Source: an uncultured Dehalococcoidia bacterium (lineage in GTDB: Bacteria > Chloroflexota > Dehalococcoidia > SM23-28-2 > RBG-16-64-32). Taken from it: 64,000 nucleotides of DNA. How positions within the stretch are numbered: the stretch's first letter is position 1; each line of letters begins with the position of its first letter. Shown here in pieces: positions 1 to 64,000 of this stretch. The stretch spans positions 37,520 through 101,519 of the forward strand of contig CAZLDI010000010.1 in NCBI GenBank assembly GCA_964558415.1. Direction: 5' to 3'. Below the pieces are notes generated by a model. That model worked only from the letters and a program-made list of their open reading frames with translations. It was not told where the DNA came from and did not search any database. A program made the position numbers and the translations under genes.

Positions 1-386
1 TCGACGTGGTCCGAGCCGATCCCAGCGGTGATGGCCAGCTTTAGCTTCGGCGCGCGGGCGATCCGCTCCGCGGTCAGGTAAGCGGGCCAGAACGGCTGCG
101 AGATGACGATGTCCGAGTCCGGCAGCTCACGTTCGAACACGCTGGCCGGGCCGTCTTTGTCTGCGGTCACGATCAGCCTGTGGCCGAGTCCTTCCAGGAA
201 CTTGCGCAACCCCAGCTCGCCCGAGACGCTGCCCAGCAGTTCTCCGGGCCTGAAGTCGATTGCGTTTGGTGTTGGCAACGTCTGTCCGCCCGGGTAGCCG
301 TCCACCGTGGGCAGACCGTCGCGGGCGTACGAGCCCGGGTAGCCGGTCACCGGATCATCGTAGAGGACGCAGAGTACCTTCGCCAT
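1..386 (-). CDS. fdh: NAD+-dependent formate dehydrogenase, N-terminal ~128 codons (rest lies beyond the left window edge)
   Basis: Not in the ORF track because there is no stop in the window. Reverse translation from ATG at 386-384 gives [79 protein letters not shown]...[35 protein letters not shown]. This is the hallmark N-terminus of NAD-dependent FDH. An AAGGAG-like SD lies upstream. Confidence 0.85.
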
Positions 387-501
387 TCGTTCGCTCCTTG
401 CTGAAGAGTGTCCTCTCATCCTAGGGCGGAACGTCGGGAAGGGGAAGGTTGGACGCGAGGCGGCGCCCTCGCTCCGCTGACGCCTGCAGCACGCGCGGCG
501 C

Positions 502-513
502 TATAATCCCCCC
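502..513 (+). promoter_or_regulatory. -10 box TATAAT followed by CCCCCC spacer directly abutting the ATG at 514 (leaderless-type promoter)
   Basis: TATAAT at 502-507, a 6-nt C-rich spacer, then ATG 514. There is no room for an SD. The same architecture recurs at 15560, 22623 and 36788. Confidence 0.5.
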
Positions 514-1038
514 ATGCGGTGGCTCACTCGCACCCTCTCCCGCAAGCCGGCGCCGTTTCCAGAGCTGCCGGAGGTCACCCTGCGCCCGGTCGGCTTCGTG
601 CGCAGCCGCGTGAAAGAGACCGGCGACGGGCGCGACTGGAGCAGCGTGCACGCCCGCATCATCCTGCGGCCGGAGCTGGCGGACGCTCTAATGGGTCTGG
701 ACACGTACTCGCACGTGCTGGTGCTGTTCTGGCCCAGCCTCGTGCCCGCGCACGTCCGTGGGTCCAAGCACCAGCTGCACCCGCGGGACGACCCGGCGAA
801 TCCGTTGATGGGCGTCCTGGCGACGCGCAGCCAGATCCGCTTCAACCCGGTCCTCTGCACGGCGGTGCGGCTGTTGAGCGTGAAGGGGAACGAGGTGCGG
901 GTCAAGGGGCTGGACGCCATAGATGGGACGCCGGTGCTGGATATTAAGCCTTATATCCCCCACTTCGATTCCGTTCCGGACGCGAAGGTGCCGGGATGGC
1001 TGCTCGCCCGGGTAGAAACACGCAAGCCCGCGAAGTAG
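514..1038 (+). CDS. trmO: tRNA (m6t6A37) methyltransferase TrmO/TsaA (YaeB, UPF0066) family
   Basis: The 174-aa ORF has the family pattern: LRPVGFVRS..., HVLVLFW, GVLATRSQIRFNP, IDGTPVLDIKPYIP. Confidence 0.8.
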   Translation: MRWLTRTLSRKPAPFPELPEVTLRPVGFVRSRVKETGDGRDWSSVHARIILRPELADALMGLDTYSHVLVLFWPSLVPAHVRGSKHQLHPRDDPANPLMGVLATRSQIRFNPVLCTAVRLLSVKGNEVRVKGLDAIDGTPVLDIKPYIPHFDSVPDAKVPGWLLARVETRKPAK

Positions 1039-1718
1039 CGTCCCCGGCGGCAGCCACCGACGCCAGCGCGCTGCTGCGGGACGTCTACCGGCGGTTGTTC
1101 GCTGAGTACGGGCCGCAGCAATGGTGGCCGGCGGATTCGCCCTTCGAGGTGATCGTCGGGGCGGTCCTGACACAGTCCGCCGCCTGGACCAACGTCGAGA
1201 AAGCGATCGCCAACCTCCGTTCGGCCGGCGCTCTGTCGCCCGAGGGGATACGCTCGTTGCCGGAGGCGGAGCTGGCGGCCCTGATCCGCCCCAGCGGCTA
1301 CTTCAACGCGAAGGCGCGCAAACTGAAGGCGTTCACCGCGCTGCTAAGCGAGCGCTTCGAGGGCGACCTCCCCAAAATGCTCGCTACACCCCCGCGAGAC
1401 CTGCGTCCGTTGCTGCTCGCGACGCACGGCATCGGCCCGGAGACGGCTGACGCGATCCTGCTCTACGCGGCTGGGCGCCCGGCGTTTGTGATCGACGCTT
1501 ACACGCGGCGGACACTGTCCCGCCTCGGCCGTCCACCCGCAAGGGATACGTACGCCGCGTGGCGAGAGCTGGTCGAGGCGTCACTGCCGCCTGACGCCGC
1601 GATGTTCAACGAGTACCATGCGCTGCTGGTGCGGCTGGGGAAGGAAGTCTGCCGCGCGCGCCCGGACTGTGGGCGGTGTGTCCTGAGAACGGTGTGCGCG
1701 ACCGGGAGCCGGAGCTGA
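996..1718 (+). CDS. Endonuclease III-related HhH-GPD DNA glycosylase-like protein
   Basis: Motifs: YGPQQWWPADSPFEVIVGAVLTQSAAWTNVEKAI, HGIGPETADAILLYA, and a C-terminal Cys cluster (CRARPDCGRCVLRTVC). The start is uncertain; 996 overlaps the trmO end by 43 nt. Confidence 0.75.
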   Translation: MAARPGRNTQAREVASPAAATDASALLRDVYRRLFAEYGPQQWWPADSPFEVIVGAVLTQSAAWTNVEKAIANLRSAGALSPEGIRSLPEAELAALIRPSGYFNAKARKLKAFTALLSERFEGDLPKMLATPPRDLRPLLLATHGIGPETADAILLYAAGRPAFVIDAYTRRTLSRLGRPPARDTYAAWRELVEASLPPDAAMFNEYHALLVRLGKEVCRARPDCGRCVLRTVCATGSRS

Positions 1719-2076
1719 ACCGGGGGCCGAAGCGTGGGTAGTGGGTCAGTTTGATCCGAAGCTCTGGACCCCCTGGTGGGGTATTGGACAAGGCTCCGGA
1801 TGATCAAACGCGCCGACCGTCTCTCGATCATGGGGTTGCGACTTAGAGACGCCGACGCGCTTGCGCGATGATTTTACCACCGAAGAAAGAGGCTGGGCTT
1901 CCAGCGTTGCAGGGGGTTACGAGTTCTTCCGCGCGGCCGCCATCAACTCGATATTTGCCCGGTTGCGCAGTGACACGCAGATACGGCTTCCGGGCTATCC
2001 ACAGAGGACATTGACCAACAACACACGGCGCCAAGTCCCCTGGCACGGCCAGTAGGTGGCGGCGTGCGCCCTGGGC

Positions 2077-3291
2077 CTAGGGTAACTTTTCATTGTCGAA
2101 GGTGCAGTGCACACTATCGCCCGGCAGGAGGTCAATGGTTACGTTGTAGTCGAATTGGTAGATGTTGATCCTTCCCTCCGCGCCGGCACAGGAGATGCTG
2201 CGGAGATACCACCCCGGCGGCCGCCCCTGCTGTGTCATAGTATAGAGCCCGCTCTTTAAGTCGAAGAAAGCGAAATCCTGGAGGTGTAGAATGGGAAAGT
2301 TTTGGACGTACGCGCCGGGGCCGTCAAGGGTGAAGTCAACGGATACCCCAGAAGAGCCCCACAGCAACAGCGTCACGCCAATGATGCCGCCCGGCGGCGT
2401 CGGCGTCGGCGTCGGCACCGGCGGCTGCGTGGCCGGCGGCGGCGTCCAGGCCGGCGGTGGCGTCCAGGCCGGCGGCGGCGTCCAGGCCGGCGGCTGTGTG
2501 GCTGTCGCCTCTGGCCTCGGGGTGCGTGAGGCTGGCGGCTGGACGACCGACAGCACGCCTGGCGGCTGCGTGGGAGTGGGCCCTGTCGCTACGGACGTCG
2601 GTGTGGCGGTCGGCCCTGACGTGGCGGTGCGTGAGCGTGGCGACGTGGCCGACGGCGCGAAGGCCGCGGTGCCGGAGTCGCCCCCGTCACCACCAGATAG
2701 CAAGATCACAAGGACGATGACGATCGCCGCCCCTGTTCCTCCAAAACCCAGCGCGAGCCGTACCTTGGGGTGGCCAAACCAGCCCTTGGCGGATTCGAAC
2801 GCCGCCCGCAGTGGCGTTGGCCTGGCCAGCCCCTTATCAATCGCAGCTTCGACAGGCCGCGCCTCAGCTACGGCCTCCACCTGTTCGGTTCTCGATAGTA
2901 ACAGCTGCGTCATCTCAGCGAGACGCTCGAGGTGCTTTTTCAGAGGAGGCGTCAAAGCGTCCAGCCAGTGCGTTCTGCTGATGAAGTACTCCATGGACTT
3001 GGAGAGAGGAACATCCTCTATGCGGAGCGGCAGTATGGGGATCCCGTGGCTCACTGCCCTCTCCACTTCCCTCATCACATGCTGGGAGTTGTTTGAGTTG
3101 GAGGAAAAGACCAACACCATGAGGCGGCTCTGGCCAATGGCCTCAACGAGTGCCTCGGGGTAATCCTGTCCCGGCAGCACGTCACGTGGAGCGACCCAGC
3201 ACCGCAGGTGCTTGGCTTCGAGGGTGGCGCAGACTGCGTCGGCGGTGGGCTTGTCCTGAGCCGCGTAGCTGATGAAGACGTCGTGAGCCAT
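2077..3291 (-). CDS. TIR-domain protein with one TM helix, Pro-rich repeat linker and uncharacterised C-terminal beta-rich domain
   Basis: N-terminal TIR_2 pattern: DVFISYAAQD..RCWVAPRDVLPG..LMVLVFSSNSNNSQHVMREVERAV..ILPLRIEDVP..THWLDA. A hydrophobic segment (LALGFGGTGAAIVIVLVILLSGG) follows, then an S/T/P-rich region with PPPAWT x3. Confidence 0.8.
   Translation of the reverse strand: MAHDVFISYAAQDKPTADAVCATLEAKHLRCWVAPRDVLPGQDYPEALVEAIGQSRLMVLVFSSNSNNSQHVMREVERAVSHGIPILPLRIEDVPLSKSMEYFISRTHWLDALTPPLKKHLERLAEMTQLLLSRTEQVEAVAEARPVEAAIDKGLARPTPLRAAFESAKGWFGHPKVRLALGFGGTGAAIVIVLVILLSGGDGGDSGTAAFAPSATSPRSRTATSGPTATPTSVATGPTPTQPPGVLSVVQPPASRTPRPEATATQPPAWTPPPAWTPPPAWTPPPATQPPVPTPTPTPPGGIIGVTLLLWGSSGVSVDFTLDGPGAYVQNFPILHLQDFAFFDLKSGLYTMTQQGRPPGWYLRSISCAGAEGRINIYQFDYNVTIDLLPGDSVHCTFDNEKLP
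2433..2495. repeat. 18-bp tandem repeat (about 3.5 copies) inside the TIR-protein linker
   Basis: Successive units are ccggcggcggcgtccagg / ccggcggtggcgtccagg / ccggcggcggcgtccagg / ccggcggct. They encode PPPAWT repeats on the minus strand. Confidence 0.9.
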
Positions 3292-3630
3292 GGCGAACGC
3301 CGCGCTCCCTAGACGTGCAAATCGAAGTCCTCAGCGGCGGCCGCACGGCGGACAAGCCGGGCGAGGAATCTCAAGTTGCGACTGATAGCCGGTGCCTGAA
3401 GCAAGAACAAGCCCTGTATACACCGATCCTGGGCAATTGTCAACCCATTATGGGCGGGGAAAATTGCTTTTCGACACGGTCACCGCGGCGCCAAGGGTTG
3501 CAAGGGCGTCCAACATTCGATGTACGGCGCTGGTCCACGTGATATCGAATGTTATCCGCCCTTGGGTATTGCCAGCCAGGCTGGCCATCGTGGAGCGCTG
3601 GGCGGGCCCTAACTCGAGGCTCTCCGTCAG

Positions 3631-3817
3631 TCACCCGGCCGTGAGCATCGAGGGGAGCGGCTCGTCCTCGAACTGGAGTCGATTGTGAAGCTGCTGCCAC
3701 GTTAGTTGGGCCCCGGTGCTGGAGGTTGTGGGCCTCGCGGTTCAGGGCGCGGGCAAAGGCCTCGAGGGTCGCCCGGCGCCGGGCGGTGGTCAGGGGTTCT
3801 CGACTCTCGGGAGTCAT
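3631..3817 (-). pseudogene. Frameshifted fragment of a STAND/WD40-type NTPase gene
   Basis: One minus frame reads ...LEAFARALNREAHNLQHRG. A frame shifted by one nt continues AQLTWQQLHNRLQFEDEPLPSMLTAG then stop. The combined string resembles the conserved EAHxL..P.LLWQQLYNRLQWED segment of WD40-repeat STAND proteins. No N-terminal NTPase domain or repeats are present. Confidence 0.4.
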
Positions 3818-3966
3818 GGCTGCCCACTCACGACGCGATGGGAAACCGGGCTGAGGCACTCCGGGTATACGACTCGTGCCGCCGCCGGCCAGCAGAAGAG
3901 CTCGGCGTCAGGCCGTCCACCCAAACTGAGGCCGCTTACCTTGCCTTGATCGAAGGATCTGAATAG
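3802..3966 (+). pseudogene. C-terminal remnant of a BTAD/SARP-type (AfsR-like) regulator
   Basis: DSRESWLPTHDAMGNRAEALRVYDSCRRRPAEELGVRPSTQTEAAYLALI matches only the last ~50 residues of the bacterial transcriptional activation domain. The upstream part of the frame has no similarity. Confidence 0.4.
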
Positions 3967-4088
3967 CCTCCGCCCGATGTTTGCGCGGCAGCGCCACTCA
4001 GGCACCGGACCGAGCAGACGAGCTCATTCTTGCGAGCGGGGAGCTACTCCACGTATCCCCTGGCGATAGACACTCCCACTGGAGATCT

Positions 4089-4760
4089 CTACGCCGGAAT
4101 CACGTAAATCGCGACCAGCGAGTAGTGCAGGGCGCTACCTGCGGTGACCATCACATGAAAGACCTCGTGGTACCCGAAAACGCGGGGGAAAGGGTTCGGC
4201 TTGCCGGCGGCGTACACCAGCGCACCCAGCGTATAGAGGATGCCCCCCGACAGCAGTAGCGCCAGCGGAACGGCAGCGAACCAGTCCGCCAGCTCCGTCG
4301 CGGCAACCACTGCGATCCACCCTGCGCTAACGTAGAGAAGAGCGTTCAGCCACCTGGGAGCGGAGCCCCAGGCCAGCTTCAGCAGGATACCTGCTCCAGC
4401 CACGCTCCAAATCACCGATAGCAGAGCGATGCCCCAGGCGTCTCTGGCCACGAGCAGGCAGAACGGCGTGTAGGTCCCGGCGATCAGGACAAAGATCATC
4501 GAATGGTCCAGGCGCTGCAATGCCGCGCGGGCGCGCCTGCCCCAGGTGATCGTGTGATAGACGCCGCTGGTGAAGTAGAGCAGGATCAGGCTCGCCGCGA
4601 ACACGGCGCCGCCCACGTAAGCGCGAGGCGAATCAGCAAGCAGCATGAGGACCACGCACCCGGCCACAGCAACGAAGGCGGCGAAAAGATGCAAGTAGCC
4701 GCGCAGAAGGGGACGCCTTCCTGCCTCGCTTGCGGTCGCCGCGTTGGGAGAGTCGCTCAT
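4089..4760 (-). CDS. Hemolysin III / PAQR family membrane protein
   Basis: The 223-aa protein has seven hydrophobic segments. Family motifs: LDHSMIFVLIAGTYTP and GYHEVFHVMVTAGSALHY. Confidence 0.85.
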   Translation of the reverse strand: MSDSPNAATASEAGRRPLLRGYLHLFAAFVAVAGCVVLMLLADSPRAYVGGAVFAASLILLYFTSGVYHTITWGRRARAALQRLDHSMIFVLIAGTYTPFCLLVARDAWGIALLSVIWSVAGAGILLKLAWGSAPRWLNALLYVSAGWIAVVAATELADWFAAVPLALLLSGGILYTLGALVYAAGKPNPFPRVFGYHEVFHVMVTAGSALHYSLVAIYVIPA

Positions 4761-4892
4761 GCTGGATGCCGTTGTAGGTTAGACGCTTATCTTCGTCTCG
4801 CGTGACGCACGCCCAACCGTCCCGAACCTGTGGATCGCCTCCGGACACCTCGCGAGGGCATAATAGATTCATGGTCAGGAGATCTGCCCCCG

Positions 4893-5801
4893 CTACGCGC
4901 CCGATTCCGCGCCGGTGAGGAACCCCCGCAATGCCCGGGCGTAGGCTTCCGGCTCCTCCGCGTGCGGCGTGTGAGAGCTGTTCTCGAAGATGTGTAGCTC
5001 CGATCCGGCGATCCCCTTACGAAGCGTCTCCTGGCTCGCGAGACCCATCTCGTCGTAGCGGCCACCAAGGACGAGCGTCGGCGCTCTGATCTCGGCAAGC
5101 CGGCCCGAGCGGTCCCAGTCCTTCAGGACGCCCAGGATCAGCCACTCCGACGGGCCGTTCATGACCCGGTAGACTGGGCTGGCCGCGACGTTACCCATCG
5201 AACGCATCATGTAATCCGGCCAATCCGGCAACCGGCAAAGGTGGCGCTGATAGAAGGCCATCATCGCTGCTTCGTACTCCGGAGTATCGGTGGTTCCGGC
5301 CGCCTCGCACCGCTCGATCGCGTCGCGCGCGTCGGCAGGCAGCTCGGCTACCAGCCGGCGCGCCTCGGCCACGAACTCCGCCGTACTGGCGCTGGTGTTG
5401 GCGAGCACGAGGCTAACGACTCCAGCTGGCCGGGATAGCATGTACTCGATCGCGAGCCAGCCACCCCAGGACTGACCGAGGACGTGGACGCGGTCAAGGC
5501 CGAGGGACTGCCGGACTGCTGCAACCTCATCGACGAAGCGGTCCACGCGCCAGAGCGACTCGTCGTCGGGGATGTCAGACCTGCCGCAGCCAAGCTGGTC
5601 GTAAAACACAACGGGCCGCTCGTCTCCCAGCGCCCCGAGGGGCTCGAGGTAGTCGTGACCCGCGCCGGGGCCGCCGTGCAGCACGAGCAGCGGCACAGAG
5701 GGTGAATCCACCCCGACGATCCGGTACCAGACATCGCCTCCCGTCACCGCTATCGTGCCCTCTTTAGTCCGGCTGTCTATGCTGGTCATCGCATCCCCCA
5801 T
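4893..5801 (-). CDS. Proline iminopeptidase-family alpha/beta hydrolase
   Basis: Motifs: LLVLHGGPGAGHDY, FYDQLGCGRS, and the nucleophile elbow GQSWGG. The start could be M1 or M5. Confidence 0.8.
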   Translation of the reverse strand: MGDAMTSIDSRTKEGTIAVTGGDVWYRIVGVDSPSVPLLVLHGGPGAGHDYLEPLGALGDERPVVFYDQLGCGRSDIPDDESLWRVDRFVDEVAAVRQSLGLDRVHVLGQSWGGWLAIEYMLSRPAGVVSLVLANTSASTAEFVAEARRLVAELPADARDAIERCEAAGTTDTPEYEAAMMAFYQRHLCRLPDWPDYMMRSMGNVAASPVYRVMNGPSEWLILGVLKDWDRSGRLAEIRAPTLVLGGRYDEMGLASQETLRKGIAGSELHIFENSSHTPHAEEPEAYARALRGFLTGAESGA

Positions 5802-5940
5802 TCTCTCCGGGCAGGCCGCAGCTTACTCACCCAACCTGGTGTAACACTCTGTTTTGAGATGTCGTCTTATGTATTGGTCCCAAACCCTCCCTTTTGGGCT
5901 CGTCACAGGAAGGTTCCGGCAGATCTTCCTGTGATGCTCT

Positions 5941-5979
5941 TAAAGATTGACGCCGCTTCCGCCTCAGGCGGAGGCGGCG
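5941..5979 (-). terminator. Hairpin downstream of the P450 gene (possible intrinsic terminator)
   Basis: cgccgcttccgcc-tca-ggcggaggcggcg forms a 13-bp stem with 1 mismatch. On the minus strand it is followed by tcaatcttt, which is only a weak U tract. Confidence 0.45.
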
Positions 5980-6006
5980 TTGTCTTGTCCCTCGGGGACT
6001 CGTGGA

Positions 6007-7212
6007 TCACACGGCCAGCGGCAGCTTCTTCGCGCCGCGGATGATGAACGTCCCGCCCCACACAGGCTCGCCGGCGAGCTCGATCTTCGGGTAGCGCCGC
6101 AGCAGCGCTTCAAACGCTATCTGCGCCTCCGCCCGCGCCAGCGGCGCGCCCAGGCAGAAGTGAATGCCGTCTCCCAGCCCCAGATGGTCCGTGGGGTTGC
6201 GCCGGAGGTCCAGCCGCTCCGGGTCCGGGAACTTGGCAGGGTCATGGTTCGCCGCGCCCAGCACTGTGAGCGCGGACTGCCCTTGCTTGACGACATGCCC
6301 ATCAATCTCCACGTCTTCCTTCGCCACGCGTCCCGTCGCCTGCACAGGGCCATTGAACCGCAGCAGCTCTTCGACCGCCGACGGCATCAGCGCCGGCTCG
6401 CTGCGCAGGAGCTCCAGCTGGTCCGGATGCTGCAGCAGCGAGAACATGGCGTTAGAGATCAGGTTCGTCGTCGTCTCATTGCCGGCGACCAGGAGCAGGA
6501 TCGTGGTCGAGAATATCTCCTGTTCCGTCAGCACCTGTCCTTCGTCTTCCGCCGCGATCAGGCCGCTGATGAGATCATCACGCGGTGTCATCCGGCGCTG
6601 CGCGATCACCTCCGCCAGGTAGGTGACCAGCTCCTCGATCGCCGCCCGCCCGGTCTGGACCACCTCGGGCTGTATCATCGGACCGCCCAGCGTCGCCACG
6701 ATGTCGTCCGACCAGCGCTTGAAGTCGGCGCGGTCCTCCGGAGGTACCCCCAGCATCTCCGCGATCACGATGACCGGCAGCGGATACGCCAGCACCTCAA
6801 CCAGGTCGAAAGCGCTACCTGTGGGAACGCCGTCCAGCAGCCCCTCCACGATCTCCTTGATGCGCGGTCGCAGATTTTCCACTGCGCGCGGCGTGAAGGC
6901 TTTGCTGACCAGCCGCCGCAACCGCGTGTGCTCCGGCGGATCGGAGGTCAGCATCGTGGGCGCCTGGGAGAACGGCCCGAACTCCTCTTGCTGCTGGCGG
7001 ATCATCTCCGCGAAGCGGTTCTGTGCTCGTGCCCGGTCGGCGGAGAAGCGAGGGTCCATCAGGACAAAGTCGACATCGTCGTAGCGCGTGAGGATCCAGG
7101 CCTCGAACAGCGGGTCCCAGTGGATCGGGTCCTGCTCGCGCAGCAGCTTGTACATCGGGTACGGGTTCGCGAGCAGCCCGGGGGTGAACGGGTTGAACTG
7201 TGCGGTTACCAT
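6007..7212 (-). CDS. Cytochrome P450
   Basis: The 401-aa ORF has the I-helix LLLVAGNETT, the EXXR motif EELLRF, and the heme loop LGDGIHFCLGAPLAR. Confidence 0.9.
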   Translation of the reverse strand: MVTAQFNPFTPGLLANPYPMYKLLREQDPIHWDPLFEAWILTRYDDVDFVLMDPRFSADRARAQNRFAEMIRQQQEEFGPFSQAPTMLTSDPPEHTRLRRLVSKAFTPRAVENLRPRIKEIVEGLLDGVPTGSAFDLVEVLAYPLPVIVIAEMLGVPPEDRADFKRWSDDIVATLGGPMIQPEVVQTGRAAIEELVTYLAEVIAQRRMTPRDDLISGLIAAEDEGQVLTEQEIFSTTILLLVAGNETTTNLISNAMFSLLQHPDQLELLRSEPALMPSAVEELLRFNGPVQATGRVAKEDVEIDGHVVKQGQSALTVLGAANHDPAKFPDPERLDLRRNPTDHLGLGDGIHFCLGAPLARAEAQIAFEALLRRYPKIELAGEPVWGGTFIIRGAKKLPLAV

Positions 7213-7369
7213 CGTTAGCCTCTCTTATCGCTCGCAGGCAGCGCACTCCATTAGAGCCTCGTCGCGCCGCAATGTCAATCATCCCACAAACCGACCGGTC
7301 AGTCACCACAATCCCCGGCCTAGGGGCCGTCGGGAACTCGAGCCTTCCCGGTTGCGTTGTAACATCAGC

Positions 7370-7993
7370 ATGGCGATGAGTACTGCGCGTCTGTTAACCG
7401 GGTTGTGCGTCCTGTGGCTGTGTCTGCTGGTCGTCAGCTCAGCGGGCGCGCGGCAAGAGACGCGACTATATCTGCAGCCGGATACGATCCCTGCTGGCGA
7501 AAGCACCATAGCTTCTGGCACCGGGTTCTGCCCAGACCCGAGTTGCGGGCCGGTTACGCTTACCCTGGAGGGTTCGCCGCTGTGGAGCGAGACCAGGGTT
7601 GGGCCGGACGGGACGTTCTCTACTCCGGTCTTTCCAGTGGGCCCGCCGGGGAGGTACGCCGTCGCGGCAACACAGGACACGCCGGGTGGGCGACTCTCGG
7701 CTGATGCCCTGCTTACCCTGACCCTGGTCGATCGGGCCAGCCCTACCGCGCCAGCGCAAGCAACCGCGACTGCGAGCCCGTCTGAAGGTACCCCTGGGTC
7801 TCCGGACGCTTCTGCTTCAGGATCGCCATCGTCGTCACCGGCTTCTACTTCCTCGCCTTCCGGCGATTCTTCCTCGACCGGACCGTTGCCGAACACCGAT
7901 GGCGACGGCTTTCCCGCCTGGGGCTGGTTGGCCCTGGCGGCGGTTCTGGCGCTCATTCTCAGCGGCGCGGTCTTGCGCTTGAGGCGGAGGTAA
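7370..7993 (+). CDS. Secreted Ser/Pro-rich protein with C-terminal TM anchor and basic tail
   Basis: I prefer the internal ATG at 7370 (MAMSTARLLTGLCVLWLCLLVVSSAGA signal peptide) over the track start 7088. The C-terminus reads ...GPLPNTDGDGFPAWGWLALAAVLALILSGAVLRLRRR. Confidence 0.65.
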   Translation: MAMSTARLLTGLCVLWLCLLVVSSAGARQETRLYLQPDTIPAGESTIASGTGFCPDPSCGPVTLTLEGSPLWSETRVGPDGTFSTPVFPVGPPGRYAVAATQDTPGGRLSADALLTLTLVDRASPTAPAQATATASPSEGTPGSPDASASGSPSSSPASTSSPSGDSSSTGPLPNTDGDGFPAWGWLALAAVLALILSGAVLRLRRR

Positions 7994-8040
7994 AGGCTTC
8001 CAAGTCCCGCGCTGAACCTCAAAGTGCCTCGCCCGGCTAC

Positions 8041-8069
8041 TTGACAATATCAATCGCACCATTGATAAT
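8041..8069 (+). promoter_or_regulatory. Sigma70-like promoter TTGACA-17-GATAAT upstream of the 1607-aa gene
   Basis: TTGACA at 8041-8046 and GATAAT at 8064-8069. The spacer contains the near-inverted repeat atatcaat...attgataa. Confidence 0.45.
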
Positions 8070-8173
8070 CGGGCAATTGTCGGGCATTACGCTCCGAGGT
8101 CTCAATCTCCGGGTCCCGAAACTACATATTCTGGTCGGCAGCGCTTGGCTGCACGGTCGAAGGGAGTTCTTCC

Positions 8174-11100
8174 ATGACTAGCCGAGGTCGCACGCTCACT
8201 ACGGGGACGCGGTGGTGGAGGCGGTCCGTTTTGCCCCTGATCTCCGTTCTCACCCTATCTTCGCTACTCGGCGTCATGCAGGCAAGGGTCCCCGCAGCCG
8301 AAGCAGTGCTTCCCCCGCCGCCGGCAGTCGCGGAGTACGATTTCGGCGGGGCGGGCCCTCCCGGCGACCTTATCTTCGGAGGGCGCTCGGTCGGCGTCGA
8401 CATCAGTCCTTCCGACATAACCGTCGCGTTTGAAGGCTCGGAGAGCGGCGGGCTGGCGAAGACCACTGATGGCGGTGTGAGCTGGAACCACGTGTTTGGC
8501 TTCCCGCAGTTCCGCATGTCCGATGTCTCCTTCGATCCAAACGACTCAAACATTCTCTACGCCACAACCTTCTTCGACGGCGCCGTCCCCGCGCAGACAC
8601 AGTCGGGCGTCTGGCGAAGCACGAACGGAGGAGCGGCTTGGGGTCGCGCGTCTGTGCCTTTCGCCTGCACCAATACGCCGAACGCATACGGGATCGGCAC
8701 CGCCCTCGGAGCGGACACTCATCAGAAGGTGTTTGTGGGAACCGACTGCGGCGTCGCTTACAGCAACGACTCCGGGGCTACCTGGTCTTTCGCAGATCCC
8801 TCGGGTGGCGCGCCCACGGTGTTCTTTGACGTCGCCGCTGTCCGCACCGGCGCGAACACGGCGCAGGCGTACGCATGCTCCGGGGCGGCCGGCGTCTACA
8901 CCACCACGGTGGCCGGCGCCGCCGCGCCTGCCTGGACGCCGGTGCTCACCGCTTTCCCGGCCGTTGATATGAGCACTGGAAACTGGTGCCAGATAGCGAT
9001 CTCCCCGCTCAACACGAACGTCGTCTACCTCACGAACCAGAACTGTCCGGTCGTCGGGTCGTGCACCGGCGCCTTCGGCGCGCGCGTATACGAGATTGAC
9101 ATCCCGCCTGCCGGCGCGGCGACGATCACTGACCTCTCCGGCCCACTGGCAAACAACCGCGAGCCGTACGTGACGACGCACCGAGCGACCGATGGAGACG
9201 CCACCCACTTGGACGTCTTCTTCAACAACGGATTCGGTATGTACCGCCAGCACTGCATAAACGACGGCAACGCCGCAACTGTCGACTGCCCGAGCGGCGC
9301 GGACCCCAATTGTGCCGACGCCGTCGACAACGACGGCGATCAGATGGTGAACGAGGGGTGTGCGCCCGCTGGCCCGAACTGCGCGGGCGGCTCCACCCCG
9401 TGCCCCGAAAATAGCGGCTTGACACCCAGCCAGTGCAAAAACGCCGCCGACGACGATGGCGACGCCGTCGTGAACGATGGCTGCGAGGTGATGGAGTTCT
9501 TCACCAACGGCACGCATGTGGATACCACCGACCTCGCTTTCGATACGTCTTCGCCCACGGGATGTCCGCTGCTCACAAGCAACGACGGCGGCATCGGCAG
9601 AAGCACGAACTGCGGATCAACCTGGGCCGACAGCAACGCCGGGCGCCGCAAGCTGCAGATATACAACCTGTTTGGCACCCTCCGTGGCGCCGGGCCGACT
9701 CAGGCAGACCTGTACTTCGGCACGCAGGACAATGAGTGGTTCTTCACGCTGGACAACGGTGGCTCCTGGACCAAGGCATTTTGCTGTGAAGGGTTCCTCG
9801 GCCGGGTAGACTACCGCTCCCCGCCGGTGGCCCTGGGCGATATTCGTGCAACCTTCGTGAACTGCGCGGCCTGCAGCAATCAGACGTCCGAACGCGGCTT
9901 CGCATCGCGGGTCGCGTGGCCGAATCCGCCCGGGGGCGGTGGCAATCCGATCCCGTTCGGCAATGAGCGCTACGCCCAGTTCAGCAGTGACCTGGCGGTC
10001 GCGCCTAACTTCCAGCTCTATATCATGAGGCCTGAGACCGGTGCGCAATGCGCCAACAACACCGACGACGATCTCGACACCGGCATCAATAACGGTGGCG
10101 CCGGGGCGGTCAACGACGGGTGTCCGGCTGTCGGAGGCGCCGAGTCGGGCGCCCAGTGTCACAACAACACCGATGACGATGGCGGCGACGGTGGCGCTGT
10201 GAACGACGGCTGCTCGCACATCTTCAGCCCGGAGACCGGCGGCGAGTGCGGCAACGCAACCGATGACGACGGTGACAACGTCGTCAATGACGGCTGCCCG
10301 CAACAGGGGACCTTCTCGGAAACCGGAGCTGGGTGCCTGGATGCCGCCGACGACGCCGACGAGGACCCGAACACGGTCGGCAACCAGAACGACGATGCCG
10401 CCGGGGTCAATGACGGTTGCCCGGAAGTCGGGGTTTGGGGACCAATGGGCCCGACGTTCACGCAGCCACCCGACAGCCCGATCCAGCCGTCTGGTCCCGT
10501 CACAGGACCTTCGTTCTTCTTCACGGTAGATGTCGACACAAGCCAGAACGCCGACTCCCGGTTGCGGCGGATTGCCGGGCCGATGAACGTGGGCGCAACG
10601 CTGTCCGACGTGACTGGAACCGGCGCCAACACGCTCGGGGACGTCAACGCTTACTGCATCCAGTTCCTGTGCCCCCGGTTGTTCACTGTAGATCCGGCCG
10701 ACCCCACACGGCTCTATGCCGCGGATGACACGACGAACCAGATCAAGTTCAGCAACGACGCCGGCCTTAACTGGCAGGTCGATTCCGAATTGACGCCGCT
10801 GGTAACAAACAACGGGCAGTTCCTGTGGAACGGCTACACCGGTTCGCAGGTCACAAGCATTGCCTACGATCCCGAGGATGGCCAGCGCCTGCTCGTCGGC
10901 ACCGAAACAGCAGGAATATTCGCCTCCGTCAATGGCGGCGGCAACTGGTTCGAGATACGCGGTTCTGATGGGGTGGTTCCGCTTGCCTCGAGCTTCTTCT
11001 TTGACAACGACCACGACGTCATCTATGCGTCAACGTTCGGTCGCGGGTTGTGGACGCTGACACTTCCTGATGCGGACCTCAGCATCACGAAGTCTGACTT

Positions 11101-12997
11101 CCCCGACCCGGTGATGGCCGGACAGGAGCTGTTCTACACGATCACCGTAACGAACAACGGCCCCAACCCGGCCACTGCGCAGGTGATCGACATGCTTCCG
11201 CCGCAAGTGCAGTACATCGGAAACGACCTCGTGCCGCCGCTCGGCTGCACAGAGTCGCCGCCGGGTCTGTTGCGATGTGACGTGGGGGCGCTGGACACGG
11301 GCGACTCCATAACATTCGTGATCAAAGTCAGGGTCAGATCGAACGCAGCGCTGCCGAGCGGGTCGACGACGATCATCAATACCGCCACGGTCGTGAGCAC
11401 GGACACCACCGACCCTGACCTCACGGACAACACGGCCTCGGCCACGACGTTCGCGGAGGAGCTGTCAGATCTGACAGTCACAAAGATATGCAAGCCGGAC
11501 GGCCCCCTGCTGGCCGGCGAGACCGGCACGTGCACGATCTACGTCGACAATCTCGGCCCGTCTGACGCCCGGAGCGTGGTGATGGAAGACTCCATCGTCA
11601 GCGACGGGACCTTCACGATAGGCGCCATCGCAACCAGCCACGGCACGTGCAATCCACCGACTCTATTGAACGTGGTGCACTGCGACCTGGGCGACCTGAC
11701 TGCCCTCTCGCCGTCGTCGCCCGGGCGTGCGACGGTCACCGTAGACGTGACGGCGACGGAGCAGATGGACATTAACGACTTTGCCACGGTGGTGAGTGCA
11801 ACGCCCGATCCCGACATGTCCAACAACATGGCGCAAGAGTCGCTGAACGTTCAGGCCGTATCGAACCTGGCGCTGACGAAATTCGGCCCACCCAGTGCGA
11901 TCGCGGGCACAAACATCACCTACAACCTCACCGTTACCAACAACGGGCCCTCCACAGCCACGGGCGTGTTGATTGAGGATGTCCTGTCCAGCAGTGTGAC
12001 GGTCTTCTCTGTGATTGGAAGCGGCGGCGCCACCTGCAACGCCGGGTTTCCGGGCGACCCATTCCTGCCGACAACCTGCTCATACGGAAACCTGGCTCCG
12101 TTGGCGAGCCGGACGATGACCATCGTCGTGACGGTCAAGCCGGACGTCCTCGGCACGATCCATAACGATGCCCGTGCTCTTAGCCAGGTGTTCGATGACG
12201 ATGCTGTCAACAACCTCGCGACCGTCGCCACAAATGTGACCGGGGAAGCAGATGTGTCCGTGGTCAAGACCGCCACGCCCAACCCTGTTGTGGCGGGAAC
12301 GGCCCTCAGCTACCAGATTACCGTTAGCAACGCCGGACCTTCCGTGGCGGACGATGTCGTGCTCAGTGATCCCCTCAACCTGAGCCTCACTCTAACCTCG
12401 GTTTCCAGTGCTCAGGGAAGCTGCGGGCTCCAGACCAGCACCAACACCGTCGAATGCGCCATCGGCGACATCGCTCCGGGTGAATCGGTCGTGGTCTACA
12501 TCTACACCAACGTCGCCGCCTCGCGGTTGCCCAGCCCACCGTCTATTGCGAATACTGCGACGGTGTCGAGTGCCACCTTCGAAACGAACGGGGCGAACAA
12601 TTCGAGCATGATCACGACCGGAGTGATCACCCAGGCGGATCTCACCATCACGTTGACGTCGGACAAGGATGTCTACAAACCGTCCACCGTCATCCATTAC
12701 ACGATCACCGTGAAGAACCTCGGCCCTTCCGACGCCCAAAGCGTCGTGGTGACGCAAATGCTACCGCCGACGAAGACGGCGATCTACCAGGGCAACAACG
12801 TTGGCTGTCCGGCGCCCGTCGCCCTGACGTTTACCTGCTCTCTGGGTACCATTGAGGCCGGTGGGACGCGCGTAATTCACCTGGACCTGCTGATTCGCGG
12901 GAACAAGCGCACGATATTCCAGACTGCTACCGTCGTGTCGACTACGCCCGACCCGACGACTCCAAACACCTCAACCCGAATGGTAACGGTGAAGTAG
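8174..12997 (+). CDS. Large secreted protein: BNR/Asp-box (sortilin/Vps10-like) region interrupted by Cys/Asp-rich modules, plus five C-terminal DUF11 repeats
   Basis: The N-terminus is a signal-like RWWRRSVLPLISVLTLSSLL. There are about 7 S-x-D-x-G-x-x-W motifs (TTDGGVSW, STNGGAAW, SNDSGATW, STNCGSTW, LDNGGSW, SNDAGLNW, SVNGGGNW). There are about 6 C..DDDGD..VNDGC(P) modules. Five DUF11 units of the form DLSITK...AGQELFYTITVTNNGPNPA follow. Confidence 0.85.
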   Translation: MTSRGRTLTTGTRWWRRSVLPLISVLTLSSLLGVMQARVPAAEAVLPPPPAVAEYDFGGAGPPGDLIFGGRSVGVDISPSDITVAFEGSESGGLAKTTDGGVSWNHVFGFPQFRMSDVSFDPNDSNILYATTFFDGAVPAQTQSGVWRSTNGGAAWGRASVPFACTNTPNAYGIGTALGADTHQKVFVGTDCGVAYSNDSGATWSFADPSGGAPTVFFDVAAVRTGANTAQAYACSGAAGVYTTTVAGAAAPAWTPVLTAFPAVDMSTGNWCQIAISPLNTNVVYLTNQNCPVVGSCTGAFGARVYEIDIPPAGAATITDLSGPLANNREPYVTTHRATDGDATHLDVFFNNGFGMYRQHCINDGNAATVDCPSGADPNCADAVDNDGDQMVNEGCAPAGPNCAGGSTPCPENSGLTPSQCKNAADDDGDAVVNDGCEVMEFFTNGTHVDTTDLAFDTSSPTGCPLLTSNDGGIGRSTNCGSTWADSNAGRRKLQIYNLFGTLRGAGPTQADLYFGTQDNEWFFTLDNGGSWTKAFCCEGFLGRVDYRSPPVALGDIRATFVNCAACSNQTSERGFASRVAWPNPPGGGGNPIPFGNERYAQFSSDLAVAPNFQLYIMRPETGAQCANNTDDDLDTGINNGGAGAVNDGCPAVGGAESGAQCHNNTDDDGGDGGAVNDGCSHIFSPETGGECGNATDDDGDNVVNDGCPQQGTFSETGAGCLDAADDADEDPNTVGNQNDDAAGVNDGCPEVGVWGPMGPTFTQPPDSPIQPSGPVTGPSFFFTVDVDTSQNADSRLRRIAGPMNVGATLSDVTGTGANTLGDVNAYCIQFLCPRLFTVDPADPTRLYAADDTTNQIKFSNDAGLNWQVDSELTPLVTNNGQFLWNGYTGSQVTSIAYDPEDGQRLLVGTETAGIFASVNGGGNWFEIRGSDGVVPLASSFFFDNDHDVIYASTFGRGLWTLTLPDADLSITKSDFPDPVMAGQELFYTITVTNNGPNPATAQVIDMLPPQVQYIGNDLVPPLGCTESPPGLLRCDVGALDTGDSITFVIKVRVRSNAALPSGSTTIINTATVVSTDTTDPDLTDNTASATTFAEELSDLTVTKICKPDGPLLAGETGTCTIYVDNLGPSDARSVVMEDSIVSDGTFTIGAIATSHGTCNPPTLLNVVHCDLGDLTALSPSSPGRATVTVDVTATEQMDINDFATVVSATPDPDMSNNMAQESLNVQAVSNLALTKFGPPSAIAGTNITYNLTVTNNGPSTATGVLIEDVLSSSVTVFSVIGSGGATCNAGFPGDPFLPTTCSYGNLAPLASRTMTIVVTVKPDVLGTIHNDARALSQVFDDDAVNNLATVATNVTGEADVSVVKTATPNPVVAGTALSYQITVSNAGPSVADDVVLSDPLNLSLTLTSVSSAQGSCGLQTSTNTVECAIGDIAPGESVVVYIYTNVAASRLPSPPSIANTATVSSATFETNGANNSSMITTGVITQADLTITLTSDKDVYKPSTVIHYTITVKNLGPSDAQSVVVTQMLPPTKTAIYQGNNVGCPAPVALTFTCSLGTIEAGGTRVIHLDLLIRGNKRTIFQTATVVSTTPDPTTPNTSTRMVTVK

Positions 12998-13017
12998 GCC
13001 TGGACCACGGAAGCGTG

Positions 13018-13060
13018 AAGCGGGGGATGCTCACCACACAGTCGCGAGCATCCCCCGCTT
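13018..13060. terminator. Perfect 15-bp-stem hairpin between convergent genes (bidirectional terminator candidate)
   Basis: aagcgggggatgctc-N13-gagcatcccccgctt. It lies 20 nt after the stop at 12997 and about 100 nt beyond the stop of the minus-strand P450. Confidence 0.6.
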
Positions 13061-13164
13061 GTATTCAAACGCTCTCTCCTGGGCCTGACAGGGCGCTTTG
13101 GTTGCCTGGCTGAGACTCCCCGTCCGCCGCAAGGAGGGGCGGCAGCTTCAGCTCCGTCCAGCGC

Positions 13165-14388
13165 TCAGCCTGCGGAAAGCCGCAGCGCCTTCACCCCACG
13201 CACCGCGAACGTCCCTCCCCACTCGGGGTTCGGGTCCAGCAGCCGCAGGCGCGCAAAGCGCTTCAGCAGCGACGCGAACGCTATCTGCGCCTCCACGCGC
13301 GCCAGCGGCGCGCCGAGGCAAAAGTGAATGCCGTCCCCGAACGCCACGCTGTCGGTAGGATTTCGCGAAACGTCCAGCCTGTCGGGATCGGCGTACTTCG
13401 CCGGGTCGCGGTTCGCCGCCGCCAGTATCGCTATCACAATCTCCCCGCGGGCAATCCTTACACCCCCGATATCGGCGTCCACCGAAGCCAAGCGGCGCGT
13501 GGTATGCACGGGGCCGCTGTGCCGCAGAAACTCCTCGATGGCGGACGGCACAAGCGCTGGGTCGGCGCGCAGGCGCTCAAGCTCCGCGGGATGCCGCAAG
13601 AGCGCAAGCATCCCGTTTGAGATCAGGTGCGTCGTTGTCTCGTTTCCGGCCACCAGGAGGAGGGCTATCGTGCCCAGGATCTCGTCCTCGCTCAGCACGG
13701 AGTCCTGCTCCTCCGCCGCCACGAGCCTGCTTATCAGGTCGTCCTGAGGCTCGCGCCGCCGCGCCTCCATCACCGCCGATACGTACTCCACAAGCTCCTC
13801 GTTGCTCCGCCGCGCCTCCGCCAGCAGGCTGTAGTCCCCGCCCAGCGTCGCGATCATTGCGTCCGACCAGCGCTTGAACCGCTCGCGGTCCTCCCGCGGG
13901 ATGCCCAGCATCTCCGCGATCACGATCACCGGCAGCGGCCAGGCCAGCGTCGGTACCAGGTCGAATTCGCCGCCATCCAGCGAGTCCAGCAGCTCGTCCA
14001 CGATCTGCTGAATCAAGGGGCGCAGGTTCTCGATGCTGCGCGGCGTGAAAGCCTTGCTCACCAGCCGCCGCAGGCGCGTGTGCTCCGGCGGCTCCGTCGA
14101 AAGCATCGTCTCCACGCGGCCCAGGAGGCGCTCCGGGCCTTCCCGCCGCTCGCGCGACAACCTGATCCGCCCACCGCGCCCCGCCGCCTCACCGAAGCGA
14201 GAGTCCGTCAGCAATTGCCGCACCTCGGCGTAACCGGTCACCAGCCACGCCCCGTTCGCCCCACTGCGGTGAACACGGCCGAGTTCGCGCAGCGCGTGGT
14301 ACGCGGGGTACGGGTCCCCCATCAACTCCGGCGAAAACGGATCGGGCGTGTCTCTGTTCATCTGCTTGCCTGGTCTCGGCGTCATCAT
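13165..14388 (-). CDS. Cytochrome P450 (paralogue of 6007-7212)
   Basis: Motifs: EPPEHTRLRRLVSKAFTPRSIENLRP, LLLVAGNETT, EEFLRH and the heme loop FGDGIHFCLGAPLAR. The start is trimmed to ATG 14388 (alternative 14361); the track start 14592 adds an implausible Ala/Arg-rich extension. Confidence 0.85.
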   Translation of the reverse strand: MMTPRPGKQMNRDTPDPFSPELMGDPYPAYHALRELGRVHRSGANGAWLVTGYAEVRQLLTDSRFGEAAGRGGRIRLSRERREGPERLLGRVETMLSTEPPEHTRLRRLVSKAFTPRSIENLRPLIQQIVDELLDSLDGGEFDLVPTLAWPLPVIVIAEMLGIPREDRERFKRWSDAMIATLGGDYSLLAEARRSNEELVEYVSAVMEARRREPQDDLISRLVAAEEQDSVLSEDEILGTIALLLVAGNETTTHLISNGMLALLRHPAELERLRADPALVPSAIEEFLRHSGPVHTTRRLASVDADIGGVRIARGEIVIAILAAANRDPAKYADPDRLDVSRNPTDSVAFGDGIHFCLGAPLARVEAQIAFASLLKRFARLRLLDPNPEWGGTFAVRGVKALRLSAG

Positions 14389-14455
14389 TAGAGTCCCTGC
14401 TGCCGCGCGAGTCAACCGCTCAGCACGTTGACCCCCGGCGAAGCCCCTCTTACGC

Positions 14456-15535
14456 TTGCCCGAGAGCGAACCCTTGGACGTTGCGATCGTAGGCCTTCCC
14501 CAGTCCGGCAAGAGCACGCTGTTCGCCGCCCTCGCCGCCGGGCACGCCAGCGCCACCGCCGACGCCCGCGCCGGCAGCGTCGGCGTCGTCAAGCTCCCGG
14601 ACGAGCGCCTCTACCGGCTCGCCGCCCTCGTGCAGGCGAAGAAGGTCACGCCGATCGAGGTCGCGCTGCACGACCTGCCCGCCCTCTTCGAGCGCGGCGC
14701 CGCGCCCTCCGGCCCGGCCGCCGAGACGCTGTCCCGCGCCGAGGCGCTACTCCACGTCGTCTGGGCCTTCGACCGGCCCGACGGCGACCCGGCCACTGAC
14801 GTGAAGACCTTCGACGCCGAACTGATGCTCTTCGACCTCGGCATCATCGAGCGGCGTCTCGAGAAGCTTGACATCACGGTACGATCGGGCCGCCCGGATG
14901 AGCGCGAGAGCGGCGGGCGCGAGCAGGCGCTCCTCCAACGCTGCAAGCAGCACCTGGAACGCGAGGAACCGCTGCGCGACGTGATGACCGACGCCCAGGA
15001 CGTGAAGGCGCTATCCAACTTCGGGCTCCTGTCGCTCAAGCCGATGCTCTGTGTCCTGAACCTCGGCGAAGAAGACGCCGGCGACGCAGCTTCGATTGCC
15101 GACAAGCACCGTCCGGCCCTGGCCGGCGCGGGAACAAGCGTCGTCGCCATCTGCGCGAAGCTGGAGGCGGAGCTCGCCGAACTCTCCCCGGACGACGCCG
15201 CCGAGTTCCGCCGCGAGATGGGCGTCGAAGCCGGCGCGACCGATCGGGTGCTTGCCGCGCTCCAGGAGCTGCTGGCCCTCATCACCTTCTTCACCGCAGG
15301 CGAGAAGGAGACGCGCGCCTGGACGCTGCCCGCCGGTGGCACCGCGCTCCAGGCCGCCGGCCGCATCCACACTGACATCGAACGCGGCTTCATCCGCGCC
15401 GAGGTGATCGCCTGGGACAAGCTGCTCGAACTCGGTTCGCACGTCGAGGCGCGGAAGGTCGGGCAACTGCGCACGGAAGGCAAGCAGTACCTGGTGCACG
15501 ACGGCGATGTGATCAACGTGCTGTTTAACGTCTAG
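14456..15535 (+). CDS. ychF: Redox-regulated/ribosome-binding ATPase YchF
   Basis: P-loop VAIVGLPQSGKST, and the C-terminal TGS-like end FFTAGEKETRAWTLPAGGTALQAAGRIHTDIERGFIRAEVI...LVHDGDVINVLFNV. Confidence 0.9.
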   Translation: MPESEPLDVAIVGLPQSGKSTLFAALAAGHASATADARAGSVGVVKLPDERLYRLAALVQAKKVTPIEVALHDLPALFERGAAPSGPAAETLSRAEALLHVVWAFDRPDGDPATDVKTFDAELMLFDLGIIERRLEKLDITVRSGRPDERESGGREQALLQRCKQHLEREEPLRDVMTDAQDVKALSNFGLLSLKPMLCVLNLGEEDAGDAASIADKHRPALAGAGTSVVAICAKLEAELAELSPDDAAEFRREMGVEAGATDRVLAALQELLALITFFTAGEKETRAWTLPAGGTALQAAGRIHTDIERGFIRAEVIAWDKLLELGSHVEARKVGQLRTEGKQYLVHDGDVINVLFNV

Positions 15536-15559
15536 CGCCGATCACCCGCAACCAACCCC

Positions 15560-15571
15560 TATAATATCCCC
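15560..15571 (+). promoter_or_regulatory. -10 box TATAAT + ATCCCC spacer abutting GTG 15572 (leaderless-type)
   Basis: TATAAT at 15560-15565, a 6-nt spacer, then GTG. Confidence 0.45.
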
Positions 15572-15949
15572 GTGTCCATCCTCTCTCTACACCACGTCCA
15601 GCTAAACATCCCTGCTGGTCAGTCGGACGAAGCGCGGCGCTTCTACGCGGAGTTGCTGGGGCTTGAAGAGATGCCCAGACCGCGGTCCCTCAGCGCCGCC
15701 GGACGGAAGGGCGCCTGGTACCACTGTGGCGACCAGGAGCTCCACATCTTCTTCAACCCCGACCCGGAGTCAACCTCCGATACCAGCAGCCGCCATCCCG
15801 CCTTCCTCATGGACGGCCTCGGTGCGCTCGCCGACCGCCTGCGTGAGGCCGGCGTCCCTGTTGAGCAAGCGATCCCGATTGACGGGCGCGAGCGCTTCTT
15901 CTGCCGCGACCCCGGCGGCAACCGGCTGGAGTTCCTCTCTCTCACGTAG
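15572..15949 (+). CDS. VOC (glyoxalase/bleomycin-resistance/dioxygenase) family protein
   Basis: The 125-aa ORF has HHVQLNIP...ARRFYAELLGLEE...HPAFLMD...RFFCRDPGGNRLEF. Confidence 0.75.
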   Translation: MSILSLHHVQLNIPAGQSDEARRFYAELLGLEEMPRPRSLSAAGRKGAWYHCGDQELHIFFNPDPESTSDTSSRHPAFLMDGLGALADRLREAGVPVEQAIPIDGRERFFCRDPGGNRLEFLSLT

Positions 15950-16774
15950 ATGGAGTCTCGTGAACTCAACGTCCTCATCGCAGCTGAGGCGATCGCGGCG
16001 CATGAAGGCGGGCCGCCCGTCGCCGTCGCCACGGTCATTGAGGCGCCGCCCGGCGCTGAGGCGCTCGTCGGCGCGAAGCTCCTCGTCCGGGCTGACGGCT
16101 CAACCGCAGGCGCTATCGGCGAAGCCCGGTTAGCTGCCGCCATCGTCGCTCAGGCGCGTGACGCCCTCCGCCGCGGCGGGGTTGAAACGGTCTACCTGAC
16201 ACCTGAGGGCCGCCGCGTCAGCAGGACCGATTCGGGCGATGCCGTCAGCGTCATGCTGGAAGTGCACCAGCGCCCCGCCCGGCTGCTGATCGTCGGCGGC
16301 GGCCACGTGGGTAAGGCGCTGGCCACGATAGGCCACCTCTGCGGGTTCACGATCGAGGTCATCGACGACCGCCCCGAGTTCGCCAACGCTGATCGCTTCC
16401 CGGAGGCGGAGCGCATCACCTGCGGCCGCTTCGAGGAGGTCCTCCGCGATTACCCGGTCGATTCCAGCACCCACGCCGTTTGCGTCACCCGCGGCCACAA
16501 GCACGACGAGACCAGCCTGCGCCTCCTCGCCGCCTCGCCCGCCGCCTACGTCGGCATGATCGGCTCCAAGCGGCGCGTCGCGGCGGTGCTCCAGCACATC
16601 GTCGAGGACGGCGTCGACGCGGACGCGGTCGCTCGCGTGCACACGCCGATCGGTCTGGACATCGGAGCGGAGACGCCGGAGGAGATCGCCGTTGCGATCA
16701 TGGCGGAGATCATCCTGACGCGTCGCGGCGGTACCGCCGTCCGAATGCGCCGGACGCAGACCCGCCCTCAGTAG
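15950..16774 (+). CDS. XdhC/CoxI-family molybdoenzyme maturation factor (both domains)
   Basis: N-terminal XdhC_CoxI pattern, then the Rossmann-like LLIVGGGHVGKALA and HTPIGLDIGAETPEEIAVAIMAEII. Confidence 0.8.
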   Translation: MESRELNVLIAAEAIAAHEGGPPVAVATVIEAPPGAEALVGAKLLVRADGSTAGAIGEARLAAAIVAQARDALRRGGVETVYLTPEGRRVSRTDSGDAVSVMLEVHQRPARLLIVGGGHVGKALATIGHLCGFTIEVIDDRPEFANADRFPEAERITCGRFEEVLRDYPVDSSTHAVCVTRGHKHDETSLRLLAASPAAYVGMIGSKRRVAAVLQHIVEDGVDADAVARVHTPIGLDIGAETPEEIAVAIMAEIILTRRGGTAVRMRRTQTRPQ

Positions 16775-17020
16775 TGGCGCTGGGACGCGCTCGTACCCCG
16801 AGCCTCCAGCGCATGGTCTACCGCTCGTCCTGAGGCTCTCGTAGGACGAGCGGAGTGGTGATCTCTCGCCTCAGCGGACCCCCGGTTCGGGCAGTTCACC
16901 CAGCGGCTGACGCGTTATTGCATAAACGAATTGACATTATAGCTATTCCTATTCTACGCTTGGCCCTGGTCGTTGCGGCGGTGTCCGCACGTTCACGGTT
17001 AGCCGACAAGGAGGGCCGAT

Positions 17021-17773
17021 ATGGGCCAGTTTGACATGTCAGCGGAGTCGCTCGGCTTCACCAGCGCCGACATCACACCAAAGACATACCGCGCGGCGCT
17101 CGCCGAATTCATCGCGACGCTGCTATTCGTGTTTATCGGCGCCGGGAGCGTCGTGACCGTCGGAGGGGTACTGAGCTCGCCGCTTGAGGGAGGATCGCTC
17201 ACGGCAGTGGCGTTGGCGCACGGGTTGGCGATCGCCGTGCTCGTAGCGGCGACGGCGAAGATCTCCGGTGGACATATCAACCCCGCCGTGACCTTTGCGG
17301 CCGTGGTCACCCGCCGAATGAAGGTGGGTCCCGGCCTGCTGTATGTGGCGGCACAGCTACTCGGCGCCGTCGTTGCGGCCCTTCTCCTGGATGCGGTAGT
17401 GTTGTCCAGCTTCGAGGGTAGCCTGGGCGCGCACTCGCTGAATACAGAAGCCCTATCGAGCGATGGGGCTGGAGTGGTCGTTGAGATCATCCTGACATTC
17501 CTGCTGGTCTTCGTCGTCTTCGCGACCGCGATCGACAAGCGCGGGATGGCGAACCTCGCGCCGATCGCAATCGGACTGGCTGTGCTGATCGACCACTTCG
17601 TGGGCGTGCCGCTCACGGGGGCGTCGATGAACCCCGCGCGCTCGTTCGGGCCGGCGCTGGTGGCGAACGAATGGAGCGACCACTGGGTCTACTGGGTGGG
17701 CCCGCTGGCGGGCGGCGCACTGGCGGCGCTCGTGTACCAGTACGTCTTCCTGGCCGACGACGACGAAGCGTAG
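17021..17773 (+). CDS. MIP-family aquaporin
   Basis: Two NPA boxes (GGHINPAVTFA and GASMNPARSFGPA), six hydrophobic segments, and an AAGGAGGG SD upstream. Confidence 0.9.
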   Translation: MGQFDMSAESLGFTSADITPKTYRAALAEFIATLLFVFIGAGSVVTVGGVLSSPLEGGSLTAVALAHGLAIAVLVAATAKISGGHINPAVTFAAVVTRRMKVGPGLLYVAAQLLGAVVAALLLDAVVLSSFEGSLGAHSLNTEALSSDGAGVVVEIILTFLLVFVVFATAIDKRGMANLAPIAIGLAVLIDHFVGVPLTGASMNPARSFGPALVANEWSDHWVYWVGPLAGGALAALVYQYVFLADDDEA

Positions 17774-17834
17774 CGGCGACGGCGATAGAGGTCGCGCCGG
17801 GTAAGCCAGCAGTTCCGCCGAGCTTCGCCGGCCC

Positions 17835-18299
17835 TCAGGCCCGCCAGACTAGCGGCGGCTTGCCCGCCATCACGTCGTGGATCGACGAAAGCTCGATCCG
17901 CCAAGGCGTTAGCTTGAGCAGGCCGAGTCCCGGGTCCTCCGGCGACTTCCAGATCATCCCGAGATCGTAGCCCAGCGGCGGCGCCGTGGCGCCATAGAGC
18001 GCCCAGAGACGGCGCTTCTCGCCGCCGCCGTCCTCCCACGTCGCAACGCAATCGGCGTAGACCTGCTGGTGCTGCGGGTCCCAGTACGTAAGCGAGACGT
18101 GGGCGTTGCCGGCAAGGTGCCTGGTCTTCAGCGACTCTCGTCGCGTGGCGATCCAGCCAGTGGCGCCTTCCCAGATGGGGTGCAGGATGCGCGACCGGGG
18201 ACGCCCCTGACGATCGATCGTAGCGACGGTGCACCAGACGATGCGTGTGACCCGGCGGCTGAACTCATCCTGGATCTCCGAGAACTCCGCGACGTCCAT
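17835..18299 (-). CDS. Pyridoxamine 5'-phosphate oxidase-like (FMN/F420-binding split-barrel) protein
   Basis: The 154-aa ORF has the pattern WCTVATIDRQGRPRSRILHPIWEG...LKTRHLAGNAHVSLTYW. Confidence 0.65.
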   Translation of the reverse strand: MDVAEFSEIQDEFSRRVTRIVWCTVATIDRQGRPRSRILHPIWEGATGWIATRRESLKTRHLAGNAHVSLTYWDPQHQQVYADCVATWEDGGGEKRRLWALYGATAPPLGYDLGMIWKSPEDPGLGLLKLTPWRIELSSIHDVMAGKPPLVWRA

Positions 18300-18435
18300 T
18301 TTGGCCTCCTGGCTACGTTCAGGGTGGCAGCGCGCCGCTCATCGTAGCACGCCGGGGTAAGGGTCGGTTAAGTCGGGTAACGCCTCGCGCGGGGGTGGCG
18401 TCTCTGTTTACGGATTCCCAAAGCACTGGACCATT

Positions 18436-21400
18436 ATGTTCGCACGAAGCATTCGCCCCCCTGTCACGCCCGGCGACCCCAATCCGGCTGCCGCCGCGTC
18501 TCTTGCGCAAGACCCTTTGCGCGATGTGCGCGTGCTCAAGCGCTGGGTCAACATTGGTGTCTACGCGGCGATCATCGCTTCGGAGCCGCTGTACATCTTT
18601 GTGCTGCACCAGACTCTAACGCAGGTCCTCGTTGGCCTGGTCATCGGGCTGATCATCGCCTTCGTCGCCATCGAAGGCGCCTTCGCCCAGATGTTTCGCC
18701 TGCGCAAGCGCAGCGCCTACCCCAACGTATTGCTCGTAGAGCTTGGCAGCGTCGCGACGGTGGCCGAAGCGGCCCCCACTGCGCTCTCCGTCGTTGAACG
18801 GCTCCTGGGCGGGCGAGGTTCGCTGCTGGCGTTAACGGAGGAAGGCGGCGGACTCAGCATCGCCGCCGCGTCGGGCATGGACGAGCCCGATGCGAGGGAC
18901 TTGCTGGCCGGGTCAATGATCCAGGCCCGCCACGCCCTGAAACATGGACAGACGGTCTCCCTGGCCTCGTACGGCGGGCGGCGGGACCGCACCACGCTGA
19001 CCTACATCCCGATCGTGGCGCTTCAGGACAGGATCGGCGTCCTTGCCGTGCTGTCCGGGCCCCGCAACCGCGATGTCACAGACGAGCAACTGCTCCAGGC
19101 CCTGGGTATGGCGCTCGGCCTGTCTCTCGACAACCTGCGCCGGCGAGGTGACCTTAACGGCACGCTGTCGCTCTTGACCGCCACCCTCGAGTCCACGGCG
19201 GATGGAATCCTTGTCGTCGACGCGCAGGGCAGGATCAGCAGCCTGAACCAGAACTTCGTCGAGATGTGGGGCATCCCGGAGTCCGTCCTCGCTTCTCGCA
19301 GCGACGATGACGCGCTCGGCTTCGTGCTTAGCCAGCTCAGTGACCCCGAGGAGTTCCTCGCGAAGGTCCGCGAACTCTACGCCCAACCGCGCGCCGAGAG
19401 CTTCGACGTCCTCCACTTCAAGGACGGACGCGTCTTCGAGCGCTACTCCAAGCCCCAGCTCGTCGGCGGCGAAAGCCTTGGACGTGTATGGAGCTTTCGG
19501 GATGTGACAGAGCGGCGCCTGGCGGAGGACGCTGTCCAGGCGAGCGAGCGGCGCTTCCGCTCGCTAATTGAAAGCAGCGCGGACGGGCTTGCCCTCATCG
19601 ACTCGGCCGCAGCGGTGCTGTATGCCGGCCCGTCGACGCAGCGACTCATGGGGTACTCCGCCGAGGAGTTCGTCGGCCTCAATATGCTCAGTCTCGTCCA
19701 CCCGGAAGACCTGCCCACCGCTGAGATGGAGCTTGCCGCCGCGGTTGATGATCCGACGAGAGTCGGCGCGGCCGAGCTCAGGCTCAAGCACAAGGATGGC
19801 GCCTGGCGCTGGTTCGAAGGCACAGCCCGCAACCTGCTCGCGGACGCCGCCGTATCGGCGGTCGTGCTCAACTATCGCGACGTGACCGAACGTCGCGCGG
19901 CCGAAGAGATGCTGCGGGAGAGCGAGGAGCGGATGCGCGTCATCCTCGATACCGCTCTCGACGCGATCATCACCATCGACTCCGCCGGCGCGGTCACGAG
20001 CTGGAACCCCCAGGCCGAAGCCCTCTTCGGGTGGTCGCGCGCTGACATCCTGGGGCGCAGCCTGACAGAGACGATCATCCCGGAGCGGTTCGCTGACGCC
20101 CACCTGCGCGGCATGAAGCGTTTCCTGGAGACCGGGGACGGCCCCGTGCTCAACGAACGGATTGAAGTCGTGGCGAAGAACAGCGCGGGCAGAGAGTTTC
20201 CCGTCGAGATCGCGATCGCACCATCGCAGACTGCTGATGGCTATACGTTCAGCGCGTTCATTCGCGACATCAGCGCTCGCAAACAGGCGGAAGAGGCCCT
20301 GCGGGAAGCCGAGGGGAAGTACCGCACACTGGTCGAGCGCCTGCCCGGCATCGTCTACGTGGCCCATCCCGGCGAGCACGGGGAATGGCTCTACGTGAGC
20401 TCCCAGACTCAGCAACTGCTCGGCTACGGCCCTGACGAGTGGATGGAGAACCCGCACCTCTGGTTTGAGCGCGTCCACGAAGATGACCGCGACGCATCGC
20501 TGGGGCATGGCCGGCGCTGCCAGCTGGCTGGCGAACCCGTGTCGGTCGAGTACCGGATGTTCCACAAGGACGGCCGCGTCGTTTGGTTCCGCGACGAGGC
20601 CATGCTGGTGCGCGATGAGACGCGGCAGCCGGTGCTCCAGGGCGTGATGTATGACATCACGGAAGAAATGCTGGCCCGCGAAGCCCTCCGCGCGAGCGAG
20701 GAACGGTACCGCGGCCTCGTGGACACCGCTCAGGACTGCATCTTCACCCTCGCTCCTGACGGCCTACTGACCTCCCTCAACCCCGCCTTCGAGACGATGA
20801 CTGGATGGTCGCGCGAGGAGTGGCTCGGCAAGCACTTCGCGCCCATCGTCCACCCGGATGAGATGGGCAACGCCTTCGAACTGTTCAATCGGGTGCTTGC
20901 CGGCGAGACTATCGCCTACGAGCTGCGCATCCTGAAGAAGTCCGGCGAATACCTGACCGGAGAGTTCACGTCCACCCCGTTAATGCAGGACGGCCGCATC
21001 GTCAATTTCCTCGGCGTCGCGCGGGACGTCACGGAGCGCAAGCAGGCTGAGGACACCATCCGCCACCTCGCCCACCACGATGCGCTCACGGGCCTCCCCA
21101 ACCGCGCGTTGTTCGAGGACCGCCTCCGCCAGGCGCTTGCCCAGTCCGCGCGCAGCGGCGACGCGCTCGCCGTCATGTTCCTCGATATCGACCGCTTCAA
21201 GCTCGTCAACGATACGATGGGCCACGATAGCGGCGACCGGCTGCTGCAACAGGTCGCCGAGGAGCTCGGCTCTATCGTGCGCGAAGGTGACACCGTCGCC
21301 CGCGTCGGCGGCGACGAGTTCACAATCCTCTTGACAGGTGTCAGTGGCAAAGAAGGCGCCGTCGATATCGCTGAGCGCATCCTGGACCGCCTCAAGCAGC

Positions 21401-22389
21401 CGCGTTTGATCGGCAGCCGCGAGTTCCGCGTCACTACCAGCATCGGGATCACGGTGTATCCGGGCGACGGAACGGATTCGGAGACCCTGCTCGGCAACGC
21501 AGACACCGCCATGTACCGCGCCAAGGAGCTGGGCCGCGACAACTACCAGCTCTTTTCGCCTGCCATGAACGACACGATGCTGGAGCGCCTCGCCCTCGAG
21601 AGCGACCTGCGTAATGCCGTGGAACGCGGCGAGTTCGTCCTGCACTACCAGCCCATCATCGACGTGAAATCCGGGCAGATAACCGCCGTCGAAGCGCTCA
21701 TCCGCTGGCGCCATCCCCAGCGCGGCCTCGTGGCCCCGGACGATTTCATACCGTTTACCGAAGAGACCGGCCTCATCATGCAGATCGGCGAGTACGCGCT
21801 GCGCGAGGCCTGCGCGCAGACCCGGGCCTGGCAGGACGACGGCTTCGATCCTGTCCGCATGATGGTCAACCTCTCCGCCCGCCAGCTGCTCAACGCCGGG
21901 CTCGTCAAGGACATCGCCCGCATCCTCGACGAAACGGGCCTGCCAGCGGAGTTCCTGCACCTGGAGATTACCGAGAGCGCCGTGATGAAGAACATCGAGT
22001 GGAGCGGCATGATACTCCAGCAGCTCCGCGCGATGGGCATCGCCGTGTCCATCGACGACTTCGGCACCGGCTATTCGTCGCTGGGCTACCTCAAGCGCCT
22101 CCCGATAGACGCGGTCAAGATCGACCGCTCCTTCATCCGCGATCTCGCGACGGACGCCAACGACAACGCCATCGTCACCGCCATCATCGCCATCGCCCGC
22201 AGCCTCAAGCTTCGCGTCATCGCCGAGGGCGTCGAGACCACCGAGCAACTCGACTTCCTGCGCTCCCACCACTGCGACGCCTTCCAGGGCTTCCTCGTCA
22301 GCGCCCCCGTCCCCCCGCAGCAGTTCGTGAAGTTCCTGACCCAGAGCCACCGCCCCCGCGCCAAAATCACCTCCATCCGCTCCGCCTGA
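18436..22389 (+). CDS. Membrane-associated multi-PAS GGDEF-EAL c-di-GMP signalling protein
   Basis: N-terminal hydrophobic helices, a GAF-like region, and five PAS/PAC units. The GGDEF motif is ARVGGDEFTILL. The EAL domain shows EALIRW and DDFGTGYSSLGYL. Confidence 0.9.
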   Translation: MFARSIRPPVTPGDPNPAAAASLAQDPLRDVRVLKRWVNIGVYAAIIASEPLYIFVLHQTLTQVLVGLVIGLIIAFVAIEGAFAQMFRLRKRSAYPNVLLVELGSVATVAEAAPTALSVVERLLGGRGSLLALTEEGGGLSIAAASGMDEPDARDLLAGSMIQARHALKHGQTVSLASYGGRRDRTTLTYIPIVALQDRIGVLAVLSGPRNRDVTDEQLLQALGMALGLSLDNLRRRGDLNGTLSLLTATLESTADGILVVDAQGRISSLNQNFVEMWGIPESVLASRSDDDALGFVLSQLSDPEEFLAKVRELYAQPRAESFDVLHFKDGRVFERYSKPQLVGGESLGRVWSFRDVTERRLAEDAVQASERRFRSLIESSADGLALIDSAAAVLYAGPSTQRLMGYSAEEFVGLNMLSLVHPEDLPTAEMELAAAVDDPTRVGAAELRLKHKDGAWRWFEGTARNLLADAAVSAVVLNYRDVTERRAAEEMLRESEERMRVILDTALDAIITIDSAGAVTSWNPQAEALFGWSRADILGRSLTETIIPERFADAHLRGMKRFLETGDGPVLNERIEVVAKNSAGREFPVEIAIAPSQTADGYTFSAFIRDISARKQAEEALREAEGKYRTLVERLPGIVYVAHPGEHGEWLYVSSQTQQLLGYGPDEWMENPHLWFERVHEDDRDASLGHGRRCQLAGEPVSVEYRMFHKDGRVVWFRDEAMLVRDETRQPVLQGVMYDITEEMLAREALRASEERYRGLVDTAQDCIFTLAPDGLLTSLNPAFETMTGWSREEWLGKHFAPIVHPDEMGNAFELFNRVLAGETIAYELRILKKSGEYLTGEFTSTPLMQDGRIVNFLGVARDVTERKQAEDTIRHLAHHDALTGLPNRALFEDRLRQALAQSARSGDALAVMFLDIDRFKLVNDTMGHDSGDRLLQQVAEELGSIVREGDTVARVGGDEFTILLTGVSGKEGAVDIAERILDRLKQPRLIGSREFRVTTSIGITVYPGDGTDSETLLGNADTAMYRAKELGRDNYQLFSPAMNDTMLERLALESDLRNAVERGEFVLHYQPIIDVKSGQITAVEALIRWRHPQRGLVAPDDFIPFTEETGLIMQIGEYALREACAQTRAWQDDGFDPVRMMVNLSARQLLNAGLVKDIARILDETGLPAEFLHLEITESAVMKNIEWSGMILQQLRAMGIAVSIDDFGTGYSSLGYLKRLPIDAVKIDRSFIRDLATDANDNAIVTAIIAIARSLKLRVIAEGVETTEQLDFLRSHHCDAFQGFLVSAPVPPQQFVKFLTQSHRPRAKITSIRSA

Positions 22390-22528
22390 CACCCGCATAG
22401 TGAGCAGCTTCCAACAGATCTCGTACCCGCCGCGGCTTCGGCCCTGCGGGCCGCCCCCGTAGCTGCAGCGGCTTCAGCCCTGCCTCATCGCCGAAGGCCA
22501 CTCCCCCGCCTGGCACCCACCCCCGTCG

Positions 22529-22634
22529 CCCTCTGACCCCTTGCCCCTCTGACCCCTTGCCCCTCGCCCCTCTGCCCCCTGTCCCCTGCCCCCCTGACAT
22601 CTGTCATCTAACATCTATCATCTATAATCTCCCC
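22529..22634. repeat. C-rich simple-repeat tract followed by phased CATCT repeats running into a TATAAT box
   Basis: ccctctgaccccttgc appears twice perfectly (22529-22560). Degenerate cccct units follow, then gacatctgtcatctaacatctatcatctataat. TATAAT sits at 22623-22628, 6 nt before ATG 22635. Confidence 0.8.
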
Positions 22635-22946
22635 ATGGACACCGTCTTCCAGCAGCTAAAGCAATCCCTCGACGCCCGCGAGCCCGCCGTGCTCGCCACC
22701 GTCGCCGCCACGCGCGGCTCCACCCCGCGCAGCCCCGGCGCCCGCATGCTCGTCCGCCCGGACGGCGTCACCTGCGGCACCATCGGCGGCGGCTGCGGCG
22801 AATCCGAAGTCATCTACGCCGCCATGGAAGTCCACGCCGACGGCCGTCCCCGCCTCGTCCACGTAGACCTCACCAACCCCATCGACGGCGACGACAAGAT
22901 CTGCGGCGGCGTCATGGACATCTTCCTCGAGCGCATCGACCCGTAG
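22635..22946 (+). CDS. XdhC_CoxI N-terminal-domain-only protein
   Basis: Sequence: MDTVFQQLKQSLDAREPAVLATVAATRGSTPRSPGARMLVRPDG...GTIGGGCGE...GGVMDIFLERI. The internal ATG 22635 is preferred because of the TATAAT-N6 context. Confidence 0.7.
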   Translation: MDTVFQQLKQSLDAREPAVLATVAATRGSTPRSPGARMLVRPDGVTCGTIGGGCGESEVIYAAMEVHADGRPRLVHVDLTNPIDGDDKICGGVMDIFLERIDP

Positions 22947-23030
22947 GAGCGCGTTTCAAACCCGCCCGCCGCTCACGGACCCGGGTGGAGGGTGGGTGCC
23001 CAGTCTCGCATGCTAAAATCGAACCCCGCC

Positions 23031-23222
23031 ATGGCTCTCTCCGAAGCCGACACGCGCGCCAAGCTCATCGATCCCGCCCTCCACGCTCGAGGCTGGACCG
23101 AAGCCCTCATCCGCCGCGAAGAGACCGCGCCCGCCATCGAGATCATCGAAGGCAAAGCCCGCCGCAGCCCTCGCCCTGGCCGCGTCGACCACATCCTCCC
23201 GCCCCGGCCGCGCGCCCTTTGA
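23031..23222 (+). pseudogene. hsdR: Truncated type I restriction enzyme R subunit (HsdR) N-terminus
   Basis: MALSEADTRAKLIDPALHARGWTEALIRREETAP...GKARRSPRPGRVDHIL matches the conserved first ~55 residues of HsdR-type enzymes (SEADTRAKLIDP..GW...DY.L). The frame then terminates, and no helicase domains follow. Confidence 0.6.
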
Positions 23223-23264
23223 GAGAGCCACGATCTGCTCCTCCGTGAAGCGACTTCGTGGCAT
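23222..23264 (-). mobile_element. Stub of an IS3-family orfA (transposase HTH) gene
   Basis: AGGAGG-N6-ATG is followed by MPRSRFTEEQIVAL, which matches the usual IS3/IS407-type OrfA N-terminus. Similarity ends after about 14 codons, where the frame runs antisense into the hsdR remnant. Confidence 0.35.
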
Positions 23265-23372
23265 CTCGGTCCTCCTATCGTTCCCTGGAACGCGCCAAGA
23301 CGGGCGCCTGTTTAGACGGGAGGACCGCGATTTAAAGTGGAGCAGGTCACACATGGTGTGCAATTGCATGCC

Positions 23373-23401
23373 TTGACTGCCGAACAGGCGTTCTGTACTA
23401 T
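23373..23401 (+). promoter_or_regulatory. Promoter TTGACT-17-TACTAT immediately upstream of the methyltransferase gene
   Basis: TTGACT at 23373-23378 and TACTAT at 23396-23401. The first ATG (23404) is only 2 nt downstream, so the real start may be ATG 23413 on a near-leaderless mRNA. Confidence 0.45.
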
Positions 23402-23403
23402 CA

Positions 23404-25587
23404 ATGACTAATATGACGAAAGAGAATGAAGTTGAAAAAGCGAGTCGGTGTGCCCTCGAGGATGATAGCTTCCCGTTTGAGGAATTAAGCCGAATCGCAG
23501 AAGTCGAAAGCTGGCGAAAGGAAATATATCGCCCCACTTACCACATGCATAAGTGGTGGGCACAACGTCTCGGCTCCGTATTCAGAGGAATCCTCATCGG
23601 GGCTCTAACGGAGCCGGGTGGGGAAGTCCTAGCGAGGTTTTATCGTCCCGTGCGGCTGAAGGGTATCGTCTTCGATCCATTTATGGGGAGCGGCACAACC
23701 ATAGGGGAAGCCCTGAAGCTCGGCCTTCGTGCTGTCGGAAGGGACATTAACCCGGTATCAGAATTTATCGTGAGGGTCGCGCTTGCCAAGCATGATCGTT
23801 CGAAAGTGGAAGCTGAATTCGCTTCCATCGAACGTGATGTCCGCGATGCGATAAGGAAACGTTACCAGTGCCTTGGGCCGGATGGATCGGTGGTTGACGC
23901 CTTGTACTTCTTTTGGGTCAAGGTAGTTCGCTGTCCGGGCTGCGACCGAGACGTGGATCTGTTCTCGTCATACGTTTTCGCCAAAAATGCCTACGCTCAT
24001 CGGATTCCGCGGTGCAGAGTTATCTGCCGTGGATGCGGAGAGGTAGGCGAGGCGAAGTACGGCGAGCACAATTACGAATGTTCGTCATGCCACGATGAGT
24101 TCGATCCCATAGTCGGGCCAGTGCGAGGCGCCAAGGTCCAGTGTGGCTACTGCCGGCAGGATTTCTCCATAGCAAACGCCGTTCGCCGCGAGGGAGGACC
24201 ACCCCGGCATCGGATGTATGCCAAGCTCGTACTGCACAAGCAAGGCCGGAAGACGTACTTGCGGACAACGGCAGGGGACGCGCTGGCCTATGAAGAGGCA
24301 GCCACCGAGCTCAGCCGCCGACCTGGCTTATTCCCGGTCGTATCACTGGCGGACGGACACAACACAAAGCAGGTCTTGAACTATGGGTACCGATACTGGC
24401 ACGAGATGTTCAACGAACGGCAGCTGTTATGCCTGGGCCTTCTAGCGGAGCGCATTCGCTCCATAGGCGATACCAAGCTCCGGGATCTATTCATTACCCT
24501 ATTCTCCGGAACCCTCGAATTTAGCAACATGTTCGCGTCTTACAAGGGCGAGGGCACTGGCGCCGTAAGGCATATGTTCTCACATCACGTTTTGAAGCCT
24601 GAGAGGATGCCGATAGAGGCTAACGTGTGGGGCACAAGCAAGAGTTCTGGCTCGTTCGCGACCTTGTTCAAGTCCCGAGTGCTTCGAGCGCTCGATTACG
24701 CTGATCGGCCGTTCGAGATTAGAGCCAACGGTGGCGAAAAGAAGATTTTTTTCCTATCAGATTCGATGGGGTATGAGGCAAGTCGAACCTTTGGTGAGTT
24801 CAACGAAGGGAACGTAGCCGTCTATCTTTCGTGTGGGGATTCCGCAGACACGGATTTGCCGGATGAGAGCATAGACGCAATCGTGACGGACCCTCCCTTT
24901 TTTGACAACGTGCACTATTCAGAGCTCGCGGATTTCTTCTACGTCTGGCAGCAACATGTGGTTCACGGGCCTTCCGGGGGCACTACAACACGACGAGAAG
25001 GAGAGGTTCAATCGACCGACGCCGATATCTTCGCACGTCGGTTGATGGGTGTACTGAGAGAGTGTAAACGTGTTCTCAAGCGTAACGGAATATTGGCGTT
25101 CACGTACCACCATTCGCGACCGGATGGCTGGAAGGCGGTACTCTCGGCGGTTGTCAAGTCTGGCTTTTGGATTACCGCAGTTCAGCCCGTCAAATCGGAA
25201 ATGTCGGTAGCGACGCCCAAGAGTCGAGCGAGCCATCCGATTGACGTAGATGTTGTCTTCGTGTGTCGCAAGTCTGGCGTTGCCCAATTTCAGTCACGAC
25301 CGCTCAAGGATGTGGTAAGTGAGTCGCAACACGAGACGTTGAAGCAGGCTGACCGATTTCTTAAGGTCGGTCGCAGGCTGGGTTACGGCGACTTGAGGGT
25401 GGTCTTTTTCGCTCATATGATTCGACAACTCTCACACTTCGGAAGTGCAGATGAGGCCGATGAACTACTAAATCAACTAGATGACCGGGTCGAATCACTG
25501 GTCGATGGCCTGTGGCGCATCCATTCGGAGGAACCGGTGGTCCATCACGGTCAGTTACCACTCGTCGAGGAGGCGGCGTTGCCGTGA
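23404..25587 (+). CDS. DNA methyltransferase, DUF1156/COG1743-like with Zn-ribbon insertions (probably N6-adenine or N4-cytosine)
   Basis: DUF1156-like head: FPFEELS..HMHKWWAQRLG. Motif I is VFDPFMGSGTT, followed by GRDINPV. Two Cys4 clusters: CPGCDRD..CRGCGE and CSSCHDE..CGYCRQ. Motif IV is VTDPPFFDNVHYSELADFFYVW. G+C is lower than in the flanks. Confidence 0.8.
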   Translation: MTNMTKENEVEKASRCALEDDSFPFEELSRIAEVESWRKEIYRPTYHMHKWWAQRLGSVFRGILIGALTEPGGEVLARFYRPVRLKGIVFDPFMGSGTTIGEALKLGLRAVGRDINPVSEFIVRVALAKHDRSKVEAEFASIERDVRDAIRKRYQCLGPDGSVVDALYFFWVKVVRCPGCDRDVDLFSSYVFAKNAYAHRIPRCRVICRGCGEVGEAKYGEHNYECSSCHDEFDPIVGPVRGAKVQCGYCRQDFSIANAVRREGGPPRHRMYAKLVLHKQGRKTYLRTTAGDALAYEEAATELSRRPGLFPVVSLADGHNTKQVLNYGYRYWHEMFNERQLLCLGLLAERIRSIGDTKLRDLFITLFSGTLEFSNMFASYKGEGTGAVRHMFSHHVLKPERMPIEANVWGTSKSSGSFATLFKSRVLRALDYADRPFEIRANGGEKKIFFLSDSMGYEASRTFGEFNEGNVAVYLSCGDSADTDLPDESIDAIVTDPPFFDNVHYSELADFFYVWQQHVVHGPSGGTTTRREGEVQSTDADIFARRLMGVLRECKRVLKRNGILAFTYHHSRPDGWKAVLSAVVKSGFWITAVQPVKSEMSVATPKSRASHPIDVDVVFVCRKSGVAQFQSRPLKDVVSESQHETLKQADRFLKVGRRLGYGDLRVVFFAHMIRQLSHFGSADEADELLNQLDDRVESLVDGLWRIHSEEPVVHHGQLPLVEEAALP

Positions 25588-26387
25588 CGGCTTGCCTCGA
25601 CGTTTTCGCCGAGTGCTATCGTGCGATCCGATCTGGCGTTCCAATCGTCCGCGAGAGTTCGCGAGACAAGGAATTCCACCTCCAAAACTGGGTCAGCGAC
25701 CGTCTTTCAGCGACGGGCCTGACATTTGAGGGTCGTGGTCGGAACGCGTATCCAGACTTCGTGCTGGTTGATCGGCCTGAGGGATATGAGGTCAAGGGCC
25801 TGGCGCATCCTGGCCGCGAATTAAACTACGACGCAAACAGCCAGATACCCACCGGTAAACATAGTGGACGCGACATCTTTTACGTCTTCGGGCGGTATCC
25901 CACGGGCGACCAGCGCGAGTTTGAGATCATTGATCTGATCATCAGTCACGGCAGTTTCCTGAACGCCGACGAGGACTACGTTCACAAGAACCAGCACATC
26001 AAAGCGTTTGGCAGCTACGGCGACATTATGATTCGGGATCGGAAAATGTACGTTGTCCCAACGCCTCTTGCGTTGACGGTGGGGACCCAGGGACACGCTA
26101 CTCTGATACTGCCTTCAGGAATCGAAGTTGATGATCGCGTAGTTCCAATCGGTGACCTAACCAGGATTGAGGCCGATCAGTTGGTAGTGGGCTATAACTT
26201 CGATCTGCGGACGAACAAGATCACGGCTCAGCTTATTCCGAATCCCCACGCGGGCCGTGAACATCGCTTCACCGCATATCGTATGAACGATGACAGCGAG
26301 CGGACTGTCTCACTTCGTGGCCAAGATGTTGTCGTCGCAGAGCACGAACGAGAACTGGGACGAAGCGAGGCCGAAGGCGACGAATAG
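25584..26387 (+). CDS. Putative PD-(D/E)XK-type restriction endonuclease (uncharacterised family)
   Basis: The GTG start overlaps the methylase stop (GTGA) and sits 8-9 nt after GAGGAGG. The candidate catalytic motif is NAYPDFVLVDRPEGYEVKG. I recognise no other family signature. Confidence 0.5.
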   Translation: MTACLDVFAECYRAIRSGVPIVRESSRDKEFHLQNWVSDRLSATGLTFEGRGRNAYPDFVLVDRPEGYEVKGLAHPGRELNYDANSQIPTGKHSGRDIFYVFGRYPTGDQREFEIIDLIISHGSFLNADEDYVHKNQHIKAFGSYGDIMIRDRKMYVVPTPLALTVGTQGHATLILPSGIEVDDRVVPIGDLTRIEADQLVVGYNFDLRTNKITAQLIPNPHAGREHRFTAYRMNDDSERTVSLRGQDVVVAEHERELGRSEAEGDE

Positions 26388-26420
26388 GTCCAGCAATGCT
26401 TTTGCTGAACATCTGGTCGT

Positions 26421-26771
26421 GTGAAAGACATTGATCGTTCAACCCTAGAATCGGCGATTCGGGATCAATTTCGAACTCAGGTAGCGTACCGGCGCTCCGA
26501 TGGTTCCATATCCGTACACGTGGTCGCCCCGATCGACATTCGCTTCGGCGAGACGGAAAAGACTGAGGCCACCGAGTATTTGTGGGCCTTTTGCTACGCC
26601 GAAGATCTTCCCGAGATGCATCGCTGTGATCGGATTCTCTCGGTTCGAGTGCTTGGTGAGCACTTCGACGCACGGGCGCTCCTCGATAGCTGGCCAACCA
26701 AGAAGTGGCCCTTACCGCAAGCTTGGCTGGTCCCCCGTCGATGGGACGCTGAGAAACCTGGCCAGACGTAA
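26421..26771 (+). CDS. Stand-alone WYL-domain-like protein
   Basis: QVAYRRSDGSISVHVVAPIDIRFGE...EYLWAFCYAEDLPEMHRCDRILSVRVLGEHFD fits the WYL pattern (i.Y...g....R.v.P......yL.a.C......r.FR.dRI.sv..l...F). No HTH is present. The start is GTG and the SD is weak. Confidence 0.5.
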   Translation: MKDIDRSTLESAIRDQFRTQVAYRRSDGSISVHVVAPIDIRFGETEKTEATEYLWAFCYAEDLPEMHRCDRILSVRVLGEHFDARALLDSWPTKKWPLPQAWLVPRRWDAEKPGQT

Positions 26772-26809
26772 GGGTAAGGGATGCGGGGAAGGTGGCTCCT
26801 ACCGCACTC

Positions 26810-26838
26810 TTTACACTCTAGCACATATGTGCTATACT
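26810..26838 (+). promoter_or_regulatory. Promoter TTTACA-17-TATACT containing a perfect 16-bp palindrome (operator candidate)
   Basis: TTTACA at 26810-26815 and TATACT at 26833-26838. The palindrome TAGCACATATGTGCTA at 26819-26834 fills the spacer and overlaps the -10 box. Confidence 0.55.
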
Positions 26839-26893
26839 CCATACGCCCAATCCGCCCCACCATCGCCACAAATCCCCCGCGAGGAGGCGCCCC

Positions 26894-27649
26894 ATGCCCT
26901 GCAGCGACAAGCACGGAACCTGTCCCGAGCGAGGCCGAAGGATACCAATCCGGTACGACTGGCCTGCGCAGAAGTACGAACTAGACCCGGAAGCCGAATC
27001 CGCGCTCAATCCGCGTGAATCCGCGGCCAAACCCGGTCCAAATGCATCCGTGCCCTCCGTGTCCTCCGTGGCCAAACCCGGCCGAGGCGGCCCCCGCCCC
27101 GGCTCCGGCCCCCCGAAAGGCAACCTCAACGCCCTCAAGCACGGCCGCTTCTCCACCCGCCACAAACAACTCCTCGAGGCCCTCCTCGTCGTCCCCGAGG
27201 CCCGCGAAGCGCTGATCTCCATCGCCAAACGCAACCGCCAGCGCGTCCGCAAAGCCGAACTCGAGGCCGCCTACCTCCTCATGCGCTGGCTCGCCCGCGA
27301 CAACCCCGCCGCCCTCCTCCCCACCCCTCCCCCGCCGGCGGCAGAAGAGTCTCCGCCCAGCGCAGGCCATACGGCCCGTCCGGGCGCTGAGGGTTCCGGC
27401 AACCAACCTCTCCCCTCTCCCGCGCACGGGAGAGAGGCCGGCCATGCGGCCCGTCCGGGGGGTGAGGTAAACGACCAAACCAAAAACGACCAGCTAATCC
27501 GGGCCCTCGCCAACATGCAACACGCCCTCGAAAAAAGAATTCTCCGAAAAACGACCAGACAACCCACCCCCAAAACCCCCCATCAACCAAACCCACCCAC
27601 CTCCGTCATCCCGACCGCAGCGCAGCGAAGTGGAGGGACCCGCCGCTGA
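26894..27649 (+). CDS. Hypothetical protein with basic GNLNALKHG motif and Pro-rich low-complexity tail
   Basis: A GAGGAGG SD lies 5 nt upstream and C-ending codons dominate. The core reads GGPRPGSGPPKGNLNALKHGRFSTRHKQLLEALLVVPEAREALISIAKRNRQRVRKAELEAAYLLMRW. I recognise no family. Confidence 0.5.
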   Translation: MPCSDKHGTCPERGRRIPIRYDWPAQKYELDPEAESALNPRESAAKPGPNASVPSVSSVAKPGRGGPRPGSGPPKGNLNALKHGRFSTRHKQLLEALLVVPEAREALISIAKRNRQRVRKAELEAAYLLMRWLARDNPAALLPTPPPPAAEESPPSAGHTARPGAEGSGNQPLPSPAHGREAGHAARPGGEVNDQTKNDQLIRALANMQHALEKRILRKTTRQPTPKTPHQPNPPTSVIPTAAQRSGGTRR

Positions 27650-27876
27650 CCCACGTCTGACCACCCGCAGCGCCCGCGACACCACCCACCCCTGTAGGGG
27701 CGTCGCATGCCGTCCCCACATACACCCCGCCGCCCTCCCGCACTCCCCGCAGGCATGCTGCGCCCTGACGCCCCGCATACCAATCACCCCCCTTCCCCCT
27801 TGCCCCTTGCCGTTTGCCCGCTTGCCCGTTTGTTGTATGCTCACCCCACCACCCACACACAAGGAGGACCACCCCG

Positions 27877-28917
27877 TTGAAAGCAGTCACCTTCCAGGGC
27901 CCGTTCAAGGCCGAAGTCAAAGACATCGACGACCCCAAGATCCAGGACGGCAACGACGTCATCCTCAAGGTCACCACCGCCGGCATCTGCGGCTCCGACG
28001 TCCACGCCTACGACGGCCGCATGACCCTGCCGCCCACGGGCTGGTCCATGGGCCACGAATACATCGGCGAGGTCGTCGAAGTCGGCCCCAGCATCAAGAA
28101 CTTCAAGGTCGGCGACCGCGCCGTCGGCTCCTTCACCTCCTCCTGCGGCGACTGCTACTACTGCCAGACCGGCTGGCCCAGCCAGTGCGCCAAACAGCAG
28201 ACCTTCGGCTTCCTGATGCTCCCCGGCGCCCAGGCGGAGTACCTGCGCGTGCCCAACGCCCACTACACGCTGGAGAAGGTCCCCGACGGCCTCTCCGACG
28301 AGAAGGCCGTCTTCGTCGGCGACATCTTCAGCACCGGCTACTTCTGCGCCGACCGCGGCGACATCAAGCCCAACGACGTCGTCGTCGTCATCGGCTCCGG
28401 CCCCGTCGGCCTCTTCACCCAGATGAACGCCCTGCTCTTCGAGCCCAAGATCGTCCTCGCGATTGACTCCATGCCCGAGCGCCTCGAGATGTCGAAGAAG
28501 ATCGGCGCCACCCCCGTCGACATGTCGAAGGTGGACCCGATCGCCGTCGTCCGCGAGCACAGTGAGGGCCGCGGCGCGGACGTCGTCCTGGAGGCTGTCG
28601 GCATCGAGGCATCCCTCAAGTCCGCGTTCCAGTACGTGCGCCCCGCCGGCACCATCAGCGCCGTGGGGATGTACACAGAGCCGGAGTTCCCCTTCCCCAT
28701 GTTCCTGGCCTTCCTGCGCGACCTCACCTTCAAGATCGGCGTCTGCCCCGTCAAGCGCTACATGCGCCAGATGCTGGACACGATCGCCGCCGGCAAGCTT
28801 GACCCCTCCGCCATCATCACCCACACCCTCCCCCTCAGCGACGCCGCCCGCGGCTACGATATCTTCCACCACCGCAAGGAGAACTGCATCAAAGTGGTCC
28901 TCAAGCCCCACGGTTAG
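27877..28917 (+). CDS. Zn-dependent medium-chain dehydrogenase (formaldehyde/alcohol dehydrogenase-like)
   Basis: TTG start at 27877, 8 nt after AAGGAGG. Motifs: GICGSDVH, GHEYIGEVVEVG, the structural-Zn cluster CGDCYYCQTGWPSQC, and GSGPVG. Confidence 0.85.
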   Translation: MKAVTFQGPFKAEVKDIDDPKIQDGNDVILKVTTAGICGSDVHAYDGRMTLPPTGWSMGHEYIGEVVEVGPSIKNFKVGDRAVGSFTSSCGDCYYCQTGWPSQCAKQQTFGFLMLPGAQAEYLRVPNAHYTLEKVPDGLSDEKAVFVGDIFSTGYFCADRGDIKPNDVVVVIGSGPVGLFTQMNALLFEPKIVLAIDSMPERLEMSKKIGATPVDMSKVDPIAVVREHSEGRGADVVLEAVGIEASLKSAFQYVRPAGTISAVGMYTEPEFPFPMFLAFLRDLTFKIGVCPVKRYMRQMLDTIAAGKLDPSAIITHTLPLSDAARGYDIFHHRKENCIKVVLKPHG

Positions 28918-29073
28918 GGAGTGCGGCGAGGAAGTGTCATTCTGAGCGACGGCCAGGCCCGCAGGCAGCAAGCCGGCCCGCCGCGAAGCCGAAGGCCCTC
29001 CTCTGGAGGGGAATCTGGGCGGGGTGGGGGAGGTGCGTCAGATCGCTTGGAGGCGCGATACGTCGATCGCTCG

Positions 29074-30123
29074 ATGATCACCCGCGCGCTGGTACTGACC
29101 ACGGCGCTCCTCGCTGTCGCTTCTGCTTGCGGCGACGGCGACGGCCCCGCGCCGCGGACTGCCACGCCCTCGCCCGCGGCGACAACCTCCAGCGCCAGCC
29201 CCACGACCGCCCCTTCCCCCGGCTGGCGCCAGCTCGCCTCGATGCCCACGCCCCGCACCGAGGTCGCGGCCGCTGAGTTGAACGGCCAGATATACGTGAT
29301 CGGCGGCTTCCTCGTAGATGGCACAGCCAGCGACAAGGTTGAGGTCTACGACCCGCCCTCCGACAGCTGGTTCGTGGTGGCCGCGCTCCCGGAGACCCGT
29401 CACCACGCCGCCGCCGTCGCTATGGACGGCGTCCTCTACGTGATCGGCGGCTACCGCACGACCTTCGGCGACGCCACGGACACCGTTTTCGCCTACGACC
29501 CCGTCGCCAACTCCTGGACGCAGCGAGAACGCATGCCCACCGCCCGCGGCGCGCTCGCCGTCGCCGCCTCCGGCGGGCTGATCTACGCGATCGGCGGCGC
29601 CCGCACCGGCCCCGGCGGCAGCACCGAGAGCATTGCCGACGTTGCCGCGTACGATCCCGAGGCAGACAGCTGGAGCGTGGTCAGCGCGATGGCAACAGCG
29701 CGCGACCACCTGGCCGCCGCGGCAGCAGCCCCGGGCGTCTCGGACCCAGCTCCAGGCGCAATCTTCGCCATCGGCGGCCGCGCTGGTGGCGACTTCGGCC
29801 GCAACCTCGCCGCCAACGAGGCGTATCTCCCTGTCCGCGACACGTGGTCCAGTGGTTTGATGCTACCTACGGCGCGCAGCGGCATCGCTGCCGCCACGCT
29901 GCACGGGCGTATCTACGTCTTCGGCGGGGAGGGCGCCGGCGGAACGTTCGACGATAACGAGGTCTACGACATGAAAGCTAATCGTTGGAGCTTCGCGCCG
30001 CGGATGCCCACGGCGAGGCATGGCCTCGGTGCTGCCGTCGTCGGGGATACGATGTACGTTATTGGCGGCGGCCCAACCCCGGGCCTCTCCGTCAGCGGCG
30101 CGAACGAGGCGTTCACGCCGTAG
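29074..30123 (+). CDS. Kelch-repeat lipoprotein
   Basis: The internal ATG 29074 gives MITRALVLTTALLAVASAC (lipobox). There are about 6 Kelch units of the form G.IYV.GG..., e.g. LNGQIYVIGGF, DGVLYVIGGY, GGLIYAIGGA. Confidence 0.8.
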   Translation: MITRALVLTTALLAVASACGDGDGPAPRTATPSPAATTSSASPTTAPSPGWRQLASMPTPRTEVAAAELNGQIYVIGGFLVDGTASDKVEVYDPPSDSWFVVAALPETRHHAAAVAMDGVLYVIGGYRTTFGDATDTVFAYDPVANSWTQRERMPTARGALAVAASGGLIYAIGGARTGPGGSTESIADVAAYDPEADSWSVVSAMATARDHLAAAAAAPGVSDPAPGAIFAIGGRAGGDFGRNLAANEAYLPVRDTWSSGLMLPTARSGIAAATLHGRIYVFGGEGAGGTFDDNEVYDMKANRWSFAPRMPTARHGLGAAVVGDTMYVIGGGPTPGLSVSGANEAFTP

Positions 30124-30300
30124 CGACGGTTGCTTCAGCTCTGTCCTTACGATTGCTATCTGAATCAGCCTGGTCAGCACAGAATCGATGCCGCGATGCA
30201 CCGGCACGTAGGGACGGTTGCTTCAGCTCGGTCCTGACGGTGCTATCCTGAATCAGCCTGCTCAGCACGGAGTGTCGATCCCGCAATGCCCTCGACCGAA
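30124..30300. repeat. Tandem duplication (about 90-bp unit, 2 copies, about 80% identical) of the SnoaL-gene 5' region
   Basis: Copy A is 30124-30211 and copy B is 30212-30300. Both start cgtag(c/g)gacggttgcttcagctc and both contain an ATG (30196 and 30286). The first ATG opens a 13-codon uORF. Confidence 0.85.
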
Positions 30301-30699
30301 GCGAACAAAGCCCTCGTCCGCCGCTACTACGAGGAGATGTGGAACCGCTGGGACCTCTCGGCGGCGGCCGAGCTGCTCTCCCCGGATGTGCGCTTCCGCG
30401 GCTCCCTCGGCGACGAAGCCGAAGGCGTTCGCGCCTTCCGCCGCTACGCCCGCAAGGTCTGGCTCGCCTTCCCTGACTTCCACAACGAGATCGAAGAGTT
30501 GATCGCGGAGGGCGACACAGTGGTCGCCCGCCTGACCTACACCGGTACGCACCGCGGCGAACTATGGGGCATTGGTGCCACCGGCCGGCGCGTCGAGTAC
30601 GAAGGCGTCGCCACCTTCCGCATCGCAGGGGGCAGGATCGCAGAAGTTGCTGTCATCGCTGACACGTTGGCGCTGCTGAAGCAACTCCAAGAAATGTGA
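30286..30699 (+). CDS. SnoaL-like / predicted ester cyclase family protein
   Basis: Family-typical sequence: NKALVRRYYEEMWNRWDLSAAAELLSPDVRFRG...FPDFHNEIEELIAEGDTVVARLTYTGTHRGE. Confidence 0.75.
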   Translation: MPSTEANKALVRRYYEEMWNRWDLSAAAELLSPDVRFRGSLGDEAEGVRAFRRYARKVWLAFPDFHNEIEELIAEGDTVVARLTYTGTHRGELWGIGATGRRVEYEGVATFRIAGGRIAEVAVIADTLALLKQLQEM

Positions 30700-30709
30700 C
30701 CAAGGGCTC

Positions 30710-30767
30710 TTGACAGCGTGTCACGGCGGGTTAGAATAGGGTGTGTAGACCCCCACCCGGGGGGTAT
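30710..30767 (+). promoter_or_regulatory. Promoter TTGACA-16-TAGAAT plus GC-rich quasi-palindrome (CsoR operator candidate)
   Basis: TTGACA at 30710-30715 and TAGAAT at 30732-30737. TAGACCCCCACCCGGGGGGTAT at 30746-30767 resembles the ATACCC...GGGTAT type of CsoR operator. Confidence 0.55.
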
Positions 30768-30783
30768 GGGTAGGAGCCAGGAG

Positions 30784-31050
30784 ATGGAAGACGAAGTCAG
30801 GCAGGACGTCCTCAAACGCCTCAGCTACATCGAAGGGCACCTTAAAGGCGTGCGCGGCATGATCGAGGAAGACAAGTACTGCCCAGAGGTGCTGAAGCAG
30901 ACGTTCGCCGTTCGTCGCGCCATCGAGAAGATGGAGGGGATGATGCTGGACGGCCACCTGCACCACTGTGTCGTTGAGGGGATCAGAGACGGTCGCGAGG
31001 AGCAGGTGATCGGCGAGCTGCTGGAGCTGTACGAGCTGGCGAACAAGTGA
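30784..31050 (+). CDS. csoR: CsoR/RcnR-family metal-sensing repressor
   Basis: RLSYIEGHLKGVRGMIEEDKYCPEVLKQTFAVRRAIEKMEGMMLDGHLHHCV has the Cys/His/Cys ligand pattern of Cu(I)-sensing CsoR. ATG 30784 follows an AGGAG SD. Confidence 0.85.
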   Translation: MEDEVRQDVLKRLSYIEGHLKGVRGMIEEDKYCPEVLKQTFAVRRAIEKMEGMMLDGHLHHCVVEGIRDGREEQVIGELLELYELANK

Positions 31051-31096
31051 GCGTCAATGGAATTCGCTGGTCAGGTCAGCGATAAGGAGGACCAAC

Positions 31097-31279
31097 ATGG
31101 AATGGGTAATCATCCCGATCGTTCTCATGGCGCTTCTGTGCCCGATCATGATGGTGGGTATGATCGTCGGCGGCTGGATCTTCGGCCGACGGGCGATGGG
31201 TAGCCACAGTACTCACGGCATCTGCATGGGGCATGGAGAGCATCAACCCGGCGGGCGGGACCAGCCAGCCACGAAGTAG
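31097..31279 (+). CDS. Small membrane protein with His-rich tail (DUF2933-like)
   Basis: MEWVIIPIVLMALLCPIMMVGMIVGG...HSTHGICMGHGEHQ. A strong SD (AAGGAGGA) lies upstream and the gene sits in a metal-cluster context. Confidence 0.6.
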   Translation: MEWVIIPIVLMALLCPIMMVGMIVGGWIFGRRAMGSHSTHGICMGHGEHQPGGRDQPATK

Positions 31280-31286
31280 CGCAACC

Positions 31287-32390
31287 ATGGTCCCTGTGGC
31301 GCGCCGGAACCTGTTCGCGGAGAAAGGGCGCTTCGCCATCTCCGTCTCAGGAGTGGCGTTTGCCGTTCTTCTCATTCTGATCGTCCTCGCACTCTACCGC
31401 GGATGGAGCCGCACCGGAGCGACGTTCCGCGAGCTGCCCGGACAGCTCTGGGTCGTTCAGGAGGGGACGCGCGATCCGTTCCATTCGGTATCACTGATCG
31501 AGACGTCCGATCTCGTTCCTCTCGCCGGCGTTCCCGGGATCGAGGCAGTCGTGCCAGTGCTCTCCAGGACTACGGCCTTCGATGTCGAAGGTTCCGAGCA
31601 GTCCGCCACACTGATGGCGCTTGGCATTCCTGACGAACTGGCGCTCGACCAGAAGCAACGGGAGAAATTCCTGCCCCCGCGCGGTGAGATCATCATAGAG
31701 GCGACGCTGAGCCGTAAATCGGGGCTGGGCGAGGGGGATGTTGTGACGCTCGGGTCGGTGCCGCTAAGAGTTGGCAGCGTGCGCCCCCGCAGCGCCGAGG
31801 TCCTGACGCCCTTCGCTTTCATTAACTTCCAGGACGCTCGAGAGATCTTCGGTGGCGCCACCACCGTCAACTATGGAATGGTTGTCCTCCAGGAAGGAAC
31901 TGAGTTGGCGCCGGTGCGCGAAGCGCTACTCGCGAGGTATCTTCGCGGGGCGGTCCTCTCATCAGAAGAGTTCGCAGAGTCGATACGCAAAGAGATAGAC
32001 GAGAGCTTCATACCCGTGATCGTGGTGCTGGTGGCGATCGGCTTCGTCGTGGGCGCAGCGGTAGTCGGGCTTACGATCTACACGGCAACGATTGAGAGGA
32101 CGCGCGAGTTCGGGGTGATGAAGGCTGTCGGCGGCTCGCCCTTCTTCCTGTACCGGGTAGTCCTATCTCAGAGCGCAATGTTGACCGCCGGCGGATTTGC
32201 CGTGGGGTTGCTGGCGGCGTTCGTCGTGGCGCGGCTGGCGGAGCGCGCGGTGCCGGAATTCGTAACGGAGTTTCAGCTCAGAGACGTGGCCGTTGTCTTT
32301 GCGGCCTCGGGAGTCATGTCCGTGCTGGCGGCGTTCCTGCCGGTCCGCCGTGTCAATAGTATCGATCCGGCGATAGTGTTCAGAGCGTGA
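31287..32390 (+). CDS. ABC transporter permease, FtsX/MacB-like
   Basis: N-terminal TM (RRNLFAEKGRFAISVSGVAFAVLLILIV), a large periplasmic domain, and a C-terminal FtsX 3-TM bundle with the RTREFGVMKAVGG motif. Confidence 0.8.
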   Translation: MVPVARRNLFAEKGRFAISVSGVAFAVLLILIVLALYRGWSRTGATFRELPGQLWVVQEGTRDPFHSVSLIETSDLVPLAGVPGIEAVVPVLSRTTAFDVEGSEQSATLMALGIPDELALDQKQREKFLPPRGEIIIEATLSRKSGLGEGDVVTLGSVPLRVGSVRPRSAEVLTPFAFINFQDAREIFGGATTVNYGMVVLQEGTELAPVREALLARYLRGAVLSSEEFAESIRKEIDESFIPVIVVLVAIGFVVGAAVVGLTIYTATIERTREFGVMKAVGGSPFFLYRVVLSQSAMLTAGGFAVGLLAAFVVARLAERAVPEFVTEFQLRDVAVVFAASGVMSVLAAFLPVRRVNSIDPAIVFRA

Positions 32391-33247
32391 CGATGAGCGG
32401 GTCCACGGAGATACTGCGACTTTCAGGGATAACAAAGGTCTTCGGGACAGGCGAGGCCGCCGTGCGAGCCGTCGACGGTGTCGACCTGGTTGTGTCACCC
32501 GGTCAGCTTGTGCTGATCATGGGACCGTCAGGGTCGGGTAAGACAACACTACTGACGATCATCGCGGGGCTGCTGCGCCCCACCTCCGGGACCGTCGAGA
32601 TCGACGGAGTCGAGATCAGTTCACTGAGCGAGGCGCAACTTACACCTGTGCGCCGGAGCAAGGTGGGTTTCGTGTTTCAGTCCTTCAACCTCTGGGAGAC
32701 GCTGAGCGTCCGGGAGAACGTTGAACTGCCGCTCAACATGGCGGGCGTCGGTGGGTCGACCGCCCGTGGGCGCGCCGAGCAGTTACTGCGTGACCGCGGC
32801 CTCGAGCATCGCCTTCGCTTCCGCACCCGTGATCTCTCCGGGGGCGAGAAGCAGCGCGTGTCGATAGCGCGGGCGCTGGCCAATGAACCGCGTCTACTAC
32901 TGGCGGATGAGCCCACCGCGAATCTCGATTCGAAGCACGGACGAGACGTGATGCGCCTGCTCCACGACATCGCGAGCAACGGCGAGCGAGCGGTGATAGC
33001 GGTGAGCCATGACGAGCGCATCAGGGAAGTCGCAGACCGGGTCTTGTGGATGGAAGACGGCCGCGTCGGGGACATCGGGCGGCTGGCTCGAGACCCTGTT
33101 TGCGGGATGAGCGTCGACACTGAGAGCGCGGTCACAGTCGAATACGCGGGCAACGCATTTCAGTTCTGCTCGCGTGGGTGCAGCTGGGAGTTCCAGACGG
33201 ACCCGCGAGAGTTCGCCAGCCGCGTTAGCGTTGCTGAGGAGAAATGA
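32387..33247 (+). CDS. ABC transporter ATP-binding protein fused to a C-terminal YHS/TRASH-type metal-binding domain
   Basis: Walker A GPSGSGKTT, signature LSGGEKQRV, Walker B LLLADEPT. The C-terminus is DPVCGMSVDTESAVTVEYAGNAFQFCSRGCSWEFQTDP (YHS pattern). Confidence 0.85.
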   Translation: MTMSGSTEILRLSGITKVFGTGEAAVRAVDGVDLVVSPGQLVLIMGPSGSGKTTLLTIIAGLLRPTSGTVEIDGVEISSLSEAQLTPVRRSKVGFVFQSFNLWETLSVRENVELPLNMAGVGGSTARGRAEQLLRDRGLEHRLRFRTRDLSGGEKQRVSIARALANEPRLLLADEPTANLDSKHGRDVMRLLHDIASNGERAVIAVSHDERIREVADRVLWMEDGRVGDIGRLARDPVCGMSVDTESAVTVEYAGNAFQFCSRGCSWEFQTDPREFASRVSVAEEK

Positions 33248-33969
33248 GCATGGTAAAGATGGGGCGTGCGCGGTGCCCGCGGGGAGCAGGTAGCGGTCGA
33301 AGGAGAATCACAATGCACCACAAGCAAACGGCACTCAAGGCCGGCGAAGCCCCGCGAACAGAGGGCAGGATCATCCGCTGGGCGCGCTGGTACGACCTCG
33401 TCAGCGGTATCCTGTCCCTCGGCCGGGGCGACGCGATCTGCCGGACGACCGTTGAGGTGGCCGACGTCCGACCGGGCGAGAGGGTCCTCGACGCCGGGTG
33501 TGGCACCGGTACCCTCGCTCTTGCCCTGAAGGAGAATGCGGGTCGGCAGTGCGAGGTCACCGGCATCGACGCGTCGCCCGAAATGATTGGCGTCGCCGGC
33601 AAGAAAGCTCGGCGCGCGAACGCGGACATCGCTTTCCAGGTCGAAGCCATCGAAGCTCTCTCGTTTCCTGACGAGAGCTTCGACCTCGTCACCAGCACGA
33701 TGATGCTCCACCACCTGCCGGAGGACGTCGAGCGCGCCGGGTTGGTTGAAGTGTACCGCGTGCTCAAGCCGGGCGGCCGTCTGCTGGCCGTCGACTTCGA
33801 CTCGGAGAGCGGCTCAATCCTCGGTCATCTCCTGTCAGTGCTCGGTCACAAGCACGGTGATAGCAGCTATCCGGCACTTGGGAAGACGCTGCATTCAGCC
33901 GGTTTCACGGCGGTAGAGAAAGCTGAGACGAAGCATAAGCAGCTGATGTTCGTGAAGGCCAGGAAGTGA
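33244..33969 (+). CDS. Class I SAM-dependent methyltransferase
   Basis: Motif [13 protein letters not shown] and post-[15 protein letters not shown]. The start is uncertain (33244, 33250 or 33313). Confidence 0.75.
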
Positions 33970-36560
33970 CGACAGACCAAAAGGACCGCAGAATCCAAGA
34001 GATATCTCTTCCCGTCGCTGGGATGACGTGTGCCGCCTGCGTGCGCAAGGTGGAGAAGGTGCTGAAGAACCTGCCCGGCGTGGAGGATGCGACCGTGAAC
34101 CTCACAGCAGGCAAGGCCGGAGTGGCCTTCGATCCTGCGGCCTGCTCCATCGAACAGATGGAGCAGGCGATCGCAGACGTCGGCTACGAAGTGCCGCTCG
34201 CCAGCCTCGATCTGCTCGTTATGGGGATGACGCCGGGACATTGCGACATCATCATCGCGCAGGCGCTCAAGACTCTTCCCGGCGTGCGCACGGTGACCGT
34301 GAACCCCGCGACGGATACGGTCAGCGTCCAGTTCGTCGATGCCATCACTTCGGCAGCCCAGATCAAGAAGACGGTGCGCAGCCTGGGTTATGAGACGGCG
34401 GAAAAGGGAGAAGGCCAGGACGCGCTCGACCGCGAGCGCAAGCTGCGTCGGGAAGAGCTGCGCCGCCAGCTGGTCAACATGCTCGTTGCGTGGCCGCTGG
34501 GCGCCATCGTCATGATTGGGACGTTCAGCGAATACGAACCGCTGGCGGGCGTAATTCCCTCATTCATGAGCGAGAAGCTGTTCCTCTTCGCGCTGACGAC
34601 GCCGCTCGTGCTGGGCCCCGGCCGCCAGTTCTTTGTAAACTCTTTCAACGGCCTGCGCAGGGGCGTCACGGACATGAACCTCCTGTACGCCACCGGCATC
34701 GGCGCCGCCTACCTGATCGCCGTGATCAATACCTTCTGGCCGGGCGCCGGCTTCGGCGGCGAGCGCGCCACCTTCTACGAGGCTGCCGCGCTTCTTGTCG
34801 CCTTCATAGTGCTCGGTCGCTACCTTGAAGCGGTTACCCGCGGGCGTACTTCCGAGGCGATCCGCAAGCTGATGAAGCTGCAGCCCAAGCGCGCCCGTGT
34901 GTTGCGAGACGACGAGGAGATTGAACTCCCGGCGGACGAGGTTGAGGTGGGCGATATCATCGCCGTCCGCCCGGGCGAGAGCATCCCCGTCGACGGTGTC
35001 GTCATCGACGGCTACTCGGCGGTCGACGAGTCGATGCTCACCGGCGAGAGCATACCCGTCGAGAAGGCCGCTGGGGCGGAGGTAATCGCCGGTAGCCTTA
35101 ACCGCACCGGCGCGTTCCGCTTCCGCGCGACCCGAATCGGTGCGGAGACGGCACTAGCCCAGATCGTCAAGCTCGTAGAAGAGGCGCAGACCACGAAGGC
35201 GCCTATCCAGGCGCTCGCCGACCGTGTGGCAGGCCACTTCATCCTCGGCGTCCATGCGCTCGCCCTCGTTGTGTTCCTGTTCTGGTTCTTCGCCGGTTAT
35301 GACCTGTGGTTTGCGGAGGAGACGCGTCTCCTCCTGACCCCGTACTCGCTGGAGGAGCTGGAAGTGTTCGGCTTTGCGTTGCTCGTTTCAGTCACGGTCC
35401 TCGTCATCTCCTGCCCATGCGCTGTCGGCCTCGCCACTCCCGCCGCGATTATGGCCGGCACAGGCAAGGCGGCAGAATTCGGCATCTTGTTCAAAGGCGC
35501 CGACGCCGTCGAGGCCACGGCGAAGGTCCAGGTCGTCGTCCTGGACAAGACCGGCACCCTGACGAAGGGCGAACCTTCCCTGACCGATGTCGTGCCGTCT
35601 GCCGGCGTCGACGCCGGCGACGTGCTGCGCCTGGCCGCTGCGGTTGAGAAAAACTCCGAGCACCCCCTGGGGGAGGCGATCGTTCGAGCCGCTTCAAGCG
35701 GCGGCATCAACGTCCCGGAGGCGACCGGCTTCAACGCCGTGACGGGCCACGGAGTCGAGGCTGAGGTCGATGGCCTGGCGGTCATCCTGGGCAATCGGAC
35801 GCTCATGGCAGATCGCGGCACCGGCATCGGGCATCTCTCCGACGAAGCGGAACGCCTGGAGGCGGAGGGCAAGACAGTGATGTTCGTCTCGCGAGACCGT
35901 CAGGCTATCGGCCTCGTCGCCGTCGCGGACACGCTCAAAGAGACATCGAGGCGCGCAGTGGAGGAGCTTCGTGCCCTCGGTCTTCAGGTATTGATGATCA
36001 CCGGAGACAACCACCGCACTGCGCAGGCTATCGCCACGCAAGCCGGGATCGGCCGCGTCCTTGCGGAGGTGCTGCCGCAGGACAAGGCCGCTGAGATCCG
36101 CAAGCTCCAGACCGAAGGCAGGGCGGTGGCGATGGTTGGCGACGGCGTCAACGATGCTCCCGCGCTCGCTCAGGCGAACGTGGGTATGGCAATTGGTTCC
36201 GGCACAGATGTGGCAAAGGAGACCGGCCACGTGATCCTGATCCGCGATGACATCCTTGATGTGGTTGCGGCGATCCAGGTCGCGCGCGCCACTATACGGC
36301 TTGTGAGACAGAACCTCCTCTGGGCGTTCGGCTACAACCTCGCCGCGATCCCCCTCGGGGCGGGCCTACTCTACCCGCTCTTCTCGCAGATCGTTAGCCC
36401 GGAGCTTGCCGCTCTCCTGATGGCCGCCAGCAGCCTCTCCGTGACGATGAACACGCTGCGCATGCGCGGCTACCGCCCGCCGGTGAAACGTGGACCGCCC
36501 AGCGCCTCGCCGCAGCGCGCGGTTCCGGAGCCCAGCGTCGCCACAGGAGCGCGGGCGTGA
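33966..36560 (+). CDS. copA: Copper-translocating P1B-type ATPase
   Basis: One canonical HMA domain ([11 protein letters not shown]) and one degenerate one ([10 protein letters not shown]). Also the CPC motif ([11 protein letters not shown]), DKTGTLT, and [10 protein letters not shown]. Confidence 0.92.
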
Positions 36561-36760
36561 CTGCCGCGCGTTTCGCCGCCGTGATCTACACGACCGCCTC
36601 GCTGCTGGCTGCCATAGCGTTCTGGTTGGCAACTCTGCTGGCAGGGGATTATTCGCGGGTGGCCCAGGTCGGAGGCGCCGTCTGGACCTTCTTGCTAACC
36701 ATGATTATCCTCATGCCGACAGTCACCCCCTGGGTCCGCGAGCGCCTGAATCCGCCCTGA
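36557..36760 (+). CDS. Small two-TM membrane protein, unknown function
   Basis: The 67-aa ORF has a GTG start overlapping the copA stop (GTGA) and two hydrophobic helices. Confidence 0.45.
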
Positions 36761-36787
36761 GGATTCCCTCGTTCACTGATTGGGTTG

Positions 36788-36799
36788 TATCATCTCCGC
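36788..36799 (+). promoter_or_regulatory. -10-like TATCAT + CTCCGC spacer abutting ATG 36800 (leaderless-type)
   Basis: Same geometry as at 502, 15560 and 22623. Confidence 0.4.
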
Positions 36800-37501
36800 A
36801 TGAGTGTTTTCGGGCGTCCCGGGAAATCAATCCTGACGGTGATCGTCCTCGCCATGCTGGCCGCGGCAACCCAGGCCTGCGGCGGTGACGGCGAGCGGTC
36901 GCTACCGACGAAGGCGCCGAACGAGGGAGTCGAGCGCCCGGAGAACTGGCTGATTCGAGCGCAGGACGCCCTGGCCGAACTTGACGGCTATACGATCACG
37001 GTGACCGGCCACAACCTCGTCCTCCCTCAATGGGGCGGCATCGACTCTGGAAAGATCGAAATCAGCACAGATGGCCCGCGGGCCCGGGCTGAGCTGCTAC
37101 GAACGGGGGACGGCGACTATACGATGATCTGGGCGGACGCCCAGACTTTCTTCCAGCGCTCCACCTGCGATCGCGTCGCGCGCGTGCCGGGAGGCGGCGT
37201 GGAAACCCTGTTGCCGTTCCTCTGGACCGAGCGCAAAATCCTGGAGACCGCTGAGAACCCCCGTTACGCCGGCAGCACCGCGGAGGAGCACGTCAGTATG
37301 CTGATGAAGCTCCAGTACCTGGGCGAAGTGCGTGTCGACTTCGATCCGGTAACAGACCTGCCATCAGGCCTGTTCATCTTCCCGGACCCCGTGTCGAATA
37401 CAGAAACCGCGTGGCGCTTCGGCGATTTCGAATCGAAGCCGGAGATCGAAAAGCCGGCCGGCGACATCACAGATCAGGGTCCCGGAGGCAACCCCTGCTG
37501 A
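36800..37501 (+). CDS. Lipoprotein, unknown function
   Basis: ATG 36800 gives MSVFGRPGKSILTVIVLAMLAAATQAC (lipobox). I recognise no family. Confidence 0.6.
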   Translation: MSVFGRPGKSILTVIVLAMLAAATQACGGDGERSLPTKAPNEGVERPENWLIRAQDALAELDGYTITVTGHNLVLPQWGGIDSGKIEISTDGPRARAELLRTGDGDYTMIWADAQTFFQRSTCDRVARVPGGGVETLLPFLWTERKILETAENPRYAGSTAEEHVSMLMKLQYLGEVRVDFDPVTDLPSGLFIFPDPVSNTETAWRFGDFESKPEIEKPAGDITDQGPGGNPC

Positions 37502-37511
37502 GGCTATCAGC

Positions 37512-38735
37512 CTAGTAGTTGTCGCCGCAGTAAGGGGCGTGCGTTACCGCGAATGCCCGAGACATCGCAACCAGGGCGTCCGGCTGGTGGACCCGAAGTA
37601 GCCCAACGCTCGCGGCCGTGTCCGGCCGCATGTGTCCGGTGAACAGAGGCGCCAGCGCGTTAGCGCTCAACTCCAGTTCCGGCTCGCCGTCAGTCCGCTC
37701 CGCGGCGATCGTTCCTTCGGCTGCCTGGATACGCCAGACGCCCTTGTTCCACGGCGCCGCCTCATCAGCCACGCCGAGCGTGAAGGATACCGGCGTCTCG
37801 CCGCAGTAGGGACGGGCGCCCAGCGCGCGCTCGACGTCTACAACCCGGATCATTGCGCCTTCCGCGCGTAGAACCTGCAGCTTCCAGGGGTCTTCCACAA
37901 GATCGGAGAACGGGTCTTCCGCGGACACCTCGGCCACAATGCGCGCGGCCAGGTCGTGGGTCAGCAGGTGAAGCCAGAGGCCGGTGTAGGCGTCAGCCGA
38001 AAGCGCCACGAGGTCGCGCACCCAGATGTCGTGCGGCGCCCACCGCCCTTCTTTGGGCAGCGTGGCCACTTCGTAGACCAGATACCCCTGGTCCGCCCCC
38101 TGGGAGTCGACCCAGACGAACGCCTCCCTGTCCGCCCGTAGACCCTCTCCGTCGTAACCCGCCAACACCGCTTCCGTCCACCACGGCTCTACGCGGCGGA
38201 GCGGGCCGTTTCGTGGCGCCGCCCACACATTGTAGATCGCGTCCAACCGCCGCCAATCCGCGCTCGAAACAGTCGCCAACGAACCGGACGCCCCTTTGCT
38301 TCGCAGATGTACGTCCTTGGGACTGAACTCGTAGCGCTTTCTGCCTTCGGCGCGTTCCCACCCATAGCGGGCGTAAAGGGCGTCGTGCGGCGTGTACAGA
38401 CCGGACAGCCATTGCCCCTTCTCCCGCATTCTCTCCAGCGCCAGCCTGAGAAGCTTCGCGACGTGTCCCTGCCGGCGGTGCGCCGAGAGGCAGGCTACAG
38501 GGCCGACTGCGCCGAAGCCGATCGTTCCTCCGTTGATGTAGCGTCGCATCGGCGTGGTACGCACGTCTGCAACAAGGCGTCCCTCAATGAACGCTCCAAC
38601 AGTCCAGTCAGGCGGGATGAGCTGACGCCGAAGATCTACAAGTTCAGGAGTCGACCTGTTGTAAAACGCCACCGCCTCAACGTGCGCCGATTGCTCGATG
38701 TCATCGGGCGTGAACGGACGGTACTCGACAGTCAT
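37512..38735 (-). CDS. Eis-like GNAT N-acetyltransferase (GNAT + SCP2-like C-terminus)
   Basis: Trimmed to ATG 38735 (MTVEYRPFTPDDIEQSAHVEAVAF...). The acetyl-CoA motif is HRRQGHVAKLLRLALERMREKG. The length of about 407 aa is typical for this family. The track ORF start 39338 runs antisense through murT. Confidence 0.75.
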   Translation of the reverse strand: MTVEYRPFTPDDIEQSAHVEAVAFYNRSTPELVDLRRQLIPPDWTVGAFIEGRLVADVRTTPMRRYINGGTIGFGAVGPVACLSAHRRQGHVAKLLRLALERMREKGQWLSGLYTPHDALYARYGWERAEGRKRYEFSPKDVHLRSKGASGSLATVSSADWRRLDAIYNVWAAPRNGPLRRVEPWWTEAVLAGYDGEGLRADREAFVWVDSQGADQGYLVYEVATLPKEGRWAPHDIWVRDLVALSADAYTGLWLHLLTHDLAARIVAEVSAEDPFSDLVEDPWKLQVLRAEGAMIRVVDVERALGARPYCGETPVSFTLGVADEAAPWNKGVWRIQAAEGTIAAERTDGEPELELSANALAPLFTGHMRPDTAASVGLLRVHQPDALVAMSRAFAVTHAPYCGDNY

Positions 38736-38834
38736 AGCGTGATTGTCCAATCGCGCGGCGTGTGATGTCAAAGGGCTTCTCGCCGCACCGATGTGGGAGC
38801 GGTACGGTTCACGCTGCCGTAGAATGGCTGAGGC

Positions 38835-40232
38835 ATGAGACGCACAGCAGCCGTGGCCGCCGCGAAGACAGCGCGCGCTGTCAGTCGTCGGCTGCACCTG
38901 GGCGGAGGGACCGCGTTGCCAGGTCTCATCGCCGAGCGGATAGACCCGGGGATCATCGGCGGGCTCGCGGCGCAGCTCGGGCGCGGAAGCGTGCTGGTCA
39001 CCGGTACAAACGGCAAAACCACTACCGCTCGATTGCTCGGCAACGCCCTCCAGTCCGCCGGGTTGCGCGTGGTCGCCAATCGCGCGGGCTCCAACATGAT
39101 GCGCGGCATCGCCTCGGCGCTCGTGGAATCCGCCGGGCTGAACGGTCGTCTCCGGCGGGCGTCTCGTCTCGCCGGCGTGTTCGAAGTAGACGAGGCGACG
39201 CTGCCTTACCTGGCCTCCGCAGTGAAGCCGAAGGCAATCGTCTTCACGAACCTCTTCCGTGACCAGCTCGACCGCTACGGTGAGGTTGAGTACGTGGCCG
39301 GCATCTGGCGCGAGACGGCAAACGCGCTCCCGCCGCAAACCATTCTGGTGCTCAACGCGGATGACCCGTCTGTCGCTTCGCTTGCGGACTCTAGAAAAGG
39401 CAGGGTCATTTTCTTCGGCGTTCGCGACACCAGTTGGGCTCAGGACTCAGTCGAGCATGCCGCGGACGCCCGCTGGTGCAGCGCCTGTGGCGGCGAGCTC
39501 CACTATTCCGCCGTCTTCTATGCGCACTTGGGCCATTGGCGCTGCCCGGCCTGCTCGCTCGAGCGCCCTGCGGTGGACGCCTCGGCCGCGCACATCCAGC
39601 AGGACGGTGCCACGCTTCAGCTTGAGATCTGGCTGCCCAACGGGCAGGTGACCGCGCGGCTGCCGTTGATGGGACTGTACAACGCCTACAACGCCCTCGC
39701 GGCCGCGGCGGGTGCGGTCGCCTTCGGCGTCGGTCGCGAACACATCGAATCCGGCTTCAAGCGCTTCACGGCAGCGTTCGGGCGGCAGGAACGTCTCAGC
39801 GTCGCCGGCAGACATGTGCAGGTAATGCTTGCGAAGAACCCTGCCGGTCTCAATCAGGTGCTGCGCACCATCGCCGCCAACGGAGAGAAAGTGAACGCGG
39901 CTTTCTTCCTCAACGATGGCATCGCTGACGGCCGCGACATCTCGTGGATATGGGACGTTGACTTCGAATTGCTGGCCGGCCGTACGGAAGCGCTCATGGC
40001 CTCCGGCAACCGTGCCTGGGACATGGCTCTTCGCTTGAAGTACGCCAGCCTCGGGATAGAGCCTGAGGTCGAGAAAGACCCGGCGAGCGCGCTCCATCGA
40101 GCGTTGGAGCGGACTCCGGACTCCGGGACGCTGTATGTCGTCCCCACCTACACCGCGATGCTGCAGGTGCGCGACCTTCTAGCCCGCTGGGGTGGCCGAG
40201 GCGCCTTCTGGGAGGAGTCCGCCGATGGCTGA
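38835..40232 (+). CDS. murT: Lipid II isoglutaminyl synthase, Mur-ligase-like subunit MurT
   Basis: Motifs: LVTGTNGKTTTARLLGN, the Cys4 ribbon CSACGG...CPAC, and a DUF1727-like C-terminus. It is followed by gatD with a start/stop overlap. Confidence 0.85.
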   Translation: MRRTAAVAAAKTARAVSRRLHLGGGTALPGLIAERIDPGIIGGLAAQLGRGSVLVTGTNGKTTTARLLGNALQSAGLRVVANRAGSNMMRGIASALVESAGLNGRLRRASRLAGVFEVDEATLPYLASAVKPKAIVFTNLFRDQLDRYGEVEYVAGIWRETANALPPQTILVLNADDPSVASLADSRKGRVIFFGVRDTSWAQDSVEHAADARWCSACGGELHYSAVFYAHLGHWRCPACSLERPAVDASAAHIQQDGATLQLEIWLPNGQVTARLPLMGLYNAYNALAAAAGAVAFGVGREHIESGFKRFTAAFGRQERLSVAGRHVQVMLAKNPAGLNQVLRTIAANGEKVNAAFFLNDGIADGRDISWIWDVDFELLAGRTEALMASGNRAWDMALRLKYASLGIEPEVEKDPASALHRALERTPDSGTLYVVPTYTAMLQVRDLLARWGGRGAFWEESADG

Positions 40233-40995
40233 ACGAAGCCTCAAGCTCCGCGTCGCGCACCTCTATCCGAAGCTGATGAACATCTACGGCGACCGCGGCA
40301 ACATCCTTTGCCTGAGGCGGCGCTGCGAGCAGCGGGGGATCGACTTCGAGGTCGACGCCCTGGAGGGCGGCGATAAGCTGGACCCCGCGCGCTATGACCT
40401 GATATTCATCGGCGGCGCGCAGGATCGCGAGCAACGCCGAGTTGCCGACGACCTGCTGAAGCTCAAGAGAAAGCCTTTGCAGGAAGCGGCCAGGCGGGGC
40501 GTCGTGGTCCTGGCCGTCTGCGGCGGTTACCAGCTTCTTGGGCGCTTCTACCGCACTGCCGGGGGCGAGGAGCTTCCGGGCGTCGGCCTGCTCGACTTAT
40601 GGACCGCTCATCCGGGGCCCGGCTCGCAGCGTTTCATCGGCAACGTGGCAATCCAATGGAACGGAGGCACTCTGGTTGGCTTCGAGAACCACGGTGGCCG
40701 GACGTTCCTCGGTAAGGGCGCGCAGCCCCTAGGACGCGTGCTCGCGGGCTTCGGGAACAACGGCGAAGATGGCAACGAAGGCGCAACCTCACGCAACGTC
40801 TTCGGTACGTACCTTCACGGCTCTCTCCTCCCGAAGAACCCCCGGTTTGCCGATCACCTGATCCACACGGCCCTTCGGCGGGAGCACAAGGACGTCACAC
40901 TGTCGGCCCTGGACGACAGCGTGGAGATCGCAGCCCACGAGGACGCGGTGCGCCTCGCCGCCGGGCACGCTATTATCCCTGCAGGAGGTCGCTGA
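40225..40995 (+). CDS. gatD: Lipid II isoglutaminyl synthase, glutaminase subunit GatD (CobB/CobQ-type GATase)
   Basis: LRVAHLYPKLMNIYGDRGNILCL..., the nucleophile context LAVCGGYQLLG, and FGTYLHGSLLPKNP. Confidence 0.85.
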   Translation: MAERSLKLRVAHLYPKLMNIYGDRGNILCLRRRCEQRGIDFEVDALEGGDKLDPARYDLIFIGGAQDREQRRVADDLLKLKRKPLQEAARRGVVVLAVCGGYQLLGRFYRTAGGEELPGVGLLDLWTAHPGPGSQRFIGNVAIQWNGGTLVGFENHGGRTFLGKGAQPLGRVLAGFGNNGEDGNEGATSRNVFGTYLHGSLLPKNPRFADHLIHTALRREHKDVTLSALDDSVEIAAHEDAVRLAAGHAIIPAGGR

Positions 40996-41002
40996 GTGCT
41001 CG

Positions 41003-41212
41003 ATGACGCAACTAATTCTTGAAGCCCCCGATATCTCTTGTGAACACTGCATCATGAGCATTGAGAAGGCGGTAACCAAGCTGGCGGGCGTGCGTTTCAT
41101 CGCCGGCGATCCGGAAAGCAAACTGGTGACCCTGGAGTACGACGCCGCCCGGGCGGACGTCGCGGCGATTGAGCAGGCGATGGAAGAGGAAGGCTATCCG
41201 ATCAGGAAGTAG
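41003..41212 (+). CDS. copZ: Heavy-metal-associated (CopZ-like) small protein
   Basis: The 69-aa ORF has a ferredoxin-like HMA pattern with the metal site ISCEHC. Confidence 0.75.
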   Translation: MTQLILEAPDISCEHCIMSIEKAVTKLAGVRFIAGDPESKLVTLEYDAARADVAAIEQAMEEEGYPIRK

Positions 41213-41216
41213 CGTC

Positions 41217-42149
41217 GTGCGGTGGGCGCCCCTGGTCGTGGCGGCAGCGGCAACGCTCGCCGCCGTTGTTTTGCTTGCTCCGTGCAGCGGCTCCGGTGAC
41301 GCCCCGACGGCAACACCATCTTCATCCCCATCGCCCACATTGATCCGCACGCCCTCCCCGACTGTGGTACCATCTCCCAGCCCGGCGTCGTTCCACTACA
41401 CTGTGCAGGACGGCGACACGCTTTTTGATATCGCCCTTCAATTTGGCGTGACTGTCGACGAGATCGTGGCGCTCAACAACCTGTCCGATCCCACGGCGAT
41501 CAAGGTCGGCCAATTGCTGCTCATCCCCGGCGAAGAGCCAGCGGGCCTCAATACTCCGACTCCTACACCTCTCGCGAATCCGGCGGGCACAGGTTATGCG
41601 TTACCCATCGCGGGATCATGTCTGCCCAGCAATGATAACCTTATGCCCAACGCGCCCAGGGAATACCGGGCAGGTATCCATGAAGGCGTCGATTTCTATA
41701 GCGGCGTCAACTGCACCACCATCCCCAACGGCATGCCTGCCCTCGCTGTTAAGGCCGGCACGGTGATCCGCGCCGACCACAGCTTCGTCGAAATGACGCT
41801 CGACGAACTCAACGACCTGCTCGAACGTTCCCAGGCTCAGGGATTCACCGACTCCGAGGCGCTCGATCGCTTCCGCGGACGTCAGGTCTGGGTGGACCAC
41901 GGCGGCGGCACCGTTACGCGCTACTGCCATCTCAGCGCTATCCCGGCTGAGATCACCGTCGGGGCGCAGGTGCAGACTGGAGCGACTGTGGGCCTCGTCG
42001 GCGAGTCCGGAACACCCGAGGCGGTCACCAACCCGGGAACGGAGATTCACCTGCACTTTGAGTTGCGCATAGGTGATTCGTTTCTCGGCGCGGGACTGTC
42101 CGTCGAAGCCGTGAGGGCTATCTACGAGCAAGCGTTTTCGTTACCCTGA
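41217..42149 (+). CDS. LysM-domain M23 metallopeptidase lipoprotein
   Basis: GTG 41217 gives VRWAPLVVAAAATLAAVVLLAPC (lipobox). LysM: YTVQDGDTLFDIALQFGVTVDEIVALNNL. M23 motifs: HEGVDF and HLHFEL. Confidence 0.8.
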   Translation: MRWAPLVVAAAATLAAVVLLAPCSGSGDAPTATPSSSPSPTLIRTPSPTVVPSPSPASFHYTVQDGDTLFDIALQFGVTVDEIVALNNLSDPTAIKVGQLLLIPGEEPAGLNTPTPTPLANPAGTGYALPIAGSCLPSNDNLMPNAPREYRAGIHEGVDFYSGVNCTTIPNGMPALAVKAGTVIRADHSFVEMTLDELNDLLERSQAQGFTDSEALDRFRGRQVWVDHGGGTVTRYCHLSAIPAEITVGAQVQTGATVGLVGESGTPEAVTNPGTEIHLHFELRIGDSFLGAGLSVEAVRAIYEQAFSLP

Positions 42150-42175
42150 TCCCTGTCGGCCAAGCAACCTTCTTC

Positions 42176-42904
42176 ATGACTGACAGCACAAACGTCTCAG
42201 AACCCGGCGCAACTCGCACGCGTTCCTCTGCGGGCTTTCTGCGGAGGATTCTCTACCCGCTCATGGTTGTCGCCGCCATCGCGAGCGTGATCTGGTGGAT
42301 CGAGCGCGGCGACGGCTCCGGTTCCGCCGGCGAATGCGCCCTGATCGGCGAATGCGGTCCTACGGACTTGCCAACGGCGCTGCTGACGCCCGGTCTTGAG
42401 GTAGGCCCCAAGGTCGGCGCGCTAGCGCCGGACTTCCTGCTGGAACGGCTCGATGCCGGTGGCGCGCGCCTGAGCGACTTCCGCGGCAGTCCTGTAGTGC
42501 TGAACTTCTGGGCGACCTGGTGCGCCCCTTGTCGCAAGGAGATCCCGCAGTTCGTGGAGGCGTACGACCGCTACCGCGACGAAGGCCTTGTGGTCATCGG
42601 CCTCGACCTCCAGGAGGGGAAGTCCATCGTCGGGCCGAAGGCTGAGGAATTCGGAATGGACTACCCGATCCTCATCGATCGTGACGGCGAGGTCGGAGAA
42701 GAATATCGGCTCCTCGGACTGCCCACCACCTACTTCATCGATGGCGCGGGTGTTATCCGAAGCATCTTCACGGGCCCGTTCGTCGAGGAATCGCGCGGCA
42801 CGAACGTCCAGGGCGCGATCGAGGACGATGAACTCGATCAGCGGATCCAGGAGATACTGGCCGCGCAGGCCGGCGAAACGAAGGACGGGTATGGCGACCG
42901 ATAG
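42176..42904 (+). CDS. resA: Membrane-anchored thiol:disulfide oxidoreductase (ResA/TlpA family)
   Basis: An N-terminal TM, and the thioredoxin motif VVLNFWATWCAPCRKE. Confidence 0.85.
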   Translation: MTDSTNVSEPGATRTRSSAGFLRRILYPLMVVAAIASVIWWIERGDGSGSAGECALIGECGPTDLPTALLTPGLEVGPKVGALAPDFLLERLDAGGARLSDFRGSPVVLNFWATWCAPCRKEIPQFVEAYDRYRDEGLVVIGLDLQEGKSIVGPKAEEFGMDYPILIDRDGEVGEEYRLLGLPTTYFIDGAGVIRSIFTGPFVEESRGTNVQGAIEDDELDQRIQEILAAQAGETKDGYGDR

Positions 42905-44654
42905 CGCCGCCGAGCGCGCCGCCCGCCGCTCGGGCGCCGGCTGGTCGCGCACGTTCGGCCTGCTCAACCCGCTGCGCGCCGTCTGGTGGCTGTTCACAAA
43001 CGTCCGCTTCGCCATCATTCTCCTCGCCGTGCTCACCGGCGTCAGCTTAATGGGTGTTCTGTTACCGCAGAAACCACTTGCTGTCCGCGGCGATGTCGTC
43101 CTGGAAGCGGGCTGGTTGGACCGGCAAAACGAACGCTTCGGCGCTCTCACGGATCCCCTTGACCGCGCCGGACTCTTCGACGTCTTTCACGCCGGCTGGT
43201 TCGGTGGCCTCATGGCCATCACCGTTGTCTCCACGGGCGCTTACGTCATCAGCCGCTTCCCCGGCATCTGGCGCGCCATCGCGAAGCCCCGCAAGCGCGT
43301 GCCGGACCGCTATTTCCAGATGGCCCCGAGCCGAGTCGACGTGGCGACTGGCGTCGACCCCGCTCTGTTCGAGCGCGTCCTGCGCAGCGCCCGCTACGAG
43401 GTCGAGCGTTTCGAGGAGGCCGATGGGACCTACTTGTTTGCGGACCGCTTCCCGCTGGCGCAGCTCGGTACTCTCCTAACGCACGTAGCGGTCATCGTTT
43501 TCATCCTCTCCGCCGTCGTTAGCCGCGTTGACGCCTTCTCGTCGACCCTGTTCCTCGCGGAGGGCGGCACCTTGCCGGTTTTTCCCGTCAGCAACCCCAA
43601 CCAGATTCAAGTCGAGCTATTGGACTCCCGCGGTACCTTTGCTGCCGACGGGCAGCCGCTGGATTACCGCTCGGACCTTGTGATCTACCTGCGTGGGGAG
43701 GAGATTCAGCGCTGCTCCTCCACGGTCAACTCCCCGTGCTCGTACAACGGGTACCGTCTCCACCAGTCGGCTTACTTCGGCTTCGGCGCTGCACTGCAGG
43801 TACGGGATCTCGCCAACGGCAACGCGATCTACCACGAGACCCTGGCGCTCAGTGAAACCAGCCCCTCGCCGCACGTCGTGATCAAGGACGCAGACGGACG
43901 GGCGGTCTTTGATGCGGGACTCGTACTGACGGACGTTCTGAGCGGAGAAGACTTCGCCTACGCCGGGACGCTGCTCACACTGCCGGATGGGCGGATACTC
44001 ACCGCCGGACTGCGCACTCCCGCGGGCGGAGGTGAACCGAAGCTGGCCGTGCTTGAGGCTTCCGCCGCCGGTCGGGAGCCCACTCAGCTCTCTTTGCGAG
44101 AGGGCCAGACGGGAACGTCTGGCGGACTCGAAGTCTCTTATCTGGCGCTCGGGTCGATTCCGTCGTCGCTGGTCGAGGACCTGCCGATGCCGGACGGCGC
44201 GGCCATCGCTGATACGGCGCTCCTTCAGATGAACAACGTGGTCTACGGTACCGCGCGCGCCTCCGAGGGTTCCGTTGGCACCGGCCTACCACTGTCAGGG
44301 CCGCCCACGCTCACAGTGAGCGGCCTGGGGCCACGGGCGGCGGTATTGCGCGAAGGTGAGAGCGTCACCGTTGCCGACTACGAGTACACTTTTCTAGGCC
44401 AGCGCGAGTTCTCCGGAATCACAGTACGCAGAGACCGCAGCGATTACCTGGTCTGGGTCGGCGCCGCGGCGATAGTCCTGGGCTTGATGATTACCTTCTG
44501 GGTGCCTCGAAGGAGGCTATGGGCTAAAATAACTGCGACCCGTATCCTACTGGCCGGTCAAGCCGCCAGTCACGCTGACTTCCCACGCGAAATGCGGGAT
44601 ATGCTGCGGAGGTCCGGGGCTGACGTGGCGGAGGACACAGGAGACTATGATTAA
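42891..44654 (+). CDS. resB: Cytochrome c biogenesis protein ResB/Ccs1
   Basis: ATG 42891 gives MATDSAAERAA...LRAVWWLFTNVRFAIILLAVLTGVSLMGVLLPQ, the family N-terminus. A large extracytoplasmic domain and a C-terminal TM follow. Confidence 0.8.
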   Translation: MATDSAAERAARRSGAGWSRTFGLLNPLRAVWWLFTNVRFAIILLAVLTGVSLMGVLLPQKPLAVRGDVVLEAGWLDRQNERFGALTDPLDRAGLFDVFHAGWFGGLMAITVVSTGAYVISRFPGIWRAIAKPRKRVPDRYFQMAPSRVDVATGVDPALFERVLRSARYEVERFEEADGTYLFADRFPLAQLGTLLTHVAVIVFILSAVVSRVDAFSSTLFLAEGGTLPVFPVSNPNQIQVELLDSRGTFAADGQPLDYRSDLVIYLRGEEIQRCSSTVNSPCSYNGYRLHQSAYFGFGAALQVRDLANGNAIYHETLALSETSPSPHVVIKDADGRAVFDAGLVLTDVLSGEDFAYAGTLLTLPDGRILTAGLRTPAGGGEPKLAVLEASAAGREPTQLSLREGQTGTSGGLEVSYLALGSIPSSLVEDLPMPDGAAIADTALLQMNNVVYGTARASEGSVGTGLPLSGPPTLTVSGLGPRAAVLREGESVTVADYEYTFLGQREFSGITVRRDRSDYLVWVGAAAIVLGLMITFWVPRRRLWAKITATRILLAGQAASHADFPREMRDMLRRSGADVAEDTGDYD

Positions 44655-45531
44655 CGCGCTGCTCACGATCGAGATCGGCATCGACCCGGTGATCCTTGAC
44701 GCATTGGGCCTGGAGATCACCTGGCATGGCCTCTTCACCGCCCTCGGTGTTGTGATCGGCGTCGCGGTGGCTACGGCGTTCGCCCGCCGAGCCGGGTACA
44801 ACGAAGATACGATCTACAACGTCGCGCTCTTCCTCGTCATCGGTGGCATCATCGGAGCGCGCGGCCTTTACATCATCGAGAACTTCGGCGACTTCGACGA
44901 CGACCTGACGGATATTTTCGCGGTCAACACCGGCGGCATCTCCATCTACGGCGCGCTAATCGGCGGAACGATCGGCGGCCTGCTGTACTGTGTGATCCGC
45001 CGCGTGCCAGACATCCCCCGCGGCGCCGACATCGCCGTCCTCGGTGGCATCCTCGGAATGGCTGTTGGCCGTATCGGCGACATCATCAACGGCGAGCACT
45101 TCGCCAGCGATACCGAGTATCCGTGGGGAGTCGTCTACACCCATCGCGATAGTCCCAGTTTCGTCCGCTTCGGGCCGGATGCCCTCCCCCAGCACCCTGC
45201 CGTAGCGTACGAGATGATCGGCGACATTCTCATCTTTGGCCTGCTGTTGCTCATTTTCCTCCGCGTCAACCGCCACGGCATCACGTTCTTGGCCTGGGTC
45301 TTCCTTTACGGCTTGTTGCGAACGCTCGTCAGCTTCTTGCGGCAGGACGAGATCATCCTCGTTGGACTGCGCACCGCGCAACTCATCGGCATCGGCGGCA
45401 TGGTGCTGGGACTGGCCGGCATCGCTTACCTCCTCCGATTCGCTCCGAAAGAGGGTCTGGGCAGAGCCGCCAGACGCCGGGCGATCCGCGAGGAACCTGC
45501 CCCCCTCCCCGAGGAGGAGCCCGCGACTTGA
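44647..45531 (+). CDS. lgt: Prolipoprotein diacylglyceryl transferase
   Basis: Motifs: GISIYGALIGG, GRIGDIINGEH and YPWGVVY. Confidence 0.88.
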   Translation: MINALLTIEIGIDPVILDALGLEITWHGLFTALGVVIGVAVATAFARRAGYNEDTIYNVALFLVIGGIIGARGLYIIENFGDFDDDLTDIFAVNTGGISIYGALIGGTIGGLLYCVIRRVPDIPRGADIAVLGGILGMAVGRIGDIINGEHFASDTEYPWGVVYTHRDSPSFVRFGPDALPQHPAVAYEMIGDILIFGLLLLIFLRVNRHGITFLAWVFLYGLLRTLVSFLRQDEIILVGLRTAQLIGIGGMVLGLAGIAYLLRFAPKEGLGRAARRRAIREEPAPLPEEEPAT

Positions 45532-45761
45532 GGGTCACCCTCTACACAAAACCAGACTGTTCGCTCTGCCTCCAGGCCGAAGGCATGCTGCGCGATTTGA
45601 GCCGAGTGATCCGCTTCCAACTTGATCTCGTATACACAGAGGCGGATGATTCGCCGGGCGCTCGCTATCGAGACCGAGTGCCGGTAGTAACCGTGGATGG
45701 TGAGGAGGTGGCCTCGGCCCCGCTGGACGCCAGGCGTCTCAGGCGGATACTCTCCGCCTGA
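45528..45761 (+). CDS. Glutaredoxin-like protein (DUF836-type)
   Basis: VTLYTKPDCSLCLQAEGML...VPVVTVDG. The start is TTG. Confidence 0.7.
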   Translation: MRVTLYTKPDCSLCLQAEGMLRDLSRVIRFQLDLVYTEADDSPGARYRDRVPVVTVDGEEVASAPLDARRLRRILSA

Positions 45762-45859
45762 CCAAGGGCCCCGCACAGGTCTGGTAATGAATCGAGCGTC
45801 TCGGTTGTTACTAATTTGTCACCATTTACTCCTTCTCAACCTTGATAACAGATGGCAGT

Positions 45860-45900
45860 ATGGAATTACCGCGATGAAATTGCACGAATCGCAATTCCAT
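45860..45900. promoter_or_regulatory. Perfect 8-bp inverted repeat ATGGAATT-N25-AATTCCAT in the AT-rich leader of the wHTH gene
   Basis: The arms are at 45860-45867 and 45893-45900, 18 nt upstream of ATG 45918. Confidence 0.4.
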
Positions 45901-45917
45901 AAATCCGAGAGAAGTCG

Positions 45918-46265
45918 ATGATCGTCAACGGCAACAACGTCTCAAACCACTGGTATCTCGTCTCCAGCCATGGCGCAGTCCTGTTCTATATCGCAGTGCG
46001 CCCAGGTTGCACCATCCGCGAGATCGCCGAGACGATGTCGCTGACTCAGCGGACTGTCTGGGGGCTCATCGGAGACCTGCGCCGGGCCGACATGCTTACA
46101 GTGCGTCGCGACGGTCGCAGGCACCACTACACCGTGAACCTGGACGCCCCGTTCCGGCACCCTGTCCTTTCCGGTTTCAGCCTTGGCACGATCCTTAGCG
46201 AGCTTGTGGACCAGTATGCATCCCCTGCTGACCGCGAGCGTCAGCCTGTTGCTGCCGGGCGCTGA
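45918..46265 (+). CDS. Winged-helix (MarR/ArsR-like) transcriptional regulator
   Basis: HGAVLFYIAVRPGCTIREIAETMSLTQRTVWGLIGDLRRADMLTVRRDGRRHHY shows an HTH-plus-wing pattern. Confidence 0.65.
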   Translation: MIVNGNNVSNHWYLVSSHGAVLFYIAVRPGCTIREIAETMSLTQRTVWGLIGDLRRADMLTVRRDGRRHHYTVNLDAPFRHPVLSGFSLGTILSELVDQYASPADRERQPVAAGR

Positions 46266-46366
46266 TCCCCGTAGCGATCGCGCCGCCGCTCCCCTGATTA
46301 CGTCTGGTATACTCTCGGCAGGCGTTAACTCAACGCATGTTATAGTGGGCCCAAAAAGGGGGACGC

Positions 46367-49195
46367 GTGCGAGAATCCTCGCTCCAGCATTTGATTCTGA
46401 GACTTGCGCTTGTGCTCGTCGCCGTGGCGATGGGCGCTCTCGCTGCGCGGCGCGACGACCCTCGCGTAGGCGCCCAGGGCAACTTCACCACCACTGCGTC
46501 TGTCACGCTGTCCAGCACGGCAGCTGCGGCCAACGCCGATCAAACTGTGGTCCTCTGCGTTCCGGCATCATGCCCGGTCGTCCAGGCCGGTGAATTCCCG
46601 CTCGCCTCGCGAACGGACATGAACTTCGCGTCTGTGATCACGCTGCTCCCGGGCGGCGCGACCGTGGCGCCCAGCCCGCCGGTTGCGGGCGCGGGCGACC
46701 CATTACTCGGTGAAATCATCGGTGACCTGGCATGGGAAGCCTCGCTGGGTGCGACCAATCTGTCCTGCGACAGCTACCTGCCGGTGACGTTCAAGTTCAT
46801 GGTCGCCTCGGCTGACAACAGCGCCGCCAATGTGGTCTATCCCTCGCCGCAGAACGAGGCGATCGCCACACCAGGCTCTCCGGGCACGGCGTCAGAGGCG
46901 ATCGGGACGCTGATGCCGCTGCTCAGCGACACCTATGCGATTACCGAGAACAACGGTGGCGCCCCTGACGGCGGCGCGGGAATTGGGAGCGCCCCGCCCG
47001 TCGCCGCCAATGGCATTGCCACACACGTGGAGCGCTACCCGAGCTACTTGAACACCATCTTCAGCAACACCCCGCCACTTGCCCGCTACTCCGGCGGACA
47101 GAACGTCAGCGACAACGTCATGATCTTCAACTATCTCATCTTCTCGCCTGGCGCCCTGGCTGCCGTATCCGCGCCGGACCCGCTGTACGATGTGGCGGCA
47201 ACAAGCCTCGGTTACAGCTTCTTCAGCGTCTTTCAGGACCCGACCGCCGACCCGGCCGCCGCCACAATCACGGACCTCTGCGCCCCGCTGAACGTCGCGT
47301 TCAACATCTACGGCACCAGCCGTGGCAACCCGTGCATCGGCGTCACCGTTGCGCCGTGCCACACCGCCACCGGTGTCAACAACCCTGCCACCGGCGCTTC
47401 CACTGGAAACGTACGCTGGGCGAACCCCGCCACGAGCGGGACTCACTACTTCGGCGCTCTGAGCACCTCGCTGCGAGACAGCGACAGCGATGGCTATGAG
47501 AACGCCCTCGACACCTGTCCGTACGCGATCAACGTAGATAATCCGCGCGACGTCGACGGTGCTGACGACGACGCGCTGGACCCCATTTGCGAAGCGACCC
47601 TCGTCGGCGATTGGGAAGTGGATTGCGCCGCTGGCGAAGCCCTCCCGCTGGACGATGATGGCGACACCTACGTGAATGACGGCTGCCCGACGACTGGTGG
47701 GTTCCCGGAGAGCGGAGTTGCTGGTTGCGCCAACACGATCGACGAAGCCGACGAGGACCCGGGCGTGCCGGTGACCGGCGACGACACAGCAATCAACGAC
47801 GGCTGCCCCGGCGTCAACGTCAATGAGGACGACGACTTTGACGACGACCTTGCATCCAACGGCGGCGTGTGGCTGAACGCGAGCGATAACTGCCCGCAGG
47901 TAGTCAACCCCACGCAGACCGAGAGCGAACGCTCCGAACCGCCACTCGTCAGCCAGCCGCGCGGCGGCTCCGAGGCCGACACCCTGGGCGATGTCTGCGA
48001 CCTTGCCGAGAACCCGAACTGCGCCAACAGCGTCAGCAATGACGATGACGCTCCCCCTGCGACAATCGGTCCAGAAGACGCGATCAATGACGGTTGCCCG
48101 GCAGCTAATGCCGTTGAAGGGGATTGCGCCGCTGGTGAAGCCCTCCCGCTGGATGATGACGCTGATGGTTTCGTCAACGACGGCTGCGCGGCGGTGGGTG
48201 GCACTGAGGACCAGGCGCAGTGCGGCGCCGCGGTCGACAACGACAGCGACGGGCTGACTAACGACGGCTGCGTGCCCGTGGGAACGGCGGAGACCGGCTG
48301 CCTCAACAGAGCAGACGACGAGGACAATCCGAACACCGCAGCCCTGGACGGCGACGGCGCGGTCAACGACGGCTGCCCGAGCAGCAGCCGCGTGGGCAAC
48401 GGCCATTTCCACAGCACGTTCGAACTGCTACCGGTGTGCATTGGCCTGCCGGACCTGGACGGCGACGGCTGGTGTGACCTGGCGGGTACCACCAACGGCC
48501 TGGACGACCCGAGCGACGCCGGTGACGGCGACACCATGCCATGCGAGACCAACGGCAACGACCCGGGCTGTGCCTTCACGCCGGAGCATTACGCTGCGGT
48601 GCGCATCTTCCCGGTGGCCTCCTCCGGTTCCGGCGCCAACCCGCCGGCCTCGGGCGAGCCGCGACAGCCCTGCAACGACGGCATCGACAACGACGGCAAC
48701 GGCGGCATGGACGATCTTGAGACAGACGGCCCAGACGCGGGCACGGTGACGGACTGCAACCCGGCAAGCTGTCCCGGTTCGGCGCCGACATGCGTACTCA
48801 CGGCACCCGACACCGACGGCGACGGCAGCTCTGATGCCGTCGAGGTCTACGTGGGCACGGATCCGCTCGGGCGCTGCGAGCGGGGCAGCTCTGCAACCTC
48901 GACGACGCCGAGCAGCGACTGGCCGATGGACCTGGCCGCCAACGGCGCCTTCAGTGCGGACAGGATCAACGTGTCCGACCTGGCCAGCTACGTGGCGCCG
49001 ACGCGGTACATCGGCACCAGCCCGGGCATACCACCGTTTGACAAGCGTTGGGACGTGTCCCCTGGGACCACGTTCAGCACCTGGATCAACGTAGCGGACC
49101 TGGCGGTCATATCGCAGACCGCTCCGATACCGATGTTCGGCGTGAGAGCATTCGGTGGGCCGACCTGTACAGCGTCCCCGACGCTGGGAGACTAG
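46367..49195 (+). CDS. Large secreted protein with thrombospondin-type-3-like and Cys/Asp-rich (..DDDGD..NDGCP) repeats
   Basis: GTG start after AAAGGGGGA, and a signal/TM LILRLALVLVAVAMGALAA. TSP3-like units: DSDSDGYENALDTCP and DNCPQVVNPTQTE. There are at least 8 units of the form C..G..LPLDDDGDTYVNDGCP / CGAAVDNDSDGLTNDGC / CNDGIDNDGNGGMDD. Confidence 0.8.
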   Translation: MRESSLQHLILRLALVLVAVAMGALAARRDDPRVGAQGNFTTTASVTLSSTAAAANADQTVVLCVPASCPVVQAGEFPLASRTDMNFASVITLLPGGATVAPSPPVAGAGDPLLGEIIGDLAWEASLGATNLSCDSYLPVTFKFMVASADNSAANVVYPSPQNEAIATPGSPGTASEAIGTLMPLLSDTYAITENNGGAPDGGAGIGSAPPVAANGIATHVERYPSYLNTIFSNTPPLARYSGGQNVSDNVMIFNYLIFSPGALAAVSAPDPLYDVAATSLGYSFFSVFQDPTADPAAATITDLCAPLNVAFNIYGTSRGNPCIGVTVAPCHTATGVNNPATGASTGNVRWANPATSGTHYFGALSTSLRDSDSDGYENALDTCPYAINVDNPRDVDGADDDALDPICEATLVGDWEVDCAAGEALPLDDDGDTYVNDGCPTTGGFPESGVAGCANTIDEADEDPGVPVTGDDTAINDGCPGVNVNEDDDFDDDLASNGGVWLNASDNCPQVVNPTQTESERSEPPLVSQPRGGSEADTLGDVCDLAENPNCANSVSNDDDAPPATIGPEDAINDGCPAANAVEGDCAAGEALPLDDDADGFVNDGCAAVGGTEDQAQCGAAVDNDSDGLTNDGCVPVGTAETGCLNRADDEDNPNTAALDGDGAVNDGCPSSSRVGNGHFHSTFELLPVCIGLPDLDGDGWCDLAGTTNGLDDPSDAGDGDTMPCETNGNDPGCAFTPEHYAAVRIFPVASSGSGANPPASGEPRQPCNDGIDNDGNGGMDDLETDGPDAGTVTDCNPASCPGSAPTCVLTAPDTDGDGSSDAVEVYVGTDPLGRCERGSSATSTTPSSDWPMDLAANGAFSADRINVSDLASYVAPTRYIGTSPGIPPFDKRWDVSPGTTFSTWINVADLAVISQTAPIPMFGVRAFGGPTCTASPTLGD

Positions 49196-49303
49196 TGACT
49201 CAGACCGACTGAGAGGCAATGCCGGTCCTGTAGGCAGGTTGATGACGCAACATCATTCATGCTCCGCTTGCACAGGCACACGCCGAACCAGGGTGGCCAC
49301 CGG

Positions 49304-49332
49304 TTTGACACCTTCCCGCAGCCGTGCTAGCA
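49304..49332 (+). promoter_or_regulatory. Promoter TTGACA-17-TAGCAT driving the S-box leader
   Basis: TTGACA at 49304-49309 and TAGCAT at 49327-49332. The aptamer begins about 23 nt downstream. Confidence 0.6.
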
Positions 49333-49354
49333 TGCCAAATACAACCGAATAGGA

Positions 49355-49463
49355 CCTTATCCAGAGAGGTGGAGGGCACGGCCCTGTGAAACCCGGCAAC
49401 CGGTCCCACTCACGACACGGTGCCAACGCCGTCTCCCGCTAACGCGCGGGGGGACGATAAGGG
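49355..49463 (+). promoter_or_regulatory. SAM-I (S-box) riboswitch aptamer
   Basis: CCTTATCCAGAGAGGTGGAGGGCACGGCCCTGTGAAACCCGGCAACC...ACGGTGCCAACGCC...GGGGGACGATAAGGG. This matches the conserved P1 (CTTATC/GATAAG), the GAGGGA-GGCCC kink/junction, and the AACCCGGCAACC and GGTGCCAA cores. Confidence 0.9.
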
Positions 49464-49471
49464 AACTCAAA

Positions 49472-49507
49472 GGCCTCTTCTCACACTGGAAGAGGTTTTC
49501 TGTTTTT
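49472..49507 (+). terminator. Intrinsic terminator of the S-box expression platform
   Basis: ggCCTCTTC-tcacactg-GAAGAGG followed by TTTTCTGTTTTT. Confidence 0.85.
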
Positions 49508-49656
49508 ATGGAGATACCACTTGGCTGAAGTAGACCGGCGAAACATGGCGATGACACGGGTCTCCGCTCCCGGCGCACGGGAGTAAGGGAGGCCCTGCAA
49601 CCAGCGTTCAAGGGCGGCCGGCAGGCCGTAATATCCCTCACCGGAGGACAGTCATC

Positions 49657-50910
49657 GTGACATTCGCCAAAAGCCTTAAATGCAAGGAGTGCGGCCGCGC
49701 CTACCCCCTGGAGCCGGCTCACGTCTGCGAGTTCTGTTTTGGGCCGCTCGAGGCTTTCTACGACTACGCAGCGCTAGGCCGCACTCTGACCCGTGAACGC
49801 ATTGAGCGTGGTCCGCCCACGATGTGGCGCTATGCAGACCTTCTCCCCTGCGAGCCGGAAACGGCCGTCGACATCGGCACGGGGTACACGCCGCTGATTC
49901 GCGCCGCCAACCTGGGCCGCTCCCTGGGGCTGAGCCGCCTCTATCTCAAGAACGACTGCCAGAACCCCACATGGTCGTTCAAGGACCGCGTCGTGTCCGT
50001 CGCCGCCAGCGTCGCCCGCGAGTTTGAGTTCGATACGCTCGCCTGTGCCTCTACGGGCAACCTCGCCAACAGCGTCTCCGCACACGCCGCCCGCGCAGGC
50101 ATGAAGGCGCGAGTCTTTATCCCGGCGGACCTGGAGCAAGGCAAGATTATCGGCTCCGCAATCTACAACCCCACGCTCGTCGCCGTCGAGGGCAGCTATG
50201 ACGAAGTGAACCGCCTCTGCAGCGAGCTGGGGGACAAGTACCCGTGGGCCTTCGTCAACATCAACATGCGGCCGTACTATTCCGAGGGCAGCAAGACGCT
50301 GGGCTACGAGGTCTGCGAGCAACTTGGCTGGCGCGCGCCGGACCATTGCATCGTGCCGCTGGCCAGCGGCTCTCTCTTCACGAAGATCTACAAGGGAATA
50401 AAGGAGCTAGCCTGGCTCGGACTGATCGACTGGGGGCACACGCGCATGAGCGGCGCGCAGGCGGAAGGTTGCTCCCCCATCACGGAAGCTTGGCGCCGTC
50501 ACAGCTACAACATCCGACCGCAGAAGCCTGACACGATCGCTAAGTCGCTCGCTATCGGCAATCCGGCGGACGGCTACTATGCTCTGAAGGTCATGGCCGA
50601 ATCGAACGGCGCCGCCACCGCGGTGAGCGACGACGAGATCGTTGCCGGGATCAGACTCCTCGCGGAGACGGAAGGGATCTTCGCGGAAACGGCCGGCGGC
50701 ACGGTGATCTCCGGTTTGCAGAGGCTCGTCCAGGACGGTCACGTCGCGCCGGATGAGCTTATCGTTGCCTTCATCACGGGCGCCGGCCTGAAGACCCAGG
50801 AGGCCGTCGCCCCATTTCTCGCGCCGGCGCTCAGCGTGCGCCCGACGATCGATTCCTTCGAGAAGGCCCTGACAGAGCGCGAGGGCGTATTGCCCGCGGG
50901 CAGGCGTTAG
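49657..50910 (+). CDS. Threonine synthase-like PLP enzyme with N-terminal Zn ribbon (candidate carrier-thiocarboxylate-dependent homocysteine synthase)
   Basis: GTG start after GGAGGA. Zn ribbon CKECG...CEFC; PLP-lysine context NPTWSFKDR; ASTGN; and the GxGG-like AETAGG. The functional inference comes from the S-box upstream and the carrier gene downstream. Confidence 0.8.
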   Translation: MTFAKSLKCKECGRAYPLEPAHVCEFCFGPLEAFYDYAALGRTLTRERIERGPPTMWRYADLLPCEPETAVDIGTGYTPLIRAANLGRSLGLSRLYLKNDCQNPTWSFKDRVVSVAASVAREFEFDTLACASTGNLANSVSAHAARAGMKARVFIPADLEQGKIIGSAIYNPTLVAVEGSYDEVNRLCSELGDKYPWAFVNINMRPYYSEGSKTLGYEVCEQLGWRAPDHCIVPLASGSLFTKIYKGIKELAWLGLIDWGHTRMSGAQAEGCSPITEAWRRHSYNIRPQKPDTIAKSLAIGNPADGYYALKVMAESNGAATAVSDDEIVAGIRLLAETEGIFAETAGGTVISGLQRLVQDGHVAPDELIVAFITGAGLKTQEAVAPFLAPALSVRPTIDSFEKALTEREGVLPAGRR

Positions 50911-50919
50911 GAGGACGCG

Positions 50920-51162
50920 ATGCCGAAGCTAAAAGTGAAGTTCACCTTCGTCGAAGAGCTGATTAAGGAGCCGATCATCTGGAAGCTCGGCCGCGAATTT
51001 GAACTCGTGACGAATATCCGGCGGGCCGACGTCACGGACGATCGCGGCTGGGTCGTCCTCGAACTCGAAGGCGACCGCGACGAGATCGACCGCGGCATCC
51101 GCTGGGTAGAAGAAAACGGTGTACGCGTCGACTCTGTCTACGAGGACATAGTGGAAGGATAG
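50920..51162 (+). CDS. Stand-alone NIL-domain protein
   Basis: The 80-aa ORF KVKFTFVEELIKEPIIWKLGREFELVTNIRRADVTDDRGWVVLELEGDRDEIDRGIRWVEENGVRV resembles the C-terminal NIL domain of MetN-type ATPases. Confidence 0.65.
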   Translation: MPKLKVKFTFVEELIKEPIIWKLGREFELVTNIRRADVTDDRGWVVLELEGDRDEIDRGIRWVEENGVRVDSVYEDIVEG

Positions 51163-51175
51163 TGAGGACCTGCGA

Positions 51176-51451
51176 ATGAGCATTACGGTCCGGATACCCA
51201 CGCCCCTGCGCAAGCTGACTAACGAAGAGGACGTGGTCTCCGGTGACGGCGGCACACTTCTCGCCTGCATCGACGGGCTCGACGGCCGCTATCCCGGTCT
51301 GAAGGAGCGTCTGTGCGACGAGACCGGCGAGCTGCGTCGCTTCGTCAACGTGTACATCAACGGCGAGGACGTCCGCTTCCAGCAGGGCGTGGAGACCCCG
51401 CTCAAGGCCGGCGACGAGGTCAGCATCGTCCCTGCGGTGGCGGGCGGCTGA
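51176..51451 (+). CDS. MoaD/ThiS/CysO-family sulfur-carrier protein (C-terminal GG)
   Basis: The 91-aa ORF has FVNVYINGEDVRF...GDEVSIVPAVAGG-stop. It is a paralogue of 59551-59823 and of the N-terminal domain of 58448-59539. Confidence 0.85.
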   Translation: MSITVRIPTPLRKLTNEEDVVSGDGGTLLACIDGLDGRYPGLKERLCDETGELRRFVNVYINGEDVRFQQGVETPLKAGDEVSIVPAVAGG

Positions 51452-51564
51452 TTGTCGGTCAAAACCCGTAGTCTTAGCACATTGACAGCGTACGCGCCCG
51501 CGACTAAGGTGAAGCTGGCGAATATGAGAGCCCGCCGTCTTGCGGCGGACACCGGAGGTGGCTG

Positions 51565-51780
51565 ATGGACGAGCCCGAGCTGGGGCTCATCCTCCAGAAG
51601 TGCCTTGACGCGCTTGACGGAGGCGAGTCGCCCGCGACCGTCGCGCAGGAGTATCCCCGCCGCCGTGACGAGCTACTGCCTTTGCTCGATGTGGCGGCGC
51701 GGCTGCGCGAGGGCAGCAGGGCTAGCCCCGTTCCGCTCGAATTCCTGCGCGATTTGGGCGCGCGCCTCCGCTCCGCCTAG
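51565..51780 (+). CDS. Small hypothetical protein (helical, anti-sigma-N-terminus-like pattern)
   Basis: A strong SD (GGAGGTG) lies 5 nt upstream of the ATG, and TTGACA-17-TAAGGT lies further upstream. The sequence is LQKCLDALDGGESPATVAQEYPRRRDELLPLLDVAARL. I cannot assign a family. Confidence 0.45.
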   Translation: MDEPELGLILQKCLDALDGGESPATVAQEYPRRRDELLPLLDVAARLREGSRASPVPLEFLRDLGARLRSA

Positions 51781-51815
51781 CAAGCGGTTTCGCGGGAGTT
51801 TGTTTCGCAAAACGC

Positions 51816-51858
51816 TTGACATCTCTTCCGCATCCCCATATAATTCCGACTTATCGGA
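51816..51858 (+). promoter_or_regulatory. Consensus promoter TTGACA-17-TATAAT with adjoining palindrome TCCGA-CTTA-TCGGA (Rrf2/CymR-type operator candidate)
   Basis: TTGACA at 51816-51821, TATAAT at 51839-51844, and the palindrome at 51845-51858. TAATTCCGA resembles the AATTCC(K)AT end of the CymR box as I remember it. Confidence 0.55.
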
Positions 51859-51907
51859 TAGACAAAATAGAGTTCATCCTTCGCCCACAGCAAGCCGGGG
51901 GTCCGCA

Positions 51908-53728
51908 ATGCAAACTCAAGAGAGACCACAGACGCTCAAGGCACATCCCAAGGTGCCCACAGAACTGAAGGCGGGCCACGTCTTTGTCACGCTGGACGAC
52001 GAGATCGACAACTTCGAGACGGAGGTAAAGCGCTTCCCGGGCGACCCGGAGGGGCTCGAGGGTGAGTTCACGCCGTTCCGCTTGCGCCACGGGGTCTACG
52101 GCCAGCGCCAGACGGATCAGCAGATGATCCGCGTGAAGCTGCCATACGGCGGTGTTAACGCCGACCAGATGGACGCCTGCGCCGAGATTGCGGAGCACTA
52201 CTCGGGCTACCGCCGCGGCCACATCACGACGCGTGAGAACTTCCAGTTCCACTTCGTGCCCCTGGACCAGACGCCGGAAGTCCTTCGCCTCCTCGGTCGT
52301 GTGGGACTCACCACCCGAGAGGCGTGCGGCCACACCGTGCGAAACATCACGGGCTGCCCGTACGCCGGCGTTTCCGGCGACGGCCATGAGCTGTTCTACG
52401 TCACGCCATACCTGGCCGCATACGGCCGCAACATGCTGCGTAACCCCATCTGCCAGAACCTCCCGCGCAAGTGGAAGACGGCCTTCTCCTGCGGCCCGGT
52501 CGACTGCGCCGGCACGCCCTTTCACGACATGGGCTTCATCGCCAGAGTCCGCCAGGAGGACGGGAAGGAAGTCCGCGGCTTCGAGGTTGTCGTCGGCGGT
52601 GGCCTCTCGACCATGGTCCGGCCGGCCGACACGGTCTGGGAGTTCGCTCGCGCCGACAACGGTGAGTACATCCGCGTCGCCGAGGCCTGCCTGAAGGTCT
52701 TCGACAAGGAAGGCGGGCTGGACAACTTCCTGCGCAAAAACATGAACAAGGCGCGCGTGAAGTTTCTCCTTCACAAGGTCGGCATCGACGAGTTTCGCCG
52801 GCAGGTGGAAGAAGAGCTGGCCGAACCGTGGGCGTGGGCGCCGCTGGACATGGATGCCATGATGCAGCTCGCACCCGAAGGACCGACACCGGGCGAAGCC
52901 CCCAACGGGCACCGCCCGGGCGAAGGCTTTGACCGCTGGGTACAGACCAATGTCGTCCCGCAGCGCCAGCCAGGATACGTAGCCGCAACGATCACTGTGC
53001 CGCTGGGCAACATCTCGCCGGAGCAGTACCGCGGCCTCGCGACGTTGATGCGGCGCTTCAGCGGCGGCAACGCGCGGACACAGCAGAACCAGAACCTGGT
53101 GCTGCGTTGGGTGCACGAAGCCGCCCTTCCGGCGCTGCATGCCGAACTGAAGGCGATCGGCCTGGGCGACTCCGAAGCCGGGCTCATCGCGGACACAGTG
53201 GCCTGCCCGGGCACAGACTCCTGCAAAATGGGCATCACGTCATCCCAGGGCGTCGGCAGCGCGATCAGCGACGAAGTCAAGACCTGGGGCATCGATGACC
53301 CGCTGGTCCAGCAGATCCACATCAAAGCCAGCGGCTGCCCTAACGGCTGCGGGCAGCACCACCTTGCCGCCATCGGACTCCAGGGTTCCTCGTTCAAGGC
53401 TAACAACGCCGAGATCCCCTGCTTCGACATCTTCCTCGGCGGCGGCGGCTACGTCGGCGGCGGAAAGTACGGCGTGCGTGTGGGGCGTATCCCCTCGAAG
53501 CGCGCCCCGCAGGCGATCAAGAAGATCATTCAGTACTACCGGGACAACCGCGACGACGGCGAAGAGTTTGTCCCCTTTGTGGACCGCATCGGCGCGAAGA
53601 ACTTCGACCCGCTCCTGGACGAGTTCAAGGACGTGGGCCCGATCCACGAGGAGATCGGCGTCTACATGGATTGGGGCAAAGACGAGCTGTTCCAGGTCAT
53701 CCGTGGCGAGGGGGAGTGCTCCGTATAG
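51908..53728 (+). CDS. sir: Ferredoxin-dependent assimilatory sulfite reductase (NirA/SirA type, siroheme-[4Fe-4S])
   Basis: ATG 51908 gives MQTQERPQ.... Motifs: FRLRHGVYGQRQ, TTRENFQFHF, and the cluster ligands CPGTDSC and GCPNGCGQHH. Confidence 0.88.
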   Translation: MQTQERPQTLKAHPKVPTELKAGHVFVTLDDEIDNFETEVKRFPGDPEGLEGEFTPFRLRHGVYGQRQTDQQMIRVKLPYGGVNADQMDACAEIAEHYSGYRRGHITTRENFQFHFVPLDQTPEVLRLLGRVGLTTREACGHTVRNITGCPYAGVSGDGHELFYVTPYLAAYGRNMLRNPICQNLPRKWKTAFSCGPVDCAGTPFHDMGFIARVRQEDGKEVRGFEVVVGGGLSTMVRPADTVWEFARADNGEYIRVAEACLKVFDKEGGLDNFLRKNMNKARVKFLLHKVGIDEFRRQVEEELAEPWAWAPLDMDAMMQLAPEGPTPGEAPNGHRPGEGFDRWVQTNVVPQRQPGYVAATITVPLGNISPEQYRGLATLMRRFSGGNARTQQNQNLVLRWVHEAALPALHAELKAIGLGDSEAGLIADTVACPGTDSCKMGITSSQGVGSAISDEVKTWGIDDPLVQQIHIKASGCPNGCGQHHLAAIGLQGSSFKANNAEIPCFDIFLGGGGYVGGGKYGVRVGRIPSKRAPQAIKKIIQYYRDNRDDGEEFVPFVDRIGAKNFDPLLDEFKDVGPIHEEIGVYMDWGKDELFQVIRGEGECSV

Positions 53729-53817
53729 AATCAATATCGGAACGGATGGGCGGTCCTTCCCCAGAGGGACGGCGCCCTGTAGACGGGCGCCATGGGCGCA
53801 CCCGGTAGGAGGGATAA

Positions 53818-54546
53818 GTGACCCAGACCAGGAGCAGGAACTACACGCAGGCAGACGCGGATGCGCTCAACGCACAGCTCGCCGGTAAATCGGCCGAAGA
53901 GATCGTCCGCTGGGCCGGCGACACGTTTGGCCCGGACATCAAGTTCGCGAACAGTTTTGGCGCGGAAGACGTGGTCCTGCAGGACATCATCGCGAAGCAC
54001 GCGCCCAGCATCCGCGTCTTCACGCTGGACACCGGCCGTCTGAACGACGAAACCTACGAAGTGATGGAGGCCGTGCGCTCCAAGTACAGCGATATCCCGA
54101 TCCAGACAATGTTCCCGCAGCGGGAAGCCGTGGAGAAGCTGGTTGCGGAAAAGGGCTACTTCTCCTTCCGTGACAGCGTAGACAACCGCCGCGAGTGCTG
54201 CGCCGTACGCAAGGTTGAGCCGCTGAAGCGCGCCCTCTCTGAGGCTGCCGCCTGGATGACGGGCCTGCGCAAGGACCAATCTGTGACACGCACCGACACG
54301 CCGGCGATCGAATGGGACGAGGGCAACGCGATGCTGAAAGTTAACCCCCTCATCGAGTGGTCGAACGACGACGTCTGGGCCTACATCAAGAAGAAGAAAG
54401 TCCCCTACAACAACCTGCACGACCAGGGCTTCCCCAGCATCGGCTGCGCCCCCTGCACGCGCGCAATCAAGCCGGGAGAGGACATTCGCGCCGGCCGCTG
54501 GTGGTGGGAGAACCCCGAGTACAAGGAGTGCGGCCTCCACCACTAG
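53818..54546 (+). CDS. cysH: Adenosine 5'-phosphosulfate (APS) reductase, Fe-S type CysH
   Basis: The RRECCAVRKVEPL and SIGCAPCT Cys pairs are diagnostic of APS- rather than PAPS-specific enzymes. The C-terminus has ECGLHH. Confidence 0.88.
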   Translation: MTQTRSRNYTQADADALNAQLAGKSAEEIVRWAGDTFGPDIKFANSFGAEDVVLQDIIAKHAPSIRVFTLDTGRLNDETYEVMEAVRSKYSDIPIQTMFPQREAVEKLVAEKGYFSFRDSVDNRRECCAVRKVEPLKRALSEAAAWMTGLRKDQSVTRTDTPAIEWDEGNAMLKVNPLIEWSNDDVWAYIKKKKVPYNNLHDQGFPSIGCAPCTRAIKPGEDIRAGRWWWENPEYKECGLHH

Positions 54547-54640
54547 GCTGGGGAAGTCCGTAAGCCCGGCAGAGAGACCAGGCGAGGCGTCTCGATCTGA
54601 CGACTAAGCCCTCGGTGCTCGCATTCAAGAAGGACCTGCA

Positions 54641-55840
54641 TTGACTGTCGATACCGGCAACCCAGAGACCATCGCGCCCCACGGCGGGCGCCTCATAGAC
54701 CTGACGGTTAGCGGCCCTGACGCGCAGGCGCTGCGCGAGCGAGCCGCCTCACTGCCGGTTGTCGCTGTCTCTGCGCGCACGCTGTCGGACGTGGAACTGC
54801 TCGCCATCGGCGGCTACAGTCCGCTGGAAGGGTTCATGACCCGCGCCGATTACCTTGGCGTCGTCAACGACATACGCCTGGCCAGCGGCCTGCCCTGGCC
54901 GATGCCGATAACCCTGGCAGTCTCGACGGACGTCGCGGCCACGATCGGCGAAGGTTCAGAGATCGCCCTCGCTGACGATCAAAACCAGGTACTGGCTGTG
55001 ATGAGGATCGACGACAAGTTCAGCTATGACAAGCAGCTTGAAGCGCGGCAGGTGTACCGCACGGAGGACGAGGCCCATCCCGGCGTTGCCGCCGTCTATG
55101 CGCAGGGTGACGTCCTCCTGGGCGGTCCGGTCAGCGTCCTGGAGGTTCCCCCGCATGACGACTTCCCCACCTATCGCCTGACCCCCACTCAGACCCGCGC
55201 GGAGTTCGCGTCCCGCGGCTGGCGCAGCGTCGTCGGCTTCCAGACCCGCAACCCCGTCCATCGCGCGCACGAATACATCCAGAAATGCGCTATGGAGATC
55301 GTAGACGGCCTCCTCCTTCACCCGCTTGTCGGCGAGACGAAGGCCGACGATATTCCGGCGGACGTGCGGATGCAGTGCTACGAAGTGCTGATTCAGAACT
55401 ACTACCCGGTTGACCGCGTGCTGCTGTCCGTAAATCCCGCCGCCATGCGTTACGCCGGACCCCGCGAGGCGATCTTTCACGCGCTGGTCCGCAAGAACTT
55501 CGGTTGCTCGCACTTCATAGTGGGCAGAGACCACGCCGGCGTCGGCTCCTACTACGGGACGTTTGACGCCCAGCTCATCTTCAGCGAATTCGCCCCGGGC
55601 GAGCTCGGCATCACACCGCTCATGTACGACAATACCTTTTTCTGCCGGAAGTGCGCTGAGATGGCCAGCGTCAAGACCTGCCCGCACGACGCGGAAGCCC
55701 GCGTCAGCCTGTCCGGCACGCAGGTGCGGGAGATGCTCCTTGGCGGTATCTCGCCGCCGCCTGAGTACTCCCGTCCGGAGGTCGCCCGCGTCCTGATCGA
55801 AGCGATGCAGGAGAGGGTCACGCCTCACCATGCAATCTGA
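54641..55840 (+). CDS. sat: Sulfate adenylyltransferase (ATP sulfurylase)
   Basis: Motifs: [15 protein letters not shown] and [13 protein letters not shown] start. No APS-kinase domain. Confidence 0.9.
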
Positions 55841-56951
55841 ACAGGCGGCTGCAGGTGCTTATCAGCGGGATGGCGTGACCGCGTTGACCCTCCGCCGGTC
55901 GCGCTGGAAGACCTCCGTTACGGCAGCAAGTTCCCTGCTCTACAGTGGCGCGGGGATTTTCCTCTTTGTGCTCGCACTCCAGCTCCTCAAGAGCGGAGCG
56001 GCCGGCCTGAAGCCGGTCTTGAATGCTCTTTCTGCCGATGGAACGGCGAACCTTCTCGGCTTCGGCTGGCTCGGCTCGTACATCGTGATGAGCGGCTCGC
56101 CCGTCGCGGCCATCTCCCTCAGCCTTTTTTCGGGCGGCACGACCTCGGACGTGGAAGCATTCGCTATGCTCAACGGCTCGCGGCTCGGCGCTTCGTTCAT
56201 AGTCCTTTTCGTCGGTTTCATCCTTTACTTGACGCATAAGCGGACGGCCGACGGCCTCTTCATCGGTGCGGTTGCCCTCCTGACCGCCTTCACCCTCTGG
56301 CTGCCAGCCCTGCCCATCGGGATCATCGCGCTCGAATCCGGCATCTTCGACTCCGTGGAGGTCGGCACTCCCGGCGGAGCGGTGTCGATCATCGACGCGA
56401 TCTACGACCCGATAGTGAACCGGGCAGTGGACAACCTGTCCAACCTGTTGATCTTCGCCGTCGGCATCGCTGTGCTAATGTCCGCCTTCGCTGTGTTCGA
56501 TAGGGCGCTGCCAAACCTGGAACAACCCAGCCTGCGAGTGGAACGCATCAGGGAATGGCTGCATCACCCTCTGGCCATGTTTGCCCTGGGACTCGCGATC
56601 ACCGCCATGACGTTGTCGGTCTCCATCTCTCTTACCTTGCTCATTCCTCTCTCTCTGAAGGGCTACGTACGCAGGGACAGCATCATCCCCTACGTTATGG
56701 GCGCCAACATCACGACGTGGGTGGACACGATGGTGGCGGCGCTGCTGCTGGAGAATGGACGCGCGTTCACCATCGTGTTCACACAGATGGTGGTCGGTTC
56801 CGGCGTCTCCCTCTTCGTGCTCGTCTTCCTCTACAAGCCATACTCGCGCCTCATCCTTTCGACCGCCCAGCGCGTTACGCACAGCCAGCGCGGCTTTGCC
56901 CTCTTTCTGGGCGCGATTTTCCTCGTGCCGCTGGTGTTGTTCCTGATATGA
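55830..56951 (+). CDS. Na/Pi-cotransporter (PNaS/NptA)-family membrane protein, candidate sulfate importer
   Basis: Two internal repeats carry the family-like motifs [10 protein letters not shown] and [11 protein letters not shown], with about 9-10 hydrophobic helices. It overlaps the sat stop, which suggests an operon. Confidence 0.6.
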
Positions 56952-57051
56952 ACGCTGTCCAGCGCGACACTCGTGACATACCCCATGCCGGTATGCTAAT
57001 ATTGTTGATGGACTTACTCTACATTAGCTCAGAGGTATCACCCGCCCCACA

Positions 57052-57495
57052 ATGAAAATCTCAACCAAAGGCGACTACGGCATCCGCGCTCTGATCGAGC
57101 TAGCGCACCGTTTCGGTGAGCCGCGGCCGACGCAGAGCGGCGACATCGCCGCGCGCCAGCGCATCCCGGAGTCGTACCTGGAGCAGCTCCTCACAACGCT
57201 GCGCCGGGCGGGATTCATCCGCAGCGTGCGCGGTCCCGGGGGAGGGCATGCGCTCGTCCGCAACCCCGGCGACGTTCGCGTGAGCGAGGTGATTGAGGCG
57301 CTGGAGGGGCCGATGGTACCCATCGACTGCCTGGACGAAAGCAGCCCCTGCGCCCGCAACGGCGGTTGCGCTCAGCGCGACATGTGGCTTAACGTTCGCG
57401 ACGCGATCCTTGGCGTGCTGGACAATACGACTATTGCCGATCTGGCTGCGCGCGACCGGGCGCTTCAGCCGGGCGGCGCGCGCTATGTGATTTAG
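57052..57495 (+). CDS. Rrf2-family transcriptional regulator (CymR/IscR-like, three-Cys cluster motif)
   Basis: MKISTKGDYGIRALIELA..., the HTH IAARQRIPESYLEQLLTTLRRAGFIRSVRGPGGG, and the Cys triad C-x6-C-x5-C (CLDESSPCARNGGC). Confidence 0.88.
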   Translation: MKISTKGDYGIRALIELAHRFGEPRPTQSGDIAARQRIPESYLEQLLTTLRRAGFIRSVRGPGGGHALVRNPGDVRVSEVIEALEGPMVPIDCLDESSPCARNGGCAQRDMWLNVRDAILGVLDNTTIADLAARDRALQPGGARYVI

Positions 57496-57503
57496 GAGAG
57501 GCC

Positions 57504-58421
57504 ATGGGCGAGAAGATCGTCAACAACGTCCTCGACCTCGTAGGCGGCACCCCGCTGGTCCGCCTGAACCGCGTCGCACAAGGGGACGTGGCGGAAGTGC
57601 TGGGGAAGCTGGAGTCGCTCAACCCGGCCGGCAGCGTGAAGGACCGCATCGCCCTCAGCATGATCGAAGCCGCAGAGAGCGACGGCCGGCTGAAGCCCGG
57701 CGCCACCATCGTCGAGCCGACCAGCGGCAACACGGGTATCGGTCTCGCGATGGTCGCCGCGGTCAAGGGCTATCAGTTGATCGTCACGATGCCGGAGGAC
57801 ATGAGCCTGGCCCGCCGCGACCTGCTCGCCCGCTTTGGCGCGAAGGTGATCCTGACGCCCGCCATCGAAGGCATGACCGGCGCCGTGTACGCCGCTCAAG
57901 AGCTGCTGTCGGGCCATTCGGACTACTTCATGTGCCAGCAGTTCGAGAACCCCGCTAACCCGGACGTGCACCGCCGCACCACCGCACTCGAGATATTCGA
58001 GGCAACGGAAGGGCGGATCGATGCTTTTGTGGCCGGCGTCGGCACCGGCGGGACGATAACCGGTGTCGGCGAGGTCCTCAAGGAGAAGGTTCCCGGAATT
58101 CTCATCGTCGCCATCGAGCCGGCGCGCTCACCCGTACTCCAGGGCGGCCGCGCGGGGATCACGGCTATTCAGGGTATCGGCGCGGGCTTCGCGCCCGGCA
58201 TCCTTAACCAGAACGTGTACGATGAGATCCTGTCGATCGGTGATGAGGAAGCGATCGAGATGTCGCGCCGCCTCTGCCGGGAGGAAGGTCTGCTCGTCGG
58301 CATATCGGCGGGCGCCAACGTCATCGGCGCGCTGAAGATAGCGAAGAAGCTGGGCCCCGGCAAGCGAGTCGTCACGATCCTCTGCGACACCGGCGAGCGG
58401 TACCTGACGATGGAGGCGTGA
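57504..58421 (+). CDS. cysK: Cysteine synthase A (O-acetylserine sulfhydrylase)
   Basis: Motifs: NPAGSVKDRIALSMI, TSGNTGIGLAMVAA, GVGTGGTITG. Confidence 0.9.
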   Translation: MGEKIVNNVLDLVGGTPLVRLNRVAQGDVAEVLGKLESLNPAGSVKDRIALSMIEAAESDGRLKPGATIVEPTSGNTGIGLAMVAAVKGYQLIVTMPEDMSLARRDLLARFGAKVILTPAIEGMTGAVYAAQELLSGHSDYFMCQQFENPANPDVHRRTTALEIFEATEGRIDAFVAGVGTGGTITGVGEVLKEKVPGILIVAIEPARSPVLQGGRAGITAIQGIGAGFAPGILNQNVYDEILSIGDEEAIEMSRRLCREEGLLVGISAGANVIGALKIAKKLGPGKRVVTILCDTGERYLTMEA

Positions 58422-58447
58422 TAATGCGGCTTGGGAAGGACAATGGG

Positions 58448-59539
58448 ATGCCTGTGACCGTCTATATACCGACACCGTTCCGCCGCTTTGCCGGCAACCA
58501 GTCCTATTTGAAGGCTGACGGCAAGACCGCGGGCGAAGTACTGGATTCCATCGGGACCCAGTATCCGGCGCTTCTTCACATGATCTACGACGCCGCCGGC
58601 GAGATTCCGGGACACGTCAACATCTATCTCAACAACCAGGAGATACACTCCCTGCAAGGGGTGCTCACCCCGGTGAAAGACGGCGACGAGATGGCGGTGA
58701 TCCCCGCCATCGCCGGCGGCGAGGCGCTCACGCCGGAGCAGGTTGACCGCTACTCGCGGCACATCATCATGCCCCAGATCGGCCCTTCCGGGCAGCGCAA
58801 GCTGATGGAGGCGAAGGTCCTGATCGTCGGCGCGGGCGGCCTCGGCGGACCGGCCGCGCTCTACCTCGCGCTCGCCGGCGTCGGCACGATCGGCATCGTC
58901 GACTTCGATGTCGTCGACCTCTCTAACCTGCAGCGCCAGGTCCTCCACCAGAGCGACGATGTGGGGCGCAAGAAGACCGAATCTGCGAGACAGACTCTCC
59001 TCGCCTACAACCCGGACGTGAACGTCGTCATACACGACACGCCGATCACCTCCGACAATGCGATGGAGATCATCCCGAACTACGACATCGTCGTGAATGG
59101 GGCAGACAACTTCACCACGCGTTATCTGGTCAACGACGCCTCCTACTTCGCCGGCAAGACGCTGGTGGACGGCAGCATTCTTCTGTTCGACGGTCAGGCC
59201 ACCGTCTTCGTGCCGGGCCAGGGCTGCTATCGCTGCCTCTTCCCCGCTCCGCCGCCGCCCGGCCTGGTTCCGAACTGCGCGGAAGCCGGAGTCCTCGGCG
59301 CCCTCACCGGCGTCATGGGCTCCATTCAGGCGATCGAGACGGTCAAGCAGGTGCTGGGCATCGGCGAGTCGCTCGTCAGCCGTCTGTTGCTCTTCGACGC
59401 GCTCTCCATGGAGTTCCGTGTCGTCAAGCTACGGCGCGACCCGAAGTGCCCCCTGTGCGGCGACGATCCGACGATCACCGAACTGATCGACTACGAGGGG
59501 TTCTGCGGTGCGCCGTTCCCGGGACACGACGGGGCATAG
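58448..59539 (+). CDS. Fusion protein: CysO/MoaD-like ubiquitin-fold domain (ending AIAGG) + MoeB/ThiF-type E1-like adenylyltransferase
   Basis: Residues 1-91 (MPVTVYIPTPFRRF...HVNIYLNNQEIHSL...GDEMAVIPAIAGG) are paralogous to the two free carriers. The frame then continues EALTPEQVDRYSRHI...LIVGAGGLGG...DFDVVDLSNLQRQ...CYRC...CPLCG. There is no rhodanese domain. An alternative start is GTG 58418. Confidence 0.8.
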   Translation: MPVTVYIPTPFRRFAGNQSYLKADGKTAGEVLDSIGTQYPALLHMIYDAAGEIPGHVNIYLNNQEIHSLQGVLTPVKDGDEMAVIPAIAGGEALTPEQVDRYSRHIIMPQIGPSGQRKLMEAKVLIVGAGGLGGPAALYLALAGVGTIGIVDFDVVDLSNLQRQVLHQSDDVGRKKTESARQTLLAYNPDVNVVIHDTPITSDNAMEIIPNYDIVVNGADNFTTRYLVNDASYFAGKTLVDGSILLFDGQATVFVPGQGCYRCLFPAPPPPGLVPNCAEAGVLGALTGVMGSIQAIETVKQVLGIGESLVSRLLLFDALSMEFRVVKLRRDPKCPLCGDDPTITELIDYEGFCGAPFPGHDGA

Positions 59540-59550
59540 GGGAGGGGAAG

Positions 59551-59823
59551 ATGGCGATAGAGGTGAAGGTCACCGCGAATCTTGTGAAGCTGGTCGGCGG
59601 CGTGCGCTCCGTACGGGGGGAGGGAACGACCGTCGGCGAGGTGCTGGACGACCTTGAACGTCGGCATCCCGGCTTCAAGCCGATGGTCGTCGCCGACGGC
59701 CAGATCCATCGCTTCGTCAACATCTACCTCAACGACGAGGACGTCCGTTTTCTGGAGCAGCTAGACACGCCGCTCCGGGAAGGTGACGTGCTGTCCGTCC
59801 TCCCCGCGCTGGCCGGCGGCTAG
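59551..59823 (+). CDS. cysO: CysO-like sulfur-carrier protein (C-terminal GG)
   Basis: ATG 59551 follows GGGGAGGGGAAG. The sequence is MAIEVKVTANL...FVNIYLNDEDVRF...GDVLSVLPALAGG-stop. Confidence 0.85.
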   Translation: MAIEVKVTANLVKLVGGVRSVRGEGTTVGEVLDDLERRHPGFKPMVVADGQIHRFVNIYLNDEDVRFLEQLDTPLREGDVLSVLPALAGG

Positions 59824-59839
59824 CCGGTACGCCGGCAGA

Positions 59840-60778
59840 ATGCTGCACGACTCCATCCTGGACGCCATCGGCAACACGCCGCTGGTCCGCCTTTCGCACT
59901 TCAGCCCGAAGCCAGGCGTCAACGTTTACGCCAAGCTTGAAGGAGCGAACCCCACCGGCAGCCTCAAGGACCGCATCGCCCTCCAGATGATCCGGGCGGC
60001 GGAGGAAAGCGGAGAGCTGACGCCCGACAAGACCGTCCTGGAGCCGACCAGCGGCAACACGGGCATTAGCCTGGCGATGGTCTGCCGGGCGAAGGGCTAC
60101 CACTTGCTTTGCGTCCTGCCCGACATCGTTACGCGGGAACGCGAGCAGCTCCTGCGCGCGTTTGGGGCGGATGTAGTTTACGCCGAGGGCGCCTACAGCA
60201 CCAACGACGCCGTGTTCCTCGCGCAAAAGATGGTCGCCGAGACGCCGGGCCGCTACTACATGCCGTTCCAGTATGGCAACGAGAACAACCCGCGCGCCCA
60301 CTACGAGACCACCGGTCCTGAGATCCTGCGTGACGTCCCGGAGGTCGATGTATTCGTGGCCGGCCTCGGCACCGGCGGCTCCCTCACCGGCGTCGGTCGC
60401 TACCTCAAAGAGCAGCGTCCCGGTGTCAAAGTGATGGCAGCCGTCCCTCATCCGGGCGACCTCGTCCAGGGCCTGCGCGCGCTGGAGGACGGCTTCATCC
60501 CGCCTGTGCTTGACGACTCGGTCCTCGACGGACGCGTAGTGGTCGACTCGCTCTCGTCCTTCGCGATGGTCAAGGAGTTGATGGAGAAGGAAGCGATCTT
60601 CGCCGGCATCTCTTCCGGCGCGGTGCTCAAGGTCGCCGTGAAGGCCGCCCAGCGGCTGGACCGCGGCAACGTCGTCGCTCTCCTCGCCGATGGCGGCTGG
60701 AAGTACCTCTCGACTGACTTGTGGACGCGAGATTACGGTGAGACGCCCGATGAGGTGGAGGGGAAGATCTGGTGGTAG
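59840..60778 (+). CDS. cysM: CysM-type cysteine synthase (carrier-thiocarboxylate/O-phosphoserine-dependent type by context)
   Basis: MLHDSILDAIGNTPLVRL..., NPTGSLKDRIALQMI, TSGNTGISLAMV, GLGTGGSLTG. It lies immediately downstream of cysO, as in the mycobacterial cysO-cysM-mec arrangement. Confidence 0.85.
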   Translation: MLHDSILDAIGNTPLVRLSHFSPKPGVNVYAKLEGANPTGSLKDRIALQMIRAAEESGELTPDKTVLEPTSGNTGISLAMVCRAKGYHLLCVLPDIVTREREQLLRAFGADVVYAEGAYSTNDAVFLAQKMVAETPGRYYMPFQYGNENNPRAHYETTGPEILRDVPEVDVFVAGLGTGGSLTGVGRYLKEQRPGVKVMAAVPHPGDLVQGLRALEDGFIPPVLDDSVLDGRVVVDSLSSFAMVKELMEKEAIFAGISSGAVLKVAVKAAQRLDRGNVVALLADGGWKYLSTDLWTRDYGETPDEVEGKIWW

Positions 60779-60797
60779 ACGAGTTCGGAGATTCCTG

Positions 60798-61166
60798 ATG
60801 GGCCGCACCCTGATGTACAGCGCCATCGGCGGCCTCGCCGTCTTCGTCCTGAGCGCGGCGTTCCTCGTCCAGAGTGGCGGCGGCTCCATCGCGCAGGCCG
60901 GCGATCGCTCCATCCACGACCTCTTCCTTGAGCCCGAGCGCTTCGACGGCGCGGGTGTCACCACGGAAGGCGTCCTGCGTCCGGGTAACTCCGGCGAGGA
61001 GTTCCTCGTTACAGCGGACGGTCTCGGCATCATAGTCAGGTCCGATTCGCTGGACCGCCTGCGAGAGTTAGAGGGACGCAAGGTGCGAATCTCCGGGCGC
61101 TTTGGCGTCGACGAGGATGCCGGCGTATTCATCGACGCCATCACGATCGTCGAGATCGAGGCTTAG
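60798..61166 (+). CDS. N-terminally membrane-anchored small protein with OB-fold-like (CcmE-like topology) domain, unknown function
   Basis: ATG 60798 gives MGRTLMYSAIGGLAVFVLSAAFLV (TM). Then ...DLFLEPERFDGAGVTTEGVLRPG..EEFLVTADGLGIIVRS...LEGRKVRISGRF. There is no heme-binding His motif. Confidence 0.5.
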   Translation: MGRTLMYSAIGGLAVFVLSAAFLVQSGGGSIAQAGDRSIHDLFLEPERFDGAGVTTEGVLRPGNSGEEFLVTADGLGIIVRSDSLDRLRELEGRKVRISGRFGVDEDAGVFIDAITIVEIEA

Positions 61167-61169
61167 GGC

Positions 61170-61568
61170 GTGGCGCTGAAACTGGACCAGCCGCTTCTCG
61201 ACGAGATGGTCGCCCACGCGCTCGCGGATGCACCGAACGAGTGTTGCGGCATCATCGGCGGCAAAGACGGCGCCGCGACGAAGCTATTCCGGGCGAATAA
61301 CGCGGAGGCGAGCCCCTGGCGCTACAAGGTGGACGACAAAGACCTCTTCCGTATCTATCGCGAGTGTGACGACAACGGCTGGGACTTCCTCGCGATCTAC
61401 CACTCCCATACCGCCAGTGAGGCGTACCCTTCGCCCACTGACGTCCGCCTGGCGTTCTGGCCGGAAGCCTACTATATCCTCGTCTCGGTGCAGGACCCCG
61501 AGAATCCCCTTGTGCGCGCCTACCGCATCCTGGAGGGCGCGATCAGCGAGCAAGAAATTACTTCGTAG
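61170..61568 (+). CDS. mec: JAMM/MPN+ metalloprotease (Mec-like)
   Basis: E-x(n)-HSHTASEAYPSPTD is the JAMM motif (H-x-H-x7-S-x2-D), with an upstream ECCG. GTG start. Confidence 0.88.
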   Translation: MALKLDQPLLDEMVAHALADAPNECCGIIGGKDGAATKLFRANNAEASPWRYKVDDKDLFRIYRECDDNGWDFLAIYHSHTASEAYPSPTDVRLAFWPEAYYILVSVQDPENPLVRAYRILEGAISEQEITS

Positions 61569-61601
61569 CGCCGCAGAACAGGGAGGGACCGCGGTGCGTC
61601 A

Positions 61602-62243
61602 TCACTGGCCGGGAGAGATGAAGTCTTTGATATCGATGCTGTACCCGCCCGCCTCCAGCACGTCCTCCGACCACTCGAACACGAAGACGCCCGGCGCGAA
61701 GGCCCGCTCGTGGCTCGTCAAGAACGTCAGCAAGAGCACCCAGAGTGCGAAGCCGGCCAGGGTCGCTACCATGATCCGAAACTCGCCGATCTTCGGATAT
61801 GCGGCCCGCAGCCCGTACGTCGTATAGAAGAACATCGCCGCCACGGCCAGGATCCCGAATGCGAACGCGAGACCGGGAACGAAGACGAAGAGCGAGACAG
61901 CGAACGGCAGGTGGCCCAGGCAGCCCACGCGCATCACACCATCCCAGGTAAGCGTTTCGCCGTACAGCCACGTCAGTAGCGCCCACGTGACCAGCATTCC
62001 GAATATCCAGAGCACAATCAGGAAGAAGGTGCCCAGGATGAACGCCTCCAGGAAGAACCCTTCCGCTTCGTCTACGATCACCTGGGACCACAAGAAGGCC
62101 CCCAATCCCGCAAGCAGCACGCTGACTGCGGCTGCGGCGAGCGCCCACGGCGTGAACGTCGCGTCGTCTCGCGCTTCCTCGAACGCCTTGCCGTCCAGCA
62201 AGAGCGCCCTTCTGATGCGCGCTACCACTTCGTCAAATTTCAT
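61602..62243 (-). CDS. Yip1-domain membrane protein
   Basis: The 213-aa ORF has an N-terminal cytoplasmic segment (RIRRALLLDGKAFEEARDD) and five hydrophobic helices. Confidence 0.55.
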   Translation of the reverse strand: MKFDEVVARIRRALLLDGKAFEEARDDATFTPWALAAAAVSVLLAGLGAFLWSQVIVDEAEGFFLEAFILGTFFLIVLWIFGMLVTWALLTWLYGETLTWDGVMRVGCLGHLPFAVSLFVFVPGLAFAFGILAVAAMFFYTTYGLRAAYPKIGEFRIMVATLAGFALWVLLLTFLTSHERAFAPGVFVFEWSEDVLEAGGYSIDIKDFISPGQ

Positions 62244-62423
62244 ACGGTCCTCCTCGGGCCTTTCTTGGTCTCAGTCTGCGCACTAGCCCCCTGAATAGTC
62301 AAGTATATCACTCAATCGCTTATGCGGATTAGCCACCGGAGGATCCCGACCCGTTTCCTTTGACACAGGCGGCCCGCGTAGTGGATCGTGGCCGTGTCTC
62401 GATCCCACGCAAGGAGGCGCCCG

Positions 62424-62615
62424 ATGATCGACCCGAAGGACGAAGCGGCCGTGCTCATGGCCCTCGCAGGCATCCCGCTGCCACCTGACCGCGCGCCGGC
62501 TCTTGCTGCCGGACTCGCCGGCGTCAGGCGCATAGCCGGGACTCTGGCCCGCACAGACTTCGGAGACGCTGAGCCCGCGGCGCGTTTTCGCGCCCCGCGA
62601 CCCGAGAGCAGATGA
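62424..62615 (+). CDS. DUF4089/AtzG-like small protein
   Basis: ATG 62424 follows AAGGAGG. The sequence is MIDPKDEAAVLMALAGIPLPPDRAPALAAGLAGVRRIAGTLARTDFGDAEPAARF. The position directly upstream of and overlapping an amidase gene is typical for this family. Confidence 0.55.
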   Translation: MIDPKDEAAVLMALAGIPLPPDRAPALAAGLAGVRRIAGTLARTDFGDAEPAARFRAPRPESR

Positions 62616-64000
62616 CCACCGCCGACCTCCACCGGCTCTCGATCTCCGAGGCCGCGGCGCTCATCAAAGAGCGAAAGCTCTCGCCCGTTGAACTGACGCA
62701 GGCCTGCCTCGATCGGATAGACCGCCTTCAGCCGCAGCTCAACGCCTTCATCACACTGACCGCGGACGACGCCGTGAAGACTGCGCGGGAAGCGGAGGCT
62801 GAGATTGCGCGCGGCGACCATCGGGGTCCGCTGCACGGAATCCCGATCGCGCTCAAGGACCTGTTCGACGTTTCAGGGGTCCCAACGACGGCCGGATCGA
62901 AGATTCTGGCGGGAAACATCGCCGCTGCTGATTCCGCGTCAGCCGCGCGACTCAGAGATGCCGGGGCCGTCATCCTCGGCAAGCTCAACCTGCACGAGTT
63001 TGCTTACGGCGCAACCGGCGTCAACCCTCACTTCGGCGCCTGCCGCAACCCCTGGGACACGGAGCGCATCTGCGGCGGCTCCAGCTCCGGCTCCGGCTCA
63101 GCGGTCGCCGCCGGTCTCTGTTTCGCGGCTCTCGGTACGGACACAGGCGGCTCCATTCGCATTCCCGCGTCGCTCTGCGGGATCGCCGGTCTCAAGCCCA
63201 CGTTCGGCCGGGTGAGCCGCCGCGGCGTCGTGCCGCTGAGCTGGTCGCTGGACCACGTCGGCCCGATGACGCGCAGCGTCGCGGACTGCGCCATCGTCCT
63301 CCAGGCGATCGCGGGGCACGATCCGCTCGACGCTTCGTCCGCCAACGAGGCGGTGCCGGACTATTCAGAATCGCTGGAAACCGGCATCGAGGGCCTGCGC
63401 GCCGGGGTCCCGCGCGAGCTCTTCTTCGACAACCTGGACCCCGAAGTGGAGGGGCCGGTCCGCGCCGCCATCAAGACTCTCGAAGGCCTGGGCGCGCGCG
63501 TGACAGAGATTGGCCTGCCGTACATCACGGAGATTCCCGGCGGCCTCACCGCCATCATGCTGCCGGAGGCGCTCGCGTACCACCAGAAGTGGATGGCCGA
63601 GCGCCCGAACGACTACGGCGACGACGTGCGATACCGGCTCGAACTGGGCGCCACATACCTCGCCGTGCACTACGTCCAGGCGCAGCGCCTGCGTGAACGG
63701 GCAGTCGCGGCCTGGCGGGAGCGAGTATTCGATAAGGTCGACCTCATCGTGACGCCGACGACCGCGGCCGCTGCCTCCCGGATCGGCGAAAGCGACCTGT
63801 CCGTGACGTTTGGACTGATCCGAAACACCAACCCGATCAACTTCCTGGGCCTTCCCGCGCTGTCCGTGCCGTGCGGCTTTACGGCGGCCGGATTGCCGGT
63901 CGGCATGCAGCTGATCGGCCGCTGGTTCGAGGAAGCGACTGTCCTGCGCGCCTCCTTCGCCTACGAACAGGCAACGGACTGGCACGAGCGCCGCCCGCCG
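62612..64000 (+). CDS. Amidase-signature enzyme (GatA/AtzE-like), 3' end beyond the right window edge
   Basis: Not in the ORF track because there is no stop. ATG 62612 overlaps the preceding stop (ATGA). Motifs: LHGIPIALKDLFDVSGVPTTAGS and the AS signature GGSSSGSGSAVAAGLCFAALGTDTGGSIRIPA. Confidence 0.85.
   Translation, partial: MTTADLHRLSISEAAALIKERKLSPVELTQACLDRIDRLQPQLNAFITLTADDAVKTAREAEAEIARGDHRGPLHGIPIALKDLFDVSGVPTTAGSKILAGNIAAADSASAARLRDAGAVILGKLNLHEFAYGATGVNPHFGACRNPWDTERICGGSSSGSGSAVAAGLCFAALGTDTGGSIRIPASLCGIAGLKPTFGRVSRRGVVPLSWSLDHVGPMTRSVADCAIVLQAIAGHDPLDASSANEAVPDYSESLETGIEGLRAGVPRELFFDNLDPEVEGPVRAAIKTLEGLGARVTEIGLPYITEIPGGLTAIMLPEALAYHQKWMAERPNDYGDDVRYRLELGATYLAVHYVQAQRLRERAVAAWRERVFDKVDLIVTPTTAAAASRIGESDLSVTFGLIRNTNPINFLGLPALSVPCGFTAAGLPVGMQLIGRWFEEATVLRASFAYEQATDWHERRPP

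Follow-up and report, generated by a model that had tools for sequence, protein, structure and literature searches.

A horizontally acquired island carrying a predicted type II restriction-modification operon and a possible WYL accessory gene in a Dehalococcoidia bacterium

A ~3.5-kb island in the genome of an uncultured Dehalococcoidia bacterium is horizontally acquired and compositionally foreign, and we read its three genes as a predicted, ordinary type II restriction-modification (R-M) module from an unannotated family together with a possibly new WYL accessory that carries no helix-turn-helix (HTH) domain. The window, that is, the whole stretch of DNA analysed here, is 64,000 nt long. The properties computed were the foreign composition, the gene structures, the synteny of the methylase (M) and nuclease (R) genes, the conservation of catalytic motifs, the folds of the nuclease and the WYL protein, and the repeated occurrence of short WYL genes beside type II R-M genes. 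Taken as a whole, the reading of the island as a horizontally acquired type II R-M operon with an optional WYL accessory exerting nucleic-acid feedback appears moderately probable to us.

Composition and left edge of the island

The G+C content in 500-nt windows is 0.53-0.59 between positions 23250 and 26750 and 0.65-0.70 on either side. For the island (23263-26790) it is 55.0%, and for the whole window 64.3%; the slightly different span 23265-26800 likewise has 55%, and its flanks have 64-70%. The first-pass annotation of this DNA had described an AT-richer island of about 50% G+C; the AT-richness holds, and the estimated figure was somewhat low. Codon usage points the same way, as GC3 is 0.607, 0.616 and 0.607 in the methylase, nuclease and WYL genes, respectively, and 0.82-0.94 in the flanking host genes. 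Because both the G+C and the GC3 of the three genes differ from those of the host, the island is foreign. As had also been noted, the three ORFs, encoding proteins of 727, 267 and 116 aa, share one orientation (Table 1).

The island had been placed exactly at a truncated hsdR gene. At its left edge, a region of ~60-70 codons (GC3 0.78) gave weak but co-linear matches to type I R subunits: E=8e-4 to the NCBIfam EcoAI/FtnUII R subunit (residues 16-69 against positions 1-56 of the 768-position model), E=0.29 to Pfam HSDR_N and E=0.047 to PADLOC REase_I. The region is consequently listed as a probable, weakly supported hsdR remnant. Directly 5' of the methylase start lies a sigma-70-like match, overlapped by a palindrome. 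Four such sites were observed in the region and 2.0 +/- 1.5 in shuffled sequences, and the match is only suggestive of a promoter.

Table 1 Features of the island and its left edge (positions in the window)
Feature	Position	Strand	Evidence
Probable 5' hsdR remnant (type I R subunit)	22992..23222	+	weak co-linear profile matches
Palindrome overlapping the sigma-70-like match	23352-23375		
Sigma-70-like promoter match (TTGACT, 17-nt spacer, TACTAT)	23373..23401	+	consensus scan, 9/12
DNA methyltransferase (M), 727 aa	23404..25587	+	ORF; Pfam N6_N4_Mtase; homologue conservation
Shine-Dalgarno sequence GAGGAGG of the nuclease gene, within the methylase gene end	25569..25575	+	sequence read; 8 nt before the GTG
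Predicted type II restriction endonuclease (R), 267 aa, PD-(D/E)XK, EcoRV-like fold	25584..26387	+	conservation, AF2 model, synteny
WYL-only protein, 116 aa	26421..26771	+	Pfam/PADLOC WYL, AF2 model, Foldseek

The methylase-nuclease pair

The 727-aa protein matched Pfam N6_N4_Mtase with 57.6 bits (cut-off 26.7), the DNA methyltransferase family phrog_10183 with E=4.5e-108 and PADLOC MTase_II with E=1.8e-25. A DUF1156-like head is followed by motif I (DPFMGSGTT, residues 91-99), a ~390-aa insert with Zn ribbons and motif IV (TDPPF, residues 495-499). Among 83 homologues, 144 positions are at least 95% conserved, including D91-T99, T495-P498 and C208/C211/C226, so that the SAM motif I and the downstream motif IV read from the sequence at first pass (DPFxGSGTT and TDPP) both proved to be family features. 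The two Cys4 clusters recognized at the same time correspond to four CxxC pairs, of which C208, C211, C226 and C229 occur family-wide in these 83 sequences, and C177, C180, C247 and C250 are kept in about one third of them; conservation of motifs I and IV and of the one family-wide cluster is 93% or higher. The N6_N4_Mtase match and the motif conservation together identify the SAM-dependent methyltransferase with motifs I and IV that a type II R-M system requires.

The adjoining nuclease gene spans 25512-26387 in the ORF list, and its homologues support the GTG start at 25584, giving 267 aa. This GTG overlaps the methylase stop codon (TGA, 25585-25587) as GTGA behind a Shine-Dalgarno sequence, exactly as first described. 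Overlaps of 4 or 8 nt between M and R also occur in the closest clade, namely in L091, L092 and one JGI contig. The protein belongs to a widespread family annotated only as hypothetical, with at least 3470 clusters and at least 509 species, and its members are all unnamed or called hypothetical. No curated family in Pfam, NCBIfam, PADLOC or PHROGs covers it, Pfam Endonuc-EcoRV was unmatched, and a phmmer search against PDB sequences returned nothing relevant. The earlier statement that the module could not be tied to a characterized enzyme is therefore still accurate at the sequence level.

The PD-(D/E)XK-like motif proposed in this protein gained considerable weight from its homologues and its predicted structure. 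E30, P57, D58, E69 and K71 are invariant in 39 diverse homologues, within the motif YPDF...EGYEVKG. In the AlphaFold (AF2) model (pLDDT 87), D58 precedes strand 59-61, E69 and K71 lie in strand 66-75, and helix 32-43 comes before them, which is the PD-(D/E)XK layout of D...(D/E)xK on consecutive strands after a helix with an acidic residue. The 17 best Foldseek matches in the PDB are all type IIP restriction endonucleases, headed by EcoRV, BglI, SfiI, NlaIV and HincII (EcoRV: E=4e-4, probability 1.0), and the similarity is modest, with a TM score of only 0.35-0.39 and an rmsd of 6-7 A.

Of 86 nuclease loci, which come from many phyla, 85 have a methylase homologue of 41-58% identity next to the nuclease gene. 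Within the 85 loci, R precedes M in 80, M precedes R in four, and the two are on opposite strands in one. Four plasmids carry the pair, including an 8.2-kb MOBQ plasmid and a 65-kb conjugative plasmid, and the endonuclease gene is accordingly separate from, adjacent to and co-inherited with the methylase gene, as in type II systems. Because the putative catalytic residues are invariant, the best structural matches are restriction endonucleases and the methylase is adjacent in 85/86 loci, it is very probable that the two genes form a type II R-M pair, as predicted here and as the first-pass annotation had suggested.

The WYL-only protein and its genomic contexts

In the third protein, a single N-terminal helix precedes an Sm-like beta-barrel, which is followed by a Trp-rich tail (WP..KWPLP..W...RRW). 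The suggestion that its core fits the WYL fold was confirmed by Pfam WYL (PF13280; 22.9 bits, above the gathering threshold of 21.8), by PADLOC WYL (E=2.4e-7) and by the AF2 model (pLDDT 86, low after residue 100), for which Foldseek returned the WYL domains of PafBC, CapW, BrxR and DriD (probability 1.0, TMq 0.55-0.63). Several of these matched structures were solved with ssDNA. Weaker Foldseek matches were to Hfq. R68 is invariant, and its HRCDRI loop aligns with FRFDRI of PafC. The protein had been described as lacking a DNA-binding domain; correspondingly, no HTH family was found in Pfam, NCBIfam or PADLOC, the barrel is preceded by only 16 residues forming one helix, and the ~30 residues after it form two short helices in the AF2 model and no ferredoxin-like WCX domain. 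The ORF is a real gene under purifying selection, and third-codon-position changes dominate among its homologues (n=5). For two metagenome contigs of 100% identity (L089 and L090), the public gene calls show a 72-aa minus-strand ORF at the WYL position instead.

A WYL gene directly follows the nuclease homologues in L006 and L007, which are the closest relatives only. More than 80 other loci that encode this R-M pair lack it, as do L091 and L092, relatives at 64-66% identity, and for this reason the WYL gene is, judging from gene content, dispensable for this R-M system. It had been called unusual that a WYL gene trails an R-M pair: it does trail the pair, here and in L006 and L007, and it is not part of the conserved module that M and R form. 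Short WYL relatives were found in other restriction contexts: in L008 immediately behind the gene of another type II methylase; in L093 facing an EcoRV-family nuclease gene in convergent orientation and with its own promoter-like TGTATAAT; and in L094 as part of an operon in which a MamI-like R-M pair comes first and a Rex-like gene lies between. The short family is known from six contexts, a small sample mostly on short contigs and with three from one lineage. Each of them has the gene of a type II nuclease or methylase no more than ~1 kb away, and these genes represent four R-M types. In five of the six, the WYL gene is co-oriented with and within 100 nt of its upstream gene.

On this neighbourhood evidence, a functional tie between the WYL gene and R-M systems has, in our view, about even chances. 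It could alternatively be a passenger of defence or mobile islands without a functional link to the R-M modules that it adjoins, a real if somewhat unlikely possibility. Its absence from most loci of the same pair and from L091 and L092, the separate promoter-like sequence and convergent orientation in L093, the intervening Rex-like gene in L094, and the longer, 235-aa WYL relatives adjoining nuo and rpsU genes, i.e. housekeeping contexts, are all compatible with a passenger. However, type II genes of four types within ~1 kb in 6/6 contexts, the close co-orientation in 5/6 and a GC3 like that of the R-M genes and unlike that of the host argue against a passenger. The short WYL-only protein is apparently rare and may be a new accessory of several restriction systems.

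Proposed mechanism and comparison with known systems

What follows on the methylated base, on cleavage and its specificity, on the ligand of the WYL protein and on its possible effect on restriction is inferred from these features. The methylase is predicted to make N6-methyladenine, because its motif IV is DPPF, and would protect host copies of one recognition sequence; the Zn-ribbon insert between motifs I and IV is the place where its target-recognition domain would sit. The 267-aa protein is a predicted Mg2+-dependent PD-(D/E)XK endonuclease of the EcoRV structural branch, with D58, E69 and K71, plus E30 on the preceding helix, as putative catalytic residues, and would cut unmethylated copies of the same sequence. 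With M placed before R and the genes overlapping as GTGA, nuclease synthesis would depend on the methylase being translated first, a simple way of holding R below M.

The WYL gene would be an optional accessory that arrived with the M-R pair. Its product most likely binds a nucleic-acid ligand, and ssDNA is the leading candidate since solved WYL domains bind ssDNA. In CapW, two arginines flanking the WYL motif (RWHVR) contact ssDNA (PMC11662680); they are absent here, where the corresponding stretch reads EYLWAFC. We regard the ssDNA-sensing mechanism as fairly unlikely. Feedback on the R-M module would run via contacts with other proteins or via RNA and not through operator binding, and the route from ligand to effect is speculative because the protein has no recognizable output domain. 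Still more tentatively, and in our judgement unlikely, the 105-145-aa WYL-only proteins may be a new HTH-less accessory class for type II R-M systems, a portable single-stranded nucleic-acid sensor that tunes nuclease activity or expression via the Trp-rich tail or at the RNA level, whichever R-M enzyme it accompanies. If so, the single-stranded nucleic acid sensed could come from self-restriction or from infection.

Among known systems, the wHTH-WYL-WCX regulators (CapW, BrxR, PafBC and DriD) share with the island WYL protein an Sm-like barrel that superposes at ~2 A rmsd over ~85 columns, the Arg of the RxDRI loop and a position beside a defence system; CapW and BrxR are HTH-WYL regulators that are reported beside R-M systems and sense ssDNA (PMC11662680). 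Unlike them, the island protein has no winged HTH, no WCX domain and no CapW-type WYL-flanking arginines, whereas an HTH is present in more than 90% of WYL proteins (PMC6789036).

The island WYL protein also resembles C proteins in being a small accessory whose gene lies in the operons of several type II R-M systems that are not related to one another, and only in a subset of them. C proteins dimerize, have an XRE-type HTH and bind C-boxes located upstream of the C-R unit. A functional analogue of these, whose oligomer would bind an operator or, like Hfq, the operon mRNA, and so time or limit nuclease expression on entry into a new host, would suit the Sm-like fold with its Hfq matches and the palindrome and promoter-like site upstream of the operon. 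This explanation is nevertheless quite improbable: the protein has no HTH, the operator is only hypothetical, the WYL gene is last in the operon and not upstream of R, and most members of this R-M family do without it.

The DUF1156 methyltransferases (NF042963, HmaB/PglXI/DUF1156_MTase) share with the island methylase the conserved N-terminal head FP...HKWWAxR, motif I before motif IV and a long insert between them. The methylase had been called DUF1156-type; the resemblance of the head stands, whereas membership of the family does not, since residues 23-71 scored 15.0 bits against a cut-off of 24 for Pfam DUF1156 (PF06634) and the protein scored 96.8 bits against a cut-off of 1000 for NCBIfam DUF1156_antiphage (NF042963). 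The module might instead represent a fragment, or a variant form, of a defence system with a DUF1156 methylase (Hma, type-1-like BREX/PglXI or MADS) that acts together with other partners; this is very improbable despite the 96.8 bits and partial PADLOC matches to HmaB (E=2.7e-25), PglXI (E=1.6e-22), DUF1156_MTase (E=1.6e-19) and mad2: those methyltransferases have 920-970 aa and pair with a helicase or ATPase, whereas island-type methylases have ~700-730 aa, no helicase, ATPase or PglZ partner was found in the window or the surveyed loci, and the sole constant neighbour is the small 267-aa nuclease.

Inactivated PD-(D/E)XK scaffolds usually lose their catalytic residues, so the 267-aa protein is highly unlikely to be a nuclease-inactive partner that provides the methylase with DNA binding or specificity, an idea that its modest structural similarity and lack of family assignment might suggest, given that D58, E69, K71 and E30 are invariant and the pair rides small plasmids as addictive R-M modules do. 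A close parallel is the EcoRV branch of type IIP systems (EcoRV, HincII, NlaIV, BglI and SfiI). The island nuclease differs from it in showing no homology detectable by phmmer, Pfam Endonuc-EcoRV or hhalign, the last of which aligned its NAYPDFVLV with NYYPDFTLV of an EcoRV-family protein at a probability of only 9%. M.EcoRV is a Dam-like alpha-class enzyme, whereas the island partner is a ~700-aa permuted N6_N4-type methylase with Zn ribbons. In common with the EcoRV branch, the island-type systems have separate genes for the methylase and a ~250-270-aa nuclease, place PD...(D/E)xK in the equivalent structural position, where YPDF aligns with the EcoRV-family YPDF, and are carried on plasmids and genomic islands.

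The methylase-nuclease pair

A homologue of the 727-aa methylase M (41-58% identity) directly adjoins a homologue of the 267-aa nuclease candidate R in 85 of the 86 R-carrying loci over which pairing was counted. R precedes M on the same strand in 80 of these loci and M precedes R, as in the window, in four; M lies on the opposite strand in one, and the remaining contig has no room for a neighbour. In the closest relatives (comparison loci L091 and L092 and a JGI contig; 64-70% identity) M likewise comes first, and the two genes overlap by 4 or 8 nt; among the matches listed, those closest to this M-then-R clade come from Chloroflexota MAGs. Plasmids carry the pair too: Tabrizicola piscis has it on an 8.2-kb MOBQ plasmid and Acidiphilium multivorum on the conjugative pACMV2, and in both cases its genes are annotated as 'hypothetical protein' and 'DNA methyltransferase'. 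Other carriers include Alcanivorax borkumensis SK2, Xanthomonas translucens and Peribacillus sp. SCS-26, and the genes flanking the pair vary between genomes. A pattern of this kind marks a mobile type II restriction-modification (R-M) module. The first-pass annotation had proposed a type II-like R-M module, and the synteny it expected elsewhere holds for M and R. No helicase, ATPase or other constant partner of the pair is present, and a BREX-, Hma- or MADS-like system is therefore disfavoured, notwithstanding partial PADLOC matches of the island to such systems. On the T. piscis plasmid, the R-M pair has a GmrSD-like DUF262 protein and a HEPN-like nuclease encoded after it, so that this small plasmid is in essence a stack of defence genes.

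M passes the Pfam N6_N4_Mtase model (57.6 bits, cut-off 26.7) and matches phrog_10183, 'DNA methyltransferase' (E=4.5e-108); a PDB sequence search with M returned nothing relevant. Compared with the Pfam model its motifs are permuted: motif I (D91-T99) precedes motif IV (T495-D-P-P-F) by about 400 residues. Conservation reaches at least 95% at 144 positions in the 83 homologues drawn from the fetched loci; these positions include motifs I and IV and the head F23-P24...H49-K50-W51-W52-A53-x-R55. The Cys4 cluster C208, C211, C226 and C229 is family-wide in the same set, and a second one (C177, C180, C247, C250) occurs in about one third of members. In motif IV, (D/N)PP(Y/F) as against SPP(Y/F) usually distinguishes N6-adenine enzymes, and the DPPF of M suggests an enzyme of that kind. 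The earlier label 'DUF1156-type' describes a likeness and not a membership: M was rejected from the DUF1156 antiphage family, scoring 96.8 bits against the NCBIfam DUF1156_antiphage cut-off of 1000 and, over residues 23-71, 15 bits against the PF06634 (DUF1156) cut-off of 24.

Searches of Pfam, NCBIfam, PADLOC and PHROGs gave no model for R, and its sequence found only DARPin noise in the PDB, in keeping with the remark that it could not be tied to a characterised enzyme; a search of phages gave no match either. Nevertheless, R has at least 3470 relatives (protein clusters) at E≤1e-3, and when one genome per species was scanned, relatives turned up in at least 509 species; every annotated record examined calls it 'hypothetical'. 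An alignment of 39 sequences from many phyla contains 70 invariant positions, including D28-K29-E30, P57-D58 and E69-x-K71, so the PD-(D/E)XK motif noticed at first pass (D58, E69, K71) is indeed invariant. In the AlphaFold model (mean pLDDT 87.2, pTM 0.88), D58 stands right before strand 59-61, E69 and K71 lie within strand 66-75, and helix 32-43 precedes; the modelled layout is that of a canonical PD-(D/E)XK core. Further Foldseek analysis of this model placed type IIP restriction endonucleases of the EcoRV branch in all the top PDB positions, namely EcoRV (E=4e-4, probability 1.0), BglI, SfiI, NlaIV and HincII, with modest TM-scores of 0.35-0.39. Profile comparison of R with an EcoRV-family protein of comparison locus L093 aligned only 'NAYPDFVLV' with 'NYYPDFTLV', at 9% probability. 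We conclude that R is a predicted PD-(D/E)XK nuclease, distantly EcoRV-like.

The M-R pair is a predicted new, unannotated member of the known type II R-M kind. Its putative nuclease is very widespread and strongly conserved, yet unannotated, and naming it as the nuclease of such a pair would mend many genome annotations and defence-system censuses. M and R are probably a single-specificity enzyme pair, amenable to quick characterisation.

Composition and surroundings of the island

The island (23263-26790) contains 55.0% G+C compared with 64.3% for the entire window, and sliding 500-nt windows gave 0.53-0.59 across 23250-26750 and 0.65-0.70 on either side; the AT-richness seen at first pass is real, its estimate of about 50% G+C being slightly too low. 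GC3 is 0.607, 0.616 and 0.607 in the M, R and WYL genes, and 0.82-0.94 in the adjoining PAS-GGDEF-EAL, XdhC-like, alcohol-dehydrogenase and Kelch genes. Unlike its neighbours in both G+C and GC3, the island is therefore compositionally foreign, and its three genes seem to have been acquired together. All three co-oriented ORFs were found as described. The GTGA overlap was also recovered: the TGA that ends M (25585-25587) shares bases with a GTG at 25584, with GAGGAGG 8 nt 5' of that GTG, and homologues of R begin where this GTG does, not at the longer 291-aa ORF.

Coordinates of the island genes and of features discussed in the text
Feature	Location	Strand	Remarks
Methylase gene (M), 727 aa	23404-25587	+	
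Nuclease gene (R), 267 aa	25584-26387	+	
WYL gene, 116 aa	26421-26771	+	
72-aa ORF in public gene calls	L089 3853-4071, L090 2340-2558 (= window 26445-26663)	-	L089 and L090 are 100%-identical metagenome contigs
C-rich heptamer arrays (CCCCTTG)	22528-22598 and 27789-27832		Super-periods of 16 and 23 nt
XdhC-like 129-aa ORF	22557-22946	+	XdhC_CoxI N-terminal domain alone, Pfam E=3e-27
hsdR-like remnant, 76-aa ORF	22992-23222	+	About the first 55 residues of EcoAI-type HsdR (E=8e-4), then stop
Candidate IS3-family OrfA N-terminal remnant, MPRSRFTEEQIVALSK	23264-23217	-	Abuts the hsdR remnant
Promoter-like site with extended -10	26810-26838		5' of the 251-aa ORF
251-aa ORF right of the island	26894-27649	+	High G+C, strong negative GC skew, internal short repeats
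235-aa WYL proteins (comparison loci)	L097 6001-6708; L098 3118-3825; L099 6001-6708		Beside nuo operon or rpsU
DUF262 and HEPN-like genes (T. piscis plasmid)	L095 4592-6936		After the R-M pair

Defence-island turnover at a truncated hsdR, as suggested before, is plausible though weakly documented, and the truncation itself is weakly supported by the EcoAI-type HsdR match. The IS3 OrfA candidate was not confirmed: Pfam gave nothing, and tblastn gave matches at E≥0.5, only some of them under IS3 transposase annotations. The island borders carry neither flanking direct repeats nor a tRNA gene or Rfam element, and promoter-like sites near the island show no enrichment relative to shuffles. The XdhC-like ORF falls short of the usual length of XdhC-type proteins and could be truncated. 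In the 251-aa ORF, the stretch GNLNALKHGRFS gives sub-threshold matches to terminase small subunits (NCBIfam E=1.4e-4, PHROG E=0.009); tblastn against phages gave no match, leaving a phage terminase small subunit unconfirmed. The heptamer arrays, one just 5' of the XdhC-like ORF and the other at the start of the alcohol-dehydrogenase gene, bracket a 5.2-kb segment holding the island, and a 20-mer from them occurs in 4 copies in the window against 0.02 expected.

The WYL gene and its genomic contexts

Where the window has the WYL gene, public gene calls on the two identical contigs place a 72-aa minus-strand ORF. Across five homologues read in the plus-strand frame, differences number 64-75 at third positions and 23-40 at positions 1 and 2, which shows that the 116-aa gene is real and subject to purifying selection. 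Owing to the miscall, the WYL protein of this organism is absent from the protein collection, and similar miscalls may conceal further members of the short family (105-145-aa WYL-only relatives). After the nuclease gene of L092 lies a 73-aa minus-strand ORF, where no WYL similarity was detected. Only three close homologues were found among 5.8 billion proteins, and an exhaustive profile search added about 10 clusters of proteins of roughly 75-145 aa; those short-family members that cover the full profile are all 105-145 aa, and more distant matches include 170-340-aa proteins with a C-terminal WYL domain. A collection scan with the narrower alignment A4 of WYL relatives returned two metagenome loci only. 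A tblastn search of plasmids and a tblastn-confirmed pattern scan of viral contigs gave no match to the WYL protein, and a PDB sequence search gave nothing relevant.

When all fetched loci were searched by tblastn and HMM, no WYL relatives were detected near the other 80-plus M-R pairs. The WYL gene thus lies outside the conserved M-R module, and the expected synteny of all three genes failed at this point. Type II R-M genes are nevertheless present in every one of the six known short-family contexts. The WYL gene lies 33 nt 3' of the nuclease gene in the window, 9 nt 3' of a nuclease C-terminus in L006 and about 90 nt 3' of a 74%-identical nuclease in L007; in L008 it lies 3 nt 3' of a different type II methylase, in L093 it is convergent with an EcoRV-family nuclease (Pfam E=1e-60), and in L094 it lies 10 nt 3' of a Rex-like gene, itself after a MamI-like nuclease and N6_Mtase pair. 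As a control, 235-aa WYL relatives from Anaerolineae adjoin nuo and rpsU genes, so that only the short family shows the linkage to R-M. Set beside its absence from the other M-R pairs and its presence next to R-M genes in all six contexts, the reading of the WYL gene as a passenger seems to us possible, if rather unlikely. The 235-aa family, from Anaerolineae and Chloroflexota, is large. The N-terminal half of these proteins is hydrophobic and probably spans the membrane, and their WYL domain, at the C-terminus, bears the same Trp-rich tail; many members are annotated as 'YafY' regulators, and an HTH is not evident in them.

Proposed mechanism and comparison with known WYL regulators

The protein narrowly passes the Pfam WYL model (22.9 bits, cut-off 21.8), and its AlphaFold model (pLDDT 85.7) comprises a single helix, a barrel of five strands and a short tail. 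This model superposes by Foldseek on the WYL domains of PafBC, CapW, BrxR and DriD (TMq 0.55-0.63, about 2 Å rmsd), and neither an HTH nor a WCX domain was found in it, bearing out the initial description of a WYL fold without a DNA-binding domain. A controller-like role for such a protein appears improbable to us. Decay from an HTH-WYL regulator was rejected: the gene starts 33 nt past the R stop, the short family measures 105-145 aa, and selection is purifying. With M, R and the WYL fold borne out, the overall first-pass reading of the island is supported, and the WYL-only accessory is its unusual element.

By standard R-M logic and the predicted activities, M would protect host DNA and R would cut, and the GTGA coupling would make translation of R contingent on that of M. 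In the reading we favour, the WYL protein would be a nucleic-acid-binding accessory, with ssDNA as its likeliest ligand, and would act without operator binding. Its Trp-rich tail (W91, W96, W102) is conserved and is kept across contexts with differing nucleases, which suggests that its partner is a generic one, either nucleic acid or a host factor, and not one particular R or M.

An HTH is present in more than 90% of WYL proteins (PMC6789036), and CapW and BrxR-type regulators sense ssDNA and occur with R-M systems among others (PMC11662680). In CapW, arginines flanking the WYL motif contact ssDNA, whereas the 116-aa protein lacks them; its R68 is conserved, in a loop aligning with 'FRFDRI' of PafC. 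In their known form, WYL domains are ligand sensors joined to a DNA-binding domain. One that stands free, as a protein recurring beside four different R-M types, would, if true, represent a new coupling of a nucleic-acid signal to restriction, and would offer a simple system for learning what a WYL domain does alone.
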